Assembly (NCBI GenBank): GCA_965207075.1
Contig: CBDBLO010000002.1
Location: forward strand, 832,001 to 896,000
Direction of reading: 5' to 3'
Source of the DNA: Nitrosopumilus sp.
GTDB lineage: Archaea; Thermoproteota; Nitrososphaeria; Nitrososphaerales; Nitrosopumilaceae
DNA: 64,000 nt
Shown piece by piece: positions 1 through 64,000 of the stretch. Made by a program: the position numbers and the translations under genes. Each line of letters starts with the position of its first letter. Position 1 is the first letter of the stretch. The notes below the pieces were generated by a model that saw nothing but the letters and a program-made list of their open reading frames with translations, was not told where the DNA came from and ran no database searches.

Positions 1-73
1 ACGACTTGCATACGGGACATACCTTGGCGGTGGTGACATACTTGCAGCTGCGGCAGGCCATCTCTCTTGGCAT
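1..73 (-). CDS. spt4: Transcription elongation factor Spt4 / RpoE'' (partial, runs off window edge)
   Basis: Own translation MPREMACRSCKYVTTAKVCPVCKS (CxxC...CPxC zinc ribbon), directly downstream of rpoE1. Confidence 0.85.
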   Translation of the reverse strand, partial: MPREMACRSCKYVTTAKVCPVCKS

Positions 74-75
74 CG

Positions 76-690
76 CTACTTTTTACCTCCCTCTGCCTTT
101 TTGCTAGCCTGCTTGGCGCCGTCGCCTTCGTCTTCGCCCCCCTCTGCCTTCTTGATCTCCTCTGCTATCCATTCGTCGGTGCCAAGAAACGGTTGCCTGC
201 ACGTGATTCCTATCTTTCCCATCGCCGCCGCCTTTCCAAGCGACACGGCCGTGATCCTGGAGCGCAGCGCCGATCCCACCCTGAGCGTCCTGCCGCTCTG
301 GTTCGCTATTATAATTCCGGACTTTACGTCGCTCTTCAGATAGTCGTCCATGACCTGCGAGAGGTGCAGCAAGGCATCGGTGGGGCCTATCCTGACGAAC
401 GCGCCAAAGTCGGTAATGTCCACGATCTCACCGTGCACGATCTCCTGCATCTTCGGATAAAACGTGAGCGCCTTGAACCTGACCCTGTGGAACGTGCCCC
501 CGTCTCCGGCGACCATCTTGCCCATCTCGTCGACCTTTGCGTCCAGAATCATGATTATGTATCCGAGCTCCGCGTTTATCATGCTCTCGTACTTTTCCTT
601 TAGTATGGTGATGGCGGCCCTTCGGAGCGTGGTTCCAAACTGGTCGGGGGGAATTCTGACTACATCGGCCAGGGTCGATATTGAAAACAA
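76..690 (-). CDS. rpoE1: DNA-directed RNA polymerase subunit E' (Rpo7)
   Basis: DVVRIPP N-terminus, S1 domain (GEIVDITDFGAFVRIGPTDALLHLSQ), KIGITCRQPFLG C-terminal motif. Confidence 0.95.
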   Translation of the reverse strand: MFSISTLADVVRIPPDQFGTTLRRAAITILKEKYESMINAELGYIIMILDAKVDEMGKMVAGDGGTFHRVRFKALTFYPKMQEIVHGEIVDITDFGAFVRIGPTDALLHLSQVMDDYLKSDVKSGIIIANQSGRTLRVGSALRSRITAVSLGKAAAMGKIGITCRQPFLGTDEWIAEEIKKAEGGEDEGDGAKQASKKAEGGKK

Positions 691-1051
691 CTGTCGCTCC
701 TCTTGAGGGTTAATTTATGAATCTTTGGACATCGTATGGAACCAAGTCTCTTGAAAGTTCGTGCCTGCCGGCCCCCGTTTTCGGATCTCACGGGCCAGGG
801 CCCCGGATCCGTACTCCGTGCATGCCCGGGCGCTTGGCGCCTTCGCGGTGTGCCGCCTCCGGACACACGCGCGTAATCCGTCGACGGGCGGGGCTCGTGT
901 CGCGCGCACCCTTGGCCACCGGCGGCCCTGCCGGCGACGCGCGTCTTGTCGCGGCCCTATCTGCGGGCCCGCGGCCCTGCCGGGGAACATCCGGCAGCGT
1001 CCAGTGCCTGCGCCGTTTATCTATAAATATAGAATGCAGATTTTCCTGTGT

Positions 1052-2263
1052 ATGGTTGAGATTGGAGAGGTAATCGGCAAGCTAGAGACCGTGATTGACC
1101 CGGATCTCAAAAAGGACATCGTCTCGATGGGGATGATAAAGGACATGGAGCTGGTGGACGACAACCTAAAGTTTACGCTTGAGCTTACCACCCCCGCCTG
1201 CCCGTTCAACGTGGAGATTGAGGAGGACGTGCGGCGCGTGATAGGCGAGCTTGGCGACCTGAAGAGCTTTGACATGAACGTAACCGCAAAGGTCATGGAG
1301 GGGCGCTCCCTTGACGACGACACCGGCCTGGCGACCGTCAAGAACGTCATCGGGGTCGCAAGCGGCAAGGGCGGCGTCGGCAAGTCCACCGTGTCGCTGA
1401 ACCTGGCCCTTGCACTGCAGCAGGCCGGGGCCAAGGTGGGGCTGCTTGACGCCGACATATACGGCCCCAGCATTCCGTTGATGCTTGGGATAAAGGAAGG
1501 CGGCATGGAGGTGGACAACAACAAGCTCCAGCCGGCCGAGTCCAACGGGCTGAAGGTGGTCTCGTTCGGGTTCTTTGCCGACCAGGCGCACCAGGCCGCG
1601 ATATACAGGGGCCCCATAATATCCGGGATACTCAAGCAGTTCCTGGTGGACACCGACTGGTCGGATCTGGACTATCTGATAGTGGACCTGCCGCCTGGAA
1701 CCGGCGACATACCGCTGACGCTGGCGCAGACCATACCGATTACCGGAATACTGGTGATAACCACCCCGCAGGAAGTGGCAAGCAACGTGGCCGTAAAGGC
1801 GATCGGCATGTTTGAAAAACTCAACGTCCCGATACTCGGGGTGGTGGAGAACATGAGCCACTTTGTATGCCCCGACTGCGATGCAAAGCACCGCATATTC
1901 GGCGACGGCGGCGCCAAAAAGATAAGCGAAAAGTTCGACATCCCGTTCCTCGGGGAGATTCCGCTCAATTCCGGCATAATGTCCGGCTCCGACCTGGGCA
2001 AGCCCATAATGATTACGGGTCCCGACTCTCCCGGCGGGGCCGCGTTCAGGAGCGCGGCCCGCAACATAGCGGCGCAGTGCAGCATTCTTGCGGCGAAGCT
2101 GCAGCAGGAGGAAGCGGCGAGTGCAGAGGTCGCGGAGCCTGCCGCCGCCGCCCAGGCCACGGATGCCCCTCCCTCTGACGCCGCGCTGGCGGCGCAGACG
2201 ACGGCAGCCGATTCGCCATCCTTATCCACTGCGTCATACGGCGGCAAGGCTGATTCCACGTGA
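1052..2263 (+). CDS. Mrp/ApbC/NBP35 Fe-S cluster carrier ATPase with N-terminal DUF59 domain
   Basis: VIDPDL..DIVSMG, TTPACP, SGKGGVGKST, DLPPGTGD, VENMS..CPDC; Ala-rich C-terminal tail; start chosen after the TATA-like tract at about 1016-1030. Confidence 0.93.
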   Translation: MVEIGEVIGKLETVIDPDLKKDIVSMGMIKDMELVDDNLKFTLELTTPACPFNVEIEEDVRRVIGELGDLKSFDMNVTAKVMEGRSLDDDTGLATVKNVIGVASGKGGVGKSTVSLNLALALQQAGAKVGLLDADIYGPSIPLMLGIKEGGMEVDNNKLQPAESNGLKVVSFGFFADQAHQAAIYRGPIISGILKQFLVDTDWSDLDYLIVDLPPGTGDIPLTLAQTIPITGILVITTPQEVASNVAVKAIGMFEKLNVPILGVVENMSHFVCPDCDAKHRIFGDGGAKKISEKFDIPFLGEIPLNSGIMSGSDLGKPIMITGPDSPGGAAFRSAARNIAAQCSILAAKLQQEEAASAEVAEPAAAAQATDAPPSDAALAAQTTAADSPSLSTASYGGKADST

Positions 2264-2835
2264 GGCTGCCAGAGTCGTGCCGTGAAGATCTAAAGACGCC
2301 GCTGGGCGTCCTGCTGCCCGATGCCGGTATTACAAAAGAGCAGGTCGCAGGCATGATACGCCCCGGCTCGTACGTGGTGACCGTAGGCGATCGCACCACC
2401 GAGAGGCTGATACAGTTTGGCATAGTCCCGTCCCTCCAGATAACGGACGGGCTCGAGAAGAGGCGGATCCGTCCCCATCCGCGGCTTGCAGAGGCGGGCG
2501 GCGCCGACGATGCCAAGGAGGGTGAGGGCCGCGGCGCCGGCGCGCGGCATGCGGGCAGCCGCGTCGGAACAAAGACCACCGTGATGGAGGTGTCAAACCC
2601 GCCCGCCCAGATCACGCGGGAGAGCGTCTCGGCCATACGCAAGGCCTTCGCGGCGAGGCCGCCCGTCCGGATACGCGTAAATGGCGAGGAGGATCTGCTC
2701 GTCATTCCAGTATGCGTCTACGCGCCTGATAATACCGTGGTGCTGTACGGGCAGCCGGACGAGGGGCTGGTCGTCACGTCGGTCACCGACGAAATTAGAA
2801 ATAAGACCCGTGGCATCATGTCCCACATGGGATGA
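2260..2835 (+). CDS. GTP-dependent dephospho-CoA kinase (DUF359)
   Basis: LK.PLG, TVGDRTT, DG..KR, VSNPPAQI, GEEDLL, YGQPDEG motifs. Confidence 0.88.
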   Translation: MRLPESCREDLKTPLGVLLPDAGITKEQVAGMIRPGSYVVTVGDRTTERLIQFGIVPSLQITDGLEKRRIRPHPRLAEAGGADDAKEGEGRGAGARHAGSRVGTKTTVMEVSNPPAQITRESVSAIRKAFAARPPVRIRVNGEEDLLVIPVCVYAPDNTVVLYGQPDEGLVVTSVTDEIRNKTRGIMSHMG

Positions 2836-3051
2836 CAGGACGTGATGAGACGGTGGCTGTATGAGCGGTGATTATCCACCAATGCCTGATCCTCTTATCC
2901 ACCCCGAGGCGGTCCCGGCACGTGATCCGGGATACGCGCCAACGCGGGCCGCCGCATCAACGGCCGGGATACGCGCCATCTCAAAAAATAAACCAAATGA
3001 GTCGCTGGGGTTGACATTGAGCCATATATGCGGGTCGCACGACCCGACACC

Positions 3052-3429
3052 ATGAAGCTGGGACCGGAGCTGCGCCTCGCCATACTTGAAAAGGTCGGGA
3101 TATACTCTGCCCGCTTTTCGATATCGGAGCCCCGGGTGCTTCTGACCACGAGGGAGGTGCTTGATGCCCCGAGGAACATGACTGCGGGCAGGCGCACGTC
3201 TGCATACAAGTACTACGGCGTCTCGTATCTGCAGCACAACACCATATTCATCAACGTGCGGAAGATTCCAAATGAGAGGGTGCTTGAGAACACCATCGTA
3301 CACGAGCTCATCCACATGAGGTTCCGATACATGTCCCACGGCAGGCGGTTCAACAGGCTCGTCAGGCGCGGCTTGGCGGGCGCTAGGTTTGCCCCGTACC
3401 GCAGGCGGGCATCAGGGCGCGGGAAGTAG
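3052..3429 (+). CDS. Small HExxH zinc-metalloprotease-like protein (YgjP/SprT-like)
   Basis: IVHELIHMRF..MSHGRRF motif. Confidence 0.65.
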   Translation: MKLGPELRLAILEKVGIYSARFSISEPRVLLTTREVLDAPRNMTAGRRTSAYKYYGVSYLQHNTIFINVRKIPNERVLENTIVHELIHMRFRYMSHGRRFNRLVRRGLAGARFAPYRRRASGRGK

Positions 3430-3558
3430 TAGTAGTGGCAACAGCAGGCGCGGCAACGGCGTATTCTGCAAATTAGAGGATCCGCTGGCCCTGTGCATGC
3501 ACGGCCTGGGTTTGTCCGTTTTTTGATTTATATTTACATGCTCGGGCAGTCCGCATAC

Positions 3559-5598
3559 ATGGAGTTCTCTGAGATCCTGCCCTTTGCGGCGGGAGCTGCC
3601 TCGTTTATAGTGGCGGGCGTGCTGGTCGGCTGGATCTCAAGGCAGCCTGCCGGGACAAAGCAGATGATGGAGATATCCGACGCGGTGCGCGTGGGAGCCG
3701 CAGCATTTCTCAAGAGGGAGATGAAGGTTATAGTGCCCGTGGCAATAGCGCTGTCCGTTATAATCGGCGCGTTCCTGCAGCCCTCAAACGGCATTGCGTT
3801 TGCGGTGGGGGCGACGCTGTCGGCCGTTGCGGGGCTCATATCACTGAAGATTACGGTAAAGGCCGCCGTGCGGGCGGCAAACCTGAGCGGCAGCGGGCTT
3901 GGCAAGACCTTTGCGATGGCGTTCCGGGGTGGAGCGACCGTGGGGCTTGCGATACCCGCAATGGCGCTGCTTGCGATAACCGGGCTGTACCTCATATATG
4001 AGGATCCGATCACCATTGCCGGCGTCGGGATAGGCGCCAGCCTGATTGCGCTGTTCATCAGGATAGGCGGCGGCATATTCACAAAGGCCGCCGACATGGG
4101 GGCCGACTTGGTCGGCAAGGTGGAGGCCAACATTCCCGAGGACGATCCCCGCAACCCCGCCACGATTGCCGACAACGTGGGCGACAACGTGGGGGACGCG
4201 GCGGGAATGGGCTCTGACGTGTACGAGTCCTACATCGTGACCATACTGGCGGCAATCCTGATAGCCGCCCTCATCGGGGCCCCCGAGCTGTTCCTGTACC
4301 CGATACTGATTGGCACCTCTGGCATGATTGCCTCCATAATCGGCATAGCCATAGTCGGCTCAAAGAACATCACGGACGTGATGAAGCCCCTCGACCGGTC
4401 GTTCTACGTCTCGGCCGGGATTGCCATTGTACTGAACTTTGCCTTTACGATGTGGTTTGTGGGCGACACCGCAGCGTCGTACGCCCTGTTTGGCACCACC
4501 GTCATCGGGGTGCTGCTGGTCCCGGTCATACAGAAGATAACGGACCGGTACACCAACTACAAGTACGGGCCCGTCATGGAGATCGCCGAGTCGGCGCGCT
4601 GGGGCTATGCGTCGCTGACCCTGATGGGGATCATAAAGGGGCTGCAGTCGACGGGGCCGTTCATGATTGCCCTCGTTGCCGCAATAATCATATCGTACGC
4701 GGTGTCATCGTCTGCCGCCCCCGAGGGCGCGGATCCCGTCCTGTACGGTATATTCGGCACGTCGCTTACTGCAATGGCGATGCTGAGCCTTGCCGGAATC
4801 GTGCTGAGCATCGACGCGTTCGGGCCAATCGCGGACAACGCTGGCGGAATCGTGGAGATGACCGGCATGGGGGAGGAGAACCGCAAGGTGACAGACGAGA
4901 TAGACGCGGTCGGAAACACCACAAAGGCGGTCACAAAGGGGTTCGCGATTGCGAGCGCGGCCCTTGCGGCGCTGGCCATGATACAGGCATTCCAGTTCGA
5001 GGCGGCCCACGTGTTTGAAGGCGTGCTGGAGCTTAACTACAGCCTCACAAATCCCGCCGTTATAGTGGGGCTGCTTGTGGGCGGACTGGTGCCGTTTATA
5101 ATAACCGGGCAGCTGATAAACGGGGTCTCTAGGGCGGCCGGCAAGATGGTCGACGAGGTCCGCAGGCAGTTCAAGGCCGACCCAGAGATACTCACGGGCA
5201 AGTCCAAGCCGGACTATGCAAAGTGCGTCGACATTGCGACGGTGGCGTCGATAAAGGAGCTGTGGAAGTCCGCAATCATCGCAATCATCGCCCCGATCAT
5301 ACTCGGGGTGCTGCTAGGGCCGACGGCCGTGGCGGGGCTGCTCATGGGCGCCGTGGTCACGGGGATATTCCTGGCGTACCACCTGGCAAACACCGGCGGC
5401 GCGTGGGACAACGCAAAGAAGCTGGTGGAGATGAGGGGCCAAAAGGGCACCGAGGAGCACAAGGTGGCCGTGGTGGGCGACATAATCGGGGATCCGTACA
5501 AGGATACGGCGGGGCCCGCGCTGAACACCGTGATCAAGCTGCTAAACACGATTGCAATCGTGTTCGTGTCCGCGTTTGTGGCCGTGCTGGTGCTGTGA
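3559..5598 (+). CDS. hppA: Membrane-bound H+-translocating pyrophosphatase, K+-independent type
   Basis: GGGIFTKAADMGADLVGKVEANIPEDDPRNPATIADNVGDNVGD, GNTTKAVTKG (Lys variant), GDPYKDTAGPALN; polytopic membrane protein. Confidence 0.96.
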   Translation: MEFSEILPFAAGAASFIVAGVLVGWISRQPAGTKQMMEISDAVRVGAAAFLKREMKVIVPVAIALSVIIGAFLQPSNGIAFAVGATLSAVAGLISLKITVKAAVRAANLSGSGLGKTFAMAFRGGATVGLAIPAMALLAITGLYLIYEDPITIAGVGIGASLIALFIRIGGGIFTKAADMGADLVGKVEANIPEDDPRNPATIADNVGDNVGDAAGMGSDVYESYIVTILAAILIAALIGAPELFLYPILIGTSGMIASIIGIAIVGSKNITDVMKPLDRSFYVSAGIAIVLNFAFTMWFVGDTAASYALFGTTVIGVLLVPVIQKITDRYTNYKYGPVMEIAESARWGYASLTLMGIIKGLQSTGPFMIALVAAIIISYAVSSSAAPEGADPVLYGIFGTSLTAMAMLSLAGIVLSIDAFGPIADNAGGIVEMTGMGEENRKVTDEIDAVGNTTKAVTKGFAIASAALAALAMIQAFQFEAAHVFEGVLELNYSLTNPAVIVGLLVGGLVPFIITGQLINGVSRAAGKMVDEVRRQFKADPEILTGKSKPDYAKCVDIATVASIKELWKSAIIAIIAPIILGVLLGPTAVAGLLMGAVVTGIFLAYHLANTGGAWDNAKKLVEMRGQKGTEEHKVAVVGDIIGDPYKDTAGPALNTVIKLLNTIAIVFVSAFVAVLVL

Positions 5599-5790
5599 TT
5601 CCGGCCGGCACGGAGGCATGAGCGGCTTGCGCGGTTTGCGTAATGTTTGAGGGAGGGACGCGCCGGGAACGGCAAAGCCGGGTACGTCACGTGAGCAGCG
5701 TCCGCTGGGACATCATAATAATCATATAATAACAGTAAGAAGGAGAAGAAGAAGAAGAAAAAAGATCGGTGTCGAGGGTTTGCCTAGCGC

Positions 5791-6048
5791 CTAAGGACAG
5801 CCTTCCATCTTTTGGATATAGTATCCCTTTTCCTCGATGGATCTTTCGACCGGTTCTGGCGCATGCTGGGAATGGCAGAACTTGCACTCGTTGGTGGTCA
5901 TTGTGGCACCGCCCTCACCGATGGATTCTAGCCACTCCTTGCCATACTCGATGGCCTTGTCGTGGTCCTTTTCGCCCGTAATCACGTCAAAGTGCATGGT
6001 ATGCCCGTCTGCAGCAGCGACGTAGGTGTCGTATACGTGGATTTCCAT
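5791..6048 (-). CDS. DUF2024 family protein
   Basis: VYDTYV...GHTMHFDVI...ECKFCHSQ pattern. Confidence 0.75.
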   Translation of the reverse strand: MEIHVYDTYVAAADGHTMHFDVITGEKDHDKAIEYGKEWLESIGEGGATMTTNECKFCHSQHAPEPVERSIEEKGYYIQKMEGCP

Positions 6049-6106
6049 GAGCCAACTCTGATCCAGTCCTATTTAATTCACGATATCCGTATATGGTCGT
6101 GGAATG

Positions 6107-6571
6107 CTATCGTGCGCCCTTCTGTTCTTCCGCCCCGGCCTCCGACGCCCCTGCCGCCGCTACTATCACTGCAACGGCCTCGGTTCCGCCCCCGCCCCCC
6201 TCCGGCGTCACGTGCGCCCTGAACTCCTTGGTCTGTCCCGAATATATCACCCACACCACGGGATTTGTGCGCATGAACCGCATGTCCGTATCTGAGGGGG
6301 CCGCGCCTGATGCGGGATGCGAGTGGAATATGCCGATGACCTCGAGGCCGCGCTTTTCCGCGGCCCTGTATGCGCCAAGCAGCTGGTCCGGCGCCATGCT
6401 AAAGAATTGCTCCGGCCTGGGATCCACGTTGTCTGCAAAGAATACGTCCCTTACCGCGCCCTTTGCGCCCAGCAGCAGGGCGCAGGACTCGAGCGCGCCG
6501 GCTCTTTCTGCATGTTCTGCCAGTTCTGTCATGTGCTTCCTGGATATTGAGATCTCTCTACTTGGCCGCAT
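6107..6571 (-). CDS. JAMM/MPN (Mov34) metalloprotease
   Basis: ESCALLLG...GIFHSHPASGAAPSDTD JAMM motif. Confidence 0.88.
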   Translation of the reverse strand: MRPSREISISRKHMTELAEHAERAGALESCALLLGAKGAVRDVFFADNVDPRPEQFFSMAPDQLLGAYRAAEKRGLEVIGIFHSHPASGAAPSDTDMRFMRTNPVVWVIYSGQTKEFRAHVTPEGGGGGTEAVAVIVAAAGASEAGAEEQKGAR

Positions 6572-6696
6572 ACGTGGTGTCTGTGGCGGTCATGAATATA
6601 TCATGATGCTCGTCCGGTTGATTGCGTGCGTGCATACGTGCATGCATGATGCATGTGTGTGTCACTGGTGTCCGCGCGCCCCCGCGCGCATGGCAC

Positions 6697-7506
6697 TCAC
6701 TCCGCGGCCTCTTCCACCACGATTGTGGAGACCATCCACGGATGTACGATGCACCAATACTCAAACTCGCCCACACCTATCTCCGCGGTCTCTACAATGA
6801 ACGTCTCGCCCTCTGCCATCAGGCCCGAGTTGAACGTCTCGCCCTGGTCCACGGTGGTGGTCACTGTATGCGCCACTATGTCGTCGTTGGTCCACACTAT
6901 GCTGTTGCCGAGCGGTACGTTTGCAACGTCGGGGTCATAATCGGGATTGTCCGGGTTGTCCGAGCCTGCCAGTATGGCAATCTCATACACGGGGCCCTGC
7001 GGGCCTGCCGCCACCTCTTCCTCCTCTGGGACCTCTACCACCTCCTGCGGTATGATGTACGTGTCGGGGCTTACAAATCCAAACGAGATCCACATTATGA
7101 TGCCGGTCGCGCCAGCTATCGCCACTATGGAGCCGACCGGCTTTAGGTACACCGGATGCTTCATTGCCAGGTATGATATTATGATTGCCGGAAACGCGAT
7201 TGCCATGAGTATTCCTGCTATGGTGATGGTGTAGTTTGACGTGTTCATGGTCATCGCATACATTCCAAAGCCCAGTGATATCGAGAGTATGACCAGCGCA
7301 GTGGCCTTTGCCCTGTTGCTTGTGGATACGCCTCCGTCAAGTATCCCGGTCGCCAGGAAGATCAGTCCCACGAACATGGTAAGTCCCGTCAGGGCGTGCA
7401 TGCCGTCTATGAACGTGTGGGCGATCTCCGCGTACGAGATGACGAGGCCCGCCAGTCCTATGGATGTAAGTCCCATGCCGGGCATCATGAGATCCCAGTT
7501 GCTCAT
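6697..7506 (-). CDS. Membrane-anchored blue (type 1) copper / plastocyanin-like protein
   Basis: Multiple N-terminal TM helices; C-terminal cupredoxin WTNDD..AHTVT...YWCIVHPWM. Confidence 0.88.
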   Translation of the reverse strand: MSNWDLMMPGMGLTSIGLAGLVISYAEIAHTFIDGMHALTGLTMFVGLIFLATGILDGGVSTSNRAKATALVILSISLGFGMYAMTMNTSNYTITIAGILMAIAFPAIIISYLAMKHPVYLKPVGSIVAIAGATGIIMWISFGFVSPDTYIIPQEVVEVPEEEEVAAGPQGPVYEIAILAGSDNPDNPDYDPDVANVPLGNSIVWTNDDIVAHTVTTTVDQGETFNSGLMAEGETFIVETAEIGVGEFEYWCIVHPWMVSTIVVEEAAE

Positions 7507-7697
7507 TTGCTGTTGCTCCAGAATCTAGTTAAATAACCGTTTACACCCCGCCGTTGTCCGGGGCGTGTCGCGACATTCCTCCCCTCCACCCGCACTTCTC
7601 CGTTCGTTGTACCCCCTCCCCCTTCTCCATCGCCGCCGCCGCCGCCGCCGCCATTATTTTAAAAGGGATTAAATGGCATTGCAAGGTGACACATCCA

Positions 7698-8588
7698 ATG
7701 GCGTTGCTGGCAGACATAGTTGAGGTGTCAAAGCCCAGGATCGTGGTGCTGCTGGTTATCACCGCCGTCGCGTCCATGTACGGGGCAAGCAGGCTGGTCG
7801 AGGGAGCCCCGGACGTCGGATACGCGCAGTACCTGCATATCATAATAGCGGGAGCCATGGCCTCGGCCGGCTCTAGCGCACTGAACCACTACTATGACCG
7901 CGATATAGACTCGATGATGGGGCGCACAAGCAAGAGGCCCATCCCTGCGGGGCGCCTCTCGCCGCGCACCGTCTTTGCGTACGGGCTGGCCACGAGCTGC
8001 GCCTCGGTCGTGTATGGGTACGTCGCGCTCAACCCCGCGTCTGCAGCGTTCATCGCGCTGGGAATATTCTCCTATGTCATAATATACACGGCCTGGCTGA
8101 AGCGGCTCAACACGTCAAATATCGTGATAGGCGGCATAGCCGGAAGCGCGGCTGCGTGGGCCGGCTGGGCCGGGGCCACCGGAGGCATGGACCTGCTGGG
8201 ATTCCTGGTGGGGTTCCTGGTGTTTGTCTGGACGCCGTCGCATTTCTGGTGCCTTGCAATGAAGATCCGCGACGAGTACGCGCAGGCAAACGTGCCGATG
8301 CTGCCCGTTGTAATAGGCATGCAAAAGACCTCCCGGTACATACTTGTCAACACCATCATACTGGTGCCGTACTCGCTTGCCCTCTCCTTTATTCCCGCCG
8401 GGATGGGGGCCGTATACCTTGCAATCGCGGCGGTCTCGGGGGGGCTGATGCTCGCGTATCACTACAAGCTTACAAAGAACCCGACGTCGGAGTTTGCGTG
8501 GAAGGCGTACAAGGTGACGGCCCCGTACCTGACTATAATATTCGCGGCAGTCGTGCTGGACGCCGCGTTTCACGTGCCGCTGTTCTGA
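7698..8588 (+). CDS. cyoE: Heme O synthase (protoheme IX farnesyltransferase)
   Basis: KPRIV, LNHYYDRDIDSMMGRTSKRPIPAG, YTAWLKR, WTPSHFW, DEYAQANVPMLP. Confidence 0.93.
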   Translation: MALLADIVEVSKPRIVVLLVITAVASMYGASRLVEGAPDVGYAQYLHIIIAGAMASAGSSALNHYYDRDIDSMMGRTSKRPIPAGRLSPRTVFAYGLATSCASVVYGYVALNPASAAFIALGIFSYVIIYTAWLKRLNTSNIVIGGIAGSAAAWAGWAGATGGMDLLGFLVGFLVFVWTPSHFWCLAMKIRDEYAQANVPMLPVVIGMQKTSRYILVNTIILVPYSLALSFIPAGMGAVYLAIAAVSGGLMLAYHYKLTKNPTSEFAWKAYKVTAPYLTIIFAAVVLDAAFHVPLF

Positions 8589-8622
8589 CAGTGCGCGGCC
8601 GCGGGCCGGCTGGCGCGCGGCG

Positions 8623-9012
8623 TCACTTTTCGAGCCCCGGAAAGCTGGCCTCGTACGACTTGTCCGCGTCGCTGTCGCCGCCCCCGTTGCCGCCTGATGC
8701 CGAGGAGCCCCTGGAGGATCCCGACTTGGATCGGGCGCCCCCACTGGCGCCGTCCTCGGACCCGCCGCCCTGCGCGTCGCCGTACCCTGTGGAGTCCTCC
8801 TCCTCCTCGGCCGCCTCTATGCGGCGCTCGTCCTTTGTCACCCACGCGATCTTTACCAGCCCGAGTATCTCCAAGTCGAGCAGCAGCTTGTTGAACCTGT
8901 CCTCTGGTATGATCCTGCCCTCCTTTGTCATGCTCTTGTAGAGATCGACGTCGGTAAGCGCGCCCGCGCCCCTTACCTTCTCGAGCAGTTCATTCTTTAT
9001 CAGTGAGACCAT
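8623..9012 (-). CDS. Conserved hypothetical winged-helix-like protein co-oriented with cdc48
   Basis: FNKLLLDLEILGLVKIAW motif, acidic/Gly-rich insert, YEASFPG tail. Confidence 0.7.
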   Translation of the reverse strand: MVSLIKNELLEKVRGAGALTDVDLYKSMTKEGRIIPEDRFNKLLLDLEILGLVKIAWVTKDERRIEAAEEEEDSTGYGDAQGGGSEDGASGGARSKSGSSRGSSASGGNGGGDSDADKSYEASFPGLEK

Positions 9013-9020
9013 TGCAATCG

Positions 9021-11303
9021 CTATCCGTAGAACGTGTTGTTGTCACCTGCCGCTGGCGTAACGACGTTAGATATACCTTCCCTGACGGAGCCGTACCACC
9101 TCTCCATCTCCTCCGTGATGGAGGGGCCCGTCTGCTTGAGGGCGGCCTCAAAGTCGCTGCCCGATACGGTTTCCGAGCCGGACTTTATGGCGGACACTGC
9201 GGCCTCCCTGCAGAGCGCCGCCAGATCGGCGCCCGTATAGTTCTGGGTGGTGGCCGCAATCTCGTCCGTGTGCACGTCGCCGGCAAGGGGCATTCTGGAC
9301 GTCAGTATCTCTATTATCTTGCGGCGCCCCGCCTCGTCGGGAGGGGCCGCGTACAGTGACAGGTCGAGCCGGCCCGTCCTCAGGAGCGACCTGTCAAGCA
9401 TGTCGGGCCTGTTTGTTATTCCCATTACGACAACCCTCGGGGAGGCCCCCTCTATCTCCGTGAGGAGCTGGCTCAGCACCGTCTCGCCCGCGCCGGATGC
9501 GGGCTGGTCACTGCCGCCGTGGCCGCCCCCTGCCCCCGCGCCCCCGGCCGGGGATCTGTGCCGCGCAATCGAGTCGAGCTCGTCAAATATTATGACGCAC
9601 GGGGCCGACGACTTTGCCTTGCGGAATATCTCGCGGACGGCCTTTTCGGACTCGCCGACCCACTTTGAGAGTATCTCTGGGCCCCTCACCAGTATCATGT
9701 TTGCCCCCGTCTCGGCGGCGAGCGCCATGCCGAGCATCGTCTTGCCGCACCCTGGGGGCCCGTACACCAGGGCGCCCCTGGGGGCCCTGACGCCCATCTT
9801 TGTAAACCTGTCCGGATCCATCACGGCCGTCACCAGGTTGTCTGCAAGCGACTCCTTGACGTCGTCAAGCCCGCCGATGTCGCCCCACCTGATTGTGGGC
9901 CTTTCAACATAAAACTCCCTCATCGCGGTGGGCACGACCTCCTGCATCGCGTCATAAAAGTCGGCAAGCGTGACCTGCATGGAGCGCAGCACGTCGGTTG
10001 GGACCACCCCCTCCTTCTCCTTTCCCCCCTCCGACCCGGGGTCCGCCATGCCGGGCAGGTACCTCCTGATGGCCTTCATTGCGGCCTCCCTGCACAGCGA
10101 CTTTATGTCGGCCCCCGTATATCCGTGCAGCTGGGGCGCCAGCTTCTTGACGTCCAGGTCCGGCGCCATGGGCATGCCCCTTGTGTGTATGAGCAGTATC
10201 TCGTGCCGCCCGTCCTCGTTTGGGACGGATATCTCAAACTCCCTGTCAAACCTGCCGGGGCGCCTCAGGGCGGGGTCTACGCCGTCGGGCCTGTTGGTGG
10301 CGCCGAGCACCATCACGTTTCCCCTGTCGTTGAGCCCGTCCATCAGGGCCAGCAGCTGGGCCACTACGCGCTTCTCGACGTCCCCGCGTGACTCTTCACG
10401 CCTCGGGGCTATCGCGTCGATCTCGTCGATGAATATCATGCTCGGCGACGCGCCCTTTGCCTCCTCGAATATCTCCCTGAGCCTCGCCTCCGTGTCCCCG
10501 TAATACTTGGTGATGATCTCGGGGCCGTTTATCGTGAACATTTTTGCCCCCGACTCGCTTGCCAGCGCCTTTGCAAGCAGGGTCTTGCCGCATCCGGGCG
10601 GCCCGTACAGCAGTATGCCGCTGTGCGGCTCCACCCCCAGCATTGCGAATATCTCGGGGTGCCTGAGGGGAAGCTCGACTATCTCCCTCATGGATTTGAC
10701 CTCTTTTACCAGCCCTCCCACTCCGTCATATGTTACGTGCGTCCCCTCCCCGCTGTCGGGCTCTGCCGATACGGACACCTTGGTATCCTCTGATACCACG
10801 ACCGTTCCACGCGGCTGGGTGCCGGACACCCCGAACTCTCTGGGACTTCCGAGTATCATTACTGATATCTCGTCGCCGCCGACTACTGGAAGCCCCGTAA
10901 TCTTGCCCCTTACGAACTCGACAAAGTCGCTGTCCGTGCTGGTGATGCCGCCTCCGGCGCCGCTGCCACCGCCCCCGCCGCCGAGCGGCACGAGTGAGAC
11001 GGATCTTGCAGGCTGCGGCGCCGCCTTTGCTATGCGCACGGTCTCGCCTACTGCGGCCCCTGCATTCTTCCTTGTCTGGCCGTCTATCCTTACCACGTCT
11101 GCGCGCCTCTCGTCCTCGTCGGCAGGCCACGCGGCCGCGCAGCTCGTCCTTGAGCCTGTTATGGTTATGATGTCGCCGGGCTCCGCCCCTATGCTCTTCA
11201 TGGCGCTGGGATCCATCCTGGCGCGCCTCTTGCCTATGTCACGCTGCTTTGCCTCGCCGACGCGCAGCACCGAGTGCTGGCCGTCTTTGTCCTGGCGCGC
11301 CAA
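9021..11303 (-). CDS. cdc48: CDC48/VCP family AAA+ ATPase
   Basis: N-domain plus two AAA modules (GPPGCGKT twice, IFIDEID/IIFDELD, RRPGRFD). Confidence 0.95.
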   Translation of the reverse strand: MARQDKDGQHSVLRVGEAKQRDIGKRRARMDPSAMKSIGAEPGDIITITGSRTSCAAAWPADEDERRADVVRIDGQTRKNAGAAVGETVRIAKAAPQPARSVSLVPLGGGGGGSGAGGGITSTDSDFVEFVRGKITGLPVVGGDEISVMILGSPREFGVSGTQPRGTVVVSEDTKVSVSAEPDSGEGTHVTYDGVGGLVKEVKSMREIVELPLRHPEIFAMLGVEPHSGILLYGPPGCGKTLLAKALASESGAKMFTINGPEIITKYYGDTEARLREIFEEAKGASPSMIFIDEIDAIAPRREESRGDVEKRVVAQLLALMDGLNDRGNVMVLGATNRPDGVDPALRRPGRFDREFEISVPNEDGRHEILLIHTRGMPMAPDLDVKKLAPQLHGYTGADIKSLCREAAMKAIRRYLPGMADPGSEGGKEKEGVVPTDVLRSMQVTLADFYDAMQEVVPTAMREFYVERPTIRWGDIGGLDDVKESLADNLVTAVMDPDRFTKMGVRAPRGALVYGPPGCGKTMLGMALAAETGANMILVRGPEILSKWVGESEKAVREIFRKAKSSAPCVIIFDELDSIARHRSPAGGAGAGGGHGGSDQPASGAGETVLSQLLTEIEGASPRVVVMGITNRPDMLDRSLLRTGRLDLSLYAAPPDEAGRRKIIEILTSRMPLAGDVHTDEIAATTQNYTGADLAALCREAAVSAIKSGSETVSGSDFEAALKQTGPSITEEMERWYGSVREGISNVVTPAAGDNNTFYG

Positions 11304-11319
11304 GCGGACCCACCATCCG

Positions 11320-11601
11320 TCACTTGACGTCCACTGACATCCTGCTCATGTTGAGGACTTCGAACTCGCTGACGCCCTTTGCGCCCCTGACTGACTCCTC
11401 AAGCGAGTCCATCTGCCCCTCCTTGTCGTCTAGGACGAATTCTGCCTTTAGAAAGTGCAGTCCGAACGCAAGCGGCTCCTTTTCGTACCTCCTCAGGGTT
11501 ATTCCCTCCTTTAGCGCGGACTGGATGGATCGGGCCGTCTCGTCGAGATCCACATCCGTCCCTTCTGGAAGTATCTTTGTGATTAGTAATAGCTGTGCCA
11601 T
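11320..11601 (-). CDS. ef1b: Elongation factor 1-beta
   Basis: [12 protein letters not shown]...EPLAFGL. Confidence 0.9.
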
Positions 11602-11626
11602 GCGCCGTCGCTGCTCCTTTCCCCGG

Positions 11627-11809
11627 TCATGGCCCCTCAAAGCCGCACTCGGAACACTTGTAGCTTCTTGCAGCCTCCCTGCAGCTCTGGCACCTCCATA
11701 TCAGAGTGGCGCCGCAGCTGGGGCAGTTGAACTTTACACACTTGTCGTTTGGCATTATGTGCCTGAGACAGCAGCTGCACTCTGGCAGCGATATCGTGGA
11801 CGAGGACAA
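11627..11809 (-). CDS. Zn-ribbon protein (DUF1610/HVO_2753-like)
   Basis: [19 protein letters not shown]...[11 protein letters not shown]; typical neighbour of EF-1beta. Confidence 0.85.
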
Positions 11810-11945
11810 TGGCGCGATTCCCAAAAAACATCATTTATACCTTTATTATCGGATCTGATCAGGCTGGGGAGAGGGGGAAGGAAGGCTTGACACACGCAGG
11901 GCCGTTGTTACTGTCATTGACGTCTCCGTTGCCACCACCACTGTA

Positions 11946-13157
11946 CTACTGGCCCGGGATCAGCCTTCTGAGCTCCGCGCCCAGCATGCTTCCGGCCGCC
12001 CTTGCCGTTCCCGCAGCGCCAAGCAGCTTTATGATGCCTGAGACGTGAAAGTCAAAATCATCCTCCGCCGATACCTCTCTGAGCGCATCTGGCGAGACCC
12101 GCCTTATCACGTCGTTTATGGCCCCGTTGTCCGCCCTCTCAAGTATCCTTCTTGCAATCGACTGCCTCTCAAACTCGCCGCCAAACCGCCTGTACCATGC
12201 GACGCGGTACGAGTCGCCGAGCTCGTCCATGTCCTGCGTGCCGCCATCCCCGTTATCCAGATGCTTGGATATGGCGCGCCCCGCAAGGATGCCGCCCATG
12301 CCGCTTGAGAATATGCCGCCCGCAGTGGTCGGCTTTGCCTGTCCTGCCGCGTCCCCGACTGTTATGATACCGCTGCCGGCGTCGTGAAACCTCTTGATCG
12401 GGCCCTTTATCCAGATCGGGGCAAATATCTTCCTGATTATGCAGCATCCGCGGCCGTTGCCCCCGCCCCTGTCCGCAAGAAACGATTCGAGCGCTGCGGC
12501 CGCGTTGATCCCCCTTCCCGCCGCGCCGACGCGCCCCCTTCCGCGCCCGGACGGTATGACCCACGCAAAGAACCCGGGATACTTTAACCGATCCGGCAGC
12601 ACCTCCACCCTCCCGTCCTCTATCCAGTCGGCATACACCTCATACTGCGCAGACGGGATGATTCCGTCCCTGTCCCTCTGGGCAAGCGACGCGGCCCCCC
12701 GCGCGTCCACCATTATCCTGCAGTTTATGATATTGGCATCGGCGGCGCCTCCGGCCCCGCTGATCCTGACCCCCTCCCGCGTCCTCTCGTGCAGGCTCGT
12801 CCTGATCATTATGTCGGCCCCCGCCCTCTGGGCCTGGTGCGCCGCCTGCTTGTCAAGCTCCCTCCTGCTTACGCACAGCACGTTCTGCCTCTTGGCGTCG
12901 ATTGTAATGTGGGCGCCGTCCGGCGATGTGATGCGGGCCCTCTCGACGCGGTGCATTAACGTGCCCCCGAACGGTATCATTCCTAGCTCCTCGAGGCCCC
13001 TGCTGCTTACCAGCCCGCCGCAGTGCTCCGGCGTGCCTATCTCATAGTCCTCCTCCACCACCAGCACGGAGTGCCCGCCTGCCGCAATCTCCCTTGCGCA
13101 GAGCAGTCCGGATATGCTGCCTCCTGCAACCACCACGTCGTATGGGGTGTCGCGCAT
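11946..13157 (-). CDS. Geranylgeranyl reductase family FAD oxidoreductase
   Basis: YDVVVAGGSISG, PEHCGG, GFFAWVIP, VGDAAGQAKPTTAGGI. Confidence 0.85.
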   Translation of the reverse strand: MRDTPYDVVVAGGSISGLLCAREIAAGGHSVLVVEEDYEIGTPEHCGGLVSSRGLEELGMIPFGGTLMHRVERARITSPDGAHITIDAKRQNVLCVSRRELDKQAAHQAQRAGADIMIRTSLHERTREGVRISGAGGAADANIINCRIMVDARGAASLAQRDRDGIIPSAQYEVYADWIEDGRVEVLPDRLKYPGFFAWVIPSGRGRGRVGAAGRGINAAAALESFLADRGGGNGRGCCIIRKIFAPIWIKGPIKRFHDAGSGIITVGDAAGQAKPTTAGGIFSSGMGGILAGRAISKHLDNGDGGTQDMDELGDSYRVAWYRRFGGEFERQSIARRILERADNGAINDVIRRVSPDALREVSAEDDFDFHVSGIIKLLGAAGTARAAGSMLGAELRRLIPGQ

Positions 13158-13441
13158 GGACGTGAGCCCGCATCCAATTATTTAACTGCTAGAACCGGTT
13201 CGGCGGCAGTTGCATGTCCGGGCTGGGCAGGAAGAGGGTTGGGGGCTGCGGGGATCATACACAAAATAGGCTTTGTATGGGACGCGCGCGTATAGCATAC
13301 GTGGCTGTCTGAACGCCTATACAGGGCATCAAGCAGCGCCTTGACGGCCCCGACGTCTCCTAGGGGACTTGGCGTGTCCGGCGTTCGGCCCCGCCTGCTG
13401 CGATTGCAAATGTTTTTGACGCTCCGCCTGTGTGTCACGTC

Positions 13442-13801
13442 ATGGGCGGCGAGATAAAGCAGGTGGTTGTAATGAGGACGGATCTCAAGATGGGCCGCGG
13501 CAAGATGGCCGCCCAGGCTGGGCACGCCTTTGTGATGGGCGCCGAGCGCGTAAGGCTGACGCACCCTGACTGGTACGCGGACTGGTGGGACGGCGGGCAG
13601 AAGAAGATCGTGTTAAAGGCCCCTGGACTTGAGAGTCTCCGCGGCCTGAAGATGGATGCAGTACGCGCCGGACTGCCGTACGCCGAGGTATCGGACGCCG
13701 GCCACACCCAGCTTGATCCCGGTACCGTCACCTGCATGTCGGTGGGCCCCGCGCCTGAGAGTGCCGTCGACAGAATAACCGGGGATCTCAAGCTGCTATG
13801 A
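13442..13801 (+). CDS. pth2: Peptidyl-tRNA hydrolase Pth2
   Basis: KQVVVMRTDLKMGRGKMAAQAGHA, DAGHTQ..PGTVT, ITGDLKLL. Confidence 0.95.
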   Translation: MGGEIKQVVVMRTDLKMGRGKMAAQAGHAFVMGAERVRLTHPDWYADWWDGGQKKIVLKAPGLESLRGLKMDAVRAGLPYAEVSDAGHTQLDPGTVTCMSVGPAPESAVDRITGDLKLL

Positions 13802-13948
13802 GCATTGTGTGGCCGGGTTCACACATGCCGCCGCCTGTCACTTGCCACGGCCGTGCCATACTTGCCTGTCTGCATCCGCGTCTTCCGGGCGCCCCGCCGG
13901 CCGTTCGTTCATAGAGAGAGATATTAACGGTGTCGCGATACTGCTGGC

Positions 13949-15679
13949 ATGAAGCAGCGCGCCAAAGGCCTCTTTGCAGTTGTGTTTCTTGGGGGGATAC
14001 TGATCACGTCGCTTGTGGTAATTGCCATACCTGGACTGGAGCCGACCGAGCGTGGCATGGATCCCCTCGTGCCGTCGGGCGCGGACTCTGACCGTGACTA
14101 TTCTGCAAACTATGACGAGGCCGATCGGGTTATGTACTGCGGCACGGGGCTGCCGCCGCTGTCGACTGCATACATCCGCGAGTTTGCAATCCCGACAGAA
14201 TGCACCAACCCGCTTGCCATTGCCGTGGACTATGACGGGAACCCGTGGTTTGCCGAGTCCAACACGGGCAGGGTGGCGACGTTTGACCTGGAGACCGAGA
14301 CGTTCACAGAGTATCCTAACCCCTCCTGGCCTGAGGGCGCAGTCTCCATGATGTGGGGAATGGACCACGCGCCCGACGGGATGGTCTGGTTTACTGACGA
14401 TGCGTCAGACTCGATGTGGGTGTTCCACCCGATAACCGGGCAGTACGGCCGGATCCCCGTGCCCGCAGTGGTGTCGGATCCGCTGCCGCAGCGGCTGGTC
14501 GTGGACGGCTCCCAGATTGTGGTGAACGACTTTTACGGGAACATGCTCGTGTTCTTGGATCCCAGCCAGCCTGACAAGTTCTTGGTGGCGCCGTCACCGA
14601 TAGACGGGACGGTTACGGCCGGCTTTGTCCCGGACGCGAACGGGTATATCTGGTATACCGCGTGGGACGGGAGGCCGGGGGGAGACGGCTATCTGGTCAG
14701 GTTTGATCACGGCAGGTACGTGGACGTCGCTGCGACGACGGGGCAGGCGTACCTGCCGCCAATCGACTTTGTGGATCTGATCGAGCTTCCCCCGACCGTC
14801 CAGACCCCCAACGGGATTGCGATATCCGGCGACGGCGGCATATGGCTTGCAGACACCACGTCGTCGTCCGTGTTTGAGTTTGATCCTTCAATGGGGCTCT
14901 TCACGCAGTATGTGACCGCATCGCCAACAGAGTCGACGTACGGAAACAAGACAGGGGTGATAAAATCCCCCCTGTCGCGCCCGTACTGGATGACCTCGGA
15001 TGATGCGGGACGCTTGGTGTTCAACTCACAGCTGTCAAACAACATCTCGGTCTTGGATCCCGTACAGCAGAAGATTGTAGAGTACCACGTGCCGTCAAAG
15101 AATCCGTACTGGACCGACTGCGTGGGGGCGCCCGGCGATGGGGGTGACGCCGGGGCCGCCATAACCCCCCAGTCCGGGGCAAACCCGGACGCGGCAGGTG
15201 GTATGGCGCCTGAGAGGTGCGGCGTTGCACAAGTCTTTGACTTTGACGTGCACGGGGACAGGATATGGTTTACAGAGTGGGCCGAGAACAAGATAGGGGT
15301 GGTGGACACCTCGGTTCCGGTGCCCTTTGACGTGGAACCGTCGACGCCCTACGTCTCTGCCACCCTGGGCGGAATCGCAAGCGTGACGTTTGACGTTACG
15401 GGCCCCTCCACAGGCAGTGGCGACCCGTCCGCGCAGATCGAGCCGTTTGCGGTGTCCGGCAGCCCGCATGTTCTTGTCACCATGCTGGCGGATGCGGGGG
15501 CGCAAGACGACATCATAGGCTACGGGGGCGACGACCAGGCATACGCCGCGAAGCTGTCGGACATTCCGGTCGTGATCGCCGTCACCGGTGACGCGCCAAG
15601 CGGGATATACAAGGTTCTCTTGGGCGCCCAGGCGCCCGACGTATCGGTGGGTAGGTTCGTCACAGTGATTGTACAGTGA
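13949..15679 (+). CDS. Exported Vgb/streptogramin-lyase-like beta-propeller protein
   Basis: N-terminal TM/signal; repeated P.xI..D.DG..WFTE blades. Confidence 0.75.
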   Translation: MKQRAKGLFAVVFLGGILITSLVVIAIPGLEPTERGMDPLVPSGADSDRDYSANYDEADRVMYCGTGLPPLSTAYIREFAIPTECTNPLAIAVDYDGNPWFAESNTGRVATFDLETETFTEYPNPSWPEGAVSMMWGMDHAPDGMVWFTDDASDSMWVFHPITGQYGRIPVPAVVSDPLPQRLVVDGSQIVVNDFYGNMLVFLDPSQPDKFLVAPSPIDGTVTAGFVPDANGYIWYTAWDGRPGGDGYLVRFDHGRYVDVAATTGQAYLPPIDFVDLIELPPTVQTPNGIAISGDGGIWLADTTSSSVFEFDPSMGLFTQYVTASPTESTYGNKTGVIKSPLSRPYWMTSDDAGRLVFNSQLSNNISVLDPVQQKIVEYHVPSKNPYWTDCVGAPGDGGDAGAAITPQSGANPDAAGGMAPERCGVAQVFDFDVHGDRIWFTEWAENKIGVVDTSVPVPFDVEPSTPYVSATLGGIASVTFDVTGPSTGSGDPSAQIEPFAVSGSPHVLVTMLADAGAQDDIIGYGGDDQAYAAKLSDIPVVIAVTGDAPSGIYKVLLGAQAPDVSVGRFVTVIVQ

Positions 15680-17082
15680 GCGGCACAGTTCCAGAGATCG
15701 ATCGCACGATTGGGATAGGCGTGTATGCCACGCCGTTTCCCGGGCTCGGCCGCGGGTATGGCATACGGGCGACGCCGGATGACTTTGCAGTGTCGGAGAT
15801 ATTGTCGCCGGCCGCCCTCAGGATGATACGCGACCCCGGCGCCGGCGGCAACGGCAACGCGGACGCAGACGCGTCTGCGAAAGGCAAGGGGTACGCAGTG
15901 TACGTGCTCCGCAAGAGGGGCATCGACACCGCGCACGCGCTCGGCGCCATACGCAAGATGACGGGCGCCAAACTAAAGCCCCTGGGGCTCAAGGACGCGT
16001 CGGCTACAACTACGCAGTATGTCTGCTCGACTGGGGCCGCGGGGAGGAGGCTCCGTGACATCAGCGCCTCGAGGTTCGGCCTGGCGTTTGCCGGCTATGC
16101 AAAGAGGCCACTTACAAAAAGACAGATGCTTGGAAACGGGTTCCGCATACGGATATCCGGTGACTGGGGCGGCCCCGGCGGCGGCAGCAGCAGGGATGCT
16201 ACTGCAGCGACAACCGCGCCTGACCCGTCCGGTTTTGTGACGTATGCGGACTCGGTCCCAAACTTTTACGGATATCAGAGGTTCGGCTCGGGGCGCCCCG
16301 TAACACACATGGTCGGCAGGGCCCTCACAATGGGTGACTATGGCGAGGCCGTGCGCCTGATCCTGGAGTATGCGTCGCCGTACGACACTCGGGAGCGCAG
16401 GGAGGTGCGGGAGAACCTTGCAGACCCGGCGTTGTACGCGCAGTCGGCGCGGCGGCTGCCGCCGGGCATGGACACAGAAAAAACCGTACTGGAGGGACTG
16501 GCCATGCACGGCGACCCTCTCCGCGCCCTCCGCGCTGTTCCGCTTCTGCTGCGCAGGTTGTATGTAAGCGCATACCAGTCGTATGTATTCAACCGCACCC
16601 TGAGCGCGGCCATTGTTGCAGGCGAGAGCCTCCTGGATCCCAAACCCGGCGACGTCTGTTTTGACAGGAACGGCAATCTTCACAAGTATGACGGGACCGC
16701 GTATACGACGGCGACGGCGACGGCGGGATCCGGGGGAGAAAACGGCCGGGAGGCCGACGCGCATGGCGGCCTCGTACGGGTGCGCAACGACGCGGTGGCG
16801 ATACCAGTCGTCGGTTATTCATACTATTCAAAGACGCGGTTTGCGCCATACGTGTCAGATGTGCTCATGGACGAGGGAGTAAAGCCGCGCGCCTTCTTCC
16901 TAAACGAGATGCAGGAGGCAAGCGGCGAGGGCGGGTTCCGGGATGCCGTACTCCAGTGCTCTGGTTATGCATGGCATGATGACACCAAGACCGTGGAGTT
17001 CTCACTTGCCCGGGGCTCTTTTGCAACGATGCTGCTCCGGGAGCTGATAAAGCCGCCAAACCCCATATCCGCGGGGTTCTAG
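15676..17082 (+). CDS. truD: tRNA pseudouridine(13) synthase TruD
   Basis: PDDFAVSE, GLKDA.ATTTQ, GNGFRI, PNFYGYQRFG, SAYQSYVFN, FSLARGSFAT.LLREL. Confidence 0.93.
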   Translation: MSGTVPEIDRTIGIGVYATPFPGLGRGYGIRATPDDFAVSEILSPAALRMIRDPGAGGNGNADADASAKGKGYAVYVLRKRGIDTAHALGAIRKMTGAKLKPLGLKDASATTTQYVCSTGAAGRRLRDISASRFGLAFAGYAKRPLTKRQMLGNGFRIRISGDWGGPGGGSSRDATAATTAPDPSGFVTYADSVPNFYGYQRFGSGRPVTHMVGRALTMGDYGEAVRLILEYASPYDTRERREVRENLADPALYAQSARRLPPGMDTEKTVLEGLAMHGDPLRALRAVPLLLRRLYVSAYQSYVFNRTLSAAIVAGESLLDPKPGDVCFDRNGNLHKYDGTAYTTATATAGSGGENGREADAHGGLVRVRNDAVAIPVVGYSYYSKTRFAPYVSDVLMDEGVKPRAFFLNEMQEASGEGGFRDAVLQCSGYAWHDDTKTVEFSLARGSFATMLLRELIKPPNPISAGF

Positions 17083-17152
17083 GCTTTGGACTTCCGTTAC
17101 TGCTGCCGTTGCCGCCGGTTTTGCCGTTGTCAGGCTACACGCGCATGCCTGT

Positions 17153-17398
17153 CTATTTCTGCCCGGACTGTTCTTGTTGCCGCGTCCCGCGCATGAAAAG
17201 TGCGGCAAGGCACAGCCCGGCGCCTCCCAGCATTATGGCCTTGCCGTTTGTATACCATTCTGGATTCTTGTACATAAACGACGATTCGGGCCCGATCGTT
17301 CCCTCACTCTGCAGCAGAAATGCAAATCCCGTCACGAGCATTGCTATCCCCGAGTACATCATCGCCTTTCTGGCGATGCCTGTTGCCTTATTTGCCAT
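17153..17398 (-). CDS. Small two-TM membrane protein
   Basis: Two hydrophobic helices flanking GPESSFMY.NPEW. Confidence 0.65.
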   Translation of the reverse strand: MANKATGIARKAMMYSGIAMLVTGFAFLLQSEGTIGPESSFMYKNPEWYTNGKAIMLGGAGLCLAALFMRGTRQQEQSGQK

Positions 17399-17529
17399 GC
17401 CCGTCCTTGGCACGGGGGAGCGGGGGAATAAAAGGATGCCCTGAGTCCAGCCTTGGCCGTCCGCGTGTATGGCATTTCTTCCTGATAGATCACGCCTGCC
17501 CGGAGCATCGCGCGGGGCGGTGCGCCCCC

Positions 17530-17778
17530 TCACTCGTCCAAGTCGACATAGATGCCAGATATGGCGTTGTTGATCCTGTCGTGGTACTTTTCGCATCCCT
17601 CGGTTCTAAAGTCGTTGGCCTTGCATTCGTTGAAGTGTATGGTGCTATCCCTCTGCATGTTGTCGGCAAACAGCACGTCTGAGCCTATTGCAAGCGCCAA
17701 GAGGCCGATTGCAGCGAGGCTTGCAGAGACTACGATCATGGCATGTCCAACCTTGGCGTGGTTGTGGGGATTGCTCAT
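17530..17778 (-). CDS. Small membrane-anchored hypothetical protein
   Basis: One TM helix followed by C..NDF...GC. Confidence 0.6.
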   Translation of the reverse strand: MSNPHNHAKVGHAMIVVSASLAAIGLLALAIGSDVLFADNMQRDSTIHFNECKANDFRTEGCEKYHDRINNAISGIYVDLDE

Positions 17779-18071
17779 CTGCTGTGCGCCTCCGATCCTC
17801 GAATTTAATCCTTTCAAGGTCAATAATGCCGGCCTCGGTTTGATCCCGTTAAGTCACCCCTCCGGGCATCGGGACTGACGCGACGTGATGGTTCCGTCCG
17901 TTCTCGTGAAATTTACGCGGCATGTGACGATCCTACAAGTGCGGCATGGCCTTGAAGTAGGTTGGCGTGACTTGCAGGGATGTACCCCGAGTATCCGTCC
18001 CACACCTCTGGTAATCTCCGCATGTGTGTGGCGCGGGAAACAGTGAAAAACCTGTGCCGCCTGTTGATGGC

Positions 18072-18698
18072 ATGGGCATACAGATACTGCAGTACGAATT
18101 CCTGGGGCCCGTGCCGCTCTCCGAGTGGGGGCCTCCGATGGGCGAGATCCTGTATGCAGTCCTGTCGAGGGACCGTGACCGTTTTAACATGCTGCATGTG
18201 GGTGATTGTGAACATACTGACGACAAGGCTTTCTTCATACAGCACGAGCAGTTCAAGTGCTGGGTTGAGAAGGCAGGCTCTGATTCGGCACTGTATCTGG
18301 CCGTATTTCCAATGAAAGATTCTGGCGTGCAGCGGCGCCGGGCCGTATTGCAGCGCATCATCCGCAGCTATAAGCCGCCGTGCAATCCCGCCGCCGACCT
18401 GCCTGAGCAAAAACCCAGCTATAACGTGCGCCGGACCGATGCCACTGATGCCGGCGGCGACAATGGCGGCGACAATGGCAGCCCTGAAATGGCCGAGTCT
18501 GTCCCGTCCGAGCCTGCGGATCCGCCACCCCCGACAAAAGACGCCACTGATGCCGCGCCATCCGAACCAAACTCCTCGCGGGACGCGATCTTATGCCCGT
18601 GCTGCGGCTCTGGCATGGATCTGGAAAAGAGGATCGGTTCCAACTCTGCTCTGTACCGGTGCGCCGGCTGCAACATGAGCGAGACGCGCCTGGATTGA
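18072..18698 (+). CDS. Hypothetical protein, GIY-YIG-like N-domain plus C-terminal zinc ribbon
   Basis: ILYAVL...LHVG...YKPPCN resembles a degenerate GIY-YIG fold; CPCCG...YRCAGC at C-terminus. Confidence 0.55.
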   Translation: MGIQILQYEFLGPVPLSEWGPPMGEILYAVLSRDRDRFNMLHVGDCEHTDDKAFFIQHEQFKCWVEKAGSDSALYLAVFPMKDSGVQRRRAVLQRIIRSYKPPCNPAADLPEQKPSYNVRRTDATDAGGDNGGDNGSPEMAESVPSEPADPPPPTKDATDAAPSEPNSSRDAILCPCCGSGMDLEKRIGSNSALYRCAGCNMSETRLD

Positions 18699-18722
18699 CG
18701 ACGTCCCACGCGTTGGACGCGA

Positions 18723-18989
18723 TCAGTTCTGGCCGGCGCCAGAGGCCTGCTTGCTTACTTGGTTCTGCACCTTGAATATCTGCTCCAGCGTTATGTCCAT
18801 GGCCTTTTTGAGGTGGTCAAACTCCCTGACAGAGTGCATCTGCCCCTCCACTAGCATCCTCATTATCCTTACCGTATCCTTTTGAAGTTCGTCTGAGGCA
18901 ACTATCTCCATGGCGTTGAGCCTTGAGAGCGTGTTGTCCATCTCCTTTAGCATCTCCTCTGAAGGCTTGTGGTTCCCGTGCGGCGTCAC
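18723..18989 (-). CDS. Conserved hypothetical helical protein
   Basis: Clean ORF with host-like codon usage. Confidence 0.6.
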   Translation of the reverse strand: MTPHGNHKPSEEMLKEMDNTLSRLNAMEIVASDELQKDTVRIMRMLVEGQMHSVREFDHLKKAMDITLEQIFKVQNQVSKQASGAGQN

Positions 18990-19046
18990 TTCATTCTGCC
19001 CCCTGCATTTTCCATGGGCCGGCGCACCTCCGCCGTTAATATGAAC

Positions 19047-19238
19047 TTACACTAGCTCCTCGTCTATCTCCCCTATGGGATCGACGTACTCCTTGCACCT
19101 GCATGCGGGGACGACGCAGCTGCCCGCCTTCAGAAGCGAGTCGCTGTTGTCGTCGTCCTTGTGGGCTTCGTGCGTGTGGTGGCATTCCTTACAGTTCGTG
19201 GCGCCGACATCTCCTTTCTGCCAAGAGCATGATCTCCG
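19047..19238 (-). CDS. Small Cys/His-rich putative zinc-binding protein lacking a canonical start codon
   Basis: Own translation ...VGATNCKECHHTHEAHKDDDNSDSLLKAGSCVVPACRCKEYVDPIGEIDEELV*; in frame with the upstream ADH stop; not in the ORF track. Confidence 0.55.
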   Translation of the reverse strand, partial: RRSCSWQKGDVGATNCKECHHTHEAHKDDDNSDSLLKAGSCVVPACRCKEYVDPIGEIDEELV

Positions 19239-20285
19239 TCATTGCGGCACCAGTACGGCGCGGGCGTCTATCTTTGACTCTTTGAGCCGCCGCAGCACCC
19301 GGTTTGCCTCCTCAAGCGGGTATGCCTGGGACACGACCTCCAGGTTGTTCTCGCCGCATATCCTGATTACCTCCTCCATGTCCTTTGTGGACCCTATCAG
19401 GGTTCCCCTGATCGTCTTTTCCTCAAACGCCATGAACTTGGGGCTCTTTCCCACAGTTGCAATCACTATTGTGCCCCCCTTCTTGACCAGATCGACTGCC
19501 GCGTCGGTCACCGCATCGGACGGGGCAAACACGACTGCCGCGTCAAGCAGCCCGATCTCCTTTTTGACGCCGTCTGCAAAGTCACCGCCTTCTGAGAACG
19601 TCACGGAGCGAACGGCGCCAAGCTTCTCTGCCACCTCCAGGTGCCTGCGCGTCCTGGAGAACGCGAACACCTTGCAGCCCTCCACCCTTGCAAACTGGAC
19701 TGCCATGTGCCCCACGCCGCCTATCCCAAAGATGCCAATCCTAATGCCGGGACGCGGCCCTGCCGCCTTTACGGCCTTGTATGCGGTTATCCCGGCGCAG
19801 AACAGGGGCGCCGCATACTCTGGGGCCATGGAGTCCGGGACGAGCGTTACAAAGTCCTGCGGCGCCGTGATGTACTCTGCATATCCGCCGCGCGTGGACT
19901 CCCCGGTAATGGTGGATGACTCGCACAGGTACTCCTTGCCCTCTCTGCAGTATTGGCACTCCCTGCAGGCCTCCAGCAGCGGCGTTATGCCCGCCCTCTG
20001 GCCGGCCTTGAACTTTGTGACGGCGCTCCCTATCTCCGTTATGGTGCCGACCACCTCGTGGCCCGGAACGGTGGGCAGCACCGGCGGTATGCCAATGTCC
20101 ATCCAGTCCCCCTCTATGCCGTGCAGCTGTGAATGGCATACGCCGCAGGCCTCTATCCTTATGAGGACCTCGTCGGGCCTGCTTATCCTGTGCCTTGGAA
20201 TGCTTGCGAGCCTGAGCGGGTCCTTCTCTATGGGGCCGCACTCGTCTAGCACCATGGCCCTCATCATTATGTCGCCGTCAGGCAT
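19239..20285 (-). CDS. Zinc-dependent alcohol dehydrogenase (CAD/AdhP-like)
   Basis: ACGVCHS, PGHEVVG, C..CQYC...EYLC, APLFCAGITAY, GIGGVG. Confidence 0.93.
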   Translation of the reverse strand: MPDGDIMMRAMVLDECGPIEKDPLRLASIPRHRISRPDEVLIRIEACGVCHSQLHGIEGDWMDIGIPPVLPTVPGHEVVGTITEIGSAVTKFKAGQRAGITPLLEACRECQYCREGKEYLCESSTITGESTRGGYAEYITAPQDFVTLVPDSMAPEYAAPLFCAGITAYKAVKAAGPRPGIRIGIFGIGGVGHMAVQFARVEGCKVFAFSRTRRHLEVAEKLGAVRSVTFSEGGDFADGVKKEIGLLDAAVVFAPSDAVTDAAVDLVKKGGTIVIATVGKSPKFMAFEEKTIRGTLIGSTKDMEEVIRICGENNLEVVSQAYPLEEANRVLRRLKESKIDARAVLVPQ

Positions 20286-20369
20286 CACACGCACGCGCCC
20301 AACATGGAATTTTAAGATTCGCCAGCCCGCGTCAGAAGGCTTTAAGACGCAAGCACCCAAGGTACAGGC

Positions 20370-20606
20370 GTGCCGGAGATAGCAGACGAGGACAGGGAGC
20401 GCGTCAGGCTGCTCAACGTCATAGCGCAGTCAAAGGACGGCTTTAACCGGCTTTCGCTTGATGAGCTTGTCCGGCTGCAGGGCATGATAGAGCGCAGGGA
20501 CTATTCAAACGACAAAAAGTCCGCAAAGTCCAAGGCCGCGCTGCTCAAGAAGATAAACGTCCGGATATACGAGCTGACAGAGGGCAAGGGCATATGGGAT
20601 AGGTAG
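20370..20606 (+). CDS. Small conserved hypothetical protein
   Basis: 78-aa charged helical ORF, divergent from ADH, after TTTAA promoter-like tract. Confidence 0.6.
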   Translation: MPEIADEDRERVRLLNVIAQSKDGFNRLSLDELVRLQGMIERRDYSNDKKSAKSKAALLKKINVRIYELTEGKGIWDR

Positions 20607-20704
20607 CAGGCCCATACCAAGCGGGTCTTGCCGTATGCGCAGCGCCGCGCGTGGAACGCGACGCCCCGGCCGCGTTGTTTGGCGCACCCGCGACCGCGCA
20701 GTTC

Positions 20705-21049
20705 TCACGCGTGGTGATCCCACGGCCTGCCGGCGTTCCATTGCATTGACCACCGCCTGATGAGCACGACTGACCATGCGATACTGCCTGCAGTCCACAG
20801 CATGACGTAAATGCTCTGCACAAAATGCTCTGACTCTGGATACAAAAAGGCGGTGTACGCCTCTTGGATTTCCAGCATGCTGTCAAACAACGCAAACTCG
20901 ACTGCAACTTGGGGGATCAGGACCGTGCACAGTATGACAAGCAGGTATCGCCTGAGCTTCCTTATGTGATATGCCGAGTATATGTCTAGAAAGGGGATGG
21001 CCGCGTATATGCACTGCCTTCTGATGCTCACGGGGCCACCTGCCGGCAT
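20705..21049 (-). CDS. Hypothetical membrane protein
   Basis: Hydrophobic segments; IPFLDIYSAY.I.KLRRY motif. Confidence 0.5.
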   Translation of the reverse strand: MPAGGPVSIRRQCIYAAIPFLDIYSAYHIRKLRRYLLVILCTVLIPQVAVEFALFDSMLEIQEAYTAFLYPESEHFVQSIYVMLWTAGSIAWSVVLIRRWSMQWNAGRPWDHHA

Positions 21050-21242
21050 GCGGTAGGCCGGCCCGCGCCCAATTTAAAGAGAATTGCACGGCCCGCCGCC
21101 CGTGCGCGGTTCTTGTTGGACGCGCGGCTCTGCATGTGCGCGTGGCATGCGTTTGGCATCGCTTGCAAAGGGCGGCACGCCGGGCCCGGGTACCGTGCGA
21201 TGCGCGGATCCATACAAATAGGAACGCCATTCTGTCACGTAT

Positions 21243-23357
21243 ATGCCCAAGAACCGGCTTGCGGGGGAGACCAGCCCGTACCTTCTGCAGCATGCAGAAA
21301 ACCCCGTCGACTGGTACCCGTGGGGCAGCGAGGCCCTCGACAGGGCCAGGAACGAGAACAAGCCGATATTTCTGAGCGTCGGGTACAGCTCGTGCCACTG
21401 GTGCCACGTGATGGCCCACGAGTCGTTTGAGAACGATGATGTTGCGTCGTTTATGAACTCGAACTTTGTAAACATAAAGGTGGACAGGGAGGAGCGCCCT
21501 GACATCGACGACATTTACCAAAAGGCGTGCCAGATGGCGACGGGGCAGGGCGGCTGGCCGCTGAGCGTCTTTCTGACCCCCGACCAGAAGCCGTTCCACG
21601 TCGGGACGTACTACCCGCCGCTCGACTCGCACGGAAGGCCCGGGTTTGGGAGCGTCTGCAGGCAGCTTGCGCAGTCCTGGGCCGAGAGGCAGGGCGACGT
21701 CGACTCGCGCGCCGACGACTTTGTGCGCGCCCTCTCAAAGGCGGACGGCGCCCCCCTGTCGGAGGCCGCACTGCGCGCGCCGGAGTCCGACACGCGGCGG
21801 GGCGGCCTGGGCTTTGACGAATCAACGATGGACGAGGCCGCCGTCAACCTGTACAACAACGGCGACTACACGCACGGGGGGTTCGGCTCGGCGCCGAAGT
21901 TTCCAAACGCCGCATGCGTCTCGTTCCTGTTCAGGTATGCCGCGTCGACCGGCCATGAGTCCTTTGCAAAGTTCGCGCTAAAGACGCTTGACAGGATGGC
22001 GCGCGGGGGAATATTCGACCAGATCGGGGGAGGATTCCACCGGTACTCCACCGACGCCCGCTGGCTCGTCCCCCATTTTGAAAAGATGCTGTATGACAAC
22101 GCGCTCATTCCGGTCAATTACGCCGAGGCGTACCAGCTGACCAAGAGGGAGTTCTATCTCGACGTCATGAAAAAGACGCTTGACTTTGTGCTGCGGGAGA
22201 TGGCCTCGCCCCTGGGAGGCTTTTACTCTGCATACGACGCGGACTCTGAGGGCGTGGAGGGCAGGTACTATACGTGGACCAAGCGCGAGATTCTGGAGGT
22301 TCTCGGGGCCGGCACGCGCGACGCGGATCTCTTCTGCCTGTACTATGACGTGACGGACGGCGGCAACTGGGAGGGCAGCACCATCCTGTGCAACAACATC
22401 GCGCTGTCGACTGCCGCGTTCAAGGCGGGCGTGCCCGAGGGTGACGCGCGGGCGTCTCTGGAGAGGTCCGCCGCAGCGCTCTTGGCCGCGCGCCGCGTGG
22501 GCCGCGTGCCTCCGGGACTTGACCAGAAGATCCTGGCGTCGTGGAACGCGCTGTTCGTCTCCGCCCTTGCAAGGGGGTACCGCGTGTCCGGTGATTCGGC
22601 ATACCTTGACGCGGCAAAGAGGTGCCTGTCCTTTATACGGTCCGAGATGTTCTGCGACGGCAGGCTGCTGCGCACGTACAAAGACGGCAGGGCCCGGATA
22701 GACGGATACCTGGAGGATTACGCGTACCTTGCATGCGCGCTTTTGGACGTCTTTGAGGCCGAACCCGACGCGGAGTACCTGGAGTCCGCCATACGGATGG
22801 GCCGCGTGATCCTCTCAGAGTTCTGGGACGAGGAGACGTCGGGCTTTTTCATGACGGGACGCATGCACGAGAGCCTGATAATCAGGCCGCAGAGCAGGTA
22901 CGACCTCTCCGTGCCGTCCGGAAACTCCGTCGCAGTGCACGTCCTGCTGCGGCTGTACCACCTGACTGGGGAGCGCCCGTTCCTTGATGCGTGCAGCGCG
23001 TCCGTCCGCTCCCAGGCCCCCGCGTGCGCCGAGAACCCGTTTGCGTTTGGATACATGCTCAACGTAATGTCTACGATGCTTGCAGGATCACGCGAGATCA
23101 CGCTGCTGAACACGCCTGCCGACCCCGGCATGTGCAGGATGGTGCTCTCCTCATACCTGCCCGACTCGATTGTGGTCGAGATCAGGAGCCGGGAGCAGCT
23201 TGACGGCGTCCTGACGTACCCGTTTTTTGCCGGCAAGGCGTTTGACGAAGGACGGGCAAGCGCGTACGTGTGCAAGGACTCTGTATGCTCGCTGCCCATA
23301 CACGATGCGGACCGGCTCCGGGAAGCCCTCGGACTACTAGACCCTTCTGAGGTCTAG
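21243..23357 (+). CDS. YyaL/SSP411 family thioredoxin-domain protein (DUF255 plus six-hairpin domain)
   Basis: [53 protein letters not shown]. Confidence 0.93.
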
Positions 23358-23657
23358 CTCCATTATGTCGCCGACCCTGGGACGGCCCATCGAGTCGTAC
23401 CTGGATGTGGGCATGGCAATGGTGATCTGGGTCTGCTGATACGACTTTATCTTTACGGTCGGCTGGGCCTGCAGTATCGCAGTCAGTAGCGGCATCACGT
23501 GCTCCTTGGTGTCGTCATCCAGGGTCTTTGAGACGTTCTCCATTATCATCTGCTTTTGGGTTATGGGCTCCGTCGAGACGTTCTCGACCAGCGTAAGTTG
23601 GATTATCTTGCCGTTGTCCACGATCTGGGTTATCCTGAACGCGTTTTCTGCCGTCAT
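23337..23657 (-). CDS. Hypothetical protein, possible arcadin-1-like fold
   Basis: C-terminal [26 protein letters not shown] pattern. Confidence 0.55.
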
Positions 23658-23687
23658 GCGTAGCGGCCGGGGCGTTGTGATTTATCT

Positions 23688-23783
23688 CTAACGCATCAGT
23701 GAAAAGTAGAGCGCGATGGCGGCCGTGGCGACCGCCCCTGTCACCCCCATGACGAATATTATTCGGCCGCCCTCCAGTTTCAT
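23688..23783 (-). CDS. 31-aa single-TM micropeptide
   Basis: Own translation MKLEGGRIIFVMGVTGAVATAAIALYFSLMR*; below the ORF-track cutoff. Confidence 0.5.
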   Translation of the reverse strand: MKLEGGRIIFVMGVTGAVATAAIALYFSLMR

Positions 23784-23983
23784 GTGCAGGCTCGGGGAGG
23801 TTTGGAATTAAACTGTTGCCTGAGGGTGGCAGCATCGGTGGTGCGCGCGCGTCTTTCGTGATGCTGCTCGTGTCCGCGCCGGCAAGCTGCTGGATTCGGT
23901 CCGGCGTCCTGCGGTGCCTGGCTGGAGCCACCCTCCCCCGTCATGCGCCTTGGGATACAGTCACGCGGGTTTCGATACGGGCG

Positions 23984-24409
23984 TTACGGCGTGGTCGGAC
24001 TAGTGGCGGAGCCGCCTGCAGCGGGAGGGGGTCTGCCGCCGCCTGGCTCCGTCCTGTCTGCCTGCCTCTGCGCGGTGCCGCCATCTTTGCCGCCTGCCTC
24101 TGCAGGACTGCCTGCCGCCTCCGCCGTGGCCGCCGGATCCACGATTGCCTTTTTGATTGTGGCCGCCCTCCTCTTTAGAATCTGGTTAAACTCAGTCATG
24201 TCCTCAAGTCCCGGCTGCACCTGCTGGTTTCTGCACGCTTCCAGAAAGCTTGTGTATATGCAGCCTGCTATGATCCCAAACGCAGCGTCCGGAACCGATT
24301 CTATCTCTGGCTTGAACTGCTCTGCAATCTGCCTGTAAGAACCGGCCTCGTTGGTGTAATAGTCCATCAGGCTCTCGATGAACTTTATGTTCTCGCTTGA
24401 TATCGCCAC
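23984..24409 (-). CDS. Conserved hypothetical protein with low-complexity tail
   Basis: GTG start at VAISSENIKFIESL; DAAFGIIAGCIY core. Confidence 0.6.
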   Translation of the reverse strand: MAISSENIKFIESLMDYYTNEAGSYRQIAEQFKPEIESVPDAAFGIIAGCIYTSFLEACRNQQVQPGLEDMTEFNQILKRRAATIKKAIVDPAATAEAAGSPAEAGGKDGGTAQRQADRTEPGGGRPPPAAGGSATSPTTP

Positions 24410-24528
24410 GCAGTACGGCCTTTGAGATTGATATTTAGCTGTTTGCATGGGGTGCTGCAGCAGTGGCTTTCCGGCGCCGGTTCCGCATGCGGCCCGCGCA
24501 CGGCATGGGCTGGGCGTCATGATTTATT

Positions 24529-25056
24529 TTGTGCAGCTGCAAGACGCGGCATGTGCCCCCCTCCCTGCCCGGGTCTCCGCCGCCGCCCCCTTCTGTCAAA
24601 TGGAGGCTTGAGCTTGACGAGGACTTTTTTCGCATATATGACTCTAAAAAGATGGTCATGGGATACTTTGACCCCGACTACGGGGAGCCGTACCCTCCCG
24701 AGAGACGTGACGAGATAATCGAGTCGATGCTCAAGAATCATGACGTGGTTACAGGCGGCATCGTCATGGTGCCCATGGTAAAGTTCGGACTCTTTGACAC
24801 GGACCTTGAGGCCCACATAGACGTGGTGCAGCAGAACGTGCTGCGCGTCAACGAGCATATCGGCAAGTGGCGCGACTTTCTTGCAACGGTGGACTGCCTT
24901 GACAGGCACGCGATCCGGATATCGCACACCGACCAGGACATGCTTACCGTCACTTTTCCGATAAGGTTCCACAAGCCGCTGCCGCTTGGGGCGGACTCGC
25001 TGGCCGAGGGAATCAGGCCTACCTTGGACTTGCTGATGCAATCAGGCCTGTCATAG
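24529..25056 (+). CDS. Conserved hypothetical protein
   Basis: GYFDPDYG and PMVKFGLF motifs; start uncertain. Confidence 0.6.
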   Translation: MCSCKTRHVPPSLPGSPPPPPSVKWRLELDEDFFRIYDSKKMVMGYFDPDYGEPYPPERRDEIIESMLKNHDVVTGGIVMVPMVKFGLFDTDLEAHIDVVQQNVLRVNEHIGKWRDFLATVDCLDRHAIRISHTDQDMLTVTFPIRFHKPLPLGADSLAEGIRPTLDLLMQSGLS

Positions 25057-25858
25057 GAAGGCGCGACGATGCAAGCCTCGTGGCGGCCACGTACGCCGAG
25101 AACGTGCCTGCCAGCAGCAGGACAGTCCCTATCGGAAACTCCGGCACCGCCGCATACTCCTCGGACTCTGCTACCAGGTGGTACCTCGCCGCATCCGCCG
25201 TGTGCTCCTTGTCCGGCACTGACACCACAAAGAACGCGCTCTCGCCGGCCCTCAGATAGTCCGGCTCCGTGTGCACCCTTGTGACGGCCGCGACGCTGCC
25301 GGCGTCGTCGTATATGGTGGCCACGATGGATATCATGTTTGCAGTGATCTCCCCCCCGTTTGCAACGGTTCCCGTTATGATCAAATTTTTATGCCTGTCC
25401 CTTGCAATCTCGGATCCTGTCACGTCTATGACCTGCCTCTTTGGGTCTGCAAAGTCATAGTCGAGCTTGAGCGTATACGGGAGGTGGGATGCGCCGTCGC
25501 CCCGTCCGGCCACCATCTCCCTTGGAATCTGGCCGCCGTTTTCCAGCATTATGTCAAACGGACCCCTCATGCCGGGCATTATGATATTTACAAGCGAGTC
25601 CGCGCCGCTTGTCAGCACGGCGTTGCCGTCCCCGTCGTATATGGTGGCCTGCACGCTTGCGCCGCGCAGGGGCACCTCCAAGTCGTTTACAATCTCGCCC
25701 ACTATGTGCAGCGAGCCGTCATCCCCCGTGTAGTGGCGGTCGTTCTCGATGGTCTGGGCAAACGCGGCGTACTGCAAGAGATTTGGCTGCGGATCGCCGG
25801 AGGCGGCCATAGTTACGTCCCCTACGCCGCCTGCGAGCGCTATTGTAATGACTGCCAT
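25019..25858 (-). CDS. Exported FxLYD-domain protein with PEF(G)-CTERM-like sorting signal
   Basis: Two ATIYD..G repeats (FxLYD-like); C-terminal VPEFP plus TM helix and basic residues. Confidence 0.75.
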   Translation of the reverse strand: MAVITIALAGGVGDVTMAASGDPQPNLLQYAAFAQTIENDRHYTGDDGSLHIVGEIVNDLEVPLRGASVQATIYDGDGNAVLTSGADSLVNIIMPGMRGPFDIMLENGGQIPREMVAGRGDGASHLPYTLKLDYDFADPKRQVIDVTGSEIARDRHKNLIITGTVANGGEITANMISIVATIYDDAGSVAAVTRVHTEPDYLRAGESAFFVVSVPDKEHTADAARYHLVAESEEYAAVPEFPIGTVLLLAGTFSAYVAATRLASSRLPMTGLIASASPR

Positions 25859-26026
25859 GGAGACGGCTGCCGCGGCCCTGACGTTTGTGGCACCTGCCTG
25901 GATGATGTTGCTGCTGTCCGTTGCGACCCTCCTCCTCCTCTCTCATTTCTGATCTGCCCGGCTTGTACATTAAGTCACTGGTCTGCTGCTCGTATTCGGG
26001 ATGCCGCGCTCCGCAGAGGGCTCGGA

Positions 26027-26800
26027 TTATGGCATGTGCGACTGGCGCCACTCTTCTGCCTCTGACACGCAGGCGATCCACTCGGGGCCGGCCGCCTTGG
26101 ATGCGGTAGTGGCGTTCGGGTCCCCGTCCTGCACAGTGGCAGCGGCACCGCCGGCCCCGAACTTTTCATCGCACTCGGCTATCATGTGCTCTGCAACGCT
26201 GTCCACCTTTTGGATCACGTCGCGGCGGGGCTCCTGAAACTTTTCCCCCGTATCGTCGCGGGTTATGGTGCCCGTCTTTGCCGAGTAAAACTCTACCAAT
26301 CCCAGCAGCTCGTACTCTAGCGCGTCCTGCAAGAGCGCGTCGGACCTGGCCCTTGCAGAGTCGTCCCCGTCACTTATCCACCGGACGTACTCCGAGTCGC
26401 TCTCAAGCTGGGACTGCGACGAAAGCTTTAGCAGCCTTACCGATCCCTCAAAGATCTCAGGCGGTTCCAGCTCGTCGTACCTGAGTATGGTATCCTCAAA
26501 CCTCTCTATGTGGCCGTCGTAAAACTCTAGCAGTCCCTCGCGGTCCAGGTCGCCCTCCTCCCACTTTGTCTTCTCCGAGTAGAACTCTGTCTGTATCTCC
26601 CTTACGTCATCCTGTATGCCCTGTAGTTTTATGCCGAACTCGAGGCCCCTCTGCTTGGTCTGCTCTGCTGAATAGTTGTATGATATGACGGCCCCCACCA
26701 CGGCGGCCGCGACCAGCGCGATGGCTATGTTGCGTATGGTCCTGCCTCTCTTCTCCCTCCTCTCCCTCCTCTCCCTCTTCTTGTCTGCCTTGGATCTCAT
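26027..26800 (-). CDS. Membrane-anchored hypothetical protein
   Basis: Basic N-terminus, one TM helix, helical ectodomain. Confidence 0.65.
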   Translation of the reverse strand: MRSKADKKRERRERREKRGRTIRNIAIALVAAAVVGAVISYNYSAEQTKQRGLEFGIKLQGIQDDVREIQTEFYSEKTKWEEGDLDREGLLEFYDGHIERFEDTILRYDELEPPEIFEGSVRLLKLSSQSQLESDSEYVRWISDGDDSARARSDALLQDALEYELLGLVEFYSAKTGTITRDDTGEKFQEPRRDVIQKVDSVAEHMIAECDEKFGAGGAAATVQDGDPNATTASKAAGPEWIACVSEAEEWRQSHMP

Positions 26801-27087
26801 AGGTAATCAACATAGTTTCCATTCTCGTCCAGCTTGAGCTCGATCGTGCGCTCGGCACCGCTGATAAAAGACTCGTTGCGGGTGCTTCTCACCCTGCTTA
26901 CCACGAGCTCGTAGGGCCAGATGTCCACCACAATCGAGCCGATCTTCGCGGTCGGGTTCTCTGTAATCTCCATGTCCTCCCTTCTAACGCCGTGTCTCTC
27001 GAGCATGTGTACGGCATGGTCAAGCAAGGGCTTTGGGTTGTTGTAGTCGAGTACCCAGACGGGAGGCTCGTACTTTATGGCATCCAA
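26797..27087 (-). CDS. Conserved hypothetical protein
   Basis: Overlaps next gene by 4 nt; protein-like composition. Confidence 0.6.
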   Translation of the reverse strand: MDAIKYEPPVWVLDYNNPKPLLDHAVHMLERHGVRREDMEITENPTAKIGSIVVDIWPYELVVSRVRSTRNESFISGAERTIELKLDENGNYVDYL

Positions 27088-27175
27088 CTGACGTCTACTG
27101 CCTGCCTGCCATGCTATATTTGATACGTACGTACGGCCTGCAATGGAGCCGCGCTTTGCAGCCTGGCGCCTCTCG

Positions 27176-27403
27176 TCAGCTCATGACGTTGAGCGTCATC
27201 GTACTGACCACGTTTGAGAGCGATCTGATTTTTGCCACAACGGACTCAAATGACTCCCGTTCGGGGGCGCGGACCTCTACTATCAGGTCGTACGCCCCGA
27301 ACGTAAGATGGGCGCTCGTAATGTCGTCCATCTGCTGCAGCTCTTTTAGTACGTGTTCTTCTGCACCCAGATCGCAGTTTAACAAGACAAACCCCTTGTG
27401 CAT
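27176..27403 (-). CDS. Lrp/AsnC ligand-binding (RAM) domain protein
   Basis: GFVLLNCDLGAE...TFGAYDLIVEV...IRSLSNVVSTMTL. Confidence 0.85.
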   Translation of the reverse strand: MHKGFVLLNCDLGAEEHVLKELQQMDDITSAHLTFGAYDLIVEVRAPERESFESVVAKIRSLSNVVSTMTLNVMS

Positions 27404-27504
27404 AATGTGACATGCATTGCACTGCAAAGTCTTTAAATCTTCGGTGCTGCTGCAGTTTTCGCCGACGGCCACGCCGCCGTCTGGCTGTGGATATCTTGCA
27501 ACGT

Positions 27505-28926
27505 CTACCGTCTGCCGCCGCGCCGGTTTCGGCCACCGCCACTGCCACCGCCACCCTTGCGGTATCCGCCATCCCTTCTCTGGTCGCCGCCTCGGCCGCC
27601 ATAACCGCCGCCTCGGCCGCCATAACCGCCGCCTCCGCGGCCTCGGCCGCCTCTCCGACCGCCGTCCCTGGGATCATACGTGTCCCTTCTTTCGCGGCGG
27701 TGGCCTCCACGATAGCCGCCGCCTCCTCTATTGCCGCCGCTGCCGCTGCCGCTGCCGCCGCCCCCGTACCTTCTTACGGGTATCTCCCTTTTGAGCGGAT
27801 CCGGTATCGAGATCTTGATCCCCATCGACTCGTTGAGGTCCTTTAACGGCACCTTGATCTGGCGCTTTATCAGATTCCATTCGTCAAATGACGAATACGA
27901 GACAAGCGTGATCGCCCTTCCGTGCGCGCCCGCCCTCGCAGTCCTGCCAATCCTGTGAAAGTACGTCATGTCCTGGTTTGGGACGTCATAGTTGATCACA
28001 AGCTCCACCATGGGTACGTCTATGCCCCTTGAGGCCACATCTGTTGCCACCAGTATCTTTGCCTTGTTGCTGCGGAACTTTGCCATCGACTGCTCCCTTC
28101 TTACCTGTGACATGTCGCCCTCTATCACTACTGCGTCCAGCTTCTCCCTGTGCAGGTACCTTCCCACGTCCCTCGTCCTGTATTTGGTGGAGCAGAATAT
28201 GATGCACTGTCCGCGCGTCTCCCCGATGAACTGCATGATGTGCTTGAACTTTTCCTTGTCCCTGATTACCAGAAACGACTGGTCTATGCCCTCGCCGCTC
28301 AAGTCGTCGGCATCAAGCAGGAACTGCTTTGGGTTGTTCAGGTAATCCTCAGACAGCCTCAGTATCTCCGTCGGCATGGTGGCCGAGTACAGCGACATGA
28401 CCCTCTCATCCGGCGCCAGGTCCAGTATGAACTGTATGTCGTCTATGAATCCCATGTCGAGCATGGTGTCGGCCTCGTCCAGAACTATGTGCGTCACGTC
28501 CTTGAGGTCGACTGTGCCGCGCTTTAGGTGGTCTATCAGCCTTCCCGGCGTGGCGACCAGTATCTCCACCCCGAGCTCAAGCGCGTCTATCTGCACCCCG
28601 ATTCCCTGGCCTCCGTATATTGTGGCAACCCTGGTGTCCAGATACTTTGAAAACTTTTTGATCTCGTCGGTGATCTGCATGGCAAGCTCCCTTGTGGGAG
28701 CCATGATCAGCCCCTGGATGGTGCGGTTGGGGCGTATCTCCTGCAGCATCGAGAGCGCAAATGCCGCCGTCTTGCCGGAGCCCGTGTGGGCCTGGCCCAC
28801 CACGTCCCTTCCAGTCAGCAGCACGGGTATGACGGCCTCTTGTATCGGAAACGCATCCTCGAATCCCATCTCGGATATTCCCCTGATTATGTCGTCGCTG
28901 AGGCCCAGTTCGCTAAATTTTGTCAT
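27505..28926 (-). CDS. DEAD-box RNA helicase with RGG-rich tail
   Basis: Q motif, AHTGSGKT, PTRELA, TPGRL, DEAD, SAT, HRIGRTAR. Confidence 0.95.
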   Translation of the reverse strand: MTKFSELGLSDDIIRGISEMGFEDAFPIQEAVIPVLLTGRDVVGQAHTGSGKTAAFALSMLQEIRPNRTIQGLIMAPTRELAMQITDEIKKFSKYLDTRVATIYGGQGIGVQIDALELGVEILVATPGRLIDHLKRGTVDLKDVTHIVLDEADTMLDMGFIDDIQFILDLAPDERVMSLYSATMPTEILRLSEDYLNNPKQFLLDADDLSGEGIDQSFLVIRDKEKFKHIMQFIGETRGQCIIFCSTKYRTRDVGRYLHREKLDAVVIEGDMSQVRREQSMAKFRSNKAKILVATDVASRGIDVPMVELVINYDVPNQDMTYFHRIGRTARAGAHGRAITLVSYSSFDEWNLIKRQIKVPLKDLNESMGIKISIPDPLKREIPVRRYGGGGSGSGSGGNRGGGGYRGGHRRERRDTYDPRDGGRRGGRGRGGGGYGGRGGGYGGRGGDQRRDGGYRKGGGGSGGGRNRRGGRR

Positions 28927-29064
28927 TTTTTCTTTTCTTCTCTTTTCTTTTTTCTCACAGGCAATGACGAGAAAGCTCACCGCCCACCGTCATTATTCCG
29001 ATTCGCGGACGCGTGGAACGTCTAATAAACGCTTGCCGCTTTCTCCCCTTCCGCCTCTCCCGTC

Positions 29065-30120
29065 TCAGCGCTCGAGCTGGGAGTCTATGACCCTCTTGAA
29101 GACGTCATACGGCTGGGCCCCCTCGACTGATATGTACCCCACGTCGTCGTTTCCGATGAAGAATCCCGGCGTGCCTGTTACGCCGTACGACCTTCCGTCC
29201 TCCAAGTCGCCCCTGATGTCCTCGACGTGCGTGCCCATGACTACGCACTCCTCGAACTCGGCCGCGTCGATTCCCGTATCCGACGCGTACCCGCTGAGCA
29301 GCTCTATGACGTCCTGGGGGCCTGCTCTGCTCCATTCGCCTTGCCTTTCAAACAGGATGTCGTGCATGCCCTTGAAGCCGCCCTGGTCGTCTGCGCACTC
29401 GGCCGCCAATGCCGTGACGGCAGCATTGGGGTGTATGTGCTGGAGCGGGAAGTCCCTGTAGACCAGCTTTACGAGCCCCTTGTCTATGTACTCCTCTTGT
29501 ATGGAGGGCAGGGTCTGGGAGCTGAATCTGGCGCAGAACGGACACTGAAAGTCGGAAAACTCTATGATTGTGATGGGGGCATCCGCGTCTCCTATTGTGG
29601 GATCGTCGTCGGCCGATATTCGTATGGTCGGTGGTTGCTGCTGCTGCTGCTGCTGCTCCTGCAATGCGGCCATCTGCTGCTGCATCATCTTTAGCTCCAG
29701 CTTGGCAAGCGCGTCGTCGAGATCCTCCTGCGTCAGCTGATCCGGCTGATCTTGGTACATGCTAATTGAATACGCGCCTGCAAAGAATGCGGCCACGCCG
29801 ACTGCTATGACCAGTCCGATAACAAGTCCGCTGACTGGCTTTTTTGCAGGGGGCGCGCCGTCTCCGTCGCCAACATTGTCGTCCCCGCCCCCGTCTTCCG
29901 TATCGCCCTGGCCATGCGCTGTCTCTTCCTCTTCCTCTTCTGCCGGTTGCTGGTCTCCGCTTGCTTCTTCCTCGTCTTCGGGTTCATTGTCACGCGTTGC
30001 GGCATCTTCTTTCACCTCTTCCGTGCCGTCCGTCTTGTCACTGACGCTGCCGTCACCTGCGTCGTTTTGTGCGGCATCCGCCTTTGCGGCCGCGTCATCT
30101 GATGATGCGTCGGAACTCAT
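29065..30120 (-). CDS. Membrane-anchored DsbA-family thiol-disulfide oxidoreductase
   Basis: EFSDFQCPFC, YRDFPL..IHP, GVTGTPGF; acidic N-terminal extension and poly-Q linker. Confidence 0.9.
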   Translation of the reverse strand: MSSDASSDDAAAKADAAQNDAGDGSVSDKTDGTEEVKEDAATRDNEPEDEEEASGDQQPAEEEEEETAHGQGDTEDGGGDDNVGDGDGAPPAKKPVSGLVIGLVIAVGVAAFFAGAYSISMYQDQPDQLTQEDLDDALAKLELKMMQQQMAALQEQQQQQQQPPTIRISADDDPTIGDADAPITIIEFSDFQCPFCARFSSQTLPSIQEEYIDKGLVKLVYRDFPLQHIHPNAAVTALAAECADDQGGFKGMHDILFERQGEWSRAGPQDVIELLSGYASDTGIDAAEFEECVVMGTHVEDIRGDLEDGRSYGVTGTPGFFIGNDDVGYISVEGAQPYDVFKRVIDSQLER

Positions 30121-30278
30121 GCTACGGCTGACACCTCGTGCACAAATAACAGTTGTCACCGGCCGCCACCGCCACACCTCATGCCGGACACCGTACGCTG
30201 TACCTGCCGGCTGCGCAGATCGTATGCCCAAATATCGTGCCTGCGGCTCTTTTAAGCACGTACCGGGATATTGTACAC

Positions 30279-30854
30279 GTGGAGATCTACATTCTCAGGC
30301 ATGGCAAGGCGGAGGAGCGCTCGTCCGGCATCTCAAGTGATGCAAAGCGTAGGCTGACAGAGTCCGGCAGGAACGAGATGGAGCAGGTTGCGTCTGGAAT
30401 CACAGCGCTTGGGATACGTCCCGATCGTATAATATCAAGCCCGCTTGTCAGGGCCCGTGAGACTGCCGAGATCATACGCAGACGCCTGCTGCTTGAACAG
30501 GACTCGGGCCGGGGCCCCGCCCGGATCGGCATATGGCAGGAACTAAAGCCCGAGTCGGACGTGCTGGGTGCACACGGACGGCTGGCCGCAATGGCCCCGG
30601 ATTCGGGCGTGATGCTTGTGGGACACGAGCCGCATCTATCGTCACTGGCATCCTCTATGATAACCCGGCGCCCCGGGCGGACCGCGGCGCGCGATAGGCG
30701 CGCGTACGCGGACGCGCCCGACGCGGCCATAAATCTCAAAAAGGGCGGGCTTGCAATCATACGTGCAAACGCGGATGCGCGGGTGATGAGGGGGTTTCTG
30801 CGAAGCCTGATGACTCCAAAGCAGCTGAGGCTGTGCCGCCGCGCAGCTCGCTGA
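30279..30854 (+). CDS. sixA: SixA-type phosphohistidine phosphatase
   Basis: LRHGKAE, D..R.LT..G, SSPLVRARETA, LVGHEP, LKKGG. Confidence 0.88.
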   Translation: MEIYILRHGKAEERSSGISSDAKRRLTESGRNEMEQVASGITALGIRPDRIISSPLVRARETAEIIRRRLLLEQDSGRGPARIGIWQELKPESDVLGAHGRLAAMAPDSGVMLVGHEPHLSSLASSMITRRPGRTAARDRRAYADAPDAAINLKKGGLAIIRANADARVMRGFLRSLMTPKQLRLCRRAAR

Positions 30855-31056
30855 CGCCCCCTCATGCGGCGCAACGCGAGTTATCGGCCGCGGGTCGTTA
30901 TGCCCGCATATTACGCGTTGGCGCACCGGGAATGAGCCGCGATCGTGACACCTGCGATCGAAAAATGCACAAAGCGCGGCGCCGTGGCCGGGCCGCCGCC
31001 GGCATAGTCGCGATTGAACCCAATTGTTATTATTAATGCGGTTTGGCGTTAGCGTG

Positions 31057-32778
31057 ATGATGCCGGAGCTGCACGCCGCAATTGCCTCTGCGCGACGCAT
31101 TGAGACGTCACGGATCCCCGCGGAGGTGGCCCGGGGGGAATCAAACAGGCCCGCCGCGTCCGTGCTTGATCTGGGATCAAACTCTGTAAAACTCTCGCAC
31201 TATACTATGGACGCGCACAACGACTTCAAGCTCTACCACCAGAGATCCGTGCGCCTGCGCCTCTTTGAGGGGCTCAAGGGCGGGGTCATGCAGCCCGAGT
31301 ACGTGGATCGCATGGTCGAGACGCTCAGGCTGTTCCGTGAGGCGATAGACTTTGAGGGAATACGGCACGTGGTTGCGGTGGCGACCAGCGCAGTACGCGA
31401 TGCGAAGAACCGCCGCGACATAATAGATCGCATACGTCAAGAGACCGGCCTTGACTTTAAGATACTGTCAGACAGGGACGAGGCCCTCTATTCGTACACG
31501 GGGGCCGTGCGCATGCTGCACATCCCGTCGGTGCTCTTCTTTGACATTGGCGGGGGAAGCCTAGAGGTCGTCACTGCAAAGAACTACAAGGTAAAAAGCG
31601 CGCACTCTTTCCCACTCGGCTCCCTGCGGCTGACGCAAAAGTTCGCCGAAGATCCCAAGTACGAGGACGTGGACTTTGAAGCCATGAAAAAGTACATCGG
31701 CAAGGCGCTGCCGTCCCTGAAGGACTTGGAGATAAAGGACGGCGAGCTGTATCTGGCGGGCGACGGCGGCAGTACGGGCAGTGACAATGGCACCAGCGAT
31801 GCCGGCGGCGGCAACGACGATGGCAATGATCACAGTGACAAGGGCGGCCGCGACGACGCCGTCGGGACCGGGCCTCCTGCAGTCGTCATGGTGGGGGTCG
31901 GCGGGGTGCTCCGCTCGCTTACCAAATACGTGCAGGATGCCAAGGGCTATCCGCTCTCAAAGACCCACAACTACCAGCTCTCAGTGACCGACCTTGAGGA
32001 CATATGGAGAAAGATACGCGACATGACTCCTGACAAGATTGCAAAGATTCCTACAATAAACTCCTCGCGGGCGGACACCCTGCGCGCCTCCGTACTCGTA
32101 ATAATGTCGTTCCTCAAAAGCGTAAAATGCGAAAGGCTGACTGTCAGCGCGCACGGGCTGCGAGAGGGCGCGCTTGCGCTGTCAATACAGCACCCGGCCG
32201 CGTTCAAGTCGCAGCACATAGACGAGCAGCACATCCGGGAGACGGTCCTCAGCGCGGTCTCCCCGTCTTCGGCCCTCGTATCGTCCAAAATCGACGCGCT
32301 TGTGGAACTCCTCCTGTCTGCAAATCTTCTGCACCCGGTCGACCGGCCCGTAATCCGATACGCTCTGGAGCAGACGGACCGCCTGAGGTCGTTTAGGGAC
32401 ATCTCAAACATACTGTATACCATAATGGACGACGACTCGCACCTGAGCCACGGCGACCAGCTTGCCGCCGCTCTGGCCCTGATGCACCTGAGAAAGCGCC
32501 GCAAGGCGGACATAAACCTGCTCAACTTTGGCTCCATAGCCCGCTCGTACGACAAAAAACGGATACGCCGGATGTCGGCTATTGTGCTTGCGTACCAGAT
32601 ACTGGAGAAGTCTTCGGCCGACATGGTTCCGGAGTTTGGCAAGGGCGGCTCCGTCACGCTTGCCGTGCGCGCGCCGTCCGGAAGCCGCTTTCCGCACCTC
32701 ATGTTCAAGGAAGCGTGCTCCCAGCTGGAGGACGCGTTTGGAATCCCATTCCGTCCGGACATCCGGGTCATCGGGTGA
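31057..32778 (+). CDS. ppx: Ppx/GppA exopolyphosphatase
   Basis: DLGSNSVKL, ATSAVRDAKN, DIGGGSLE, LGSLRL, RADTL, GLREG. Confidence 0.9.
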   Translation: MMPELHAAIASARRIETSRIPAEVARGESNRPAASVLDLGSNSVKLSHYTMDAHNDFKLYHQRSVRLRLFEGLKGGVMQPEYVDRMVETLRLFREAIDFEGIRHVVAVATSAVRDAKNRRDIIDRIRQETGLDFKILSDRDEALYSYTGAVRMLHIPSVLFFDIGGGSLEVVTAKNYKVKSAHSFPLGSLRLTQKFAEDPKYEDVDFEAMKKYIGKALPSLKDLEIKDGELYLAGDGGSTGSDNGTSDAGGGNDDGNDHSDKGGRDDAVGTGPPAVVMVGVGGVLRSLTKYVQDAKGYPLSKTHNYQLSVTDLEDIWRKIRDMTPDKIAKIPTINSSRADTLRASVLVIMSFLKSVKCERLTVSAHGLREGALALSIQHPAAFKSQHIDEQHIRETVLSAVSPSSALVSSKIDALVELLLSANLLHPVDRPVIRYALEQTDRLRSFRDISNILYTIMDDDSHLSHGDQLAAALALMHLRKRRKADINLLNFGSIARSYDKKRIRRMSAIVLAYQILEKSSADMVPEFGKGGSVTLAVRAPSGSRFPHLMFKEACSQLEDAFGIPFRPDIRVIG

Positions 32779-32899
32779 CGCACGTGCGCCCACCCTGCCG
32801 CGGTGGGCCCACCCTGCCTCAGTGCGTCACTGCGGCGCGCGGGGCAACCCTGCAGATTATTTGCAAGACTTATAGTCTATTTGCGGGCAAAAACCATGC

Positions 32900-33688
32900 A
32901 TGATGGTTGTATCCTCGCGCTCCAGCGCCGCGGACGGCGATTACGGCGCCACGGGACATGCGGGGGCCAAAAAGGCCGAAGCCGGGAGGCGCCGCCCGCG
33001 TAGGGGGGACGTCCCTGGCAAGCTTATCGTAGTCGAGGGGATAGACGGCTCTGGCAAGTCTACCCAGTTGTTGTTGCTTGAAAAGTGGCTGCGGTACAAC
33101 ATGTTTGAGGTCTTTCGCACGGAATGGAACTCTTCGGATATAGTCCGTTCCATAACATCCAAGGGCAAGAAAAAGGAAGCCCTGACACCCACCACGTTCA
33201 GCCTTCTTCACGCGACGGACTTTGCCGATCGATTTGAGCGGCACATACTGCCGCTGCTTCATGCCGGCTATTTCGTGCTGGCCGATAGGTACGTCTACAC
33301 CGCGTACGCCAGGGACGTGACCCGGGGCTGCGACCCGGCATGGGTCCGCAAGGTCTACGACTTTGCCATAAAACCCGACATTACATTCTACTTTAGGGTG
33401 CCTCTTGACACCGCGATGGACCGCATATTGTCCGGCAGACCAAAACTGAAATTTTATGAAGCCGGCGCCGATCTGAACCTCTCAAAGGACCTCTACGAGA
33501 GCTTTAGGATATTCCAACACCGCATCGTAGAGCAGTATGAGGCGATGCACAAGCGCGAGAGCTTCGTGGTTATGGATGCCACGATGCCCATACACGAACA
33601 GCAAATGATCATGCGGGCCAAGGTGCGCAAGATGCTTCCAAAGAAGCTCAAGAAGAAGACGGTTCTGGAGGTGCCCGGGCACGTCTGA
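32900..33688 (+). CDS. Thymidylate-kinase-like protein, putative PPK3 polyphosphate kinase subunit A
   Basis: EGIDGSGKST P-loop, HATDFADR, LADRYVYT, FYEAGAD; context ppx/CHAD/sixA. Confidence 0.8.
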   Translation: MMVVSSRSSAADGDYGATGHAGAKKAEAGRRRPRRGDVPGKLIVVEGIDGSGKSTQLLLLEKWLRYNMFEVFRTEWNSSDIVRSITSKGKKKEALTPTTFSLLHATDFADRFERHILPLLHAGYFVLADRYVYTAYARDVTRGCDPAWVRKVYDFAIKPDITFYFRVPLDTAMDRILSGRPKLKFYEAGADLNLSKDLYESFRIFQHRIVEQYEAMHKRESFVVMDATMPIHEQQMIMRAKVRKMLPKKLKKKTVLEVPGHV

Positions 33689-33728
33689 TGCGAGTGACTT
33701 TGCATCCATACGCGACGCGTCCGGGACG

Positions 33729-34694
33729 GTGGTAGCAGAGGCGCGCGCCGCACATGGCCGCGTCATGCATGACGATGCCGGGGAGGGCTCTGAGGATAGC
33801 GACGCGTCCGGCGATTTCGGGGCCGGCGACACCACTGAGGAGTATTCTGACAGCCACGCGTACTATGACTCTGACATATACCGCCAGCTTGCAGGAGTGG
33901 GGGATGCCGCCACGGCCGGCGTCGGCAGCCGCGGTGCCGGTACCGGTGGTGGCGCTGGCAGCAGCGGCAGCAACATGGGCGGCATGAAATCCCGCAAGCC
34001 CAGATGGTACGGAACAAAAAAGTTCGGCGGGCTGCACTATCTACGCGACATCGAGATAGCGGGGCGCCTGATCGTAATAGAGGGGCCCGACGCGTCCGGG
34101 AGAAGCACCCAGATCGAGTTGCTCACCACACAGCTGGAGGCAGAAGGGTACGCCGTGCTAAACACGGGACTCACCCGTTCGGAGATAATCGGCCAGGGCA
34201 TACTAGAGGCCAAGCGCAACATCTCGCTTGGGGTGAGGACGCTTGCAATGTTTTATGCGGCCGACTTTGCAGATCAGCTAGAGCACAAGATCATACCGGC
34301 ACTGCAGGCGGGCTACGTGGTACTGGCAGACCGGTACATCTACACGCTCATGGCGCGAAACACAGTACGCGGCATCAGGCGTAGCTGGTCAAGCAACCTG
34401 TACAGCTTTGCACTCGTGCCGGACATGACCTTTTACCTTGATGTGGACCCGTACGTGCTTGTACACCGCGTCTTTGCAAAGAGGCAGAGCTTGGACTATT
34501 ACGAGTCGGGAGCCGACATGGGCATATCAAAGAACATGTACGACTCTTTCATAAAATACCAGCAGAGGCTCGCCCGGGAGTTTGGGATCTTGGAGCAAAA
34601 GTACGACCTCAACATCGTAAACGGAAACCGCCCCACAGACGTCATAAACGCCGGGCTCAAGAAGCAGATCCTGCGGTATCTCTCAAAGGCATAA
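33729..34694 (+). CDS. Thymidylate-kinase-like protein, putative PPK3 subunit B (variant P-loop)
   Basis: EGPDASGRST, YAADFADQLE, LADRYIYT, YYESGAD; low-complexity N-terminal extension; start uncertain. Confidence 0.8.
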   Translation: MVAEARAAHGRVMHDDAGEGSEDSDASGDFGAGDTTEEYSDSHAYYDSDIYRQLAGVGDAATAGVGSRGAGTGGGAGSSGSNMGGMKSRKPRWYGTKKFGGLHYLRDIEIAGRLIVIEGPDASGRSTQIELLTTQLEAEGYAVLNTGLTRSEIIGQGILEAKRNISLGVRTLAMFYAADFADQLEHKIIPALQAGYVVLADRYIYTLMARNTVRGIRRSWSSNLYSFALVPDMTFYLDVDPYVLVHRVFAKRQSLDYYESGADMGISKNMYDSFIKYQQRLAREFGILEQKYDLNIVNGNRPTDVINAGLKKQILRYLSKA

Positions 34695-34718
34695 TGATAA
34701 TGGTGGTGATGGTGGCGC

Positions 34719-35870
34719 ATGGCTCACACAAGGTCCAAAACTACGCACGGGGAATATGACGATCATGGGCGGGGCGTCCCCATCGTCGCCGCCGACGCCT
34801 ACACTACCACTGCTGCCGTTGACACTGCCCCCGACACTTACGTGACCGCCTCGGCACACGGCCTCGTCCCTGACGCTGCGGGCGCGGTGACGGATATTGT
34901 GGACTCCGGAGGAAAGCCGCCTAAAAAGGGCGGGCCGCGCCCAGTCCGGGGCAACGATACTGACACTACAAGGCCGTACCACAACGCAATGCGCAGGCGC
35001 TACGATCTCTTTGCAAAGCGCCTTGAGGCATACCTGTCCAGTCCGGGCGAGGAACAGCTGCACGACCTGCGCACGTCCATACGCCGGCTCGAATCCACGT
35101 ATGGCGCACTGCCAAAGTCAGAAAGGCCCGCGCGATGCGGCAAGCTGATGTCCGCTGCAAGGGACCTGTTCCGCGGGACCGGCCCGCTGCGGGACTCTGA
35201 TGTCGTATCGGGCATGCTGATTAAGCTGGGCGTTCCGGCCGACTCGGAGGCGGTTGTAAAACTCTGCCGCGGCAGGGAGGGCGTCCTTGGGGACGCGCTA
35301 TTCCGCGCCAGGAAGATTGCGGCGCTCAAACCGCTGTCTGGAGCAGTGGACAGGATTGACCGGCACAAGATGGCGTTCAAGCGCAGGCGCATGATCTGGT
35401 CGCTCTTTGATGACGTGCGTGGCATCTCTGTAACAGTGACCTCTGACGAGTCAAAGGTTGAGGAGCTTCATGCCATGCGGAAGATGGTAAAGAGGCTCCG
35501 CTACCTGCTGGAAGACGAGACCCAGTACAGGACATATTGTCGCGTCGCTGCAGCTGCCCCTGCCGGTACGAGCGCTGCCATATCGCCTGGTAATGACGCC
35601 AGTTGCAGCGTCAATGACGCCCAAAACTATGATGCATCGCTGTCGAGGGTCTTGGACAGCGTAAGGCAGGTCCAGGAATCGACTGGCACCATACACGACT
35701 GCGACATTGCACTACAGTACGTCACTGCAAACTATGCCAGTCTTGGGGACGGCGCCGCAGGAATCTTCGATGCGATTCAAAAGCGCCGCCACAAAACCTA
35801 CCTGGATCTTGTGGGCGCGCACGATGATGACGCGCCCTCCGCGACGCGTCCCAAAACGGAACCGTCTTGA
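34719..35870 (+). CDS. CHAD-domain polyphosphate-binding protein
   Basis: LHDLRTSIRRL, LRDSDV, LHAMRKMVKRLRY, GTIHDCDI. Confidence 0.85.
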   Translation: MAHTRSKTTHGEYDDHGRGVPIVAADAYTTTAAVDTAPDTYVTASAHGLVPDAAGAVTDIVDSGGKPPKKGGPRPVRGNDTDTTRPYHNAMRRRYDLFAKRLEAYLSSPGEEQLHDLRTSIRRLESTYGALPKSERPARCGKLMSAARDLFRGTGPLRDSDVVSGMLIKLGVPADSEAVVKLCRGREGVLGDALFRARKIAALKPLSGAVDRIDRHKMAFKRRRMIWSLFDDVRGISVTVTSDESKVEELHAMRKMVKRLRYLLEDETQYRTYCRVAAAAPAGTSAAISPGNDASCSVNDAQNYDASLSRVLDSVRQVQESTGTIHDCDIALQYVTANYASLGDGAAGIFDAIQKRRHKTYLDLVGAHDDDAPSATRPKTEPS

Positions 35871-36191
35871 AGTCGATAAATGATTCGGACGTTCCGTGCC
35901 CGTGTGAAATCGTTCGGCAGGGTGGGCTCTGCATGGGATATGGACATGTTCGGGGGTGCTTGGGGGCGCTCCTGAAACGCCCGAGGGCCATGACGCGCCG
36001 TTTTGCATAGGCGAGGGCAAGGATGAAAATCTAGTCGTCGTTCGTCATGGGACTCACCAAGCGACAGCGTGAAATAATGGTGGCGCCGGTATCTGAAAAG
36101 GCAAGGTTTGTCGATCCCCCGGCGGCCGTAGTTATGGCCACACCGACATCGTGGTCGGTGCTGTTTATATCTGCACACGGGAACGGGACGA

Positions 36192-36820
36192 GGTGGACGA
36201 CACGAAAAAGAAGTTCCTGGGACTGGTTTACCTGATAATAGGGCAATATCGTTACTTTCCGGACTCTCTTCCACTGCGTAAGTATATCACTACTATGAAA
36301 ACATTCCAGTTGATCTTCTGGCGCTTCTGATCCTCTCGTATGCGCTGAGCGGAATCACATTCTTTTTTGGCATCAGATGTGTTAAATAAGGACCTGTTCC
36401 AGTTTTTCCCTGAACAAGTACGTCAAAATCTCGTTACTCGTACCCGCGGGAATAGTAGTGTATCTTGTGTTCGCCAACCTGTATGTTCATAGTATTATTC
36501 CCGAAGTATACCAAAGATACGATTCAAACGAGCACGTCCTGGCCTTTAGGGAGGCGTATAACTCCGGAAGTATGACTACGACGTTTAGCATCTTTTGGGG
36601 CGTTGATGCAATAAGCTATTCCGACACGAGGGGAATCAAGTCTGCGGAGCTTGTGATACACGTCAGTGAGGATGAACGCATGGAACTGAACTGCTATGAC
36701 GACGTGTTTAGCGAAAAACCCGTCAAGTTCCACAGCGTGGACTCCCCGTCAATCGACGACATCGCATCGTCAGTTTCCATCTGCGGTTTCAACGACATGG
36801 GCCGCCTCATCCCGCCCTGA
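36192..36820 (+). pseudogene. Degraded lower-GC membrane/exported protein gene
   Basis: Hydrophobic fragments (KKKFLGLVYLIIG / VDLLALLILSYALSGITFFFG / ISLLVPAGIVVYLVF) split by stops and frameshifts before intact 3' ORF 36458-36820. Confidence 0.5.
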
Positions 36821-37204
36821 TCATATTGCAGGTACAAAACGGCACCGGCAAGGCCTGGGGACATGCGCAGCGCGTTCGGGTCCGGACTCTCGGAGGCCAG
36901 CCGCATGCGCGCGTGTCTTGACACGCAGCTGCGGGCGGTGGATGCGCCCCGCGGACGTATGCACGTCACACCCCGCCCGCCAGAACCAAAATCCGGATTG
37001 GCACGGGTTCGTACGTATTTCAGAATTTGAGAGAGGGCCGACGTGTAAGCGGAATTGCCGGATTCTTATCCTGGTGCGGTTTGGAGGCGTGCAACATATC
37101 GCGCCCCGCAATCCGCGGTTGGCCGGCCGTGCAAAAAGAGCCCGGACCGCGCCCTCCTGCCTGCATCCTGCTAGAGTTAATAGACGCGGCGTGTCCTGAC
37201 GTCC

Positions 37205-38032
37205 ATGGCGCTTGCCGAGTCGGCGGTATTTGGCATGCTGCAGGGCGTCCTTGAGTGGCTTCCGATATCAAGCACGGGCGAGCTCGTCATTATAATGACC
37301 GGGATATTCGGGTACGCGCCACAGGACGCGGCGGACCTGTCGTTTTTCCTGCACCTTGGAACGGCTGGCTCGGCCGTCCTCTACCTGCGCCGGGACATCG
37401 CACGCATACTCCGCAGCGCAGGCGGTTACCGCCCCGGATACGGCAACCCCTCCGACGGCATGATCACGTTCCTGGTAGTATCCACGCTCCTGAGCGGGGC
37501 GCTCGGGTTCTCCGTGTTTGCGCTTGCAACGGATGCGGGCGCCGCGTCCGGCGAGTTCCTGCTCGGACTGGTCGGGATCGCGCTGATAGCGACGGGGATA
37601 ATCCTGTATGCCACCAAGAGGCGGCAGGGCCCTGCCGCGTATGCCGCCGGCCTAAAGTCCGCCGAGTCGCTCAACTTGCGCGACACCGTGCTTCTTGGGG
37701 TGGCCCAGGCGTTCTCCGCCCTGCCCGGGCTGTCCCGGTCCGGCGTCACGGTCTCCGCGCTTCTCCTGCGCGGATACTCTGCGCCCGAGGCCCTGCGCCT
37801 CTCCTTTTTGATGGGCATCCCCGCCGTGCTGACGGCCCAGGCGGGGCTACTGCTCGTGTACGGCCTCCCGGATGCCGAGCCCGCCGAACTGCTGGTGGGG
37901 CTTGCGCTCTCGTTCGCGTTCGGGTACCTGTCCATGCGCGTACTTGTGGGCATAGCGGGCAGGGTCAGCTTTTGGTGGTTTGCAATCATAATGGGCTGCG
38001 TCGCGCTGCTCTCGTTTGCGGGCCTGTTCTGA
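37205..38032 (+). CDS. uppP: Undecaprenyl-diphosphate phosphatase (BacA/UppP family)
   Basis: QGVLEWLPISSTG, LHLGT, AQAFSALPGLSRSGVT, SFLMGIP. Confidence 0.88.
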   Translation: MALAESAVFGMLQGVLEWLPISSTGELVIIMTGIFGYAPQDAADLSFFLHLGTAGSAVLYLRRDIARILRSAGGYRPGYGNPSDGMITFLVVSTLLSGALGFSVFALATDAGAASGEFLLGLVGIALIATGIILYATKRRQGPAAYAAGLKSAESLNLRDTVLLGVAQAFSALPGLSRSGVTVSALLLRGYSAPEALRLSFLMGIPAVLTAQAGLLLVYGLPDAEPAELLVGLALSFAFGYLSMRVLVGIAGRVSFWWFAIIMGCVALLSFAGLF

Positions 38033-38045
38033 CTCTCCCGCACCT

Positions 38046-38073
38046 TTAGCTGCGCCTATTTAGCTCTGCCTAT
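38046..38073. promoter_or_regulatory. Tandem 14-bp imperfect palindromes upstream of sufB (putative metalloregulator operator)
   Basis: TTAGCTGCGCCTAT followed by TTAGCTCTGCCTAT, just before TATA-like TTTATAATA. Confidence 0.5.
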
Positions 38074-38115
38074 TTTCCCACATCTATTTATAATAACGAC
38101 GTTATGTCGTGTGTG

Positions 38116-39516
38116 ATGGCAACTGAGAACCTTGAGATGGATTATTCAAAGTATGACTTTAAGGATTCTACTGAGATGTACGTCCACCTGAGCAAGAAGG
38201 GGCTCACAAAGGAGACGGTAATTGGAATCAGCAAGATGAAGGACGAGCCGCAGTGGATGCTCGACTTTAGGCTGAGATCGTTTGAGACGTTTATGAAGAA
38301 ACCCATGCCCACGTGGGGCGGCGACTTGAGTACGATCGACTTTCAGAACATCTACTATTACGCAAAGGCGTCAGAAAAGACCGAGAAGAGCTGGGACGAC
38401 GTTCCGGCCGACGTAAAGAACACCTTTGACAAGCTCGGAATTCCAGAGGCCGAGAAGAAGTTCCTGGCCGGCGTCGGGGCCCAGTACGAGTCTGAGGTCG
38501 TATACCACAACCTCCGGGAGGACCTGCAAAAGCAGGGCGTGATGTTCCTTGACACGGACTCGGCGCTAAAGGAGCAGCCCGAGATATTCCGCAAGTACTT
38601 TGGCAAGGTCATACCGCCCGAGGACAACAAGTTTGCGGCCCTCAACAGCGCGGTCTGGAGCGGCGGCTCGTTCATCTACGTGCCGCCGGGCGTAAAGGTC
38701 GACATGCCACTCCAGGCGTACTTTAGGATAAACGCGGAGAATATCGGGCAGTTTGAGCGCACCCTGATCATCGTAGACGAGGGCGCAGACGTCCACTACA
38801 TAGAGGGGTGCACGGCCCCCGTATACTCGTCCGAGTCGCTGCACTCTGCGGTGGTGGAGCTGGTGGCCCACAAGGACGCCCACCTGCGGTATACCACAAT
38901 CCAGAACTGGAGCAACGACGTGTACAACCTGGTGACAAAGCGCGCCTACGCGTACGAAGGGGCCACGGTGGAATGGATTGACGGCAACATAGGAAGCCGC
39001 CTCACGATGAAGTACCCGGGAGTGTACCTGATGGGGCAGCGCGCCTACGGCGAGACGTTGTCAATCGCCTTTGCAGGCAAGGGACAGCACCAGGACACGG
39101 GCGCCAAGATGGTGCACCTGGCGCCAAACACCAAGTCAAAGATCACCTCCAAGTCGGTGAGCAGACATGACGGACGCTCCACGTACCGCGGGCTGCTCAA
39201 CGTGGCAAAGGGCGCGACCAACGTAAAATCGACCGTAAGGTGCGACGCGCTGCTTCTTGATGACACGTCGAAGACCGACACGTACCCGTACATGGAGATA
39301 AACCAGGAGGACGCCACCATTACGCACGAGGCCACCGTAGGCAAGATCGGCGACGACCAGATATTCTATTTGATGAGCCGGGGCTTTACGGAGGAGGAGG
39401 CCCTGTCGCTGATAGTAAACGGGTTCATGGAGCCGTTCACAAAGGAGCTTCCGATGGAGTATGCGGTGGAGCTGAACCGGCTGATAAAGCTCGAGATGGA
39501 CGACTCCGTGGGGTGA
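38116..39516 (+). CDS. sufB: Fe-S cluster assembly protein SufB
   Basis: [48 protein letters not shown]. Confidence 0.97.
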
Positions 39517-39553
39517 CCGTCCTGCCCGCCCGCTGCCTGTGAGTTGATATGCA

Positions 39554-40993
39554 ATGTCCGCACTTCAAAAGCTGTCAGAACTTGACGAGTCCCACATAGA
39601 CGCGATATCCGCCCAGGGGCGCGATCCGCAGTGGCTTCAAGAGTACAGGCGCAGCTCGTTTGAGGCGTACGGCCGGCTGCCGCTTGAGACCTCTCCACTG
39701 TACAACAAGTATACCGATGCCAGGAGGCTTGATCCCGCGCAGGTACTGCTGCCGCCGGGCATGTCTGCATCTGATGCCGAGCCCGCGTTCTTGGGCCGCC
39801 GGATTGCGGAACTGAAGGACGAGTTGTCGATCATACAGGTGGGCACCAGCATTGCCCGCGTCAACGTTACTGACGACGCGGCGGCCAAGGGCGTCGTGGT
39901 CAGCTCCATATATGACGCGCTCAACGACGGCAACAGCGAGTCGGCCATACGCGCCGCCCTCGAGTCGTCGGACTCGGAGGGTGACAAGTTCACCGCGCTG
40001 AACAATGCGGCCTTTAACTCCGGGATATTCGTACACGTTCCCGACGGGGTCCAGATTGACAGGCCCATATACGCGCTGGTCTGCCTGCCCCAAGACGGCT
40101 CTTCTGTAATATCGCGCAACGTCATTGCAATGGGAGACTCGGCGAGGGCCACCATCGTACAGGAGATGTACTCGCCAAGGCCCGGCGACGGTTCTGCGTC
40201 CCCCGGGGCCCTGCAGCCGTCATATCTGGAGATGCTCAACACGACGGTGGGAGCCAACTCGCGCCTTGACGTGACTACGCTCCAGATGCTTGACCAGTCT
40301 GCCGTCAACTTCTCGACCCGGCTTACCAACATATCGCAGGACGCCCAAGTGAACTGGTATTCGGGACTCTTCGGGGCCCAGCTGAGCAGGTACCGCATAG
40401 ACTACTTTTTGCGCGGCAGCGGGGCGTCTACGAACGACTCTGAGGTGGTGTTCGGCAACGCGGACCAGTCCTTTGACATCCAGACCGAGGTGAACCACGA
40501 GAGCCCCGCGACCGAGGGCAGGGTTGTCGAAAAGTCCATCCTACGCGACAAGTCCAAGTCGCTGTTCAAGGGCATGATACGCATAAGGGAGAACGCGACA
40601 AAGTCAAACTCATTTCTGTCAGGCAGGTCCATCCTGCTTGATCCCGACGCCAAGTCCGACGCCATACCCGGGCTGGAAATACTGACAAACGATGTCAAGG
40701 CCACGCATTCGGCGTCGGTCGCCCAGATCGACGAAGAGCAGATATTCTACCTGCAGTCGAGGTGCCTCAGCAAGGAGGAGGCCGAACGCACCATCGTCGA
40801 GGGGTTCTTGGAGCCGCTGTCCAGGAAGATGTCGTACCAGGTAAGGGCCTGGATTGCATACCTGATCGAGTCAAAATGGGAAGGCCGCGAGCTTGGCATC
40901 AATACGGACGAGGAGCTTGCAAAGTTCATCGAGGTCGAGGAGACCAGATACAACGAGGATGCGGAGATTGAGCAACACTACAAGTACCGCTGA
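39554..40993 (+). CDS. sufD: Fe-S cluster assembly protein SufD
   Basis: FKGMIRI, AIPGLEILTNDVKATHSASV, FYLQSR; follows sufB. Confidence 0.92.
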   Translation: MSALQKLSELDESHIDAISAQGRDPQWLQEYRRSSFEAYGRLPLETSPLYNKYTDARRLDPAQVLLPPGMSASDAEPAFLGRRIAELKDELSIIQVGTSIARVNVTDDAAAKGVVVSSIYDALNDGNSESAIRAALESSDSEGDKFTALNNAAFNSGIFVHVPDGVQIDRPIYALVCLPQDGSSVISRNVIAMGDSARATIVQEMYSPRPGDGSASPGALQPSYLEMLNTTVGANSRLDVTTLQMLDQSAVNFSTRLTNISQDAQVNWYSGLFGAQLSRYRIDYFLRGSGASTNDSEVVFGNADQSFDIQTEVNHESPATEGRVVEKSILRDKSKSLFKGMIRIRENATKSNSFLSGRSILLDPDAKSDAIPGLEILTNDVKATHSASVAQIDEEQIFYLQSRCLSKEEAERTIVEGFLEPLSRKMSYQVRAWIAYLIESKWEGRELGINTDEELAKFIEVEETRYNEDAEIEQHYKYR

Positions 40994-41015
40994 TGGCGGC
41001 GGCGGGAACGGCGCC

Positions 41016-41375
41016 ATGGACGCTGCCGCAGGTGACGGCGCCGGCGGCAACGACGACGGCAAAAAAAGATGGCTCCGCGTGTGCCCGCTCTCCGACGTTG
41101 CAGACGGGACGCTGCAAAAATTCGAGGATCACGAGGGCGGCCGCAGGATGCTGATCGCAAACCAGGGCGGGGCAATACGCGCGACTGACCTGATGTGCAC
41201 TCACGAGGACGCGGACCTGTCGACAGGCTTTCTGGGGCCCGACGGCGTGCGCTGCCCGTTACACCTTTCTGTGTTTGACTTGGAGTCAGGCTGCCCACTC
41301 AACCCTCCCGCCGAAAAACCCGTGCAAGTCTACAATGTTAGAGTGGACGATGGACAGATATACGTAGAGGCGTAG
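41016..41375 (+). CDS. Rieske-type ferredoxin
   Basis: CTHE...CPLHLSVFDL. Confidence 0.9.
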   Translation: MDAAAGDGAGGNDDGKKRWLRVCPLSDVADGTLQKFEDHEGGRRMLIANQGGAIRATDLMCTHEDADLSTGFLGPDGVRCPLHLSVFDLESGCPLNPPAEKPVQVYNVRVDDGQIYVEA

Positions 41376-41384
41376 TGATCGGCC

Positions 41385-42833
41385 ATGGACGCGACTCAGA
41401 ACGGACAATCATCCCAGCAGCAGCAGCAGCAAAAGCAGCAGCAGAACAAAAAGGCACGCCGCCGGAATCGACGGCATCGGCAATTCCAGGATGCGCAAAG
41501 GCAGCCGCAGACTCCGCAGCAAAGGCAGCCGCAGACTCCGCAGCAAACAGAACCCCCTGCGCAGTCAGCGGTAAACTTTGAGGATCTTCGAGGGGACTTT
41601 CCGATACTTGCCCGGACCGTCAGGGACGGAAAGCCCCTGGTATATCTGGATAATGCATCCACCACGCAAAAGCCCACGCAGGTGATAGACGCGATAGGCG
41701 ACTATTACAGGACGTACAACGCGAACACCCACAGGGCCGTATACGCGCTTGCCGAGGAGGCCACTGAGGCCTACGAGGCGGTCCGGGACAAGGTGGCCAA
41801 ATTTGTAAACATCAAGGACCGGCAGGAGATAATATTCGTCCGCGGCACTACTGAGGCAATCAACCTGGTGGCGTACGCGTGGGGAAGAGGACACGTAAAG
41901 CCCGGCGACATCATAGTCACTACGGAGTACGAACACCACAGCAACATTGTGCCGTGGCAGCTCGTGGCCGAAGAAAGAGGGGCCGTCCTAGAGTATATCC
42001 GGATTGACGATAACGGCGAGCTGATTCTTGACGACTTGGACAAGCTGCTTGAGACTGGAAGGGTGAGGCTGGTCGCGTTCAGCCTGATGTCAAACGTGCT
42101 TGGCACCATCACGGACTCAGACGCAATCATATCAAAGTGCAAGGCTGCCGGCGTCCCCACGCTGGTGGACGGCGCCCAGGCCGTGCCGCACATGCCAGTC
42201 GACATCGCGTCGCTCGGGTGTGACTTTTTCGCGTTCTCCGGCCACAAGATGATGGGGCCCACCGGCATAGGCGTGCTCTGGGCGAGCAAGGAAATGCTGG
42301 GCGAGATGGTGCCGTTCCACGGGGGCGGCGACATGATACGAGAGGTTCACAAGTACGAGTCCACGTGGAACGACCTGCCGTACAAGTTCGAGGCCGGCAC
42401 GCCCAACATCGCCGACGTGATAGGGCTGGGAGCCGCCATAGACTACCTTGAGAGAATCGGGATGAAGAACGTCCGAAGCCACGAGCTGTTCCTCACGCGG
42501 TACGCGCTAGAAAAACTGTCGGCCGTACCGGACCTCAAGATATACGGGCCAAAGGACGCCTCGAGGCGCGGCGGCGTCATCTCGTTTAACTTCCAGTCGG
42601 TGCACCCGCACGACGTCGCGTACATAATAGACGAGGCCGGCGTGGCGCTCAGGTCGGGACACCACTGCGCGCAGGTGCTGATGGAAAAACTCGACGTGGC
42701 GGCCACGTCAAGGGCGAGCTTTTACCTGTACAATACAACCTCCGAGATCGACGCGCTGGTAAGATCGCTTGACACGGTGGCGCAAAAGTTTGCGGTGCGC
42801 GGCAAGGAAGGGGAGGACGGGGCCGCAAAATGA
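41385..42833 (+). CDS. sufS: Cysteine desulfurase SufS with Gln-rich N-terminal extension
   Basis: YLDNASTTQKP, EHHSNIVPW, DGAQ, FSGHKM, RSGHHCAQ. Confidence 0.95.
   Translation: MDATQNGQSSQQQQQQKQQQNKKARRRNRRHRQFQDAQRQPQTPQQRQPQTPQQTEPPAQSAVNFEDLRGDFPILARTVRDGKPLVYLDNASTTQKPTQVIDAIGDYYRTYNANTHRAVYALAEEATEAYEAVRDKVAKFVNIKDRQEIIFVRGTTEAINLVAYAWGRGHVKPGDIIVTTEYEHHSNIVPWQLVAEERGAVLEYIRIDDNGELILDDLDKLLETGRVRLVAFSLMSNVLGTITDSDAIISKCKAAGVPTLVDGAQAVPHMPVDIASLGCDFFAFSGHKMMGPTGIGVLWASKEMLGEMVPFHGGGDMIREVHKYESTWNDLPYKFEAGTPNIADVIGLGAAIDYLERIGMKNVRSHELFLTRYALEKLSAVPDLKIYGPKDASRRGGVISFNFQSVHPHDVAYIIDEAGVALRSGHHCAQVLMEKLDVAATSRASFYLYNTTSEIDALVRSLDTVAQKFAVRGKEGEDGAAK
41495..41547 (+). repeat. 24-bp tandem repeat (about 2.2 copies) in the sufS extension
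   Basis: GCAAAGGCAGCCGCAGACTCCGCA twice, encoding QRQPQTPQ. Confidence 0.85.
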
Positions 42834-43324
42834 GCAGCGGTGGCAACGCGGACATCTACCACGAGATGATCGTGGACTATTCGAGGAATCCGGCAAACTT
42901 TGGCAAGATAGAGAACCCCGACGTGACGTTTCATGACGCAAACCCGCTGTGCGGTGACACCATAGACATAGACATGAACATATCCGACGACGCCGTCTCG
43001 GACATAAAGTTCCACGGCAAGGGCTGCGCAATCTGCATGGCGTGCTCGTCGGTCCTGACTGAGATTACAAAGGGAAAGAGCCTGGAGGAGGTGAGGGCAG
43101 TCGGCAAGGACGACATACTGGGCGAGCTGGGGCTGGAACACCTGCAGGCGGTCCGCATAAAGTGCGCGCTGCTGCCGCTGAAGGTGTTCAAGTCGGCGCT
43201 GTACACGTACCTTGGAAGGCACCTGCAGGGTGCGGGCAGCTCCACTGACCCGGCCGCCGCGGACACTGGCATGTCTGCCGAGGAGATCGACAGACTAAAA
43301 GAAGAGGCTGCCGGACTATACTAG
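42830..43324 (+). CDS. sufU: SufU/IscU-type scaffold protein
   Basis: NPLCGD, GCAICMACSS, RIKCALL. Confidence 0.9.
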   Translation: MSSGGNADIYHEMIVDYSRNPANFGKIENPDVTFHDANPLCGDTIDIDMNISDDAVSDIKFHGKGCAICMACSSVLTEITKGKSLEEVRAVGKDDILGELGLEHLQAVRIKCALLPLKVFKSALYTYLGRHLQGAGSSTDPAAADTGMSAEEIDRLKEEAAGLY

Positions 43325-43723
43325 ATGGCTGGCGATTCCCACGGGACGGCAGGGGCCGGTGACGCTCCCGCCGCTACTGCCTCCGGCAACAACGCCGACG
43401 GGCTGGGCCTTGAGATGCGCCGCGCGATATTTGAGAATTTCAACGACCTCGAGCTCCGGTTCACGAACGACGAAGTCCTTGACATCATGCGCAAAAAAGG
43501 CGTCGTGGACGACGCGTGTGACGTGTGCGACGTCGAGTCCGACTTTGTGTCGCTGTGCGAGTCGGGCCTCGTGCGCAACATAGCGCAGAACTTTAACACG
43601 ATGTGGCTGCGCCTCTTTGACGTGGTGGACGAGGTGAAGTGCGGCGCCTGCTCCCAAACAATCCACTTGGGAAGGGCAGAGGAGCGCGCGTGTCCAAATC
43701 CCGGCTGCGGGGCGCCACTGTGA
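43325..43723 (+). CDS. Conserved hypothetical protein with C-terminal zinc ribbon
   Basis: GLVRNIAQNF motif; CGAC...CPNPGC. Confidence 0.65.
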   Translation: MAGDSHGTAGAGDAPAATASGNNADGLGLEMRRAIFENFNDLELRFTNDEVLDIMRKKGVVDDACDVCDVESDFVSLCESGLVRNIAQNFNTMWLRLFDVVDEVKCGACSQTIHLGRAEERACPNPGCGAPL

Positions 43724-43727
43724 AAAC

Positions 43728-44833
43728 TATAGTCAAGAGCAAAAGTTCGTGAGCAGGCACTTGTCCTAAACGGAACCTTCATTGATCATACTAATCGGCA
43801 TACCGCATGGTCGAAACATCCAAGGAGGAATTCAAACAAGCCTACCGAAAGGAAAAGGATCCCAGGGCGGTCAAGAGGATGGCCGCGGTGAACATGGCGT
43901 ATTACAACCAGGAGAGCACGCAGCACGTGGCCGACTCGCTCATGCAGTGTCCGAACCGGGCCCTGACGTGGGTAAGGCGGTTTGAGGAGGGCGGAATAGA
44001 CGCCCTCCGGGACCTTCCCAGGAGCGGAAGGCCTCCAAGGATCGACCGCGCGACGATGGATAATATGTTGTCGGAGGCGGGGCAGTCAAAGACCACGCCG
44101 GCGAAACTCCGGCAGAAGATACGCCGGGAGGCGGGGATCATATTCCACGTGACGTACGTCAGGAAGCTCATGTGCAGGGCCGGACTCTCCGCCAAGACGG
44201 CCACCATGGTGCCCGCCAACCGCGCAGACAGCGGGACGGTAAACTCGTGGCGCCACCGGACGAAAAGGCGCACCGCACGCCTGAAAAAGGCCGGATTCGC
44301 CGTTGCGGCGATGGACGAGGCGTTCTTCATGCATAATGACGCGGTAGGTCGCAAGTACTGGCCGCCCGTGGGAACCCCGGTGAGGGTTACGCATGCGGGG
44401 GGACGCAGGAGGCTGACCGTGTTTGGCGCAGTCACGGACGACGGGAGGCAGTTCTTCAGGACGTCCACCCAGGGCTTCAACGACGGGACGTTCGTGCCGT
44501 ACGTCAGGGCCATTCTCCGCCGCTTCAAGAGAGTCGCGCTGATACTGGACGGGGCGTCGACGCACCGCTCAAGACTGACAAGGGAGGCATTTGGCGGAAA
44601 CAAGAACGTCGAGCTCATCTACCTGCCCACGGCCTCGCCGTACCTCAACGCCTCCGAACAGTGCTGGAACAGGGGAAAGAGAGATCTGATGAATTCGGAA
44701 TACTATGAGACCTTTGACGACATGCGCAAGGCCGTGTCAACGTACCTCAGAACAATACGGTTCGACCTTGACATACACAGGTACCTCAACAGAAAAGCCT
44801 CAAAGTACTCATGAACTTTGGATCGGCACTATA
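43728..44833 (+). mobile_element. IS630-family insertion sequence, apparently complete
   Basis: Imperfect TIRs TATAGTCAAGAGCAAAAGTTCGTGAG versus reverse complement TATAGTGCCGATCCAAAGTTCATGAG (20/26 by eye), TA at both ends, enclosing a transposase. Confidence 0.88.
43807..44814 (+). CDS. IS630-family transposase
   Basis: HTH (WVRRFEEGG..LRDLPRSGRPP), DDE: MDEA, ILDGASTH, LPTASPYLNASEQCW. Confidence 0.92.
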   Translation: MVETSKEEFKQAYRKEKDPRAVKRMAAVNMAYYNQESTQHVADSLMQCPNRALTWVRRFEEGGIDALRDLPRSGRPPRIDRATMDNMLSEAGQSKTTPAKLRQKIRREAGIIFHVTYVRKLMCRAGLSAKTATMVPANRADSGTVNSWRHRTKRRTARLKKAGFAVAAMDEAFFMHNDAVGRKYWPPVGTPVRVTHAGGRRRLTVFGAVTDDGRQFFRTSTQGFNDGTFVPYVRAILRRFKRVALILDGASTHRSRLTREAFGGNKNVELIYLPTASPYLNASEQCWNRGKRDLMNSEYYETFDDMRKAVSTYLRTIRFDLDIHRYLNRKASKYS

Positions 44834-44988
44834 TTATATTTTTTACTTGATTCCTGCTCGAGTCTTTCAATCCTGCTCTCGTATTCCTTTTTCATTTTTT
44901 CAACTTTATAATTGATCTTCAAATTCTCAATTGCCACACCTGATTTACCTGATGATTGTGTGTAACTTGTGACTGAGTTATCATGACC

Positions 44989-45295
44989 GTATGCACTCAG
45001 GTCGGCGCATCTCACAACACGAACGTAGGTGAAGAGCTGTTTCAGCATGCCGCAGCGATGGCGACGACAGAGGGAGTCATTGTTGCAGCCTGCCCGGACC
45101 GTTCCGCGCGCTCCGGGCAGTCGGGCGGCCTGAATATGCGCCAGTCCGGATACTCGATCATGCACTCCACCGCCGCGCGCGGGAACATGCCCAGCTTCTG
45201 GCACGTGCGCGCGACGGACACCAGCACGGAGAACACCTGGCGCCCCTCCGGCGTGGACAGCTGGCGGCGCACGTTGCGGTGCAGCACGACCCCCT
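44989..45295 (-). pseudogene. IS66-like transposase C-terminal fragment with probable element end
   Basis: VVLHRNVRRQLSTPEGRQVFSVLVSVARTCQK resembles the IS66 TnpC C-terminus; high-GC patch ending at GTATGC (44989), abruptly truncated at about 45295. Confidence 0.6.
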
Positions 45296-45395
45296 AAAAC
45301 ATATTAATGAAATAAAGGTTTCAATGATTTTGAAGTAATACCGCAACATTGATTTTAATTTTTAGCAAAACTCACCACCACACAACCATCATCAA

Positions 45396-45436
45396 GAATA
45401 ATTTTAATAATTAATAATAATTAATAATAATTAATG
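45396..45436. repeat. AT-rich short tandem repeat (AATAATTAAT)n
   Basis: aataattttaataattaataataattaataataattaatg in an otherwise GC-rich genome. Confidence 0.7.
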
Positions 45437-45788
45437 ATTGAGAATTGATCGTATATTACACATGTTCACTTGGGTGATTTTAAATATTCATGTCAGGTAG
45501 GGAGCTTGGTTCACACTGTAATTTAGCGTCACAGCAGTGGTTGACACACCGACAAGGACGCGAGTGCCCTCGAATCGTACCCACCGCGTTTGCACAAGCA
45601 CTCTAGGCCGTAATGCATTTATACGTACATGTGACTTTGTGTTGCGATGGACAAATTGGGCAGTCTTGCAGTAAAAAGACTCTTGAGATTATACACTGTG
45701 CCTGAGAGACACTGCGATACCTGTGAGCAAAAAAGAACTAATGTACAACTTTGCGTTTTGCCCGGGAGGAGCGCACATCGCGCGGAGG

Positions 45789-48700
45789 TTGAATGACAGA
45801 TTGCAGGCGCTGACGTGGGTCGTAATGGCATTTGTATTGTTTACAGTTGCATATGCGCCGTCTGCGTTTGCACAGACTGTCGTGGGGGATCCGTGCAATG
45901 ATGGCAACAGTGTGGACGTCACTCCGGGACGAGTAACATACGATCTGAGCAGTATAGAATGCATGGTCGACGAGGCAGTCTCAGAAGCCTTGGAGATGTA
46001 TGAAGAACGGGGCAGTTCCTCTTTTGACGCGATTACGGCCTCTGCTGTGGATGAGCCCCCGTTTGCACCGTTTGTCATCCATGCCGATGATCTGCGTATC
46101 GTGGCAAACAGCGCCGACCCTGATTACGTGAACCGGACTGCTGAATACCTGCGCAATGCCAATACTACTCTTGAACAAGTTCTTGCCCTGCAGAACGGTG
46201 AAAAAATCTGGGTAAAGTACATCGACACCAATCCTGCGCTTGGACAGGAACAGGTAAAAGTTGCACTGTTGCTTTTACATGGTGACTATATATTCGGGGC
46301 CGGATATTATCTGCCGGACTTTGAGGTTCAGGAACTGATCGAGCAGACCGTGCGAGGGTACGAGTCTGACGGCGTGGCCACATTTGAGGACATTACTCCG
46401 GACTCGCCAAGAGTTACAGATGACCTGTACGTGTTTGTGATAAGTTACCCGAATTGGATCAGGGTGGCAGACGGTGTGGTGCCTGACCGGGTGAACAAAC
46501 CTGATACCATTCTTGACACGTCCGCTCGAACGGTTGATGACGTACGTGCGGACCTAGCGGCCAATGGCTCTACATGGGCCACGTATACGTTTCACAACCC
46601 TGCCACCGATATAATACAACTCAAGCGCACGTGGCTCTACCTACATGATGGCTATGTGTTCGGCTCTGGGTATTATCCGCATGACTCTAGGTCGCAATCG
46701 CAGGCAGAATCTGCAAAGATACAATATACTGCACACGGCACCGCTGCCTTTGGAATGATAACTCCGATGGTGCCCAATCCACTATTGACAGACTCTACCT
46801 TTGTACTGGACTCGTCAACCCTCGAGGTGGTGGCACATGCACGTTCGCCATATTTGCTAGAGACGAACTTTGCGCAACTCGCTATGGCAGACAAGCCACT
46901 GGAGAGGATCAGAGACGAACTGCAGCGTGACGAGGATGGCATCTGGGTGTGGTATATGGACTTCAACCCAGCAACTGGGACCAACCAGCTCACCCATGCA
47001 TATATCATATTATATGATGGCTACATATTCGGTGCCAGCTCTCCGCTTCCTGACATACGCGCGCAGGCGGTGATAGATGATGCAATCTACACGTACAGGA
47101 ACAATCCTGACACTGCATTTGACATTATAAATTCCGGAGCGCTCAACAGACTTGATGTCATTCCACTAGTGATCAACGGCACGCTGGTGGCGCACGGACT
47201 CCTGCCGCACTTGGTCGGAATGCCACTGGAGGGTGCGATAGAGAGGAGTACCACGCAAATTTTTGACGATCTGGAGGACGGATATTCTGCGGCCGGGCAC
47301 CTTGCATTTTTTGACCCTCTGACTGGAATAACGCAGATCACGCGCGCCCTGTATGTGTTTCATGATGGTTACTTTTTTGCCGCAACGTATACTATAGCAG
47401 ACGCCGACACTCAGTCCCAGACAGACTATGCTCGGTTTGTGTACGAATCCAACATGGAAGACGGAAAATGGAGGGATATCCTGACTCCTGATGAGCCCAT
47501 AGTGACAGATGATCTGTATTCGTTTGTAATCGACTTGGAATCGTGGACTCGGCTTGCAGACGGTGTGGTGCCAGCGCGTGTAAACCAACCTGAGACCATA
47601 CTGGATACATCCTACAGGTCGGTTGCTGACGTGCGAAGCGACCTAGAAGAGAACGGCAGGACGTGGCTGACGTACACGTTTCACAATCCTGCCACCGGGG
47701 TAGAGCAGCTAAAGCGCACGTACCTCCAGCTGCGAGACGGGCTTGTGTTTGGATCCGGCTACTATCTGCTGGACTCTGAAGTCCAGGCCGTGGCGTATTC
47801 GAGCATACTCTCATACCTTGCCTCTGGCGCGAACGTGGCGCTCGCTACCATCAACGCCATGCAGGACACACCGGTCTCGACGTATCCGTTTGTTGTAGAT
47901 CCACGCTCTGGAACGATACTGGCTCAGGGTGTAAGAGACAGCACGATCGGCACTGCCGACTGGGATGAAATCCTCAAGATACTTTCAGTGGATGAAATTT
48001 TTGCAGAGCTGCAGACCAAACCCGGCATCTGGGTCAGTTATACCCATACAGAACCCGTCAGCGGCGTGTCAGAAGTAAAGCGTACTTGGCTTGCCCATTA
48101 TAATGGATTGATATTCGGATCCGGATACTATACATCGGACATACCGGCATCTGATGCCAAGTTTGTGGTGAATAACGCGATACAGACCTATGACGCCAAC
48201 AGACAAAACGACGCGTGGATAGACATAATCACGCCTGATGAGCCGATCACGACTGACGCCCTGTATCCGTTTGTAATCGACTTGGAATCGTGGACCCGGC
48301 TTGCAGACGGTGTGATACCAGCGCGAGTAGGGCATTCTGAGACCATACTTGAAAAGTCTGGCCGCACTCTGGAAAGCGTGCGTACGGAGCTTCGCGAGCG
48401 CGGCAGCATGTGGATTTCCTATACGTTTCACAACCCTGCCACCGGAATCGAGCAGCTAAAGCACTCTTACTTGCAGCTGCACGACGGTATCGTATTCGGT
48501 TCCGGGTACTATGTACTTGACTCTCGGGTCCAGTCTGCCGTAAACGGCAAGACCATAGAGTATGAGCGCGACGGCTGGGCCGCCACCATTGCCGCCACGT
48601 CGGCAATACCTGCAGAACCAATTTCCACGTACGCCTTTATCGTTGATCCTCAGAGCGGCGCAACCCTTGCGCAGAACGTGGATCCCGTGAGAATCGGCCA

Positions 48701-49700
48701 CGTGGATGACTGGACGGCCATTACGACAACGACGAGCGCACAGTCAATACTCGATATCATTGACAAGGGGACCGGCACGTGGGTCAGTTATGACCACACC
48801 AACCCATTGACTGGCGTTTCGGAGACAAAGCGCGCCTGGCTTGTCTTGCACGACGGTATCGTGTTTGGTTCAGGATATTACACTACTGACATACCTGTAT
48901 CTGACGTGAGATTTGTGGTGAATAACGCGATACAGACCTATGACGCCAACAGACAAAACGACGCGTGGATAGACATAATCACGCCTGATGAGCCGATCAC
49001 GACTGACATCCTGTATCCGTTTGTAATCGACTTGGAATCGTGGACCCGGCTTGCAGACGGTGTGATACCAGCGCGAGTAGGGCATCCTGAGACCATACTT
49101 GAAAAGTCTGACCACACTCTGGAAAGCGTGCGTACGGAGCTTCGCGAGCGCGGCAGCATGTGGGTTGTCTACACTTTCCACAACCCTGCCACCGGAATCG
49201 AGCAGCTAAAGCACTCTTACTTGCAGCTGCACGACGGTATCGTATTCGGTTCCGGGTACTATGTACTTGACTCGCACGTCCAGTCTACCGTAAACGGCAA
49301 GACCATAGAGTATGAGCGCGACGGCAGGGCCGCCACCATTGCCGCCACGTCGGCAATACCTGCAGAACCAATTCCCACGTACGCCTTTATCGTTGATCCT
49401 CAGAGCGGCGCAACCCTTGCGCAGAACGTGGATCCCGTGAGAATCGGCCACGTGGATGACTGGACGGCCATTACGACAACGACGAGCGCACAGTCAATAC
49501 TCGATATCATTGACAAGGGGACCGGCACGTGGGTCAGTTATGACCACACCAACCCACTGACTGGAATCTTGGAGGAAAAGCGCGCCTGGCTTGTCTTGCA
49601 CGACGGTATCGTGTTTGGTTCAGGATACTACGAGTCTACTCAGATTGACATTGAGCCACTGTCATCTGGATCAACACCTGCCCCTGGGCAATGCAGGTGA
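45789..49700 (+). CDS. Large exported protein of ten tandem single-Cache (sCache_2-like) domains
   Basis: Signal peptide (..LTWVVMAFVLFTVAYAPSAFA/Q); ten roughly 120-125-aa units with Y.FV.D...G.W..Y.F.NP.TG..E.K......DG..FGSGYY; no C-terminal TM or output domain; start uncertain (45723-45826). Confidence 0.8.
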   Translation: MNDRLQALTWVVMAFVLFTVAYAPSAFAQTVVGDPCNDGNSVDVTPGRVTYDLSSIECMVDEAVSEALEMYEERGSSSFDAITASAVDEPPFAPFVIHADDLRIVANSADPDYVNRTAEYLRNANTTLEQVLALQNGEKIWVKYIDTNPALGQEQVKVALLLLHGDYIFGAGYYLPDFEVQELIEQTVRGYESDGVATFEDITPDSPRVTDDLYVFVISYPNWIRVADGVVPDRVNKPDTILDTSARTVDDVRADLAANGSTWATYTFHNPATDIIQLKRTWLYLHDGYVFGSGYYPHDSRSQSQAESAKIQYTAHGTAAFGMITPMVPNPLLTDSTFVLDSSTLEVVAHARSPYLLETNFAQLAMADKPLERIRDELQRDEDGIWVWYMDFNPATGTNQLTHAYIILYDGYIFGASSPLPDIRAQAVIDDAIYTYRNNPDTAFDIINSGALNRLDVIPLVINGTLVAHGLLPHLVGMPLEGAIERSTTQIFDDLEDGYSAAGHLAFFDPLTGITQITRALYVFHDGYFFAATYTIADADTQSQTDYARFVYESNMEDGKWRDILTPDEPIVTDDLYSFVIDLESWTRLADGVVPARVNQPETILDTSYRSVADVRSDLEENGRTWLTYTFHNPATGVEQLKRTYLQLRDGLVFGSGYYLLDSEVQAVAYSSILSYLASGANVALATINAMQDTPVSTYPFVVDPRSGTILAQGVRDSTIGTADWDEILKILSVDEIFAELQTKPGIWVSYTHTEPVSGVSEVKRTWLAHYNGLIFGSGYYTSDIPASDAKFVVNNAIQTYDANRQNDAWIDIITPDEPITTDALYPFVIDLESWTRLADGVIPARVGHSETILEKSGRTLESVRTELRERGSMWISYTFHNPATGIEQLKHSYLQLHDGIVFGSGYYVLDSRVQSAVNGKTIEYERDGWAATIAATSAIPAEPISTYAFIVDPQSGATLAQNVDPVRIGHVDDWTAITTTTSAQSILDIIDKGTGTWVSYDHTNPLTGVSETKRAWLVLHDGIVFGSGYYTTDIPVSDVRFVVNNAIQTYDANRQNDAWIDIITPDEPITTDILYPFVIDLESWTRLADGVIPARVGHPETILEKSDHTLESVRTELRERGSMWVVYTFHNPATGIEQLKHSYLQLHDGIVFGSGYYVLDSHVQSTVNGKTIEYERDGRAATIAATSAIPAEPIPTYAFIVDPQSGATLAQNVDPVRIGHVDDWTAITTTTSAQSILDIIDKGTGTWVSYDHTNPLTGILEEKRAWLVLHDGIVFGSGYYESTQIDIEPLSSGSTPAPGQCR
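48162..49627 (+). repeat. Near-identical internal tandem duplication, period 750 bp (two Cache units)
   Basis: 48162-48877 matches 48912-49627; shadow ORFs recur at +750 (48188/48938, 48456/49206). Confidence 0.95.
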
Positions 49701-50071
49701 TTTGCGTACTTTGATATGCCGCAATCGTTGATGTGCAGAACGAGACTGATGCGCAGAGCGCATGAATGTGGTATTGCAAAGTCTACTTAATGATTAAGCT
49801 TTGAGGAAATTCCTCAATATTGTAAATGCCGAGGGAGCAATACACTACAAGAGTACAAAAAAGTGAGAGGTGGCATCGCAGTCTGATTCCGGCACATGGC
49901 ATGCCGCACTCGTGACAGAGAAAGGGTTGGCATGTGACTGTCCATACAACCAAAAACAAAATGCCGTTTGTAAACATGCAGAGGCAGTTGAGATGCTGAT
50001 ATTGTAAAAAACATTTCAGATAAAATCAGGTGGCAAAAAAGTTGTACTGAAAGAGAATACGGATCTATAGT

Positions 50072-50247
50072 TATAGTGTCGTGCAAAAGTCTTGGAGCTA
50101 AAGTATGATCATGAACCAAAAGCTTATAGATCAGATAACATTACGCTGGGTATGACGAGTCTAGAAAATCTTTGCATCGAATACAGAAAGGAGAAAAACG
50201 GCGACGTAAGGATCGGGGTTCATGACCTTTTTTGCAACGGAATGATA
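50072..50247 (+). mobile_element. Internally deleted IS630 derivative (MITE-like remnant)
   Basis: Left end TATAGTGTCGTGCAAAAGTC resembles the IS630 TIR at 43728; short ORF MTSLENLCIEYRKEKNGDVRI echoes transposase N-terminus YRKEKD; degenerate inverted end near 50221-50247. Confidence 0.55.
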
Positions 50248-50789
50248 TGCTTGTAAAGTTATTATTTTATTTTCATATGGCTGTTTTTTATAGACCTGCT
50301 TTATCGGTTCATTCTAGTAGCCATTAGTAAACTCCTCTGACTGTGCCGGCATTGATGCGTGATCCGGACCACACCTATGATGTACGGGTTCACGTCCTCC
50401 TGAAACCGGCACCAGTCCCACACCGTATGTGCCCTTTGACCATGATGGGTTAATTCATGCCCCATAACACAGATGATCTTTTTTAGATTTGTGGGAGCAG
50501 CAACGCCATGAGCACGGCAGTACAAAAAAAGACATGCTCGGCTGTAGTAACCGGGGATCTTGAAGGGGAGGATTCGTCGACACCTGCGACGAGCTTCATG
50601 CAATATCGGAAGGCGATACATCTGGGGAAGTGATGGGAAACATGAGGGAGGCAATGGGGCCTGCAGCAGAAGAGGTGGGGGATACGATAGGCTTCAGCAT
50701 GCTCGCCATGGAACGGCGATGGCAAGGTTTCCACGGTATCTGGCAGTCAGGCGGCAGGATACTTGCAAAGGGGTTTGTCACAACCCGCA

Positions 50790-52010
50790 TCATCTGGGCC
50801 TCTGGTTCCTGTGCCTGGCGGCCGCGTCCTCGAGTGCGCTTATCATGGGAAGGCGCTTGCCTGTCAGGTACAGCACGAGGGCTCCGCCGGCGGTGCTGAT
50901 GTGGTTTATCCTGTCGGTCAGCCCCAGATTCTTTAGCGCCGAGGTCAGGTGGCCGCCGCTGACTATGGTGGTGGCCATGGAGTCCGAGACTGCCCTCAGC
51001 AGGGAGTTTGTCCCATAGCTAAAGTTCTCGTTCTCAAAGAACCCCGCAGGCCCGCTTATGAACACGGTGCCGGCGCCCGATATCAGCTTTGAATAGTACT
51101 CCACCGTCTTTGGGCCCATGTCGTACACCTTGTCCCCCCTGCTCATCTCCCTGACGTCCATCTCGACCCTCTCGCCGTCCTTGTCGATTGCCACGTCCAC
51201 GGGGGTGGCAAACACGTCGGGATACTCGCCGATCAGCGCGTGGGCCTTTGCCACTGCCTCCTCCTCGCGTATTATCCCGAGCGACGACTTTATCCTTGCC
51301 TGCGCGCGCAGGAACACGTTTCCGATGAGCCCGGTCAGCAGTATGTGGTCGGCCCTGCCGTTCTCTATCAGCATCTTTATGGCCTCGAGCCTGTCGGGCA
51401 CCTTTGAGCCCCCCAGCACGATCACGTGGGGGGCCTTTGCCACCGTCATTATGTTGTCAAGGTTCTGGACCTCGCGCTCCACAATCCTGCCGGCGCACGC
51501 CGGCAGCACGTGGGGAAAGCCCACAATAGACGGATGCTGCCTGTGCGCGCTCGGAAACGAGTCCATGACGCACGCGTCGAACAGCTTTGAGAGCCTGGAG
51601 ACCATTATCGTCTTGGCGGCGGCCTCGGGGGGAAACTCATAGTTCTCCTCCGCGCAGAACCTGAGGTTGTCAAGCAGTATGATGTCGCCATCTTTCATGC
51701 CGCGTATCTCGTTTTGGGCCGCCACCCCCATCACGTCCTCCACGTATTTGATGCTGCGGCCGGTCACCTTCTGGAGCACCTCCGCATGGCTTGACATTCC
51801 GGTATAGTCGTTGTTGCCCACCCTTCCCTGATGGGATGCGATCACCACCTTTGCATCCTGCAGCGACTTTAGGCTGGCCGCCGCCTCCTCTATCCGTTTT
51901 GTGCCTAGGATCTCCATTGTGTTGGGGTCGATGGGGCAGTTTATGTCGACCCTCAGGAGCACGGTCTTGCCCCTGAGGTCAAAGTCATCAAGTGTGAGGA
52001 CACTCTTCAC
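50790..52010 (-). CDS. pgk: Phosphoglycerate kinase
   Basis: VLLRVDINCP, ASHQGR, LLDNLRF, AHR, LGGSKV, SGGH, HISTAGGA. Confidence 0.95.
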   Translation of the reverse strand: MKSVLTLDDFDLRGKTVLLRVDINCPIDPNTMEILGTKRIEEAAASLKSLQDAKVVIASHQGRVGNNDYTGMSSHAEVLQKVTGRSIKYVEDVMGVAAQNEIRGMKDGDIILLDNLRFCAEENYEFPPEAAAKTIMVSRLSKLFDACVMDSFPSAHRQHPSIVGFPHVLPACAGRIVEREVQNLDNIMTVAKAPHVIVLGGSKVPDRLEAIKMLIENGRADHILLTGLIGNVFLRAQARIKSSLGIIREEEAVAKAHALIGEYPDVFATPVDVAIDKDGERVEMDVREMSRGDKVYDMGPKTVEYYSKLISGAGTVFISGPAGFFENENFSYGTNSLLRAVSDSMATTIVSGGHLTSALKNLGLTDRINHISTAGGALVLYLTGKRLPMISALEDAAARHRNQRPR

Positions 52011-52146
52011 GATTGTACTGCCAAGGGCCCCGTTAAATTCCTTAAGAGGGGCTGTTTTTGTCCGCGGCCGCATTCCGGGGTGAGGGTGGCAGCGCCCGCC
52101 GCCGATGCTTGGCAAGCTTAATTTGGCCGCCCCCGCCCACCACGCC

Positions 52147-52827
52147 ATGGATCCTCCAATTACGGTGTCTCAGATGTACGACATCGAGAACAGGGGGCAC
52201 GACATGGGCTTTCTCAAAAAATTCATGATGGAGAATGCCGGCGCCGCCGCCGCCAGGCGCCTGGTGGAGGCCGTACGCGCCGGGGGGCACGACGTGGCAG
52301 GCAAGCGCGTTCTGGTGGCCGCCGGCCTTGGAAACAACGGCGGCGACGGGATGGTAGTTGCCCGGCACCTTGCCGGGTACGGGGCTCGTCCCGCAGTGCA
52401 CCTGCTAGGCGGCCCCGATATGATAAAGACGGAGGAGAGCCGGTGGAACTGGTCCCTCTTGGAGAGGATGCCCGGCTCGGTGTCCTTGGTGTCATGCGGC
52501 GCCGGGTTTGTGCGGCCAAGCAGCACGCCTGACGTCCTTGTAGACGCGATATTCGGAACCGGAATTACGGGCGACATACGGGAGCCGTACTCGTCGGCCA
52601 TCGCGTACATCAACGAGCAGCAAGGGCCGTTCAAGATGGCAGTAGACGTGCCCTCGGGGCTCGACCCTCAGACCGGGGAGACTGCCAACATGCATACGGC
52701 GTGCGACATGACCGTCACGTTTCACCGCATGAAGCAGGGCATTCCAAGGCGCCCCGACCTGACCGGCGCCCTGCATACGGAAAAGATAGGCATCCCGCCG
52801 GAGGCGGAGGCAGGAATCGTCTCATGA
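52147..52827 (+). CDS. nnrE: NAD(P)H-hydrate epimerase (YjeF N-terminal domain)
   Basis: MMENAG, GLGNNGGDG, VDAIFGTG, AVDVPSG, TVTFH. Confidence 0.92.
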   Translation: MDPPITVSQMYDIENRGHDMGFLKKFMMENAGAAAARRLVEAVRAGGHDVAGKRVLVAAGLGNNGGDGMVVARHLAGYGARPAVHLLGGPDMIKTEESRWNWSLLERMPGSVSLVSCGAGFVRPSSTPDVLVDAIFGTGITGDIREPYSSAIAYINEQQGPFKMAVDVPSGLDPQTGETANMHTACDMTVTFHRMKQGIPRRPDLTGALHTEKIGIPPEAEAGIVS

Positions 52828-53444
52828 CCGTTGCAGTGGAACAGGTGCCGGTGGGCCGGATGCAGAACTTTACGTACGTCGTGTCAGATGTGGGCACAAG
52901 GGACGCGGTCATAATAGATCCGTCCTGGGATCTGGCGGAACTGGATCTGATAATCAAGCGCGACTCGCTCAACGTCAGGTATATCGTAAACACGCACCAC
53001 CACTTTGACCACACGACGGGAAACGAGCAGATGGCCCAGTCCACGGGCGCCCCCGTCGCGCAGCACGAGGCGTCAGAGCTGCCCCACGACGTGTCGCTGC
53101 GGCACGGCGACGCCGTCGCGTTTGGGGACTCGGCGCTCGAGGTGCTGCACACCCCCGGCCACTCAAAGGACAGCATATGCCTGGTCGGGGACGGCAAGAT
53201 CTTTACCGGCGACACGCTGTTTGTGGGCGCGTGCGGGCGCGTCGACCTGCCCGGCGGCAGCGCGCGCGAACTGTACCACAGCATATTCGGCACACTTGCA
53301 AACCTTGAGGACTCGCTTGTAATGTATCCGGGGCACGACTATGGGGCCTCGCCGACGTCCACCCTCGGGGATCAAAAGCAGAGCAATCCTGTGATGCGCC
53401 CGGTATCCGAGGAGCAGTTCGTGGCAAGGATGACCATGGGGTGA
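52824..53444 (+). CDS. Metallo-beta-lactamase-fold hydrolase (glyoxalase II-like)
   Basis: NTHHHFDH, HTPGHS, FTGDTLF, PGHDY. Confidence 0.9.
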   Translation: MTVAVEQVPVGRMQNFTYVVSDVGTRDAVIIDPSWDLAELDLIIKRDSLNVRYIVNTHHHFDHTTGNEQMAQSTGAPVAQHEASELPHDVSLRHGDAVAFGDSALEVLHTPGHSKDSICLVGDGKIFTGDTLFVGACGRVDLPGGSARELYHSIFGTLANLEDSLVMYPGHDYGASPTSTLGDQKQSNPVMRPVSEEQFVARMTMG

Positions 53445-53519
53445 CCGCGCACGGCCGCACTGTTCTTTACGCGAGGGGGCCGGCCTGCGCCGCGCACGGG
53501 ATGGTGATGCGCAACGGAC

Positions 53520-54842
53520 ATGGGCGACGGCCTGAGGATACATGGAAGCGAGCGCAGGGGTGCAGACTTTGTCGACTCTGTAGCCTCCGGCAGGTTCCTG
53601 TTCTCGATGGTGATGTCGTATACGTCCACCTGCGAGGTCCCCGGGCTTACGATTGCCGGCGCCGACGCGGACTCGTTCAAGTTCACGCCGCCTGCCGACG
53701 CCGAATACCTGCATTACGGATACTGCAGGACCATCAAGGGCATCCCCGTCACGCCCGACGGCAAGCCGACCCCTGCCGTCCTTACAAAGGCGGCCCTCGA
53801 GCACGCAAGCATTCCGCACGTGGCGATAAACGCCGGAAGCCGCGTATCCCCGAGGCTGCCGTACGTGGCCACGGGGCTCGGATACGGCGGCAACATCCGC
53901 ACGCGTGACGCGATGTCGGTGCAGGACGTGCTGCATGCGGTGGACTACGGGCGCATAGTAGGGAGGAGCTTGGCGCCGCTTGCCGACTGCCTGGTGATAG
54001 GCGAGAGCATTCCGGCCGGAACCACCACGGCAATGGCGGTCTTGTACGGGCTGGGGTATCGCGCGAGGGTCAGCTCCAGCATGCCCTCAAACCCGATATC
54101 GCTCAAGAGAAGGGTCGTACGCGACGCGTTTCTGCGGCTCGGCAGGGATGGCGCGGGGCGTGCACGGCAGCATGCACCCGGGGGGAAGGACGGCCGTGCC
54201 GAAGGCGTCCCTGATGGAGCCGCGGGCAACGCAGCTGGCACTGCACCCGGTGACGGACGGCGTCTGTCAGGCCGGGACCGCCCGAACGCGGCCGCGCACC
54301 CGGAACGCGGCGGCAGTACCTCCGACGCGCAGGCCACCCTTGATGACGTCGCGCCAAAGCCGCCCGGACCGGGTTCAAGCGAGGCGGAGAGGCAGCATTA
54401 CGTGTACCGGATAACGGCAGCCGTGGGGGATCCCATGATTCCGTTCGTGGCCGGCATGCTAAGCTCCGCGTCCGTATCGTCCAAGGTGATGCTGGCAGGC
54501 GGGACGCAGATGGCCGCCGTCCTTGCCGTTGCGTCGGGAATAGGATACGATGACAGCAACGTGGCAGTCGGAACAACCTCGTACGTAGCAGAGGACAAGA
54601 ACGCGGACTTTGCGGGGCTGCTGTCCGACGTGTCCGACGTGCCTGCAATCGCGGTAGATCCGGGGCTTGACGCCTCGCAGCATGCGGGACTGAGGGCGTT
54701 TGCGGGGGGGTATGCCAAGGAGGGTGTGGGCGCAGGCGGCTGCATCATATCTGCCATGCTAAAGACGAATGCCGGGCGCGCAGAGATGGCGCGCGCAATA
54801 GACGCCGAGTACTCCAAAATGCTCGGATCGCGGGCCGCATAA
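53520..54842 (+). CDS. cobT: CobT-like nicotinate-nucleotide phosphoribosyltransferase (archaeal TIGR00303 type) with large low-complexity insertion
   Basis: PGLTIAGA, TPPADAE, PTPAVLT, GESIPAGTTTA, VSSSMP.NP, LAGGTQM, KEGVGAGG. Confidence 0.85.
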   Translation: MGDGLRIHGSERRGADFVDSVASGRFLFSMVMSYTSTCEVPGLTIAGADADSFKFTPPADAEYLHYGYCRTIKGIPVTPDGKPTPAVLTKAALEHASIPHVAINAGSRVSPRLPYVATGLGYGGNIRTRDAMSVQDVLHAVDYGRIVGRSLAPLADCLVIGESIPAGTTTAMAVLYGLGYRARVSSSMPSNPISLKRRVVRDAFLRLGRDGAGRARQHAPGGKDGRAEGVPDGAAGNAAGTAPGDGRRLSGRDRPNAAAHPERGGSTSDAQATLDDVAPKPPGPGSSEAERQHYVYRITAAVGDPMIPFVAGMLSSASVSSKVMLAGGTQMAAVLAVASGIGYDDSNVAVGTTSYVAEDKNADFAGLLSDVSDVPAIAVDPGLDASQHAGLRAFAGGYAKEGVGAGGCIISAMLKTNAGRAEMARAIDAEYSKMLGSRAA

Positions 54843-54908
54843 GGGCTGGCTTGCGGGCCGCGTGCCGGACGGGGCACGTCCGAGGTCCTTTTGGCACCGG
54901 CGCCGCTG

Positions 54909-56777
54909 TCATTTGACCGTTACAGACTTTGCCAGGTTCCTCGGATAGTCCGGGTCCGCATTCCTCTCCAGCGCCGTATAATACGCGAGCAGCTGTATGG
55001 GTATGATCTCCGATATGGCATAAAGCGGGCTCTTTGGATTCTCCTCCCTGTCACTGATCTCTGGAATCCTTATCCAGTGGTCGTACACGTCGGAATGCGC
55101 GTCGGATATCCCTATTATTCTCGCGCCCCTGGCCTTTATCTCCCTTGCACTGGTCAGCATATCTTCGTGCGTGGAGTCGGCCGGGTTTATCACAATGACA
55201 TATGTCGAGTCGTCCATCAGCGCAAGCGGCCCGTGCTTTAGTTCGCCTCCTGCAATTCCCTCTGCGTGTATGTACGTCAGCTCCTTTATCTTCAGGGCCG
55301 CCTCTGTCGCAATGGGATAATGCACGCCTCTGCCTAGTACGTATATGTCCGAGATGTCCTTTAGCTCCTTTGCCACCTTTTGCATGCCAGTGGGATCCTC
55401 CAGCGTCCGGAGTATGAGGCCCGGGACCGCGTCTGTGATGTCGCTGCCACCGCTGCCGCCGCCTTCACCATCGCCATCAAGGCGCCTGCCTTCTGCCACT
55501 TGTGATATTATCCTGTATAGCACCACCAGCTGGGACGTAAAGCTCTTGGTGGCGGCCACCCCTATCTCGGGGCCGCAGTTCATCCCGATTGTCACGTCCG
55601 ACTGGCGCGCAAGCGAGGAGGTCATCATGTTGATCACCGATATTATTCTGCACCCTGCCTTTCTCGCCGTCCTGACTGCGCTCAGCACGTCGGCGCTCTC
55701 CCCACTCTGTGATATGGCCACGAGTACCGAGCCGGGGCCCATTCCTTCCGATGAGAACTGCATCTCGCTTGACATGACAGCCTCTGTGCTCTTTTTGGCA
55801 TGGCTTGCAAAGAAGTGCTTTGCGACCAGCGCCGCGTTGTAGCTGCTCCCACTGCCAGTCATGCATACGTTGTCCGCGTCGCGTATGATCTTGGCGGCCT
55901 CTGCTATCTCCCGCACGGCCGTTCCGCCTGCCTTGGACGCGGTCTCGTGCTGCTCGAAGATCTCCTTTAGGGTAAAGTGCGCATAGTCGCCCTTGTACGC
56001 GTCCCCGAACTCCTTTGAGACCTTTGTTATGCTGTACTTGACGGGACTTCCCTCAAAGTCAGTTATCTCAAACGTGGACATGTCGCCGTTTGTAATCACC
56101 ATGCTGCCGTTCTCCACGTATACGGCCTCGTCTGTATACTCGATGAACCCGAGCACGTCGCTTGAGAGAAACATGTCGTTCTTTCCGACCCCGATTATGA
56201 GCGGCTTGTGGAGCCTGGCCGCGGCCAGCCTGCCTCCGCTGAACATTGCCACGAACGCGTACTCGCCCTGCAGCCTTGAAACCGTGCCCGTCATGGCTTC
56301 CTTGACGCTCCTGGTTCGCTCGTAGTTTTTCTGCAGCAGGTTTGAGATCACCTCGCTGTCCGTCTCGCTCCTGAACGTGTATCCGTTCTTTACAAGCTCG
56401 GACTTTATCTCCTCGAAGTTTGTTATGATGCCGTTGTGTACTACGGCGATCTCGCCTGAGCTGCTTGGGTGGGGGTGCGCGTTTGTATCCGTCACGTTTC
56501 CATGGGTGGCCCACCTCGTATGGCCTATTCCTACGCTTCCGGGCATCGCGTCGAGGCGCGCCGACCTGTTCACGTCATCCACCCTGCCGGTGCCCTTGCG
56601 TACCATTATGCCGCCTTCCGTCTGCTGCCCCGAGCCGCGCTCGCCTGATGCGGTTGCGACCCCCACGCTGTCATATCCTCGGTACTCCATGCGCCTGAGT
56701 CCGCGTACCAGTATGGGCGCCGCGTCGTTGCCGTTGCCGTTGCCCCTACCGCTGTATCCTATTATAGAACAACACAT
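54909..56777 (-). CDS. glmS: Glutamine--fructose-6-phosphate aminotransferase
   Basis: EYRGYDS, GHTRWATHG, HNGII, SQSGES, ATKSFT, ELKHGP, PRNLAKSVTV. Confidence 0.96.
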   Translation of the reverse strand: MCCSIIGYSGRGNGNGNDAAPILVRGLRRMEYRGYDSVGVATASGERGSGQQTEGGIMVRKGTGRVDDVNRSARLDAMPGSVGIGHTRWATHGNVTDTNAHPHPSSSGEIAVVHNGIITNFEEIKSELVKNGYTFRSETDSEVISNLLQKNYERTRSVKEAMTGTVSRLQGEYAFVAMFSGGRLAAARLHKPLIIGVGKNDMFLSSDVLGFIEYTDEAVYVENGSMVITNGDMSTFEITDFEGSPVKYSITKVSKEFGDAYKGDYAHFTLKEIFEQHETASKAGGTAVREIAEAAKIIRDADNVCMTGSGSSYNAALVAKHFFASHAKKSTEAVMSSEMQFSSEGMGPGSVLVAISQSGESADVLSAVRTARKAGCRIISVINMMTSSLARQSDVTIGMNCGPEIGVAATKSFTSQLVVLYRIISQVAEGRRLDGDGEGGGSGGSDITDAVPGLILRTLEDPTGMQKVAKELKDISDIYVLGRGVHYPIATEAALKIKELTYIHAEGIAGGELKHGPLALMDDSTYVIVINPADSTHEDMLTSAREIKARGARIIGISDAHSDVYDHWIRIPEISDREENPKSPLYAISEIIPIQLLAYYTALERNADPDYPRNLAKSVTVK

Positions 56778-57144
56778 CTCAAACAGATCCGCGGGGGCCG
56801 GGTTTGCGATAAAAGCTTACTCTTTTTAGCATTTCGGCACTAGTCCACAGCCGGCAGGAATGACGTGCTAAAAAATGGCGCTTATCCTTACTTTGTTTGT
56901 CAAGAGATGCGGGGAGGGGGAGGGGGGAAGGAGAAAATGGGGTGGAGGGAAGTTAGTGCAACCAGTGAGACATGCGCGCCTCGGGCTTTGATGGCGGTGC
57001 CGCCATATGCCTCGGCCGCGATGGGCACGCCGGGCTTTTCCTGCGCAGTGGCAGGCCTTTAAACCGTTTTGCGGTGTGACTGGCCATGAGCGCAGACATT
57101 TTCGCCCTTGGGCCGCCCCGTCAGACGGCATATTCTGCTGGCAG

Positions 57145-58689
57145 TCACCTTGTCAGTATGACGTGTACGGCGCCGAAGGCTGGTTCCGCCGACCTGCCGG
57201 ACACCTCGCCTGAGACAGCCTCGCGCTCCTCGGGGGTCAGCGTGTCGGCCTCCTCGATGGTCTGGTCGTGCAGCCCCCTTATGTTGTCTAGGTACGCGCC
57301 CACTGCAATGTCGGGCCTGCCGTCTCCGTTCACATCGGCGCGGGAGGATACCGAGAAGCCAAAGAAGTTGTAGTCGTCAAGGGAGGGTCCGTTGGGGGCC
57401 AGGTCGTCGAGTGTCTGCGTCGCCTTTATGGAGCCGTCCTTGTTCATGTACATGATGTGCACCTCGCCCCTATCGAGTCCCCCTCCGTCGCCGCGGTTGG
57501 AGCCGCCGGCCAGCTCGGTCACTCCGTCCCCGTCCAGGTCGCCGATAGCCGACACTCCTATCCCGAAGAACTCGAACTCGTTCAGGACGGGCCCGTTCTC
57601 AGTCGCGCCGTCTATGGTAAAGCTGTCCTTTACCGACCCGTCCCTGTTCATCATCAATACGTGAATGGATCCGGTATTCAGTACGGTGAGGCTGGACGAG
57701 CCGGAGTCGCGGCACATCTTGGCGTATGTCAGGTCCGTGGAATCCGAGCCGACGACCAGGTCGCGCACCCCGTCTCCGTCAAAATCGTCGATTCCGGCCA
57801 CGGCGGTTCCAAAGAAGTGCCCCGGTTCGATGTCGGGCGCGTTGGCCGTACCGTGCCCTATGCTTGCAGACTCCCTGGCCGTACCGTCGGCGTTCATGAA
57901 TATGACATCCACCGATCCGTAGAACTCCTCGTCGGGGTAGGCCGCCAGCCGCTCGCTGACGGTATCTGTAAAGTTAAACGGCAGGTTCAGAAACAGAAAG
58001 GAGCCGTGCGCCAGATACCTGCCGACGGCCACGTCGGGCACACCGTCGTCATCCAAGTCGCCTATGCCGGCCACTCTGAACCCAAAGTACTCGTACTGTC
58101 TGGCCGACAGCCCGGGCACGGTGTCCGGGTTGAGCTCCGCCGACGAGAGCACTGCGCCACTGCGGTCAAGGAAGAGTACGTGCACCGCGCCGGCGTCGGT
58201 TCCGCCCGCATCATCCCCGTCTGCGCCGACGGCCACGTCGGGCACCCCGTCGTCGTTCACGTCGCCTATGCCGGCCACTCCGGCTCCAAAGTAGTCTCCG
58301 GCCCTCAGGGACGGCACGTCGGCGCCGGTGATCTTGACGGCGCTTTTGGCAGTCCCATCGGCATTCATGAACAGCAGGTACGCGGCCCCGGAGTCCTCGG
58401 CGTGCGAGTCGTCACCACTGGCTCCAACTATGAGGTCGGGCACCCCGTCACCGTTCACGTCGCCCACAAAGTCCACGCTGCTGCCGAACGCGTCGTGGTC
58501 ATTGAGTGTCAGTGCGGGTATGCTGCCGTTGTGGATCTTGACGGTACTCTGGGCGTACTGGAACGGCGCGGACGAGGCGTGGGCCTCTTGGTGGTGCGGT
58601 GCGCCCGCCGCCGCCACCGTCGCTGCGACTGCAGCCAGTACCAACACCGCCGCCGCGACGCGGGTTGTCCCAAGTAGCGCTCGTACCAT
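57145..58689 (-). CDS. Secreted FG-GAP / integrin-alpha-like beta-propeller protein
   Basis: Signal peptide; six FG..V...GD.(N/D).DG..D..VG repeats with GAV.V..M strands. Confidence 0.88.
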   Translation of the reverse strand: MVRALLGTTRVAAAVLVLAAVAATVAAAGAPHHQEAHASSAPFQYAQSTVKIHNGSIPALTLNDHDAFGSSVDFVGDVNGDGVPDLIVGASGDDSHAEDSGAAYLLFMNADGTAKSAVKITGADVPSLRAGDYFGAGVAGIGDVNDDGVPDVAVGADGDDAGGTDAGAVHVLFLDRSGAVLSSAELNPDTVPGLSARQYEYFGFRVAGIGDLDDDGVPDVAVGRYLAHGSFLFLNLPFNFTDTVSERLAAYPDEEFYGSVDVIFMNADGTARESASIGHGTANAPDIEPGHFFGTAVAGIDDFDGDGVRDLVVGSDSTDLTYAKMCRDSGSSSLTVLNTGSIHVLMMNRDGSVKDSFTIDGATENGPVLNEFEFFGIGVSAIGDLDGDGVTELAGGSNRGDGGGLDRGEVHIMYMNKDGSIKATQTLDDLAPNGPSLDDYNFFGFSVSSRADVNGDGRPDIAVGAYLDNIRGLHDQTIEEADTLTPEEREAVSGEVSGRSAEPAFGAVHVILTR

Positions 58690-58834
58690 TTGTAATGAGA
58701 TCAGTTGATTGTCAATTTATAACATTTCCGATGCAGATGGGTGCGCCCTGCGGGCGTATGCCCACTCAAGATCCGGCAGCGACTATTCAAGATGGATTCT
58801 TGATGAATTCTTCTGTAACGCAAGTTGATGGTGG

Positions 58835-59533
58835 TTACGGCGGTGATGATGATTCTGCGGACGCATTCTCTGATGCCGGTACGGTCTCTACATTCTGCCC
58901 CGCATCGCTGTCATCATTTTGAGCCTGTTGTTCCTCTTGGGCATCCTGCTGCTTCCCTTCTGCCTCTGCCGCATCGCTGGCAGCCGTCTCTTGATCAGTC
59001 TCCTCACTGTCGCCGCCCTCTCCGTCCTGCTGCTTTTTCTTGAGCCTCTCTGGAATCTTTGACTCTGCTGCAAACCTGATGCGGTCCTCTTCCTCCACTG
59101 TTACGACATACGACGGAATGTTTATCCTTCTCTCCCCTATCATCATGTGCCCGTGCACCACCGCCTGCCTTGCCTGGTACGGGGTCTTGAACTCGAACTT
59201 TTTGGTGACGATGGTCTGGAACCTCCTTGCAAGCAGGTCGCTCACCTTGAGGTTCAGCACGTCATCAAGCGTCGCGTCCGGACTCACAAGCCCTATTCTG
59301 GCAAGTGACCTCATCAGTATGGGCTCCTTTTTAGATCTGTCCTCCGCCCTCAGGGCCAAGAGTGATCTCGCCTGGTGCCTTACGCGCGACAGTTCTGTGT
59401 GCGCCTTCCACAACTCGCGCTTTGTGCGCAGCCCGAACGTACCGAGCGTCTTGAGCTCGTCCATCTTTAGATCGTAGTTGAGCGGCCTCTTTGGCTTTCT
59501 CCATGCCCGACGCGGATATTTTGGATCGCCCAT
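58835..59533 (-). CDS. rps4: 30S ribosomal protein uS4 with acidic C-terminal tail
   Basis: MGDPK..R..W..P, GLRTKRELW, RRFQTIV, QARQAVVHGH. Confidence 0.95.
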   Translation of the reverse strand: MGDPKYPRRAWRKPKRPLNYDLKMDELKTLGTFGLRTKRELWKAHTELSRVRHQARSLLALRAEDRSKKEPILMRSLARIGLVSPDATLDDVLNLKVSDLLARRFQTIVTKKFEFKTPYQARQAVVHGHMMIGERRINIPSYVVTVEEEDRIRFAAESKIPERLKKKQQDGEGGDSEETDQETAASDAAEAEGKQQDAQEEQQAQNDDSDAGQNVETVPASENASAESSSPP

Positions 59534-59542
59534 GCTATGTCA

Positions 59543-60151
59543 CTATTCCTTTTTCTCGCTCTCTTCGGGTTTGGAGTCCGCCGCGGGCGCGGGCGCCGCT
59601 GCTGCCGCAGCAGCAGTAGCGCCGGTCGGGCTCTGAGGCGCCGCCGGGCCTCCGCCACCTGAACTCTTCTTTGCCGGGACAGCTGCCGCACCGCCGCCCT
59701 TTGCGACGCCTACCGCGCCGCCTCTCCTGCCGGAGGTCCTGGTGCGCTGGCCCCTGACCTTTAGGCCGCTCAGGTGCCTGTATCCCCTCCAGCTGGCGGT
59801 GATTCTCTCCCTCTCTATGTCGTTGCGGAGAGTAAACGGAATGTCGGACGTCAGCAGGTGCTTGTCCTGGCCCGTCTCCATGTCCTTTTGCCTGTTGAGA
59901 AACCACCTTGGAAAGCCGGCTCCCGCCGGATCCGCTATTGTCCTCTCTATGTCCTGGACGTTTGCATCCGTAATGTCGCCCACGTTCAGGTCGGGGCTTA
60001 TCTTTAGTGTGTCGAGAATGGCAGTCGCAAAGTTGTATCCTATTCCCTTGATCTGGGTCAGGCCGATGAGCAGCTTCTTCTCGCCCGGTATGTCGTTTCC
60101 TAGGATCCTTACTATGTGCCTGTATTCCTGGGTACTGGTGCTGCTGCTCAA
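59543..60151 (-). CDS. rps13: 30S ribosomal protein uS13 with Ala/Gly-rich tail
   Basis: [39 protein letters not shown]. Confidence 0.95.
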
Positions 60152-60252
60152 GTACGAAAAATGCGGAAAATCCCCGATAAAAACCATGCAAAGGCGCGCT
60201 TTGCGGCGCAGCCTCCGGGTTGGCAGTGGACGGGAGGGGTGGAGATAGGGAG

Positions 60253-60312
60253 GGATGGCGGGTGGATGGATGGCGGGTGGATGGATGGCGGGTGGATGGA
60301 TGGCGGGTGGAT
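60253..60312. repeat. 15-bp intergenic tandem repeat, four copies
   Basis: GGATGGCGGGTGGAT x4 upstream of rps13. Confidence 0.9.
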
Positions 60313-60395
60313 GATGGACGGAAGGCGGGCGGGTGGGAAAGGAAGGAAGGAAGGGCAGAAAAGTCGGATGGCGCCGGGCCGGGGCCGGCGCCTGC

Positions 60396-60548
60396 TCACC
60401 TGTAGTCCTCCGTGCTGGTCCAGTCCCTTCCGTGCACGTTCCACATGCCGCACCTGCAGCATTTCCTGACGCCCCTCTGCTGGTCTACCTCCTTGCAGTA
60501 ACAGTGCTCCCCTCTGCCTGACTTGTCCCCCCTGCACATGGGCTGCAT
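60396..60548 (-). CDS. 50-aa Cys-rich microprotein
   Basis: Own translation [50 protein letters not shown]; AT-rich promoter-like tract at 60560-60578. Confidence 0.55.
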
Positions 60549-60660
60549 GGTTATCTGACATGTATCTTGATTTTTAACCGCTTTGGAGCCCGAGTCCGCG
60601 TCCCCTGCAGCCGCCGCATGCGCGCCGAAGGATTATAACGGCACGCAGCGCCTGCCGCAT

Positions 60661-60975
60661 ATGGAGCCCGCATACGACAGGGACAGGGCAGTAGAGTGCA
60701 TGTTTGACCCTGCCGCGTCTGCAATGCTTGCGGAACTCGAGGACGGGGCCAAGACCTGCCGGCACCTTGCCGATGCATCGTCCTCCACCGAAGAGGACGT
60801 GCTGGCGCGGCTCGGATACCTCATAGAGTGCGGATTCGTCGTACGCGGCACGGACGACTCGGGACGCGTCACGCTGGAGGCCGACTCTGAAAAACTCTCT
60901 GAGCTGGTCGAGGACGGTGACGGTTTTGGTGCCGCGGTCGAGGGACTCGAGAAGATGGACAGTTATCTCAACTGA
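60661..60975 (+). CDS. Winged-helix-like hypothetical protein
   Basis: FDP...MLAELEDG.K....LA......E.V..RLGYLIECGFV pattern. Confidence 0.65.
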   Translation: MEPAYDRDRAVECMFDPAASAMLAELEDGAKTCRHLADASSSTEEDVLARLGYLIECGFVVRGTDDSGRVTLEADSEKLSELVEDGDGFGAAVEGLEKMDSYLN

Positions 60976-61522
60976 GACTTCTCCGCCTTCTAATGCTGGT
61001 GGCCCAGTATATGCCCAGTCCGGCCATTCCCATTATGCCTGCGAGCAGCACGTAGAACGGTATGAACGCCAGCGCCTTTGATGACGCGTCCGGCAGGGGG
61101 CCGATTGCCCCGAACGTGAGGACGCCGTCCTGCCCCGCGTTACGTATGACGAGGCTGTACGTGCCCTCCACCTCGGCGCCGAACCTGCCCTCGACGCTGC
61201 CCCCGGGCTCTTCGGCTATGCGTGAAACGGACGCAACTTCTGCACCGAGCGGGTCCAAGACCGTTGCCGACACCTCGCTTCCCTCCGGCGCGTCGAGCAC
61301 CTGTACTGCAAACACGCCCATCCGCTCTCCGCCGTCATCGTCACCGTCGTCATTATCATACCCCACCGCAAACTCGATCTCCAGCGGCGGCGTCGCCGCG
61401 CTTATCGTGCTGCTGCCCTGCACCACGTCCTCCAGCACCGCCTGCGTGCCGAGTGCCATCAGTACGAGCCCCAGCGCAACGGCCCCGCCGGAGCCTGCCA
61501 TTGCAACCGATATCTTATTCAC
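60968..61522 (-). CDS. Membrane protein with extracellular beta-sandwich (GOLD/emp24-like) between two TM helices
   Basis: TM - VLDPLG...EGTYSLVIRN - TM. Confidence 0.55.
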   Translation of the reverse strand: MNKISVAMAGSGGAVALGLVLMALGTQAVLEDVVQGSSTISAATPPLEIEFAVGYDNDDGDDDGGERMGVFAVQVLDAPEGSEVSATVLDPLGAEVASVSRIAEEPGGSVEGRFGAEVEGTYSLVIRNAGQDGVLTFGAIGPLPDASSKALAFIPFYVLLAGIMGMAGLGIYWATSIRRRRSLS

Positions 61523-61570
61523 GCTGCCTGTCTGGCATGTCGCCTTAAAAACCTGCACGAGGCCCAAAAG

Positions 61571-61603
61571 TTAGGCTGCATTAAAAAAATTAGCTCTGAT
61601 TAA
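61571..61603. promoter_or_regulatory. Two 14-bp imperfect palindromes upstream of the MCO/ZIP operon (putative DtxR-family operator)
   Basis: TTAGGCTGCATTAA (61571) and TTAGCTCTGATTAA (61590) abutting TATA-like TTTAAATA. Confidence 0.55.
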
Positions 61604-61633
61604 ATTTAAATAAACGTCACAGGCATATACGTC

Positions 61634-62830
61634 ATGGCAACTGGGAGCCCCCGGGCTGTAATACTGGCGCTGGCCGCGGCATCCGCCATTGCCGTGCTGT
61701 CCGCGTCGGCAATCTCTGACGTGTATACGGAGGCACAGCGGCCGCCGCAGACCTTTGTTACCCATACGGGCGCGGTAATCACGACCACCGGCGAGGTGCT
61801 TGATCCAGTATACCAGGTATCAGAGGTGGAGTTTGACCCCGACGAGTACCTGCGCAACTTTGAGTACGGACGCGTATCCGTGGACAGCGAGACGGGCCAG
61901 ACCGTACGCGAGTACGTCATAGTGGCCGAGGATGATCTCGTACAGGAGATTGCGCCCGGGGTGTTCTACAACGTGTGGACGTTTAACGGAACCGTGCCGG
62001 GCCCTACCATACGCGCCACGGAGGGCGATCTTGTGCGCATAACGTTCGTCAACAACGGCACAAAGCCGCACACGATGCACTTTCACGGGATACACCCGGC
62101 CATAATGGACGGGGTCTTTGAGCCCGTCGGGGGCGGGGGCGGACAGTTCACATACGAGTTTGAGGCGGCGCCCGTGGGCGTCCATCCGTACCACTGCCAC
62201 ATCATGCCGCTTGAGGAGCACATCATACACGGCCTGTACGGCGTGTTTATAGTGGACCCGAAGGAGGGCAGGGCCCCGGCAGACGAGATGGTCATGGTGC
62301 TCAACGGGTTTGACACGGACTTTGACGCGGAGAACAACTTTTACGCGGCCAATACCGTGCCGTTTTACTACCAGCACCACCCGATACAGATAGAGAGGGA
62401 CCAGCTGATACGCGTATACGTGGTCAACATGGTGGAATTTGACCCGATAAACAACCTCCACCTGCACGGGAACCTGTTCTACTACTATCCGACCGGGACG
62501 GACCGGGTTGCGTCGTTCTACACCGACATGATTACAATGTCGCAGACGGAGCGCGGCATAATGGAGTTCACGTACGAGCATACGGGCAAGTTCCTGTTCC
62601 ACGCGCACAAGGTCGAGTTCTCAGAGAAGGGATGGGTCGGGGTGTTTCTGGTCAAGGATCCGGGGCCTGGAGATGGCGGTGGTTATGACGGCGACAGCAG
62701 TGACGGGGACGCAGCCACCGGGGGATCCTCCGGCGCGGCCTGGGAACCGGCCCAGGACGCGACCGGTCCTGCCGCCGCCGCCGCCGCCGCTGCTGCACAT
62801 GACGGACGGGAGGCGCCCGATGGCGCATGA
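61634..62830 (+). CDS. Exported two-domain multicopper oxidase
   Basis: WTFNGTVPGPTIRA, HTMHFHG, YHCH..PLEEHIIHGL, NLHLHG, FHAH. Confidence 0.9.
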   Translation: MATGSPRAVILALAAASAIAVLSASAISDVYTEAQRPPQTFVTHTGAVITTTGEVLDPVYQVSEVEFDPDEYLRNFEYGRVSVDSETGQTVREYVIVAEDDLVQEIAPGVFYNVWTFNGTVPGPTIRATEGDLVRITFVNNGTKPHTMHFHGIHPAIMDGVFEPVGGGGGQFTYEFEAAPVGVHPYHCHIMPLEEHIIHGLYGVFIVDPKEGRAPADEMVMVLNGFDTDFDAENNFYAANTVPFYYQHHPIQIERDQLIRVYVVNMVEFDPINNLHLHGNLFYYYPTGTDRVASFYTDMITMSQTERGIMEFTYEHTGKFLFHAHKVEFSEKGWVGVFLVKDPGPGDGGGYDGDSSDGDAATGGSSGAAWEPAQDATGPAAAAAAAAAHDGREAPDGA

Positions 62831-64000
62831 GCAGGACCGCGGCCTGCCCGGGCGCGGAAGCAGCGCGGGGCGTTTCCGCGTCGTGGCAAGCGGGGCGGCT
62901 CCGCTGGCCCTCGTTGTTGTACTTGTGCTTTACGTGTCAGGCCCCGGCTCCACGATGCTCGAAGTCGGCGTGCCGCTGCCGGAAGTCACCATAGAGCGCG
63001 TGGACTTTGTCGGCTCGGAGATCCTTGCGACCGTGCGTAACACGGGCCCCATCCCCGTCTCCATAGCAGTGGCCGACGTCAACGATAGGATACACCCGGC
63101 CGCGGTGGAGCCCGATGCGTACCTTGAGAGGTACGAGACCGCGGTGGTGCGCATACCGTTTGACTGGAACGTGGCCGAGCCGTATACGATAGGCATCACC
63201 ACCGATGACGGGACGCGCTTTGAGCGGGAGGTCGAGTCGGCCGCCCCCGCCCTGAGGCCCTCCGGCGAGATGGCCGCCTTTTTTGCCGTGATAGGGACGT
63301 ACGTGGGGGTGATCCCGGTACTGATCGGGCTCCTGTGGCTGCCGTTCATGCGCCGTATGGGCAGGCAGGTCTACGTCTTCTTTCTGGCCGTGACTGTGGG
63401 GCTCCTGTTCTTTCTGGCGCTCGACTCGGTGGAGGAGGCGGTGGACGTGTCGCAGGAGAACCTCGCCGGCAGCTTTAACGGGCTGATGCTGCTTGCCACA
63501 TCAGTCGTGGTGTCGTTCCTGGGACTGTTCTATGCCGGCGAGAGGCTCTCTGGCAGTCGCGGTATTGGGGGCGGCGGCGGCCGTGTCAGGGAAGGGGACG
63601 GCCGCACCGGCGGCGGGGCCTCCCCGCGGCTTGCGGGCCCCGTGGCCATTGCCCTGATGATATCGATAGGAATCGGACTGCACAACTTTGGCGAGGGGCT
63701 TGCGATAGGGGCGGCCGTCGGACTGGGCTCTGTCGCGTTCAGCTCGTTTCTGATCGTGGGGTTTGCAATACACAACGTGACGGAGGGCGTGGCGATAGCC
63801 GCCCCGCTCTCAAGGGAGCGCGTCGCGGTCTGGAAGCTTGCGGGCCTGGGAGTGCTGGCGGGCGCCCCCGCCATATTTGGCGGATGGGTGGGGGGATTTG
63901 CGTATTCGCCCATCGCCTCAGTGGTATTTCTGGGCGTGGGAGCGGGGGCCATATTCCAGGTCATGGTGGTGCTTGTGAGGTGGATTGGCAGGGGCGACAG
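62820..64000 (+). CDS. ZIP-family divalent metal transporter with N-terminal extracellular domain (partial, runs off window)
   Basis: Own translation from ATG 62820 (MAHEQDRG...); GIGLHNFGEGLAIG and GFAIHNVTEG motifs; absent from ORF track because there is no stop in the window. Confidence 0.88.
   Translation, partial: MAHEQDRGLPGRGSSAGRFRVVASGAAPLALVVVLVLYVSGPGSTMLEVGVPLPEVTIERVDFVGSEILATVRNTGPIPVSIAVADVNDRIHPAAVEPDAYLERYETAVVRIPFDWNVAEPYTIGITTDDGTRFEREVESAAPALRPSGEMAAFFAVIGTYVGVIPVLIGLLWLPFMRRMGRQVYVFFLAVTVGLLFFLALDSVEEAVDVSQENLAGSFNGLMLLATSVVVSFLGLFYAGERLSGSRGIGGGGGRVREGDGRTGGGASPRLAGPVAIALMISIGIGLHNFGEGLAIGAAVGLGSVAFSSFLIVGFAIHNVTEGVAIAAPLSRERVAVWKLAGLGVLAGAPAIFGGWVGGFAYSPIASVVFLGVGAGAIFQVMVVLVRWIGRGD

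Follow-up and report, generated by a model that had tools for sequence, protein, structure and literature searches.

Ten chained sCache_2-type domains with no signalling output in a putatively exported protein of a Nitrosopumilus archaeon

No extracellular sensor is commoner in prokaryotes than the Cache domain, which has been studied almost solely as an input module of receptors. In transmembrane (TM) sensors such as MCPs, histidine kinases and cyclases, two flanking TM helices connect to a cytoplasmic transmitter; dCache domains set two PAS-like modules on one stalk helix in each extracytoplasmic chain, and the sCache_2 domain of chemoreceptors occurs once per chain. In eukaryotes, multi-Cache extracellular proteins with no enzymatic output are represented by the calcium-channel protein alpha2delta-1 and by Cachd1, channel or receptor subunits that combine dCache_1-type modules with a VWA domain; alpha2delta binds small amino-acid-like ligands in its Cache pocket. 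The ABC and TRAP solute-binding proteins, which are unrelated in fold, are also non-signalling extracytoplasmic binders. In the accessible part of their report, Haber et al. (2021, PMC7848895) found three Cache Pfams enriched in sponge Thaumarchaeota, two of them sponge-specific, and put these forward as candidates for cell-surface recognition.

Here, we describe a gene for ten tandem Cache modules in a 64,000-nucleotide stretch of a Nitrosopumilus sp. contig (the window, to which all coordinates refer). The list of open reading frames holds an intact + strand frame at 45723..49700. Its likeliest start is the ATG at 45741, which yields a gene of 1319 codons for amino acids (45741..49700, +), as judged from the database protein P0003, which is 98 % identical, also 1319 aa long, encoded on another contig, and begins at the Met of this ATG. 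Other in-frame starts are GTG 45723 and TTG 45789; the initial annotation had begun the gene at the latter, which is a possible start codon but a less likely one than that used by P0003. The predicted product is ~141 kDa and strongly acidic. Its single strongly hydrophobic segment (19-aa window, mean >= 1.6) is N-terminal and constitutes a putative signal peptide (45741..45872, +), with a basic n-region, a hydrophobic core and an Ala-x-Ala end at which Sec-dependent export and cleavage between AFA and Q are predicted; paralogues and homologues begin in a like manner. A short pre-array linker with one Cys follows (45873..45941, +), a second Cys lying at the start of unit 1; residues 1–17 of the nine-unit model described below have pLDDT < 50. 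At the other end, a 22-aa Pro/Ser/Gly-rich tail (49632..49697, +) ends in CR, its penultimate Cys conserved, and has no TM helix. In the C-terminal PGF-CTERM and PEFG-CTERM sorting signals of archaeal surface proteins, the motif precedes a TM helix that leads into a basic tail; neither a C-terminal hydrophobic segment nor an NCBIfam match of this type at E <= 1 was found.

Between linker and tail lie ten units at a spacing of 116–127 aa, ending at residues 196, 318, 441, 557, 681, 803, 930, 1053, 1180 and 1303 of the frame. The motifs Y.FV.D (a strand), W..Y.F.NP.TG and DG.xFGSGYY are present, and a unit profile searched against the genome matched 10/10 units at E <= 1e-39, with pairwise unit identities from 21 to 94 %. 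An exported ten-unit protein with these motifs had been claimed from the initial annotation and is confirmed in its intact frame, unit number and N-terminal hydrophobic segment, export itself being a prediction. All units are on the + strand, and their types refer to the four pocket positions and the aromatic sandwich discussed below. Unit 1 (45942..46310) is diverged, with pocket A-N-Y-K; unit 2 (46311..46676) is of Asp type, Y-D-Y-K, with an F/F sandwich; unit 3 (46677..47045) has a third pocket type, S-H-Y-T; and unit 4 (47046..47393), the most diverged, has I-H-L-T and one low-confidence loop. Unit 5 (47394..47765) is again of Asp type, Y-D-Y-K, while unit 6 (47766..48131) is of Gln type, Y-Q-Y-K, and has a His as its second sandwich residue. 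The remaining units alternate between Asp type (unit 7, 48132..48512; unit 9, 48882..49262) and Gln type (unit 8, 48513..48881; unit 10, 49263..49631). Units 7–8 and 9–10 are a near-identical pair of pairs (92–94 % in protein, 95.3 % over 750 nt), unit 9 being 92 % identical to unit 7 and unit 10 94 % identical to unit 8.

The assignment of these units to the sCache_2 type was upheld by Pfam, by predicted structure and by an intermediate relative. The whole protein scored above threshold for both dCache_2 (38.2 bits, threshold 26.5) and sCache_2 (PF17200; 27.1 bits, threshold 25), the matches being driven only by unit 6, which carries the above-threshold sCache_2 match, and its flank; the dCache_2 match spans two consecutive units. 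The HMM scan proposed in the initial annotation passed thresholds for the whole protein but for none of the units by themselves: similarity to sCache_2 domains is so low that 0/10 units reached a Pfam threshold when cut out singly, and a 10-unit profile found no relative in the PDB by sequence. Paralogues score 36–70 bits. P0049, related to the query at E 2e-252, scores 563 bits for sCache_2 in 13 stretches, and its matches to five sCache_2 domains of solved structure have E 1.2e-7 to 2.4e-6. An AlphaFold model of two units (pLDDT 94.1, pTM 0.87) was closest to sCache_2 sensor domains, with 4K08 as the best VIA-align match (Z 12.0, rmsd 2.9 A over 120/144 residues), followed by 4EXO (Z 11.1) and TlpB 3UB6 (Z 9.1). 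The units thus have the fold of the chemoreceptor domains of Adeh_3718 (4K08), PscD (5G4Y), V. parahaemolyticus (4EXO/2QHK) and H. pylori TlpB (3UB6), with Z of 9–12, and share with them the motif order and, if exported as predicted, the extracytoplasmic location. They differ in compactness, at ~123 aa against a 155-position model, and in number, ten per chain against one.

In a nine-unit model (pLDDT 82.1, pTM 0.76), one topology and element order recurred in 9/9 units: a PAS-like alpha/beta fold comprising a long N-terminal helix, a beta-hairpin, a helical insert and the three-stranded end of a five-stranded sheet. Although two consecutive units resemble the paired modules of dCache domains, the models give every unit a separate N-terminal helix of 18–32 residues and place the units in series, rather than on a shared stalk helix; the alignment of dCache structures covers just one unit (101–117 residues), and the array has ten modules against two, with no receptor body. 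Foldseek matched the nine-unit model to alpha2delta-1 and Cachd1 (prob 0.97–1.0), whereas the overall arrangement differs (TM <= 0.12). The high pTM for a nine-domain chain points to a fixed inter-unit geometry, and the chain is probably a defined and rigid one.

No match to a HAMP, MCP, HisKA, kinase/HATPase or GGDEF domain was obtained for the ten-Cache protein, and a hydropathy scan revealed no second TM segment; it has neither the TM helix pair nor the HAMP/MCP or kinase transmitter of the receptors in which Cache domains are known. Signalling Pfams were likewise missing from the precomputed annotation of the 120 homologues listed. A signalling output was found in 0/64 close cluster representatives by Pfam scan (37 + 27), and a C-terminal TM helix in 0/89 family genes whose 3' end is complete; on these two counts, a truncated receptor was rejected. 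Full-length homologues that join a TM helix to a signalling domain, named in the initial annotation as the mark of such a truncation, were not found among them. The genome (95 % complete) encodes no MCP domain and no further sCache_2 proteins beyond the array family.

The array gene lies in a genome-specific, low-GC insertion of ~7.5 kb (43325..50792, no strand) between the genes for NifU (42830-43324) and PGK (50793-52148). The insertion comprises the Cache-array gene, AT-rich spacers and a gene for an IS630/Tc1-type DDE transposase of 335 aa (43807..44814, +), with Pfam matches to DDE_3 (82.3 bits), HTH_32 and HTH_33. The gap between SufS and PGK measures 778–796 bp in 18/19 same-genus genomes with both genes and 7,962 bp here; GC is 0.52–0.54 in the insertion, 0.43–0.46 in its spacers and 0.58–0.64 around it, and no repeats bounding it were found. 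Horizontal acquisition, as the initial annotation had it, is supported to the extent of a genome-specific insertion; the donor need not have been a bacterial symbiont, since the closest homologues are archaeal (~60 % identity, Nitrosopumilaceae).

A low-GC island beside a transposase, and a last 1.5 kb that amounts to a near-exact 750-nt duplication unbridged by short-read assemblies, are what a decaying or truncated receptor gene or a repeat assembly artefact might present. We consider this highly improbable: the frame runs uninterrupted for 3.9 kb, the P0003 protein stands on another contig, two collinear ten-unit paralogues are 57–62 % identical over the full length, and outputs are absent family-wide. 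For two studies, contigs obtained from publicly available runs match 45440-48191 without difference and break only within the duplicated part, where contig depth is ~2x, as expected for two copies.

The genes within ~10 kb are those for Suf Fe-S assembly, the DDE_3 transposase, PGK, YjeF_N, a metallo-beta-lactamase-fold protein and a GlmS-like SIS protein, with no signalling or transporter gene among them; Pfam scan and neighbour annotation therefore agree with the earlier claim of no output domain and no signalling neighbour. Signalling might instead proceed in trans, a ligand-loaded soluble array docking on a kinase or transporter in the membrane whose gene lies elsewhere, in the manner of the binding proteins of LuxQ, TorS or Tar-type receptors. 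Cache domains are described as overwhelmingly sensory in the accessible part of PMC4822843, five HATPase_c matches occur in the genome, and binding-protein fusions place the family in the functional neighbourhood of uptake systems. We nevertheless judge a sensor of this kind improbable: the nearest HATPase_c match is ~250 kb away, the surroundings of the five array genes hold no kinase or receptor gene, MCP domains are missing from the genome, ten pockets per chain are hard to square with one-to-one docking, and the gene came by insertion without a partner.

Ligand-contact residues of the PscD and Adeh_3718 sCache_2 domains have been reported (PMC5062169, PMC3831638), and the His among them is an experimentally shown specificity switch, as described in the accessible part of PMC12415202. 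Mapped onto the family by weak profile alignments (E 0.09, 0.25) and the P0049 bridge, these positions rank 23rd to 47th in conservation of 121 family columns, and Y-x-Y-K is retained in at least 261/423 units. Within the array, the Tyr/Tyr/Lys triad and the first aromatic residue of the sandwich are kept in 7/10 units, as in sCache_2 chemoreceptors; the pockets of units 1, 3 and 4 are altered. The full Y-H-Y-K quartet occurs in 0/10: His is replaced by Asp in four (2, 5, 7 and 9), by Gln in three (6, 8 and 10) and by Asn in one, and the two His-bearing units (3 and 4) are missing other members of the quartet. Because of this replacement, the pockets are not of the canonical carboxylate type; the initial annotation had named carboxylates as examples of the ligands of such domains. 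In our alignment, TlpB, whose structure was solved with urea, has Asp at the switch position and thereby the same Y-D-Y-K quartet as units 2, 5, 7 and 9; its Asp114, Tyr153 and Lys166 presumably contact urea. Over 20 collinear homologues (53–65 % identical), the four hydrogen-bonding positions of units 2, 5, 6, 7, 8 and 9 are invariant (24/24, against 26.9 % invariant columns overall). By this sequence measure the pocket is under constraint, and most modules are likely to keep a functional small-molecule pocket; the conserved Tyr and Lys could serve fold stability instead.

The array gene is not a one-off: it is one of five array genes in the source genome, with 38 units in total, and belongs to a family of 975 cluster representatives in which unit number ranges from 1 to 16. 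Two paralogues (L013, L014) carry four units fused to SBP_bac_3 or NMT1 binding domains. Among the representatives, fusions to SBP_bac_3 (10), Peripla_BP_6/ANF_receptor (6) and SBP_bac_5 (3) were found, giving four solute-binding-protein classes as partners; the others are 5'-nucleotidase, SLH, Ig-like, laminin-G, collagen, BspA-type LRR and LVIVD modules. All of these partners are extracytoplasmic. The ten-Cache protein itself has no binding-protein Pfam match. The ABC permease beside the NMT1-fused paralogue is of Opp/Nik type and mismatched to the SsuA-like binding domain, so an operon link is not supported. The binding-protein fusions of two paralogues and many relatives were counted as a link to solute capture; with partners as diverse as four unrelated binding-protein classes, enzymes and SLH, Ig or LRR modules, the fusions are explained no less well by a generic scaffold than by a specific binder.

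A model for the array can be proposed, in which ten sCache_2-type modules, head to tail, are exported by Sec with no transmembrane or cytoplasmic transmitter. The compact Cache module, freed from signal transduction, would have become an extracytoplasmic building block used in 1 to 16 copies; Tyr/Tyr/Lys and the two aromatic sandwich residues would hold a carboxyl or carbonyl group as in solved sCache_2 domains, and the array would capture or retain small polar metabolites (amides like urea, short acids) in the envelope or its close surroundings, for uptake rather than perception. Such a non-signalling, multivalent small-molecule binder at the cell surface is the most likely role, given the retained Tyr/Tyr/Lys and aromatic sandwich and the switch residue fixed as Asp or Gln, and we hold the proposal to be evenly balanced; the scavenger, buffer, decoy and adhesin put forward in the initial annotation are candidate functions. 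Its main rival is a structural stalk, spacer or adhesin, in which the modules are rigid beads that would project or tether functional domains, or the protein itself, across the envelope or S-layer, or would stick the symbiont to host matrix, and the pockets are relics. The fixed geometry of the nine-domain model, the variable unit number and the recent duplication or conversion of a unit pair, both usual in surface repeat proteins, the unrelated extracytoplasmic partners, a single penultimate Cys that could form a covalent link, a patchy, lineage-specific distribution and the surface recognition suggested in the accessible part of Haber et al. (2021, PMC7848895) are consistent with such a stalk. 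We regard it as possible but doubtful, since polar pocket residues that stay invariant, with unit-specific Asp or Gln, are unexpected for relics, and neither an adhesion-type domain nor an anchoring signal (C-terminal TM helix or known sorting motif) was found in the ten-Cache protein.

An elaboration of the multivalent binder, unlikely as a whole, is a substrate-concentrating device, a rigid, highly acidic rod that would feed transporters and put sensor domains to a new non-signalling use. The pockets would alternate along it: four Y-D-Y-K, TlpB-like ones would take urea or small amides and three Gln/His pockets another small acid or amide. The source genome encodes archaeal AmoA and urease alpha, and the rod might keep nitrogen compounds from the host on the cell surface of this urease-positive ammonia oxidiser as an extracellular buffer or antenna. 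In the fusions with ABC binding proteins the same arrangement would exist in covalent form, and the penultimate Cys might anchor the rod in the envelope or link it to a second rod.

We did not find the tandem Cache array architecture in print; Cache Pfam enrichment has been published (Haber et al. 2021, PMC7848895). That study concerns the same lineage and very probably the same genes; its accessible text gives Pfam counts only and, in that part, does not contain the array, output loss, pocket types, fusions or insertion. What the present family adds is a pocket-conserving Cache module uncoupled from transmitters, chained up to 16 times in a lineage with little signalling machinery, and also joined to uptake proteins and surface modules. 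Should the pockets bind host metabolites, the array would represent a new way for an obligate chemolithoautotrophic symbiont to harvest or hold substrates (urea, amides, short acids) within an animal, and a marker of sponge-associated lifestyle. The Asp, Gln and His switch residues provide directly testable predictions of ligand class unit by unit, and the rigid repeat offers a tractable system for the exaptation of sensor domains to non-sensory roles. The family is patchy in Nitrosopumilaceae (30/201 genomes), its named relatives are sponge-associated Nitrosopumilaceae MAGs, in line with the host association first suggested, and it is expanded in sponge-associated ammonia-oxidising members of this group.

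The exported protein of ten tandem units reported in the initial annotation is confirmed. A single long plus-strand ORF spans 45723..49700, and the likeliest start within it is the ATG at 45741, whose Met is also the first residue of P0003, a database protein of 98 % identity; the start first proposed, 45789, is in frame, as a TTG. At the N-terminus, a basic stretch, the sole strongly hydrophobic segment and an Ala-x-Ala site (AFA↓Q) fit the proposed signal peptide, and a second hydrophobic segment was not found in the window protein, in keeping with the claim that a second transmembrane helix is absent. All ten units carry the motifs first described and end at ORF residues 196, 318, 441, 557, 681, 803, 930, 1053, 1180 and 1303, with a period of 116–127 aa and a tail of 22 residues after unit 10. 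Pairwise unit identity spans 21–94 %, with units 2, 5, 7 and 9 forming one type, units 6, 8 and 10 a second, and units 1, 3 and 4 diverged. The mature protein is computed at ~141 kDa, with a pI of 4.4 and a net charge of ~−97. Scanning the window protein against NCBIfam gave no relevant match.

Units 7–8 and 9–10 are 95.3 % identical across 750 nt. Public-run contigs from two studies match 45440–48191 exactly and break only within the duplicated part, where contig depth is ~2x; no public-run contig bridges this part (48.2–49.6 kb), so that its copy number rests on depth. Tandem Repeats Finder, whose limit lies below the 750-nt period, returned only a 10-nt AT repeat upstream. This AT-only tandem repeat (45397–45435, four copies) is part of the 43 %-GC spacer preceding the Cache-array gene, and public contigs often end at it. 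A sigma-70 promoter and terminator scan, a model inapplicable to archaea, gave nothing above shuffled sequences.

Scanned whole, the window protein matched the Pfam Cache profiles dCache_2 (38.2 bits, cut-off 26.5) and sCache_2 (27.1 bits, cut-off 25), a signal that stems from unit 6 plus its flank. When the units were cut out and scanned singly, none of the ten rose above threshold, the sole sCache_2 match being unit 6 at E 0.049. A profile of the ten units found nothing meaningful among PDB sequences (best E 0.85), and a deeper two-unit profile gave weak matches only, to 4K08 (Adeh_3718, E 0.09) and 5G4Y (PscD, E 0.25). Given these sparse matches, the Cache assignment was tested by three other routes. 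One unit profile matches all ten units at E ≤ 1e-39, establishing that they are homologous to one another. A structure prediction for units 5–6, based on 141 unit pairs collected across related loci, reached a pLDDT of 94.1 and a pTM of 0.87; in a structural search of all against representatives its top matches were 4K08 (Z 12.0, 2.9 Å, 120 of 144 residues) and 4EXO (Z 11.1), with TlpB (3UB6, Z 9.1) and formate sensors (Z 7.6–8.6) also matched, dCache and classic PAS domains ranking among and below the sCache_2 matches, and Foldseek in agreement with the sCache_2 ranking. A sequence bridge is furnished by P0049, a distant member that matches the window protein at E 2e-252, contains 13 sCache_2 stretches (563 bits) and, at E 1.2e-7 to 2.4e-6, matches five sCache_2 domains of solved structure. 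An atlas search returned generic Cache_2 clusters only.

The model of units 1–9 (pLDDT 82.1, pTM 0.76) repeats the order helix-helix-hairpin-helices-three strands nine times, diverged units included, and a pTM of 0.76 for nine domains means that the geometry between units is predicted as fixed. Foldseek detected no solved assembly with a similar overall shape (TM ≤ 0.28), and its local matches include the multi-Cache ectodomain proteins alpha2delta-1 and Cachd1.

The window protein is not a truncated receptor. Full-length homologues bearing a transmembrane segment and a signalling domain were looked for among the family members surveyed and none was found, and six lines of evidence agree. Signalling Pfam domains are absent from the precomputed annotation of all 120 near-length homologues listed. 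Of 89 family genes drawn from related loci, each with its stop codon within the locus, none has a C-terminal hydrophobic segment, such segments being located close to the N-terminus; most of these genes end no more than ~25 residues past the last unit, and the others carry C-terminal fusion domains. An HMM search of 1.84 billion cluster representatives, run without a length limit, yielded 975 at E ≤ 1e-3, of which 145 reached E ≤ 1e-30. The best 150 of the 975 have 1 to 16 units each: one unit in 4, two in 34, three in 34, four in 32, five in 18, six in 14, seven in 5, eight in 6, and 9, 12 and 16 units in one apiece. All representatives with an extension or internal hydrophobic stretch big enough for an output domain were scanned, and a signalling output was absent from 64 of 64. 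That the array is a truncation or an artefact is contradicted by the whole family and is, in our estimation, very improbable. Sensing in trans, through a separate partner, is an improbable function for such a protein given the lack of any partner gene. In the window genome (95 % complete) no MCP signalling domain was found, nor any further sCache_2 protein besides the array genes, and its five HATPase_c matches all lie far from them.

Solved carboxylate-binding sCache_2 domains have a binding scheme in common: two aromatic residues sandwich the ligand, and its carboxyl group accepts hydrogen bonds from a Tyr, a His, a second Tyr and a Lys, namely Tyr90, His103, Tyr143 and Lys156 in PscD and Tyr94, His107, Tyr147 and Lys160 in Adeh_3718 (PMC5062169, PMC3831638). 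Mapped by sequence alignment rather than by coordinates, these residues correspond, within the motifs of the family, to Tyr and Phe in Y.F, the position following V-A in V-A-H-G, Tyr and Phe in W..Y.F, and Lys in K-R. Among 423 near-complete units, the quartet is Y-H-Y-K in 140, Y-D-Y-K in 56, Y-Q-Y-K in 54 and Y-N-Y-K in 11. In the window protein, units 2, 5, 7 and 9 have Y-D-Y-K with Phe/Phe, and units 6, 8 and 10 have Y-Q-Y-K with Phe/His; in units 1, 3 and 4 the quartet is A-N-Y-K, S-H-Y-T and I-H-L-T, respectively. Over 20 collinear homologues (53–65 % identical, plus one at 99 %), the quartets of units 2, 5, 6, 7, 8 and 9 are invariant at 24 of 24 positions versus 26.9 % invariant columns overall, a figure to be read in light of the fact that longer homologues can align any Asp-type unit with any other. 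Unit 3 keeps its own conserved pocket set across collinear homologues. A 2025 study showed that exactly this His position switches sCache_2 specificity, with His conferring pyruvate and Leu L-lactate binding, the two being interconvertible by one substitution there (PMC12415202). By alignment, TlpB, which was solved with urea, has Asp at this switch position and the same Y-D-Y-K quartet as units 2, 5, 7 and 9. We presume that these TlpB residues contact urea. The window organism is an ammonia oxidiser with urease.

Fusion partners of the Cache units are all extracytoplasmic. Among the representatives, binding-protein domains recur (SBP_bac_3 in ten, Peripla_BP_6/ANF_receptor in six, SBP_bac_5 in three), alongside a haloperoxidase-like domain pair, 5'-nucleotidase, SIMPL, collagen, laminin-G with Ig, SdrD_B, SLH and Ig-like modules of surface type; BspA-type LRR and LVIVD were further partners from previous scans. 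The window genome has five array genes with 38 units in all. Three are ten-unit genes, collinear and 57–62 % identical over their full length; two are four-unit genes (L013:3459-6275:+ and L014:2967-5753:−) with WING-49 at the start (NCBIfam, 44 bits, cut-off 22) and an SBP_bac_3 or NMT1/THI5-like binding domain at the end.

Our preferred reading, which we hold with belief and doubt in about equal measure, is that the window protein binds small polar metabolites extracellularly, at many sites and without a signalling role. It is favoured because polar pockets that are conserved and differ by unit are difficult to account for in another way, and because fusions of the same modules to uptake binding proteins recur; on this reading, at least two pocket specificities would alternate along the array. 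The main rival, a purely structural stalk, scaffold or adhesin, draws on the predicted rigidity of the chain, the variable unit copy number, the unrelated fusion partners and the surface-anchoring fusions, and we judge it possible, if rather unlikely. The two are compatible, as a rigid rod of ligand-binding beads would satisfy both.

An operon link between the NMT1-fused paralogue L014 and the adjoining ABC permease was considered and rejected, the permease being of Opp/Nik type and mismatched to the SsuA-like binding domain. At three related loci (L042, L054 and L077), three to nine Cache units precede a conserved C-terminal region of ~530–565 aa, which by length and position may be the DUF6851 and VCPO_2nd haloperoxidase-like pair. 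This pair lies C-terminal to the Cache units in the homologues P0188 and P0224 and N-terminal in P0094.

Related loci in named genomes belong to Nitrosopumilaceae or other Nitrososphaerales MAGs in 75 of 76 cases, the taxa including Cenarchaeum sp., Nitrosopumilus sp. and Thaumarchaeota isolates; the remaining one is bacterial. Distribution is very patchy: matches occur in 30 of 201 Nitrosopumilaceae genomes and 7 of 27 genera, with one genus positive in 10 of 10 genomes (up to ~110 candidate units per genome) and the window's own genus in 3 of 17. The gap between SufS and PGK measures 778–796 bp in 18 of the 19 same-genus genomes having both, and 7,962 bp in the window genome; the Cache-array gene and an IS630-type transposase gene therefore lie in a ~7.5 kb insertion. 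The window copy has a GC of 0.527 and a GC3 of 0.58 versus 0.58–0.595 and 0.69–0.75 in its paralogues, and the spacers beside it have a GC of 0.43–0.46. Bounding repeats of the island were looked for and none was found. The suggested horizontal acquisition is supported to the extent of an insertion relative to same-genus genomes. The nearest relatives outside the species are archaeal proteins, ~60 % identical, and for this reason transfer was probably between Nitrosopumilaceae.

At the insertion edge, directly after NifU, lies a Cys-rich ORF of 132 aa without a Pfam match (43325–43723, plus strand), too long for the 778–796-bp gap of related genomes. A 440-aa ORF (53520–54839, plus strand) has no Pfam match at E ≤ 1e-4, and 7.5 kb downstream of the array a 514-aa protein with FG-GAP repeats (57148–58689, minus strand, 111 bits) is likely another surface or adhesion-type protein.

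Haber et al. 2021 (PMC7848895) describe Cache Pfams as enriched in sponge-associated Thaumarchaeota and suggest surface recognition. Full-text literature searches retrieved no description of the tandem arrays, the missing outputs, the pocket types or the fusions; apart from Haber et al. 2021, they yielded just a census of archaeal two-component systems. We regard Cache enrichment in sponge Thaumarchaeota as already known and the array architecture as apparently new; Pfam accession PF27194, present in the precomputed annotation of most homologues, may however be a newly curated profile for the unit described here.

Proteins of the subfamily with ten to fifteen units are nearly Cys-free except for a conserved penultimate Cys (...CR), found at the end of the window protein (49632–49697), at loci L011, L012, L015, L021 and L027, and in the homologues P0003, P0005–P0013 and P0015. 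Among the 89 family genes it occurs in six, all ten-unit, and one further gene ends in CRG; the ending corresponds to no sorting or modification signal known to us. In many homologues the signal peptide has a Cys at about residue 30, set in a lipobox-like L-V-A-C or F-A-L-C (L011, L012, L015, L021, L027, P0002, P0004, P0005, P0008, P0010, P0012 and P0013), a hint of lipid anchoring at the N-terminus. This Cys is missing from the window protein, P0009 and P0015, and P0049 has a bacterial-type lipobox.
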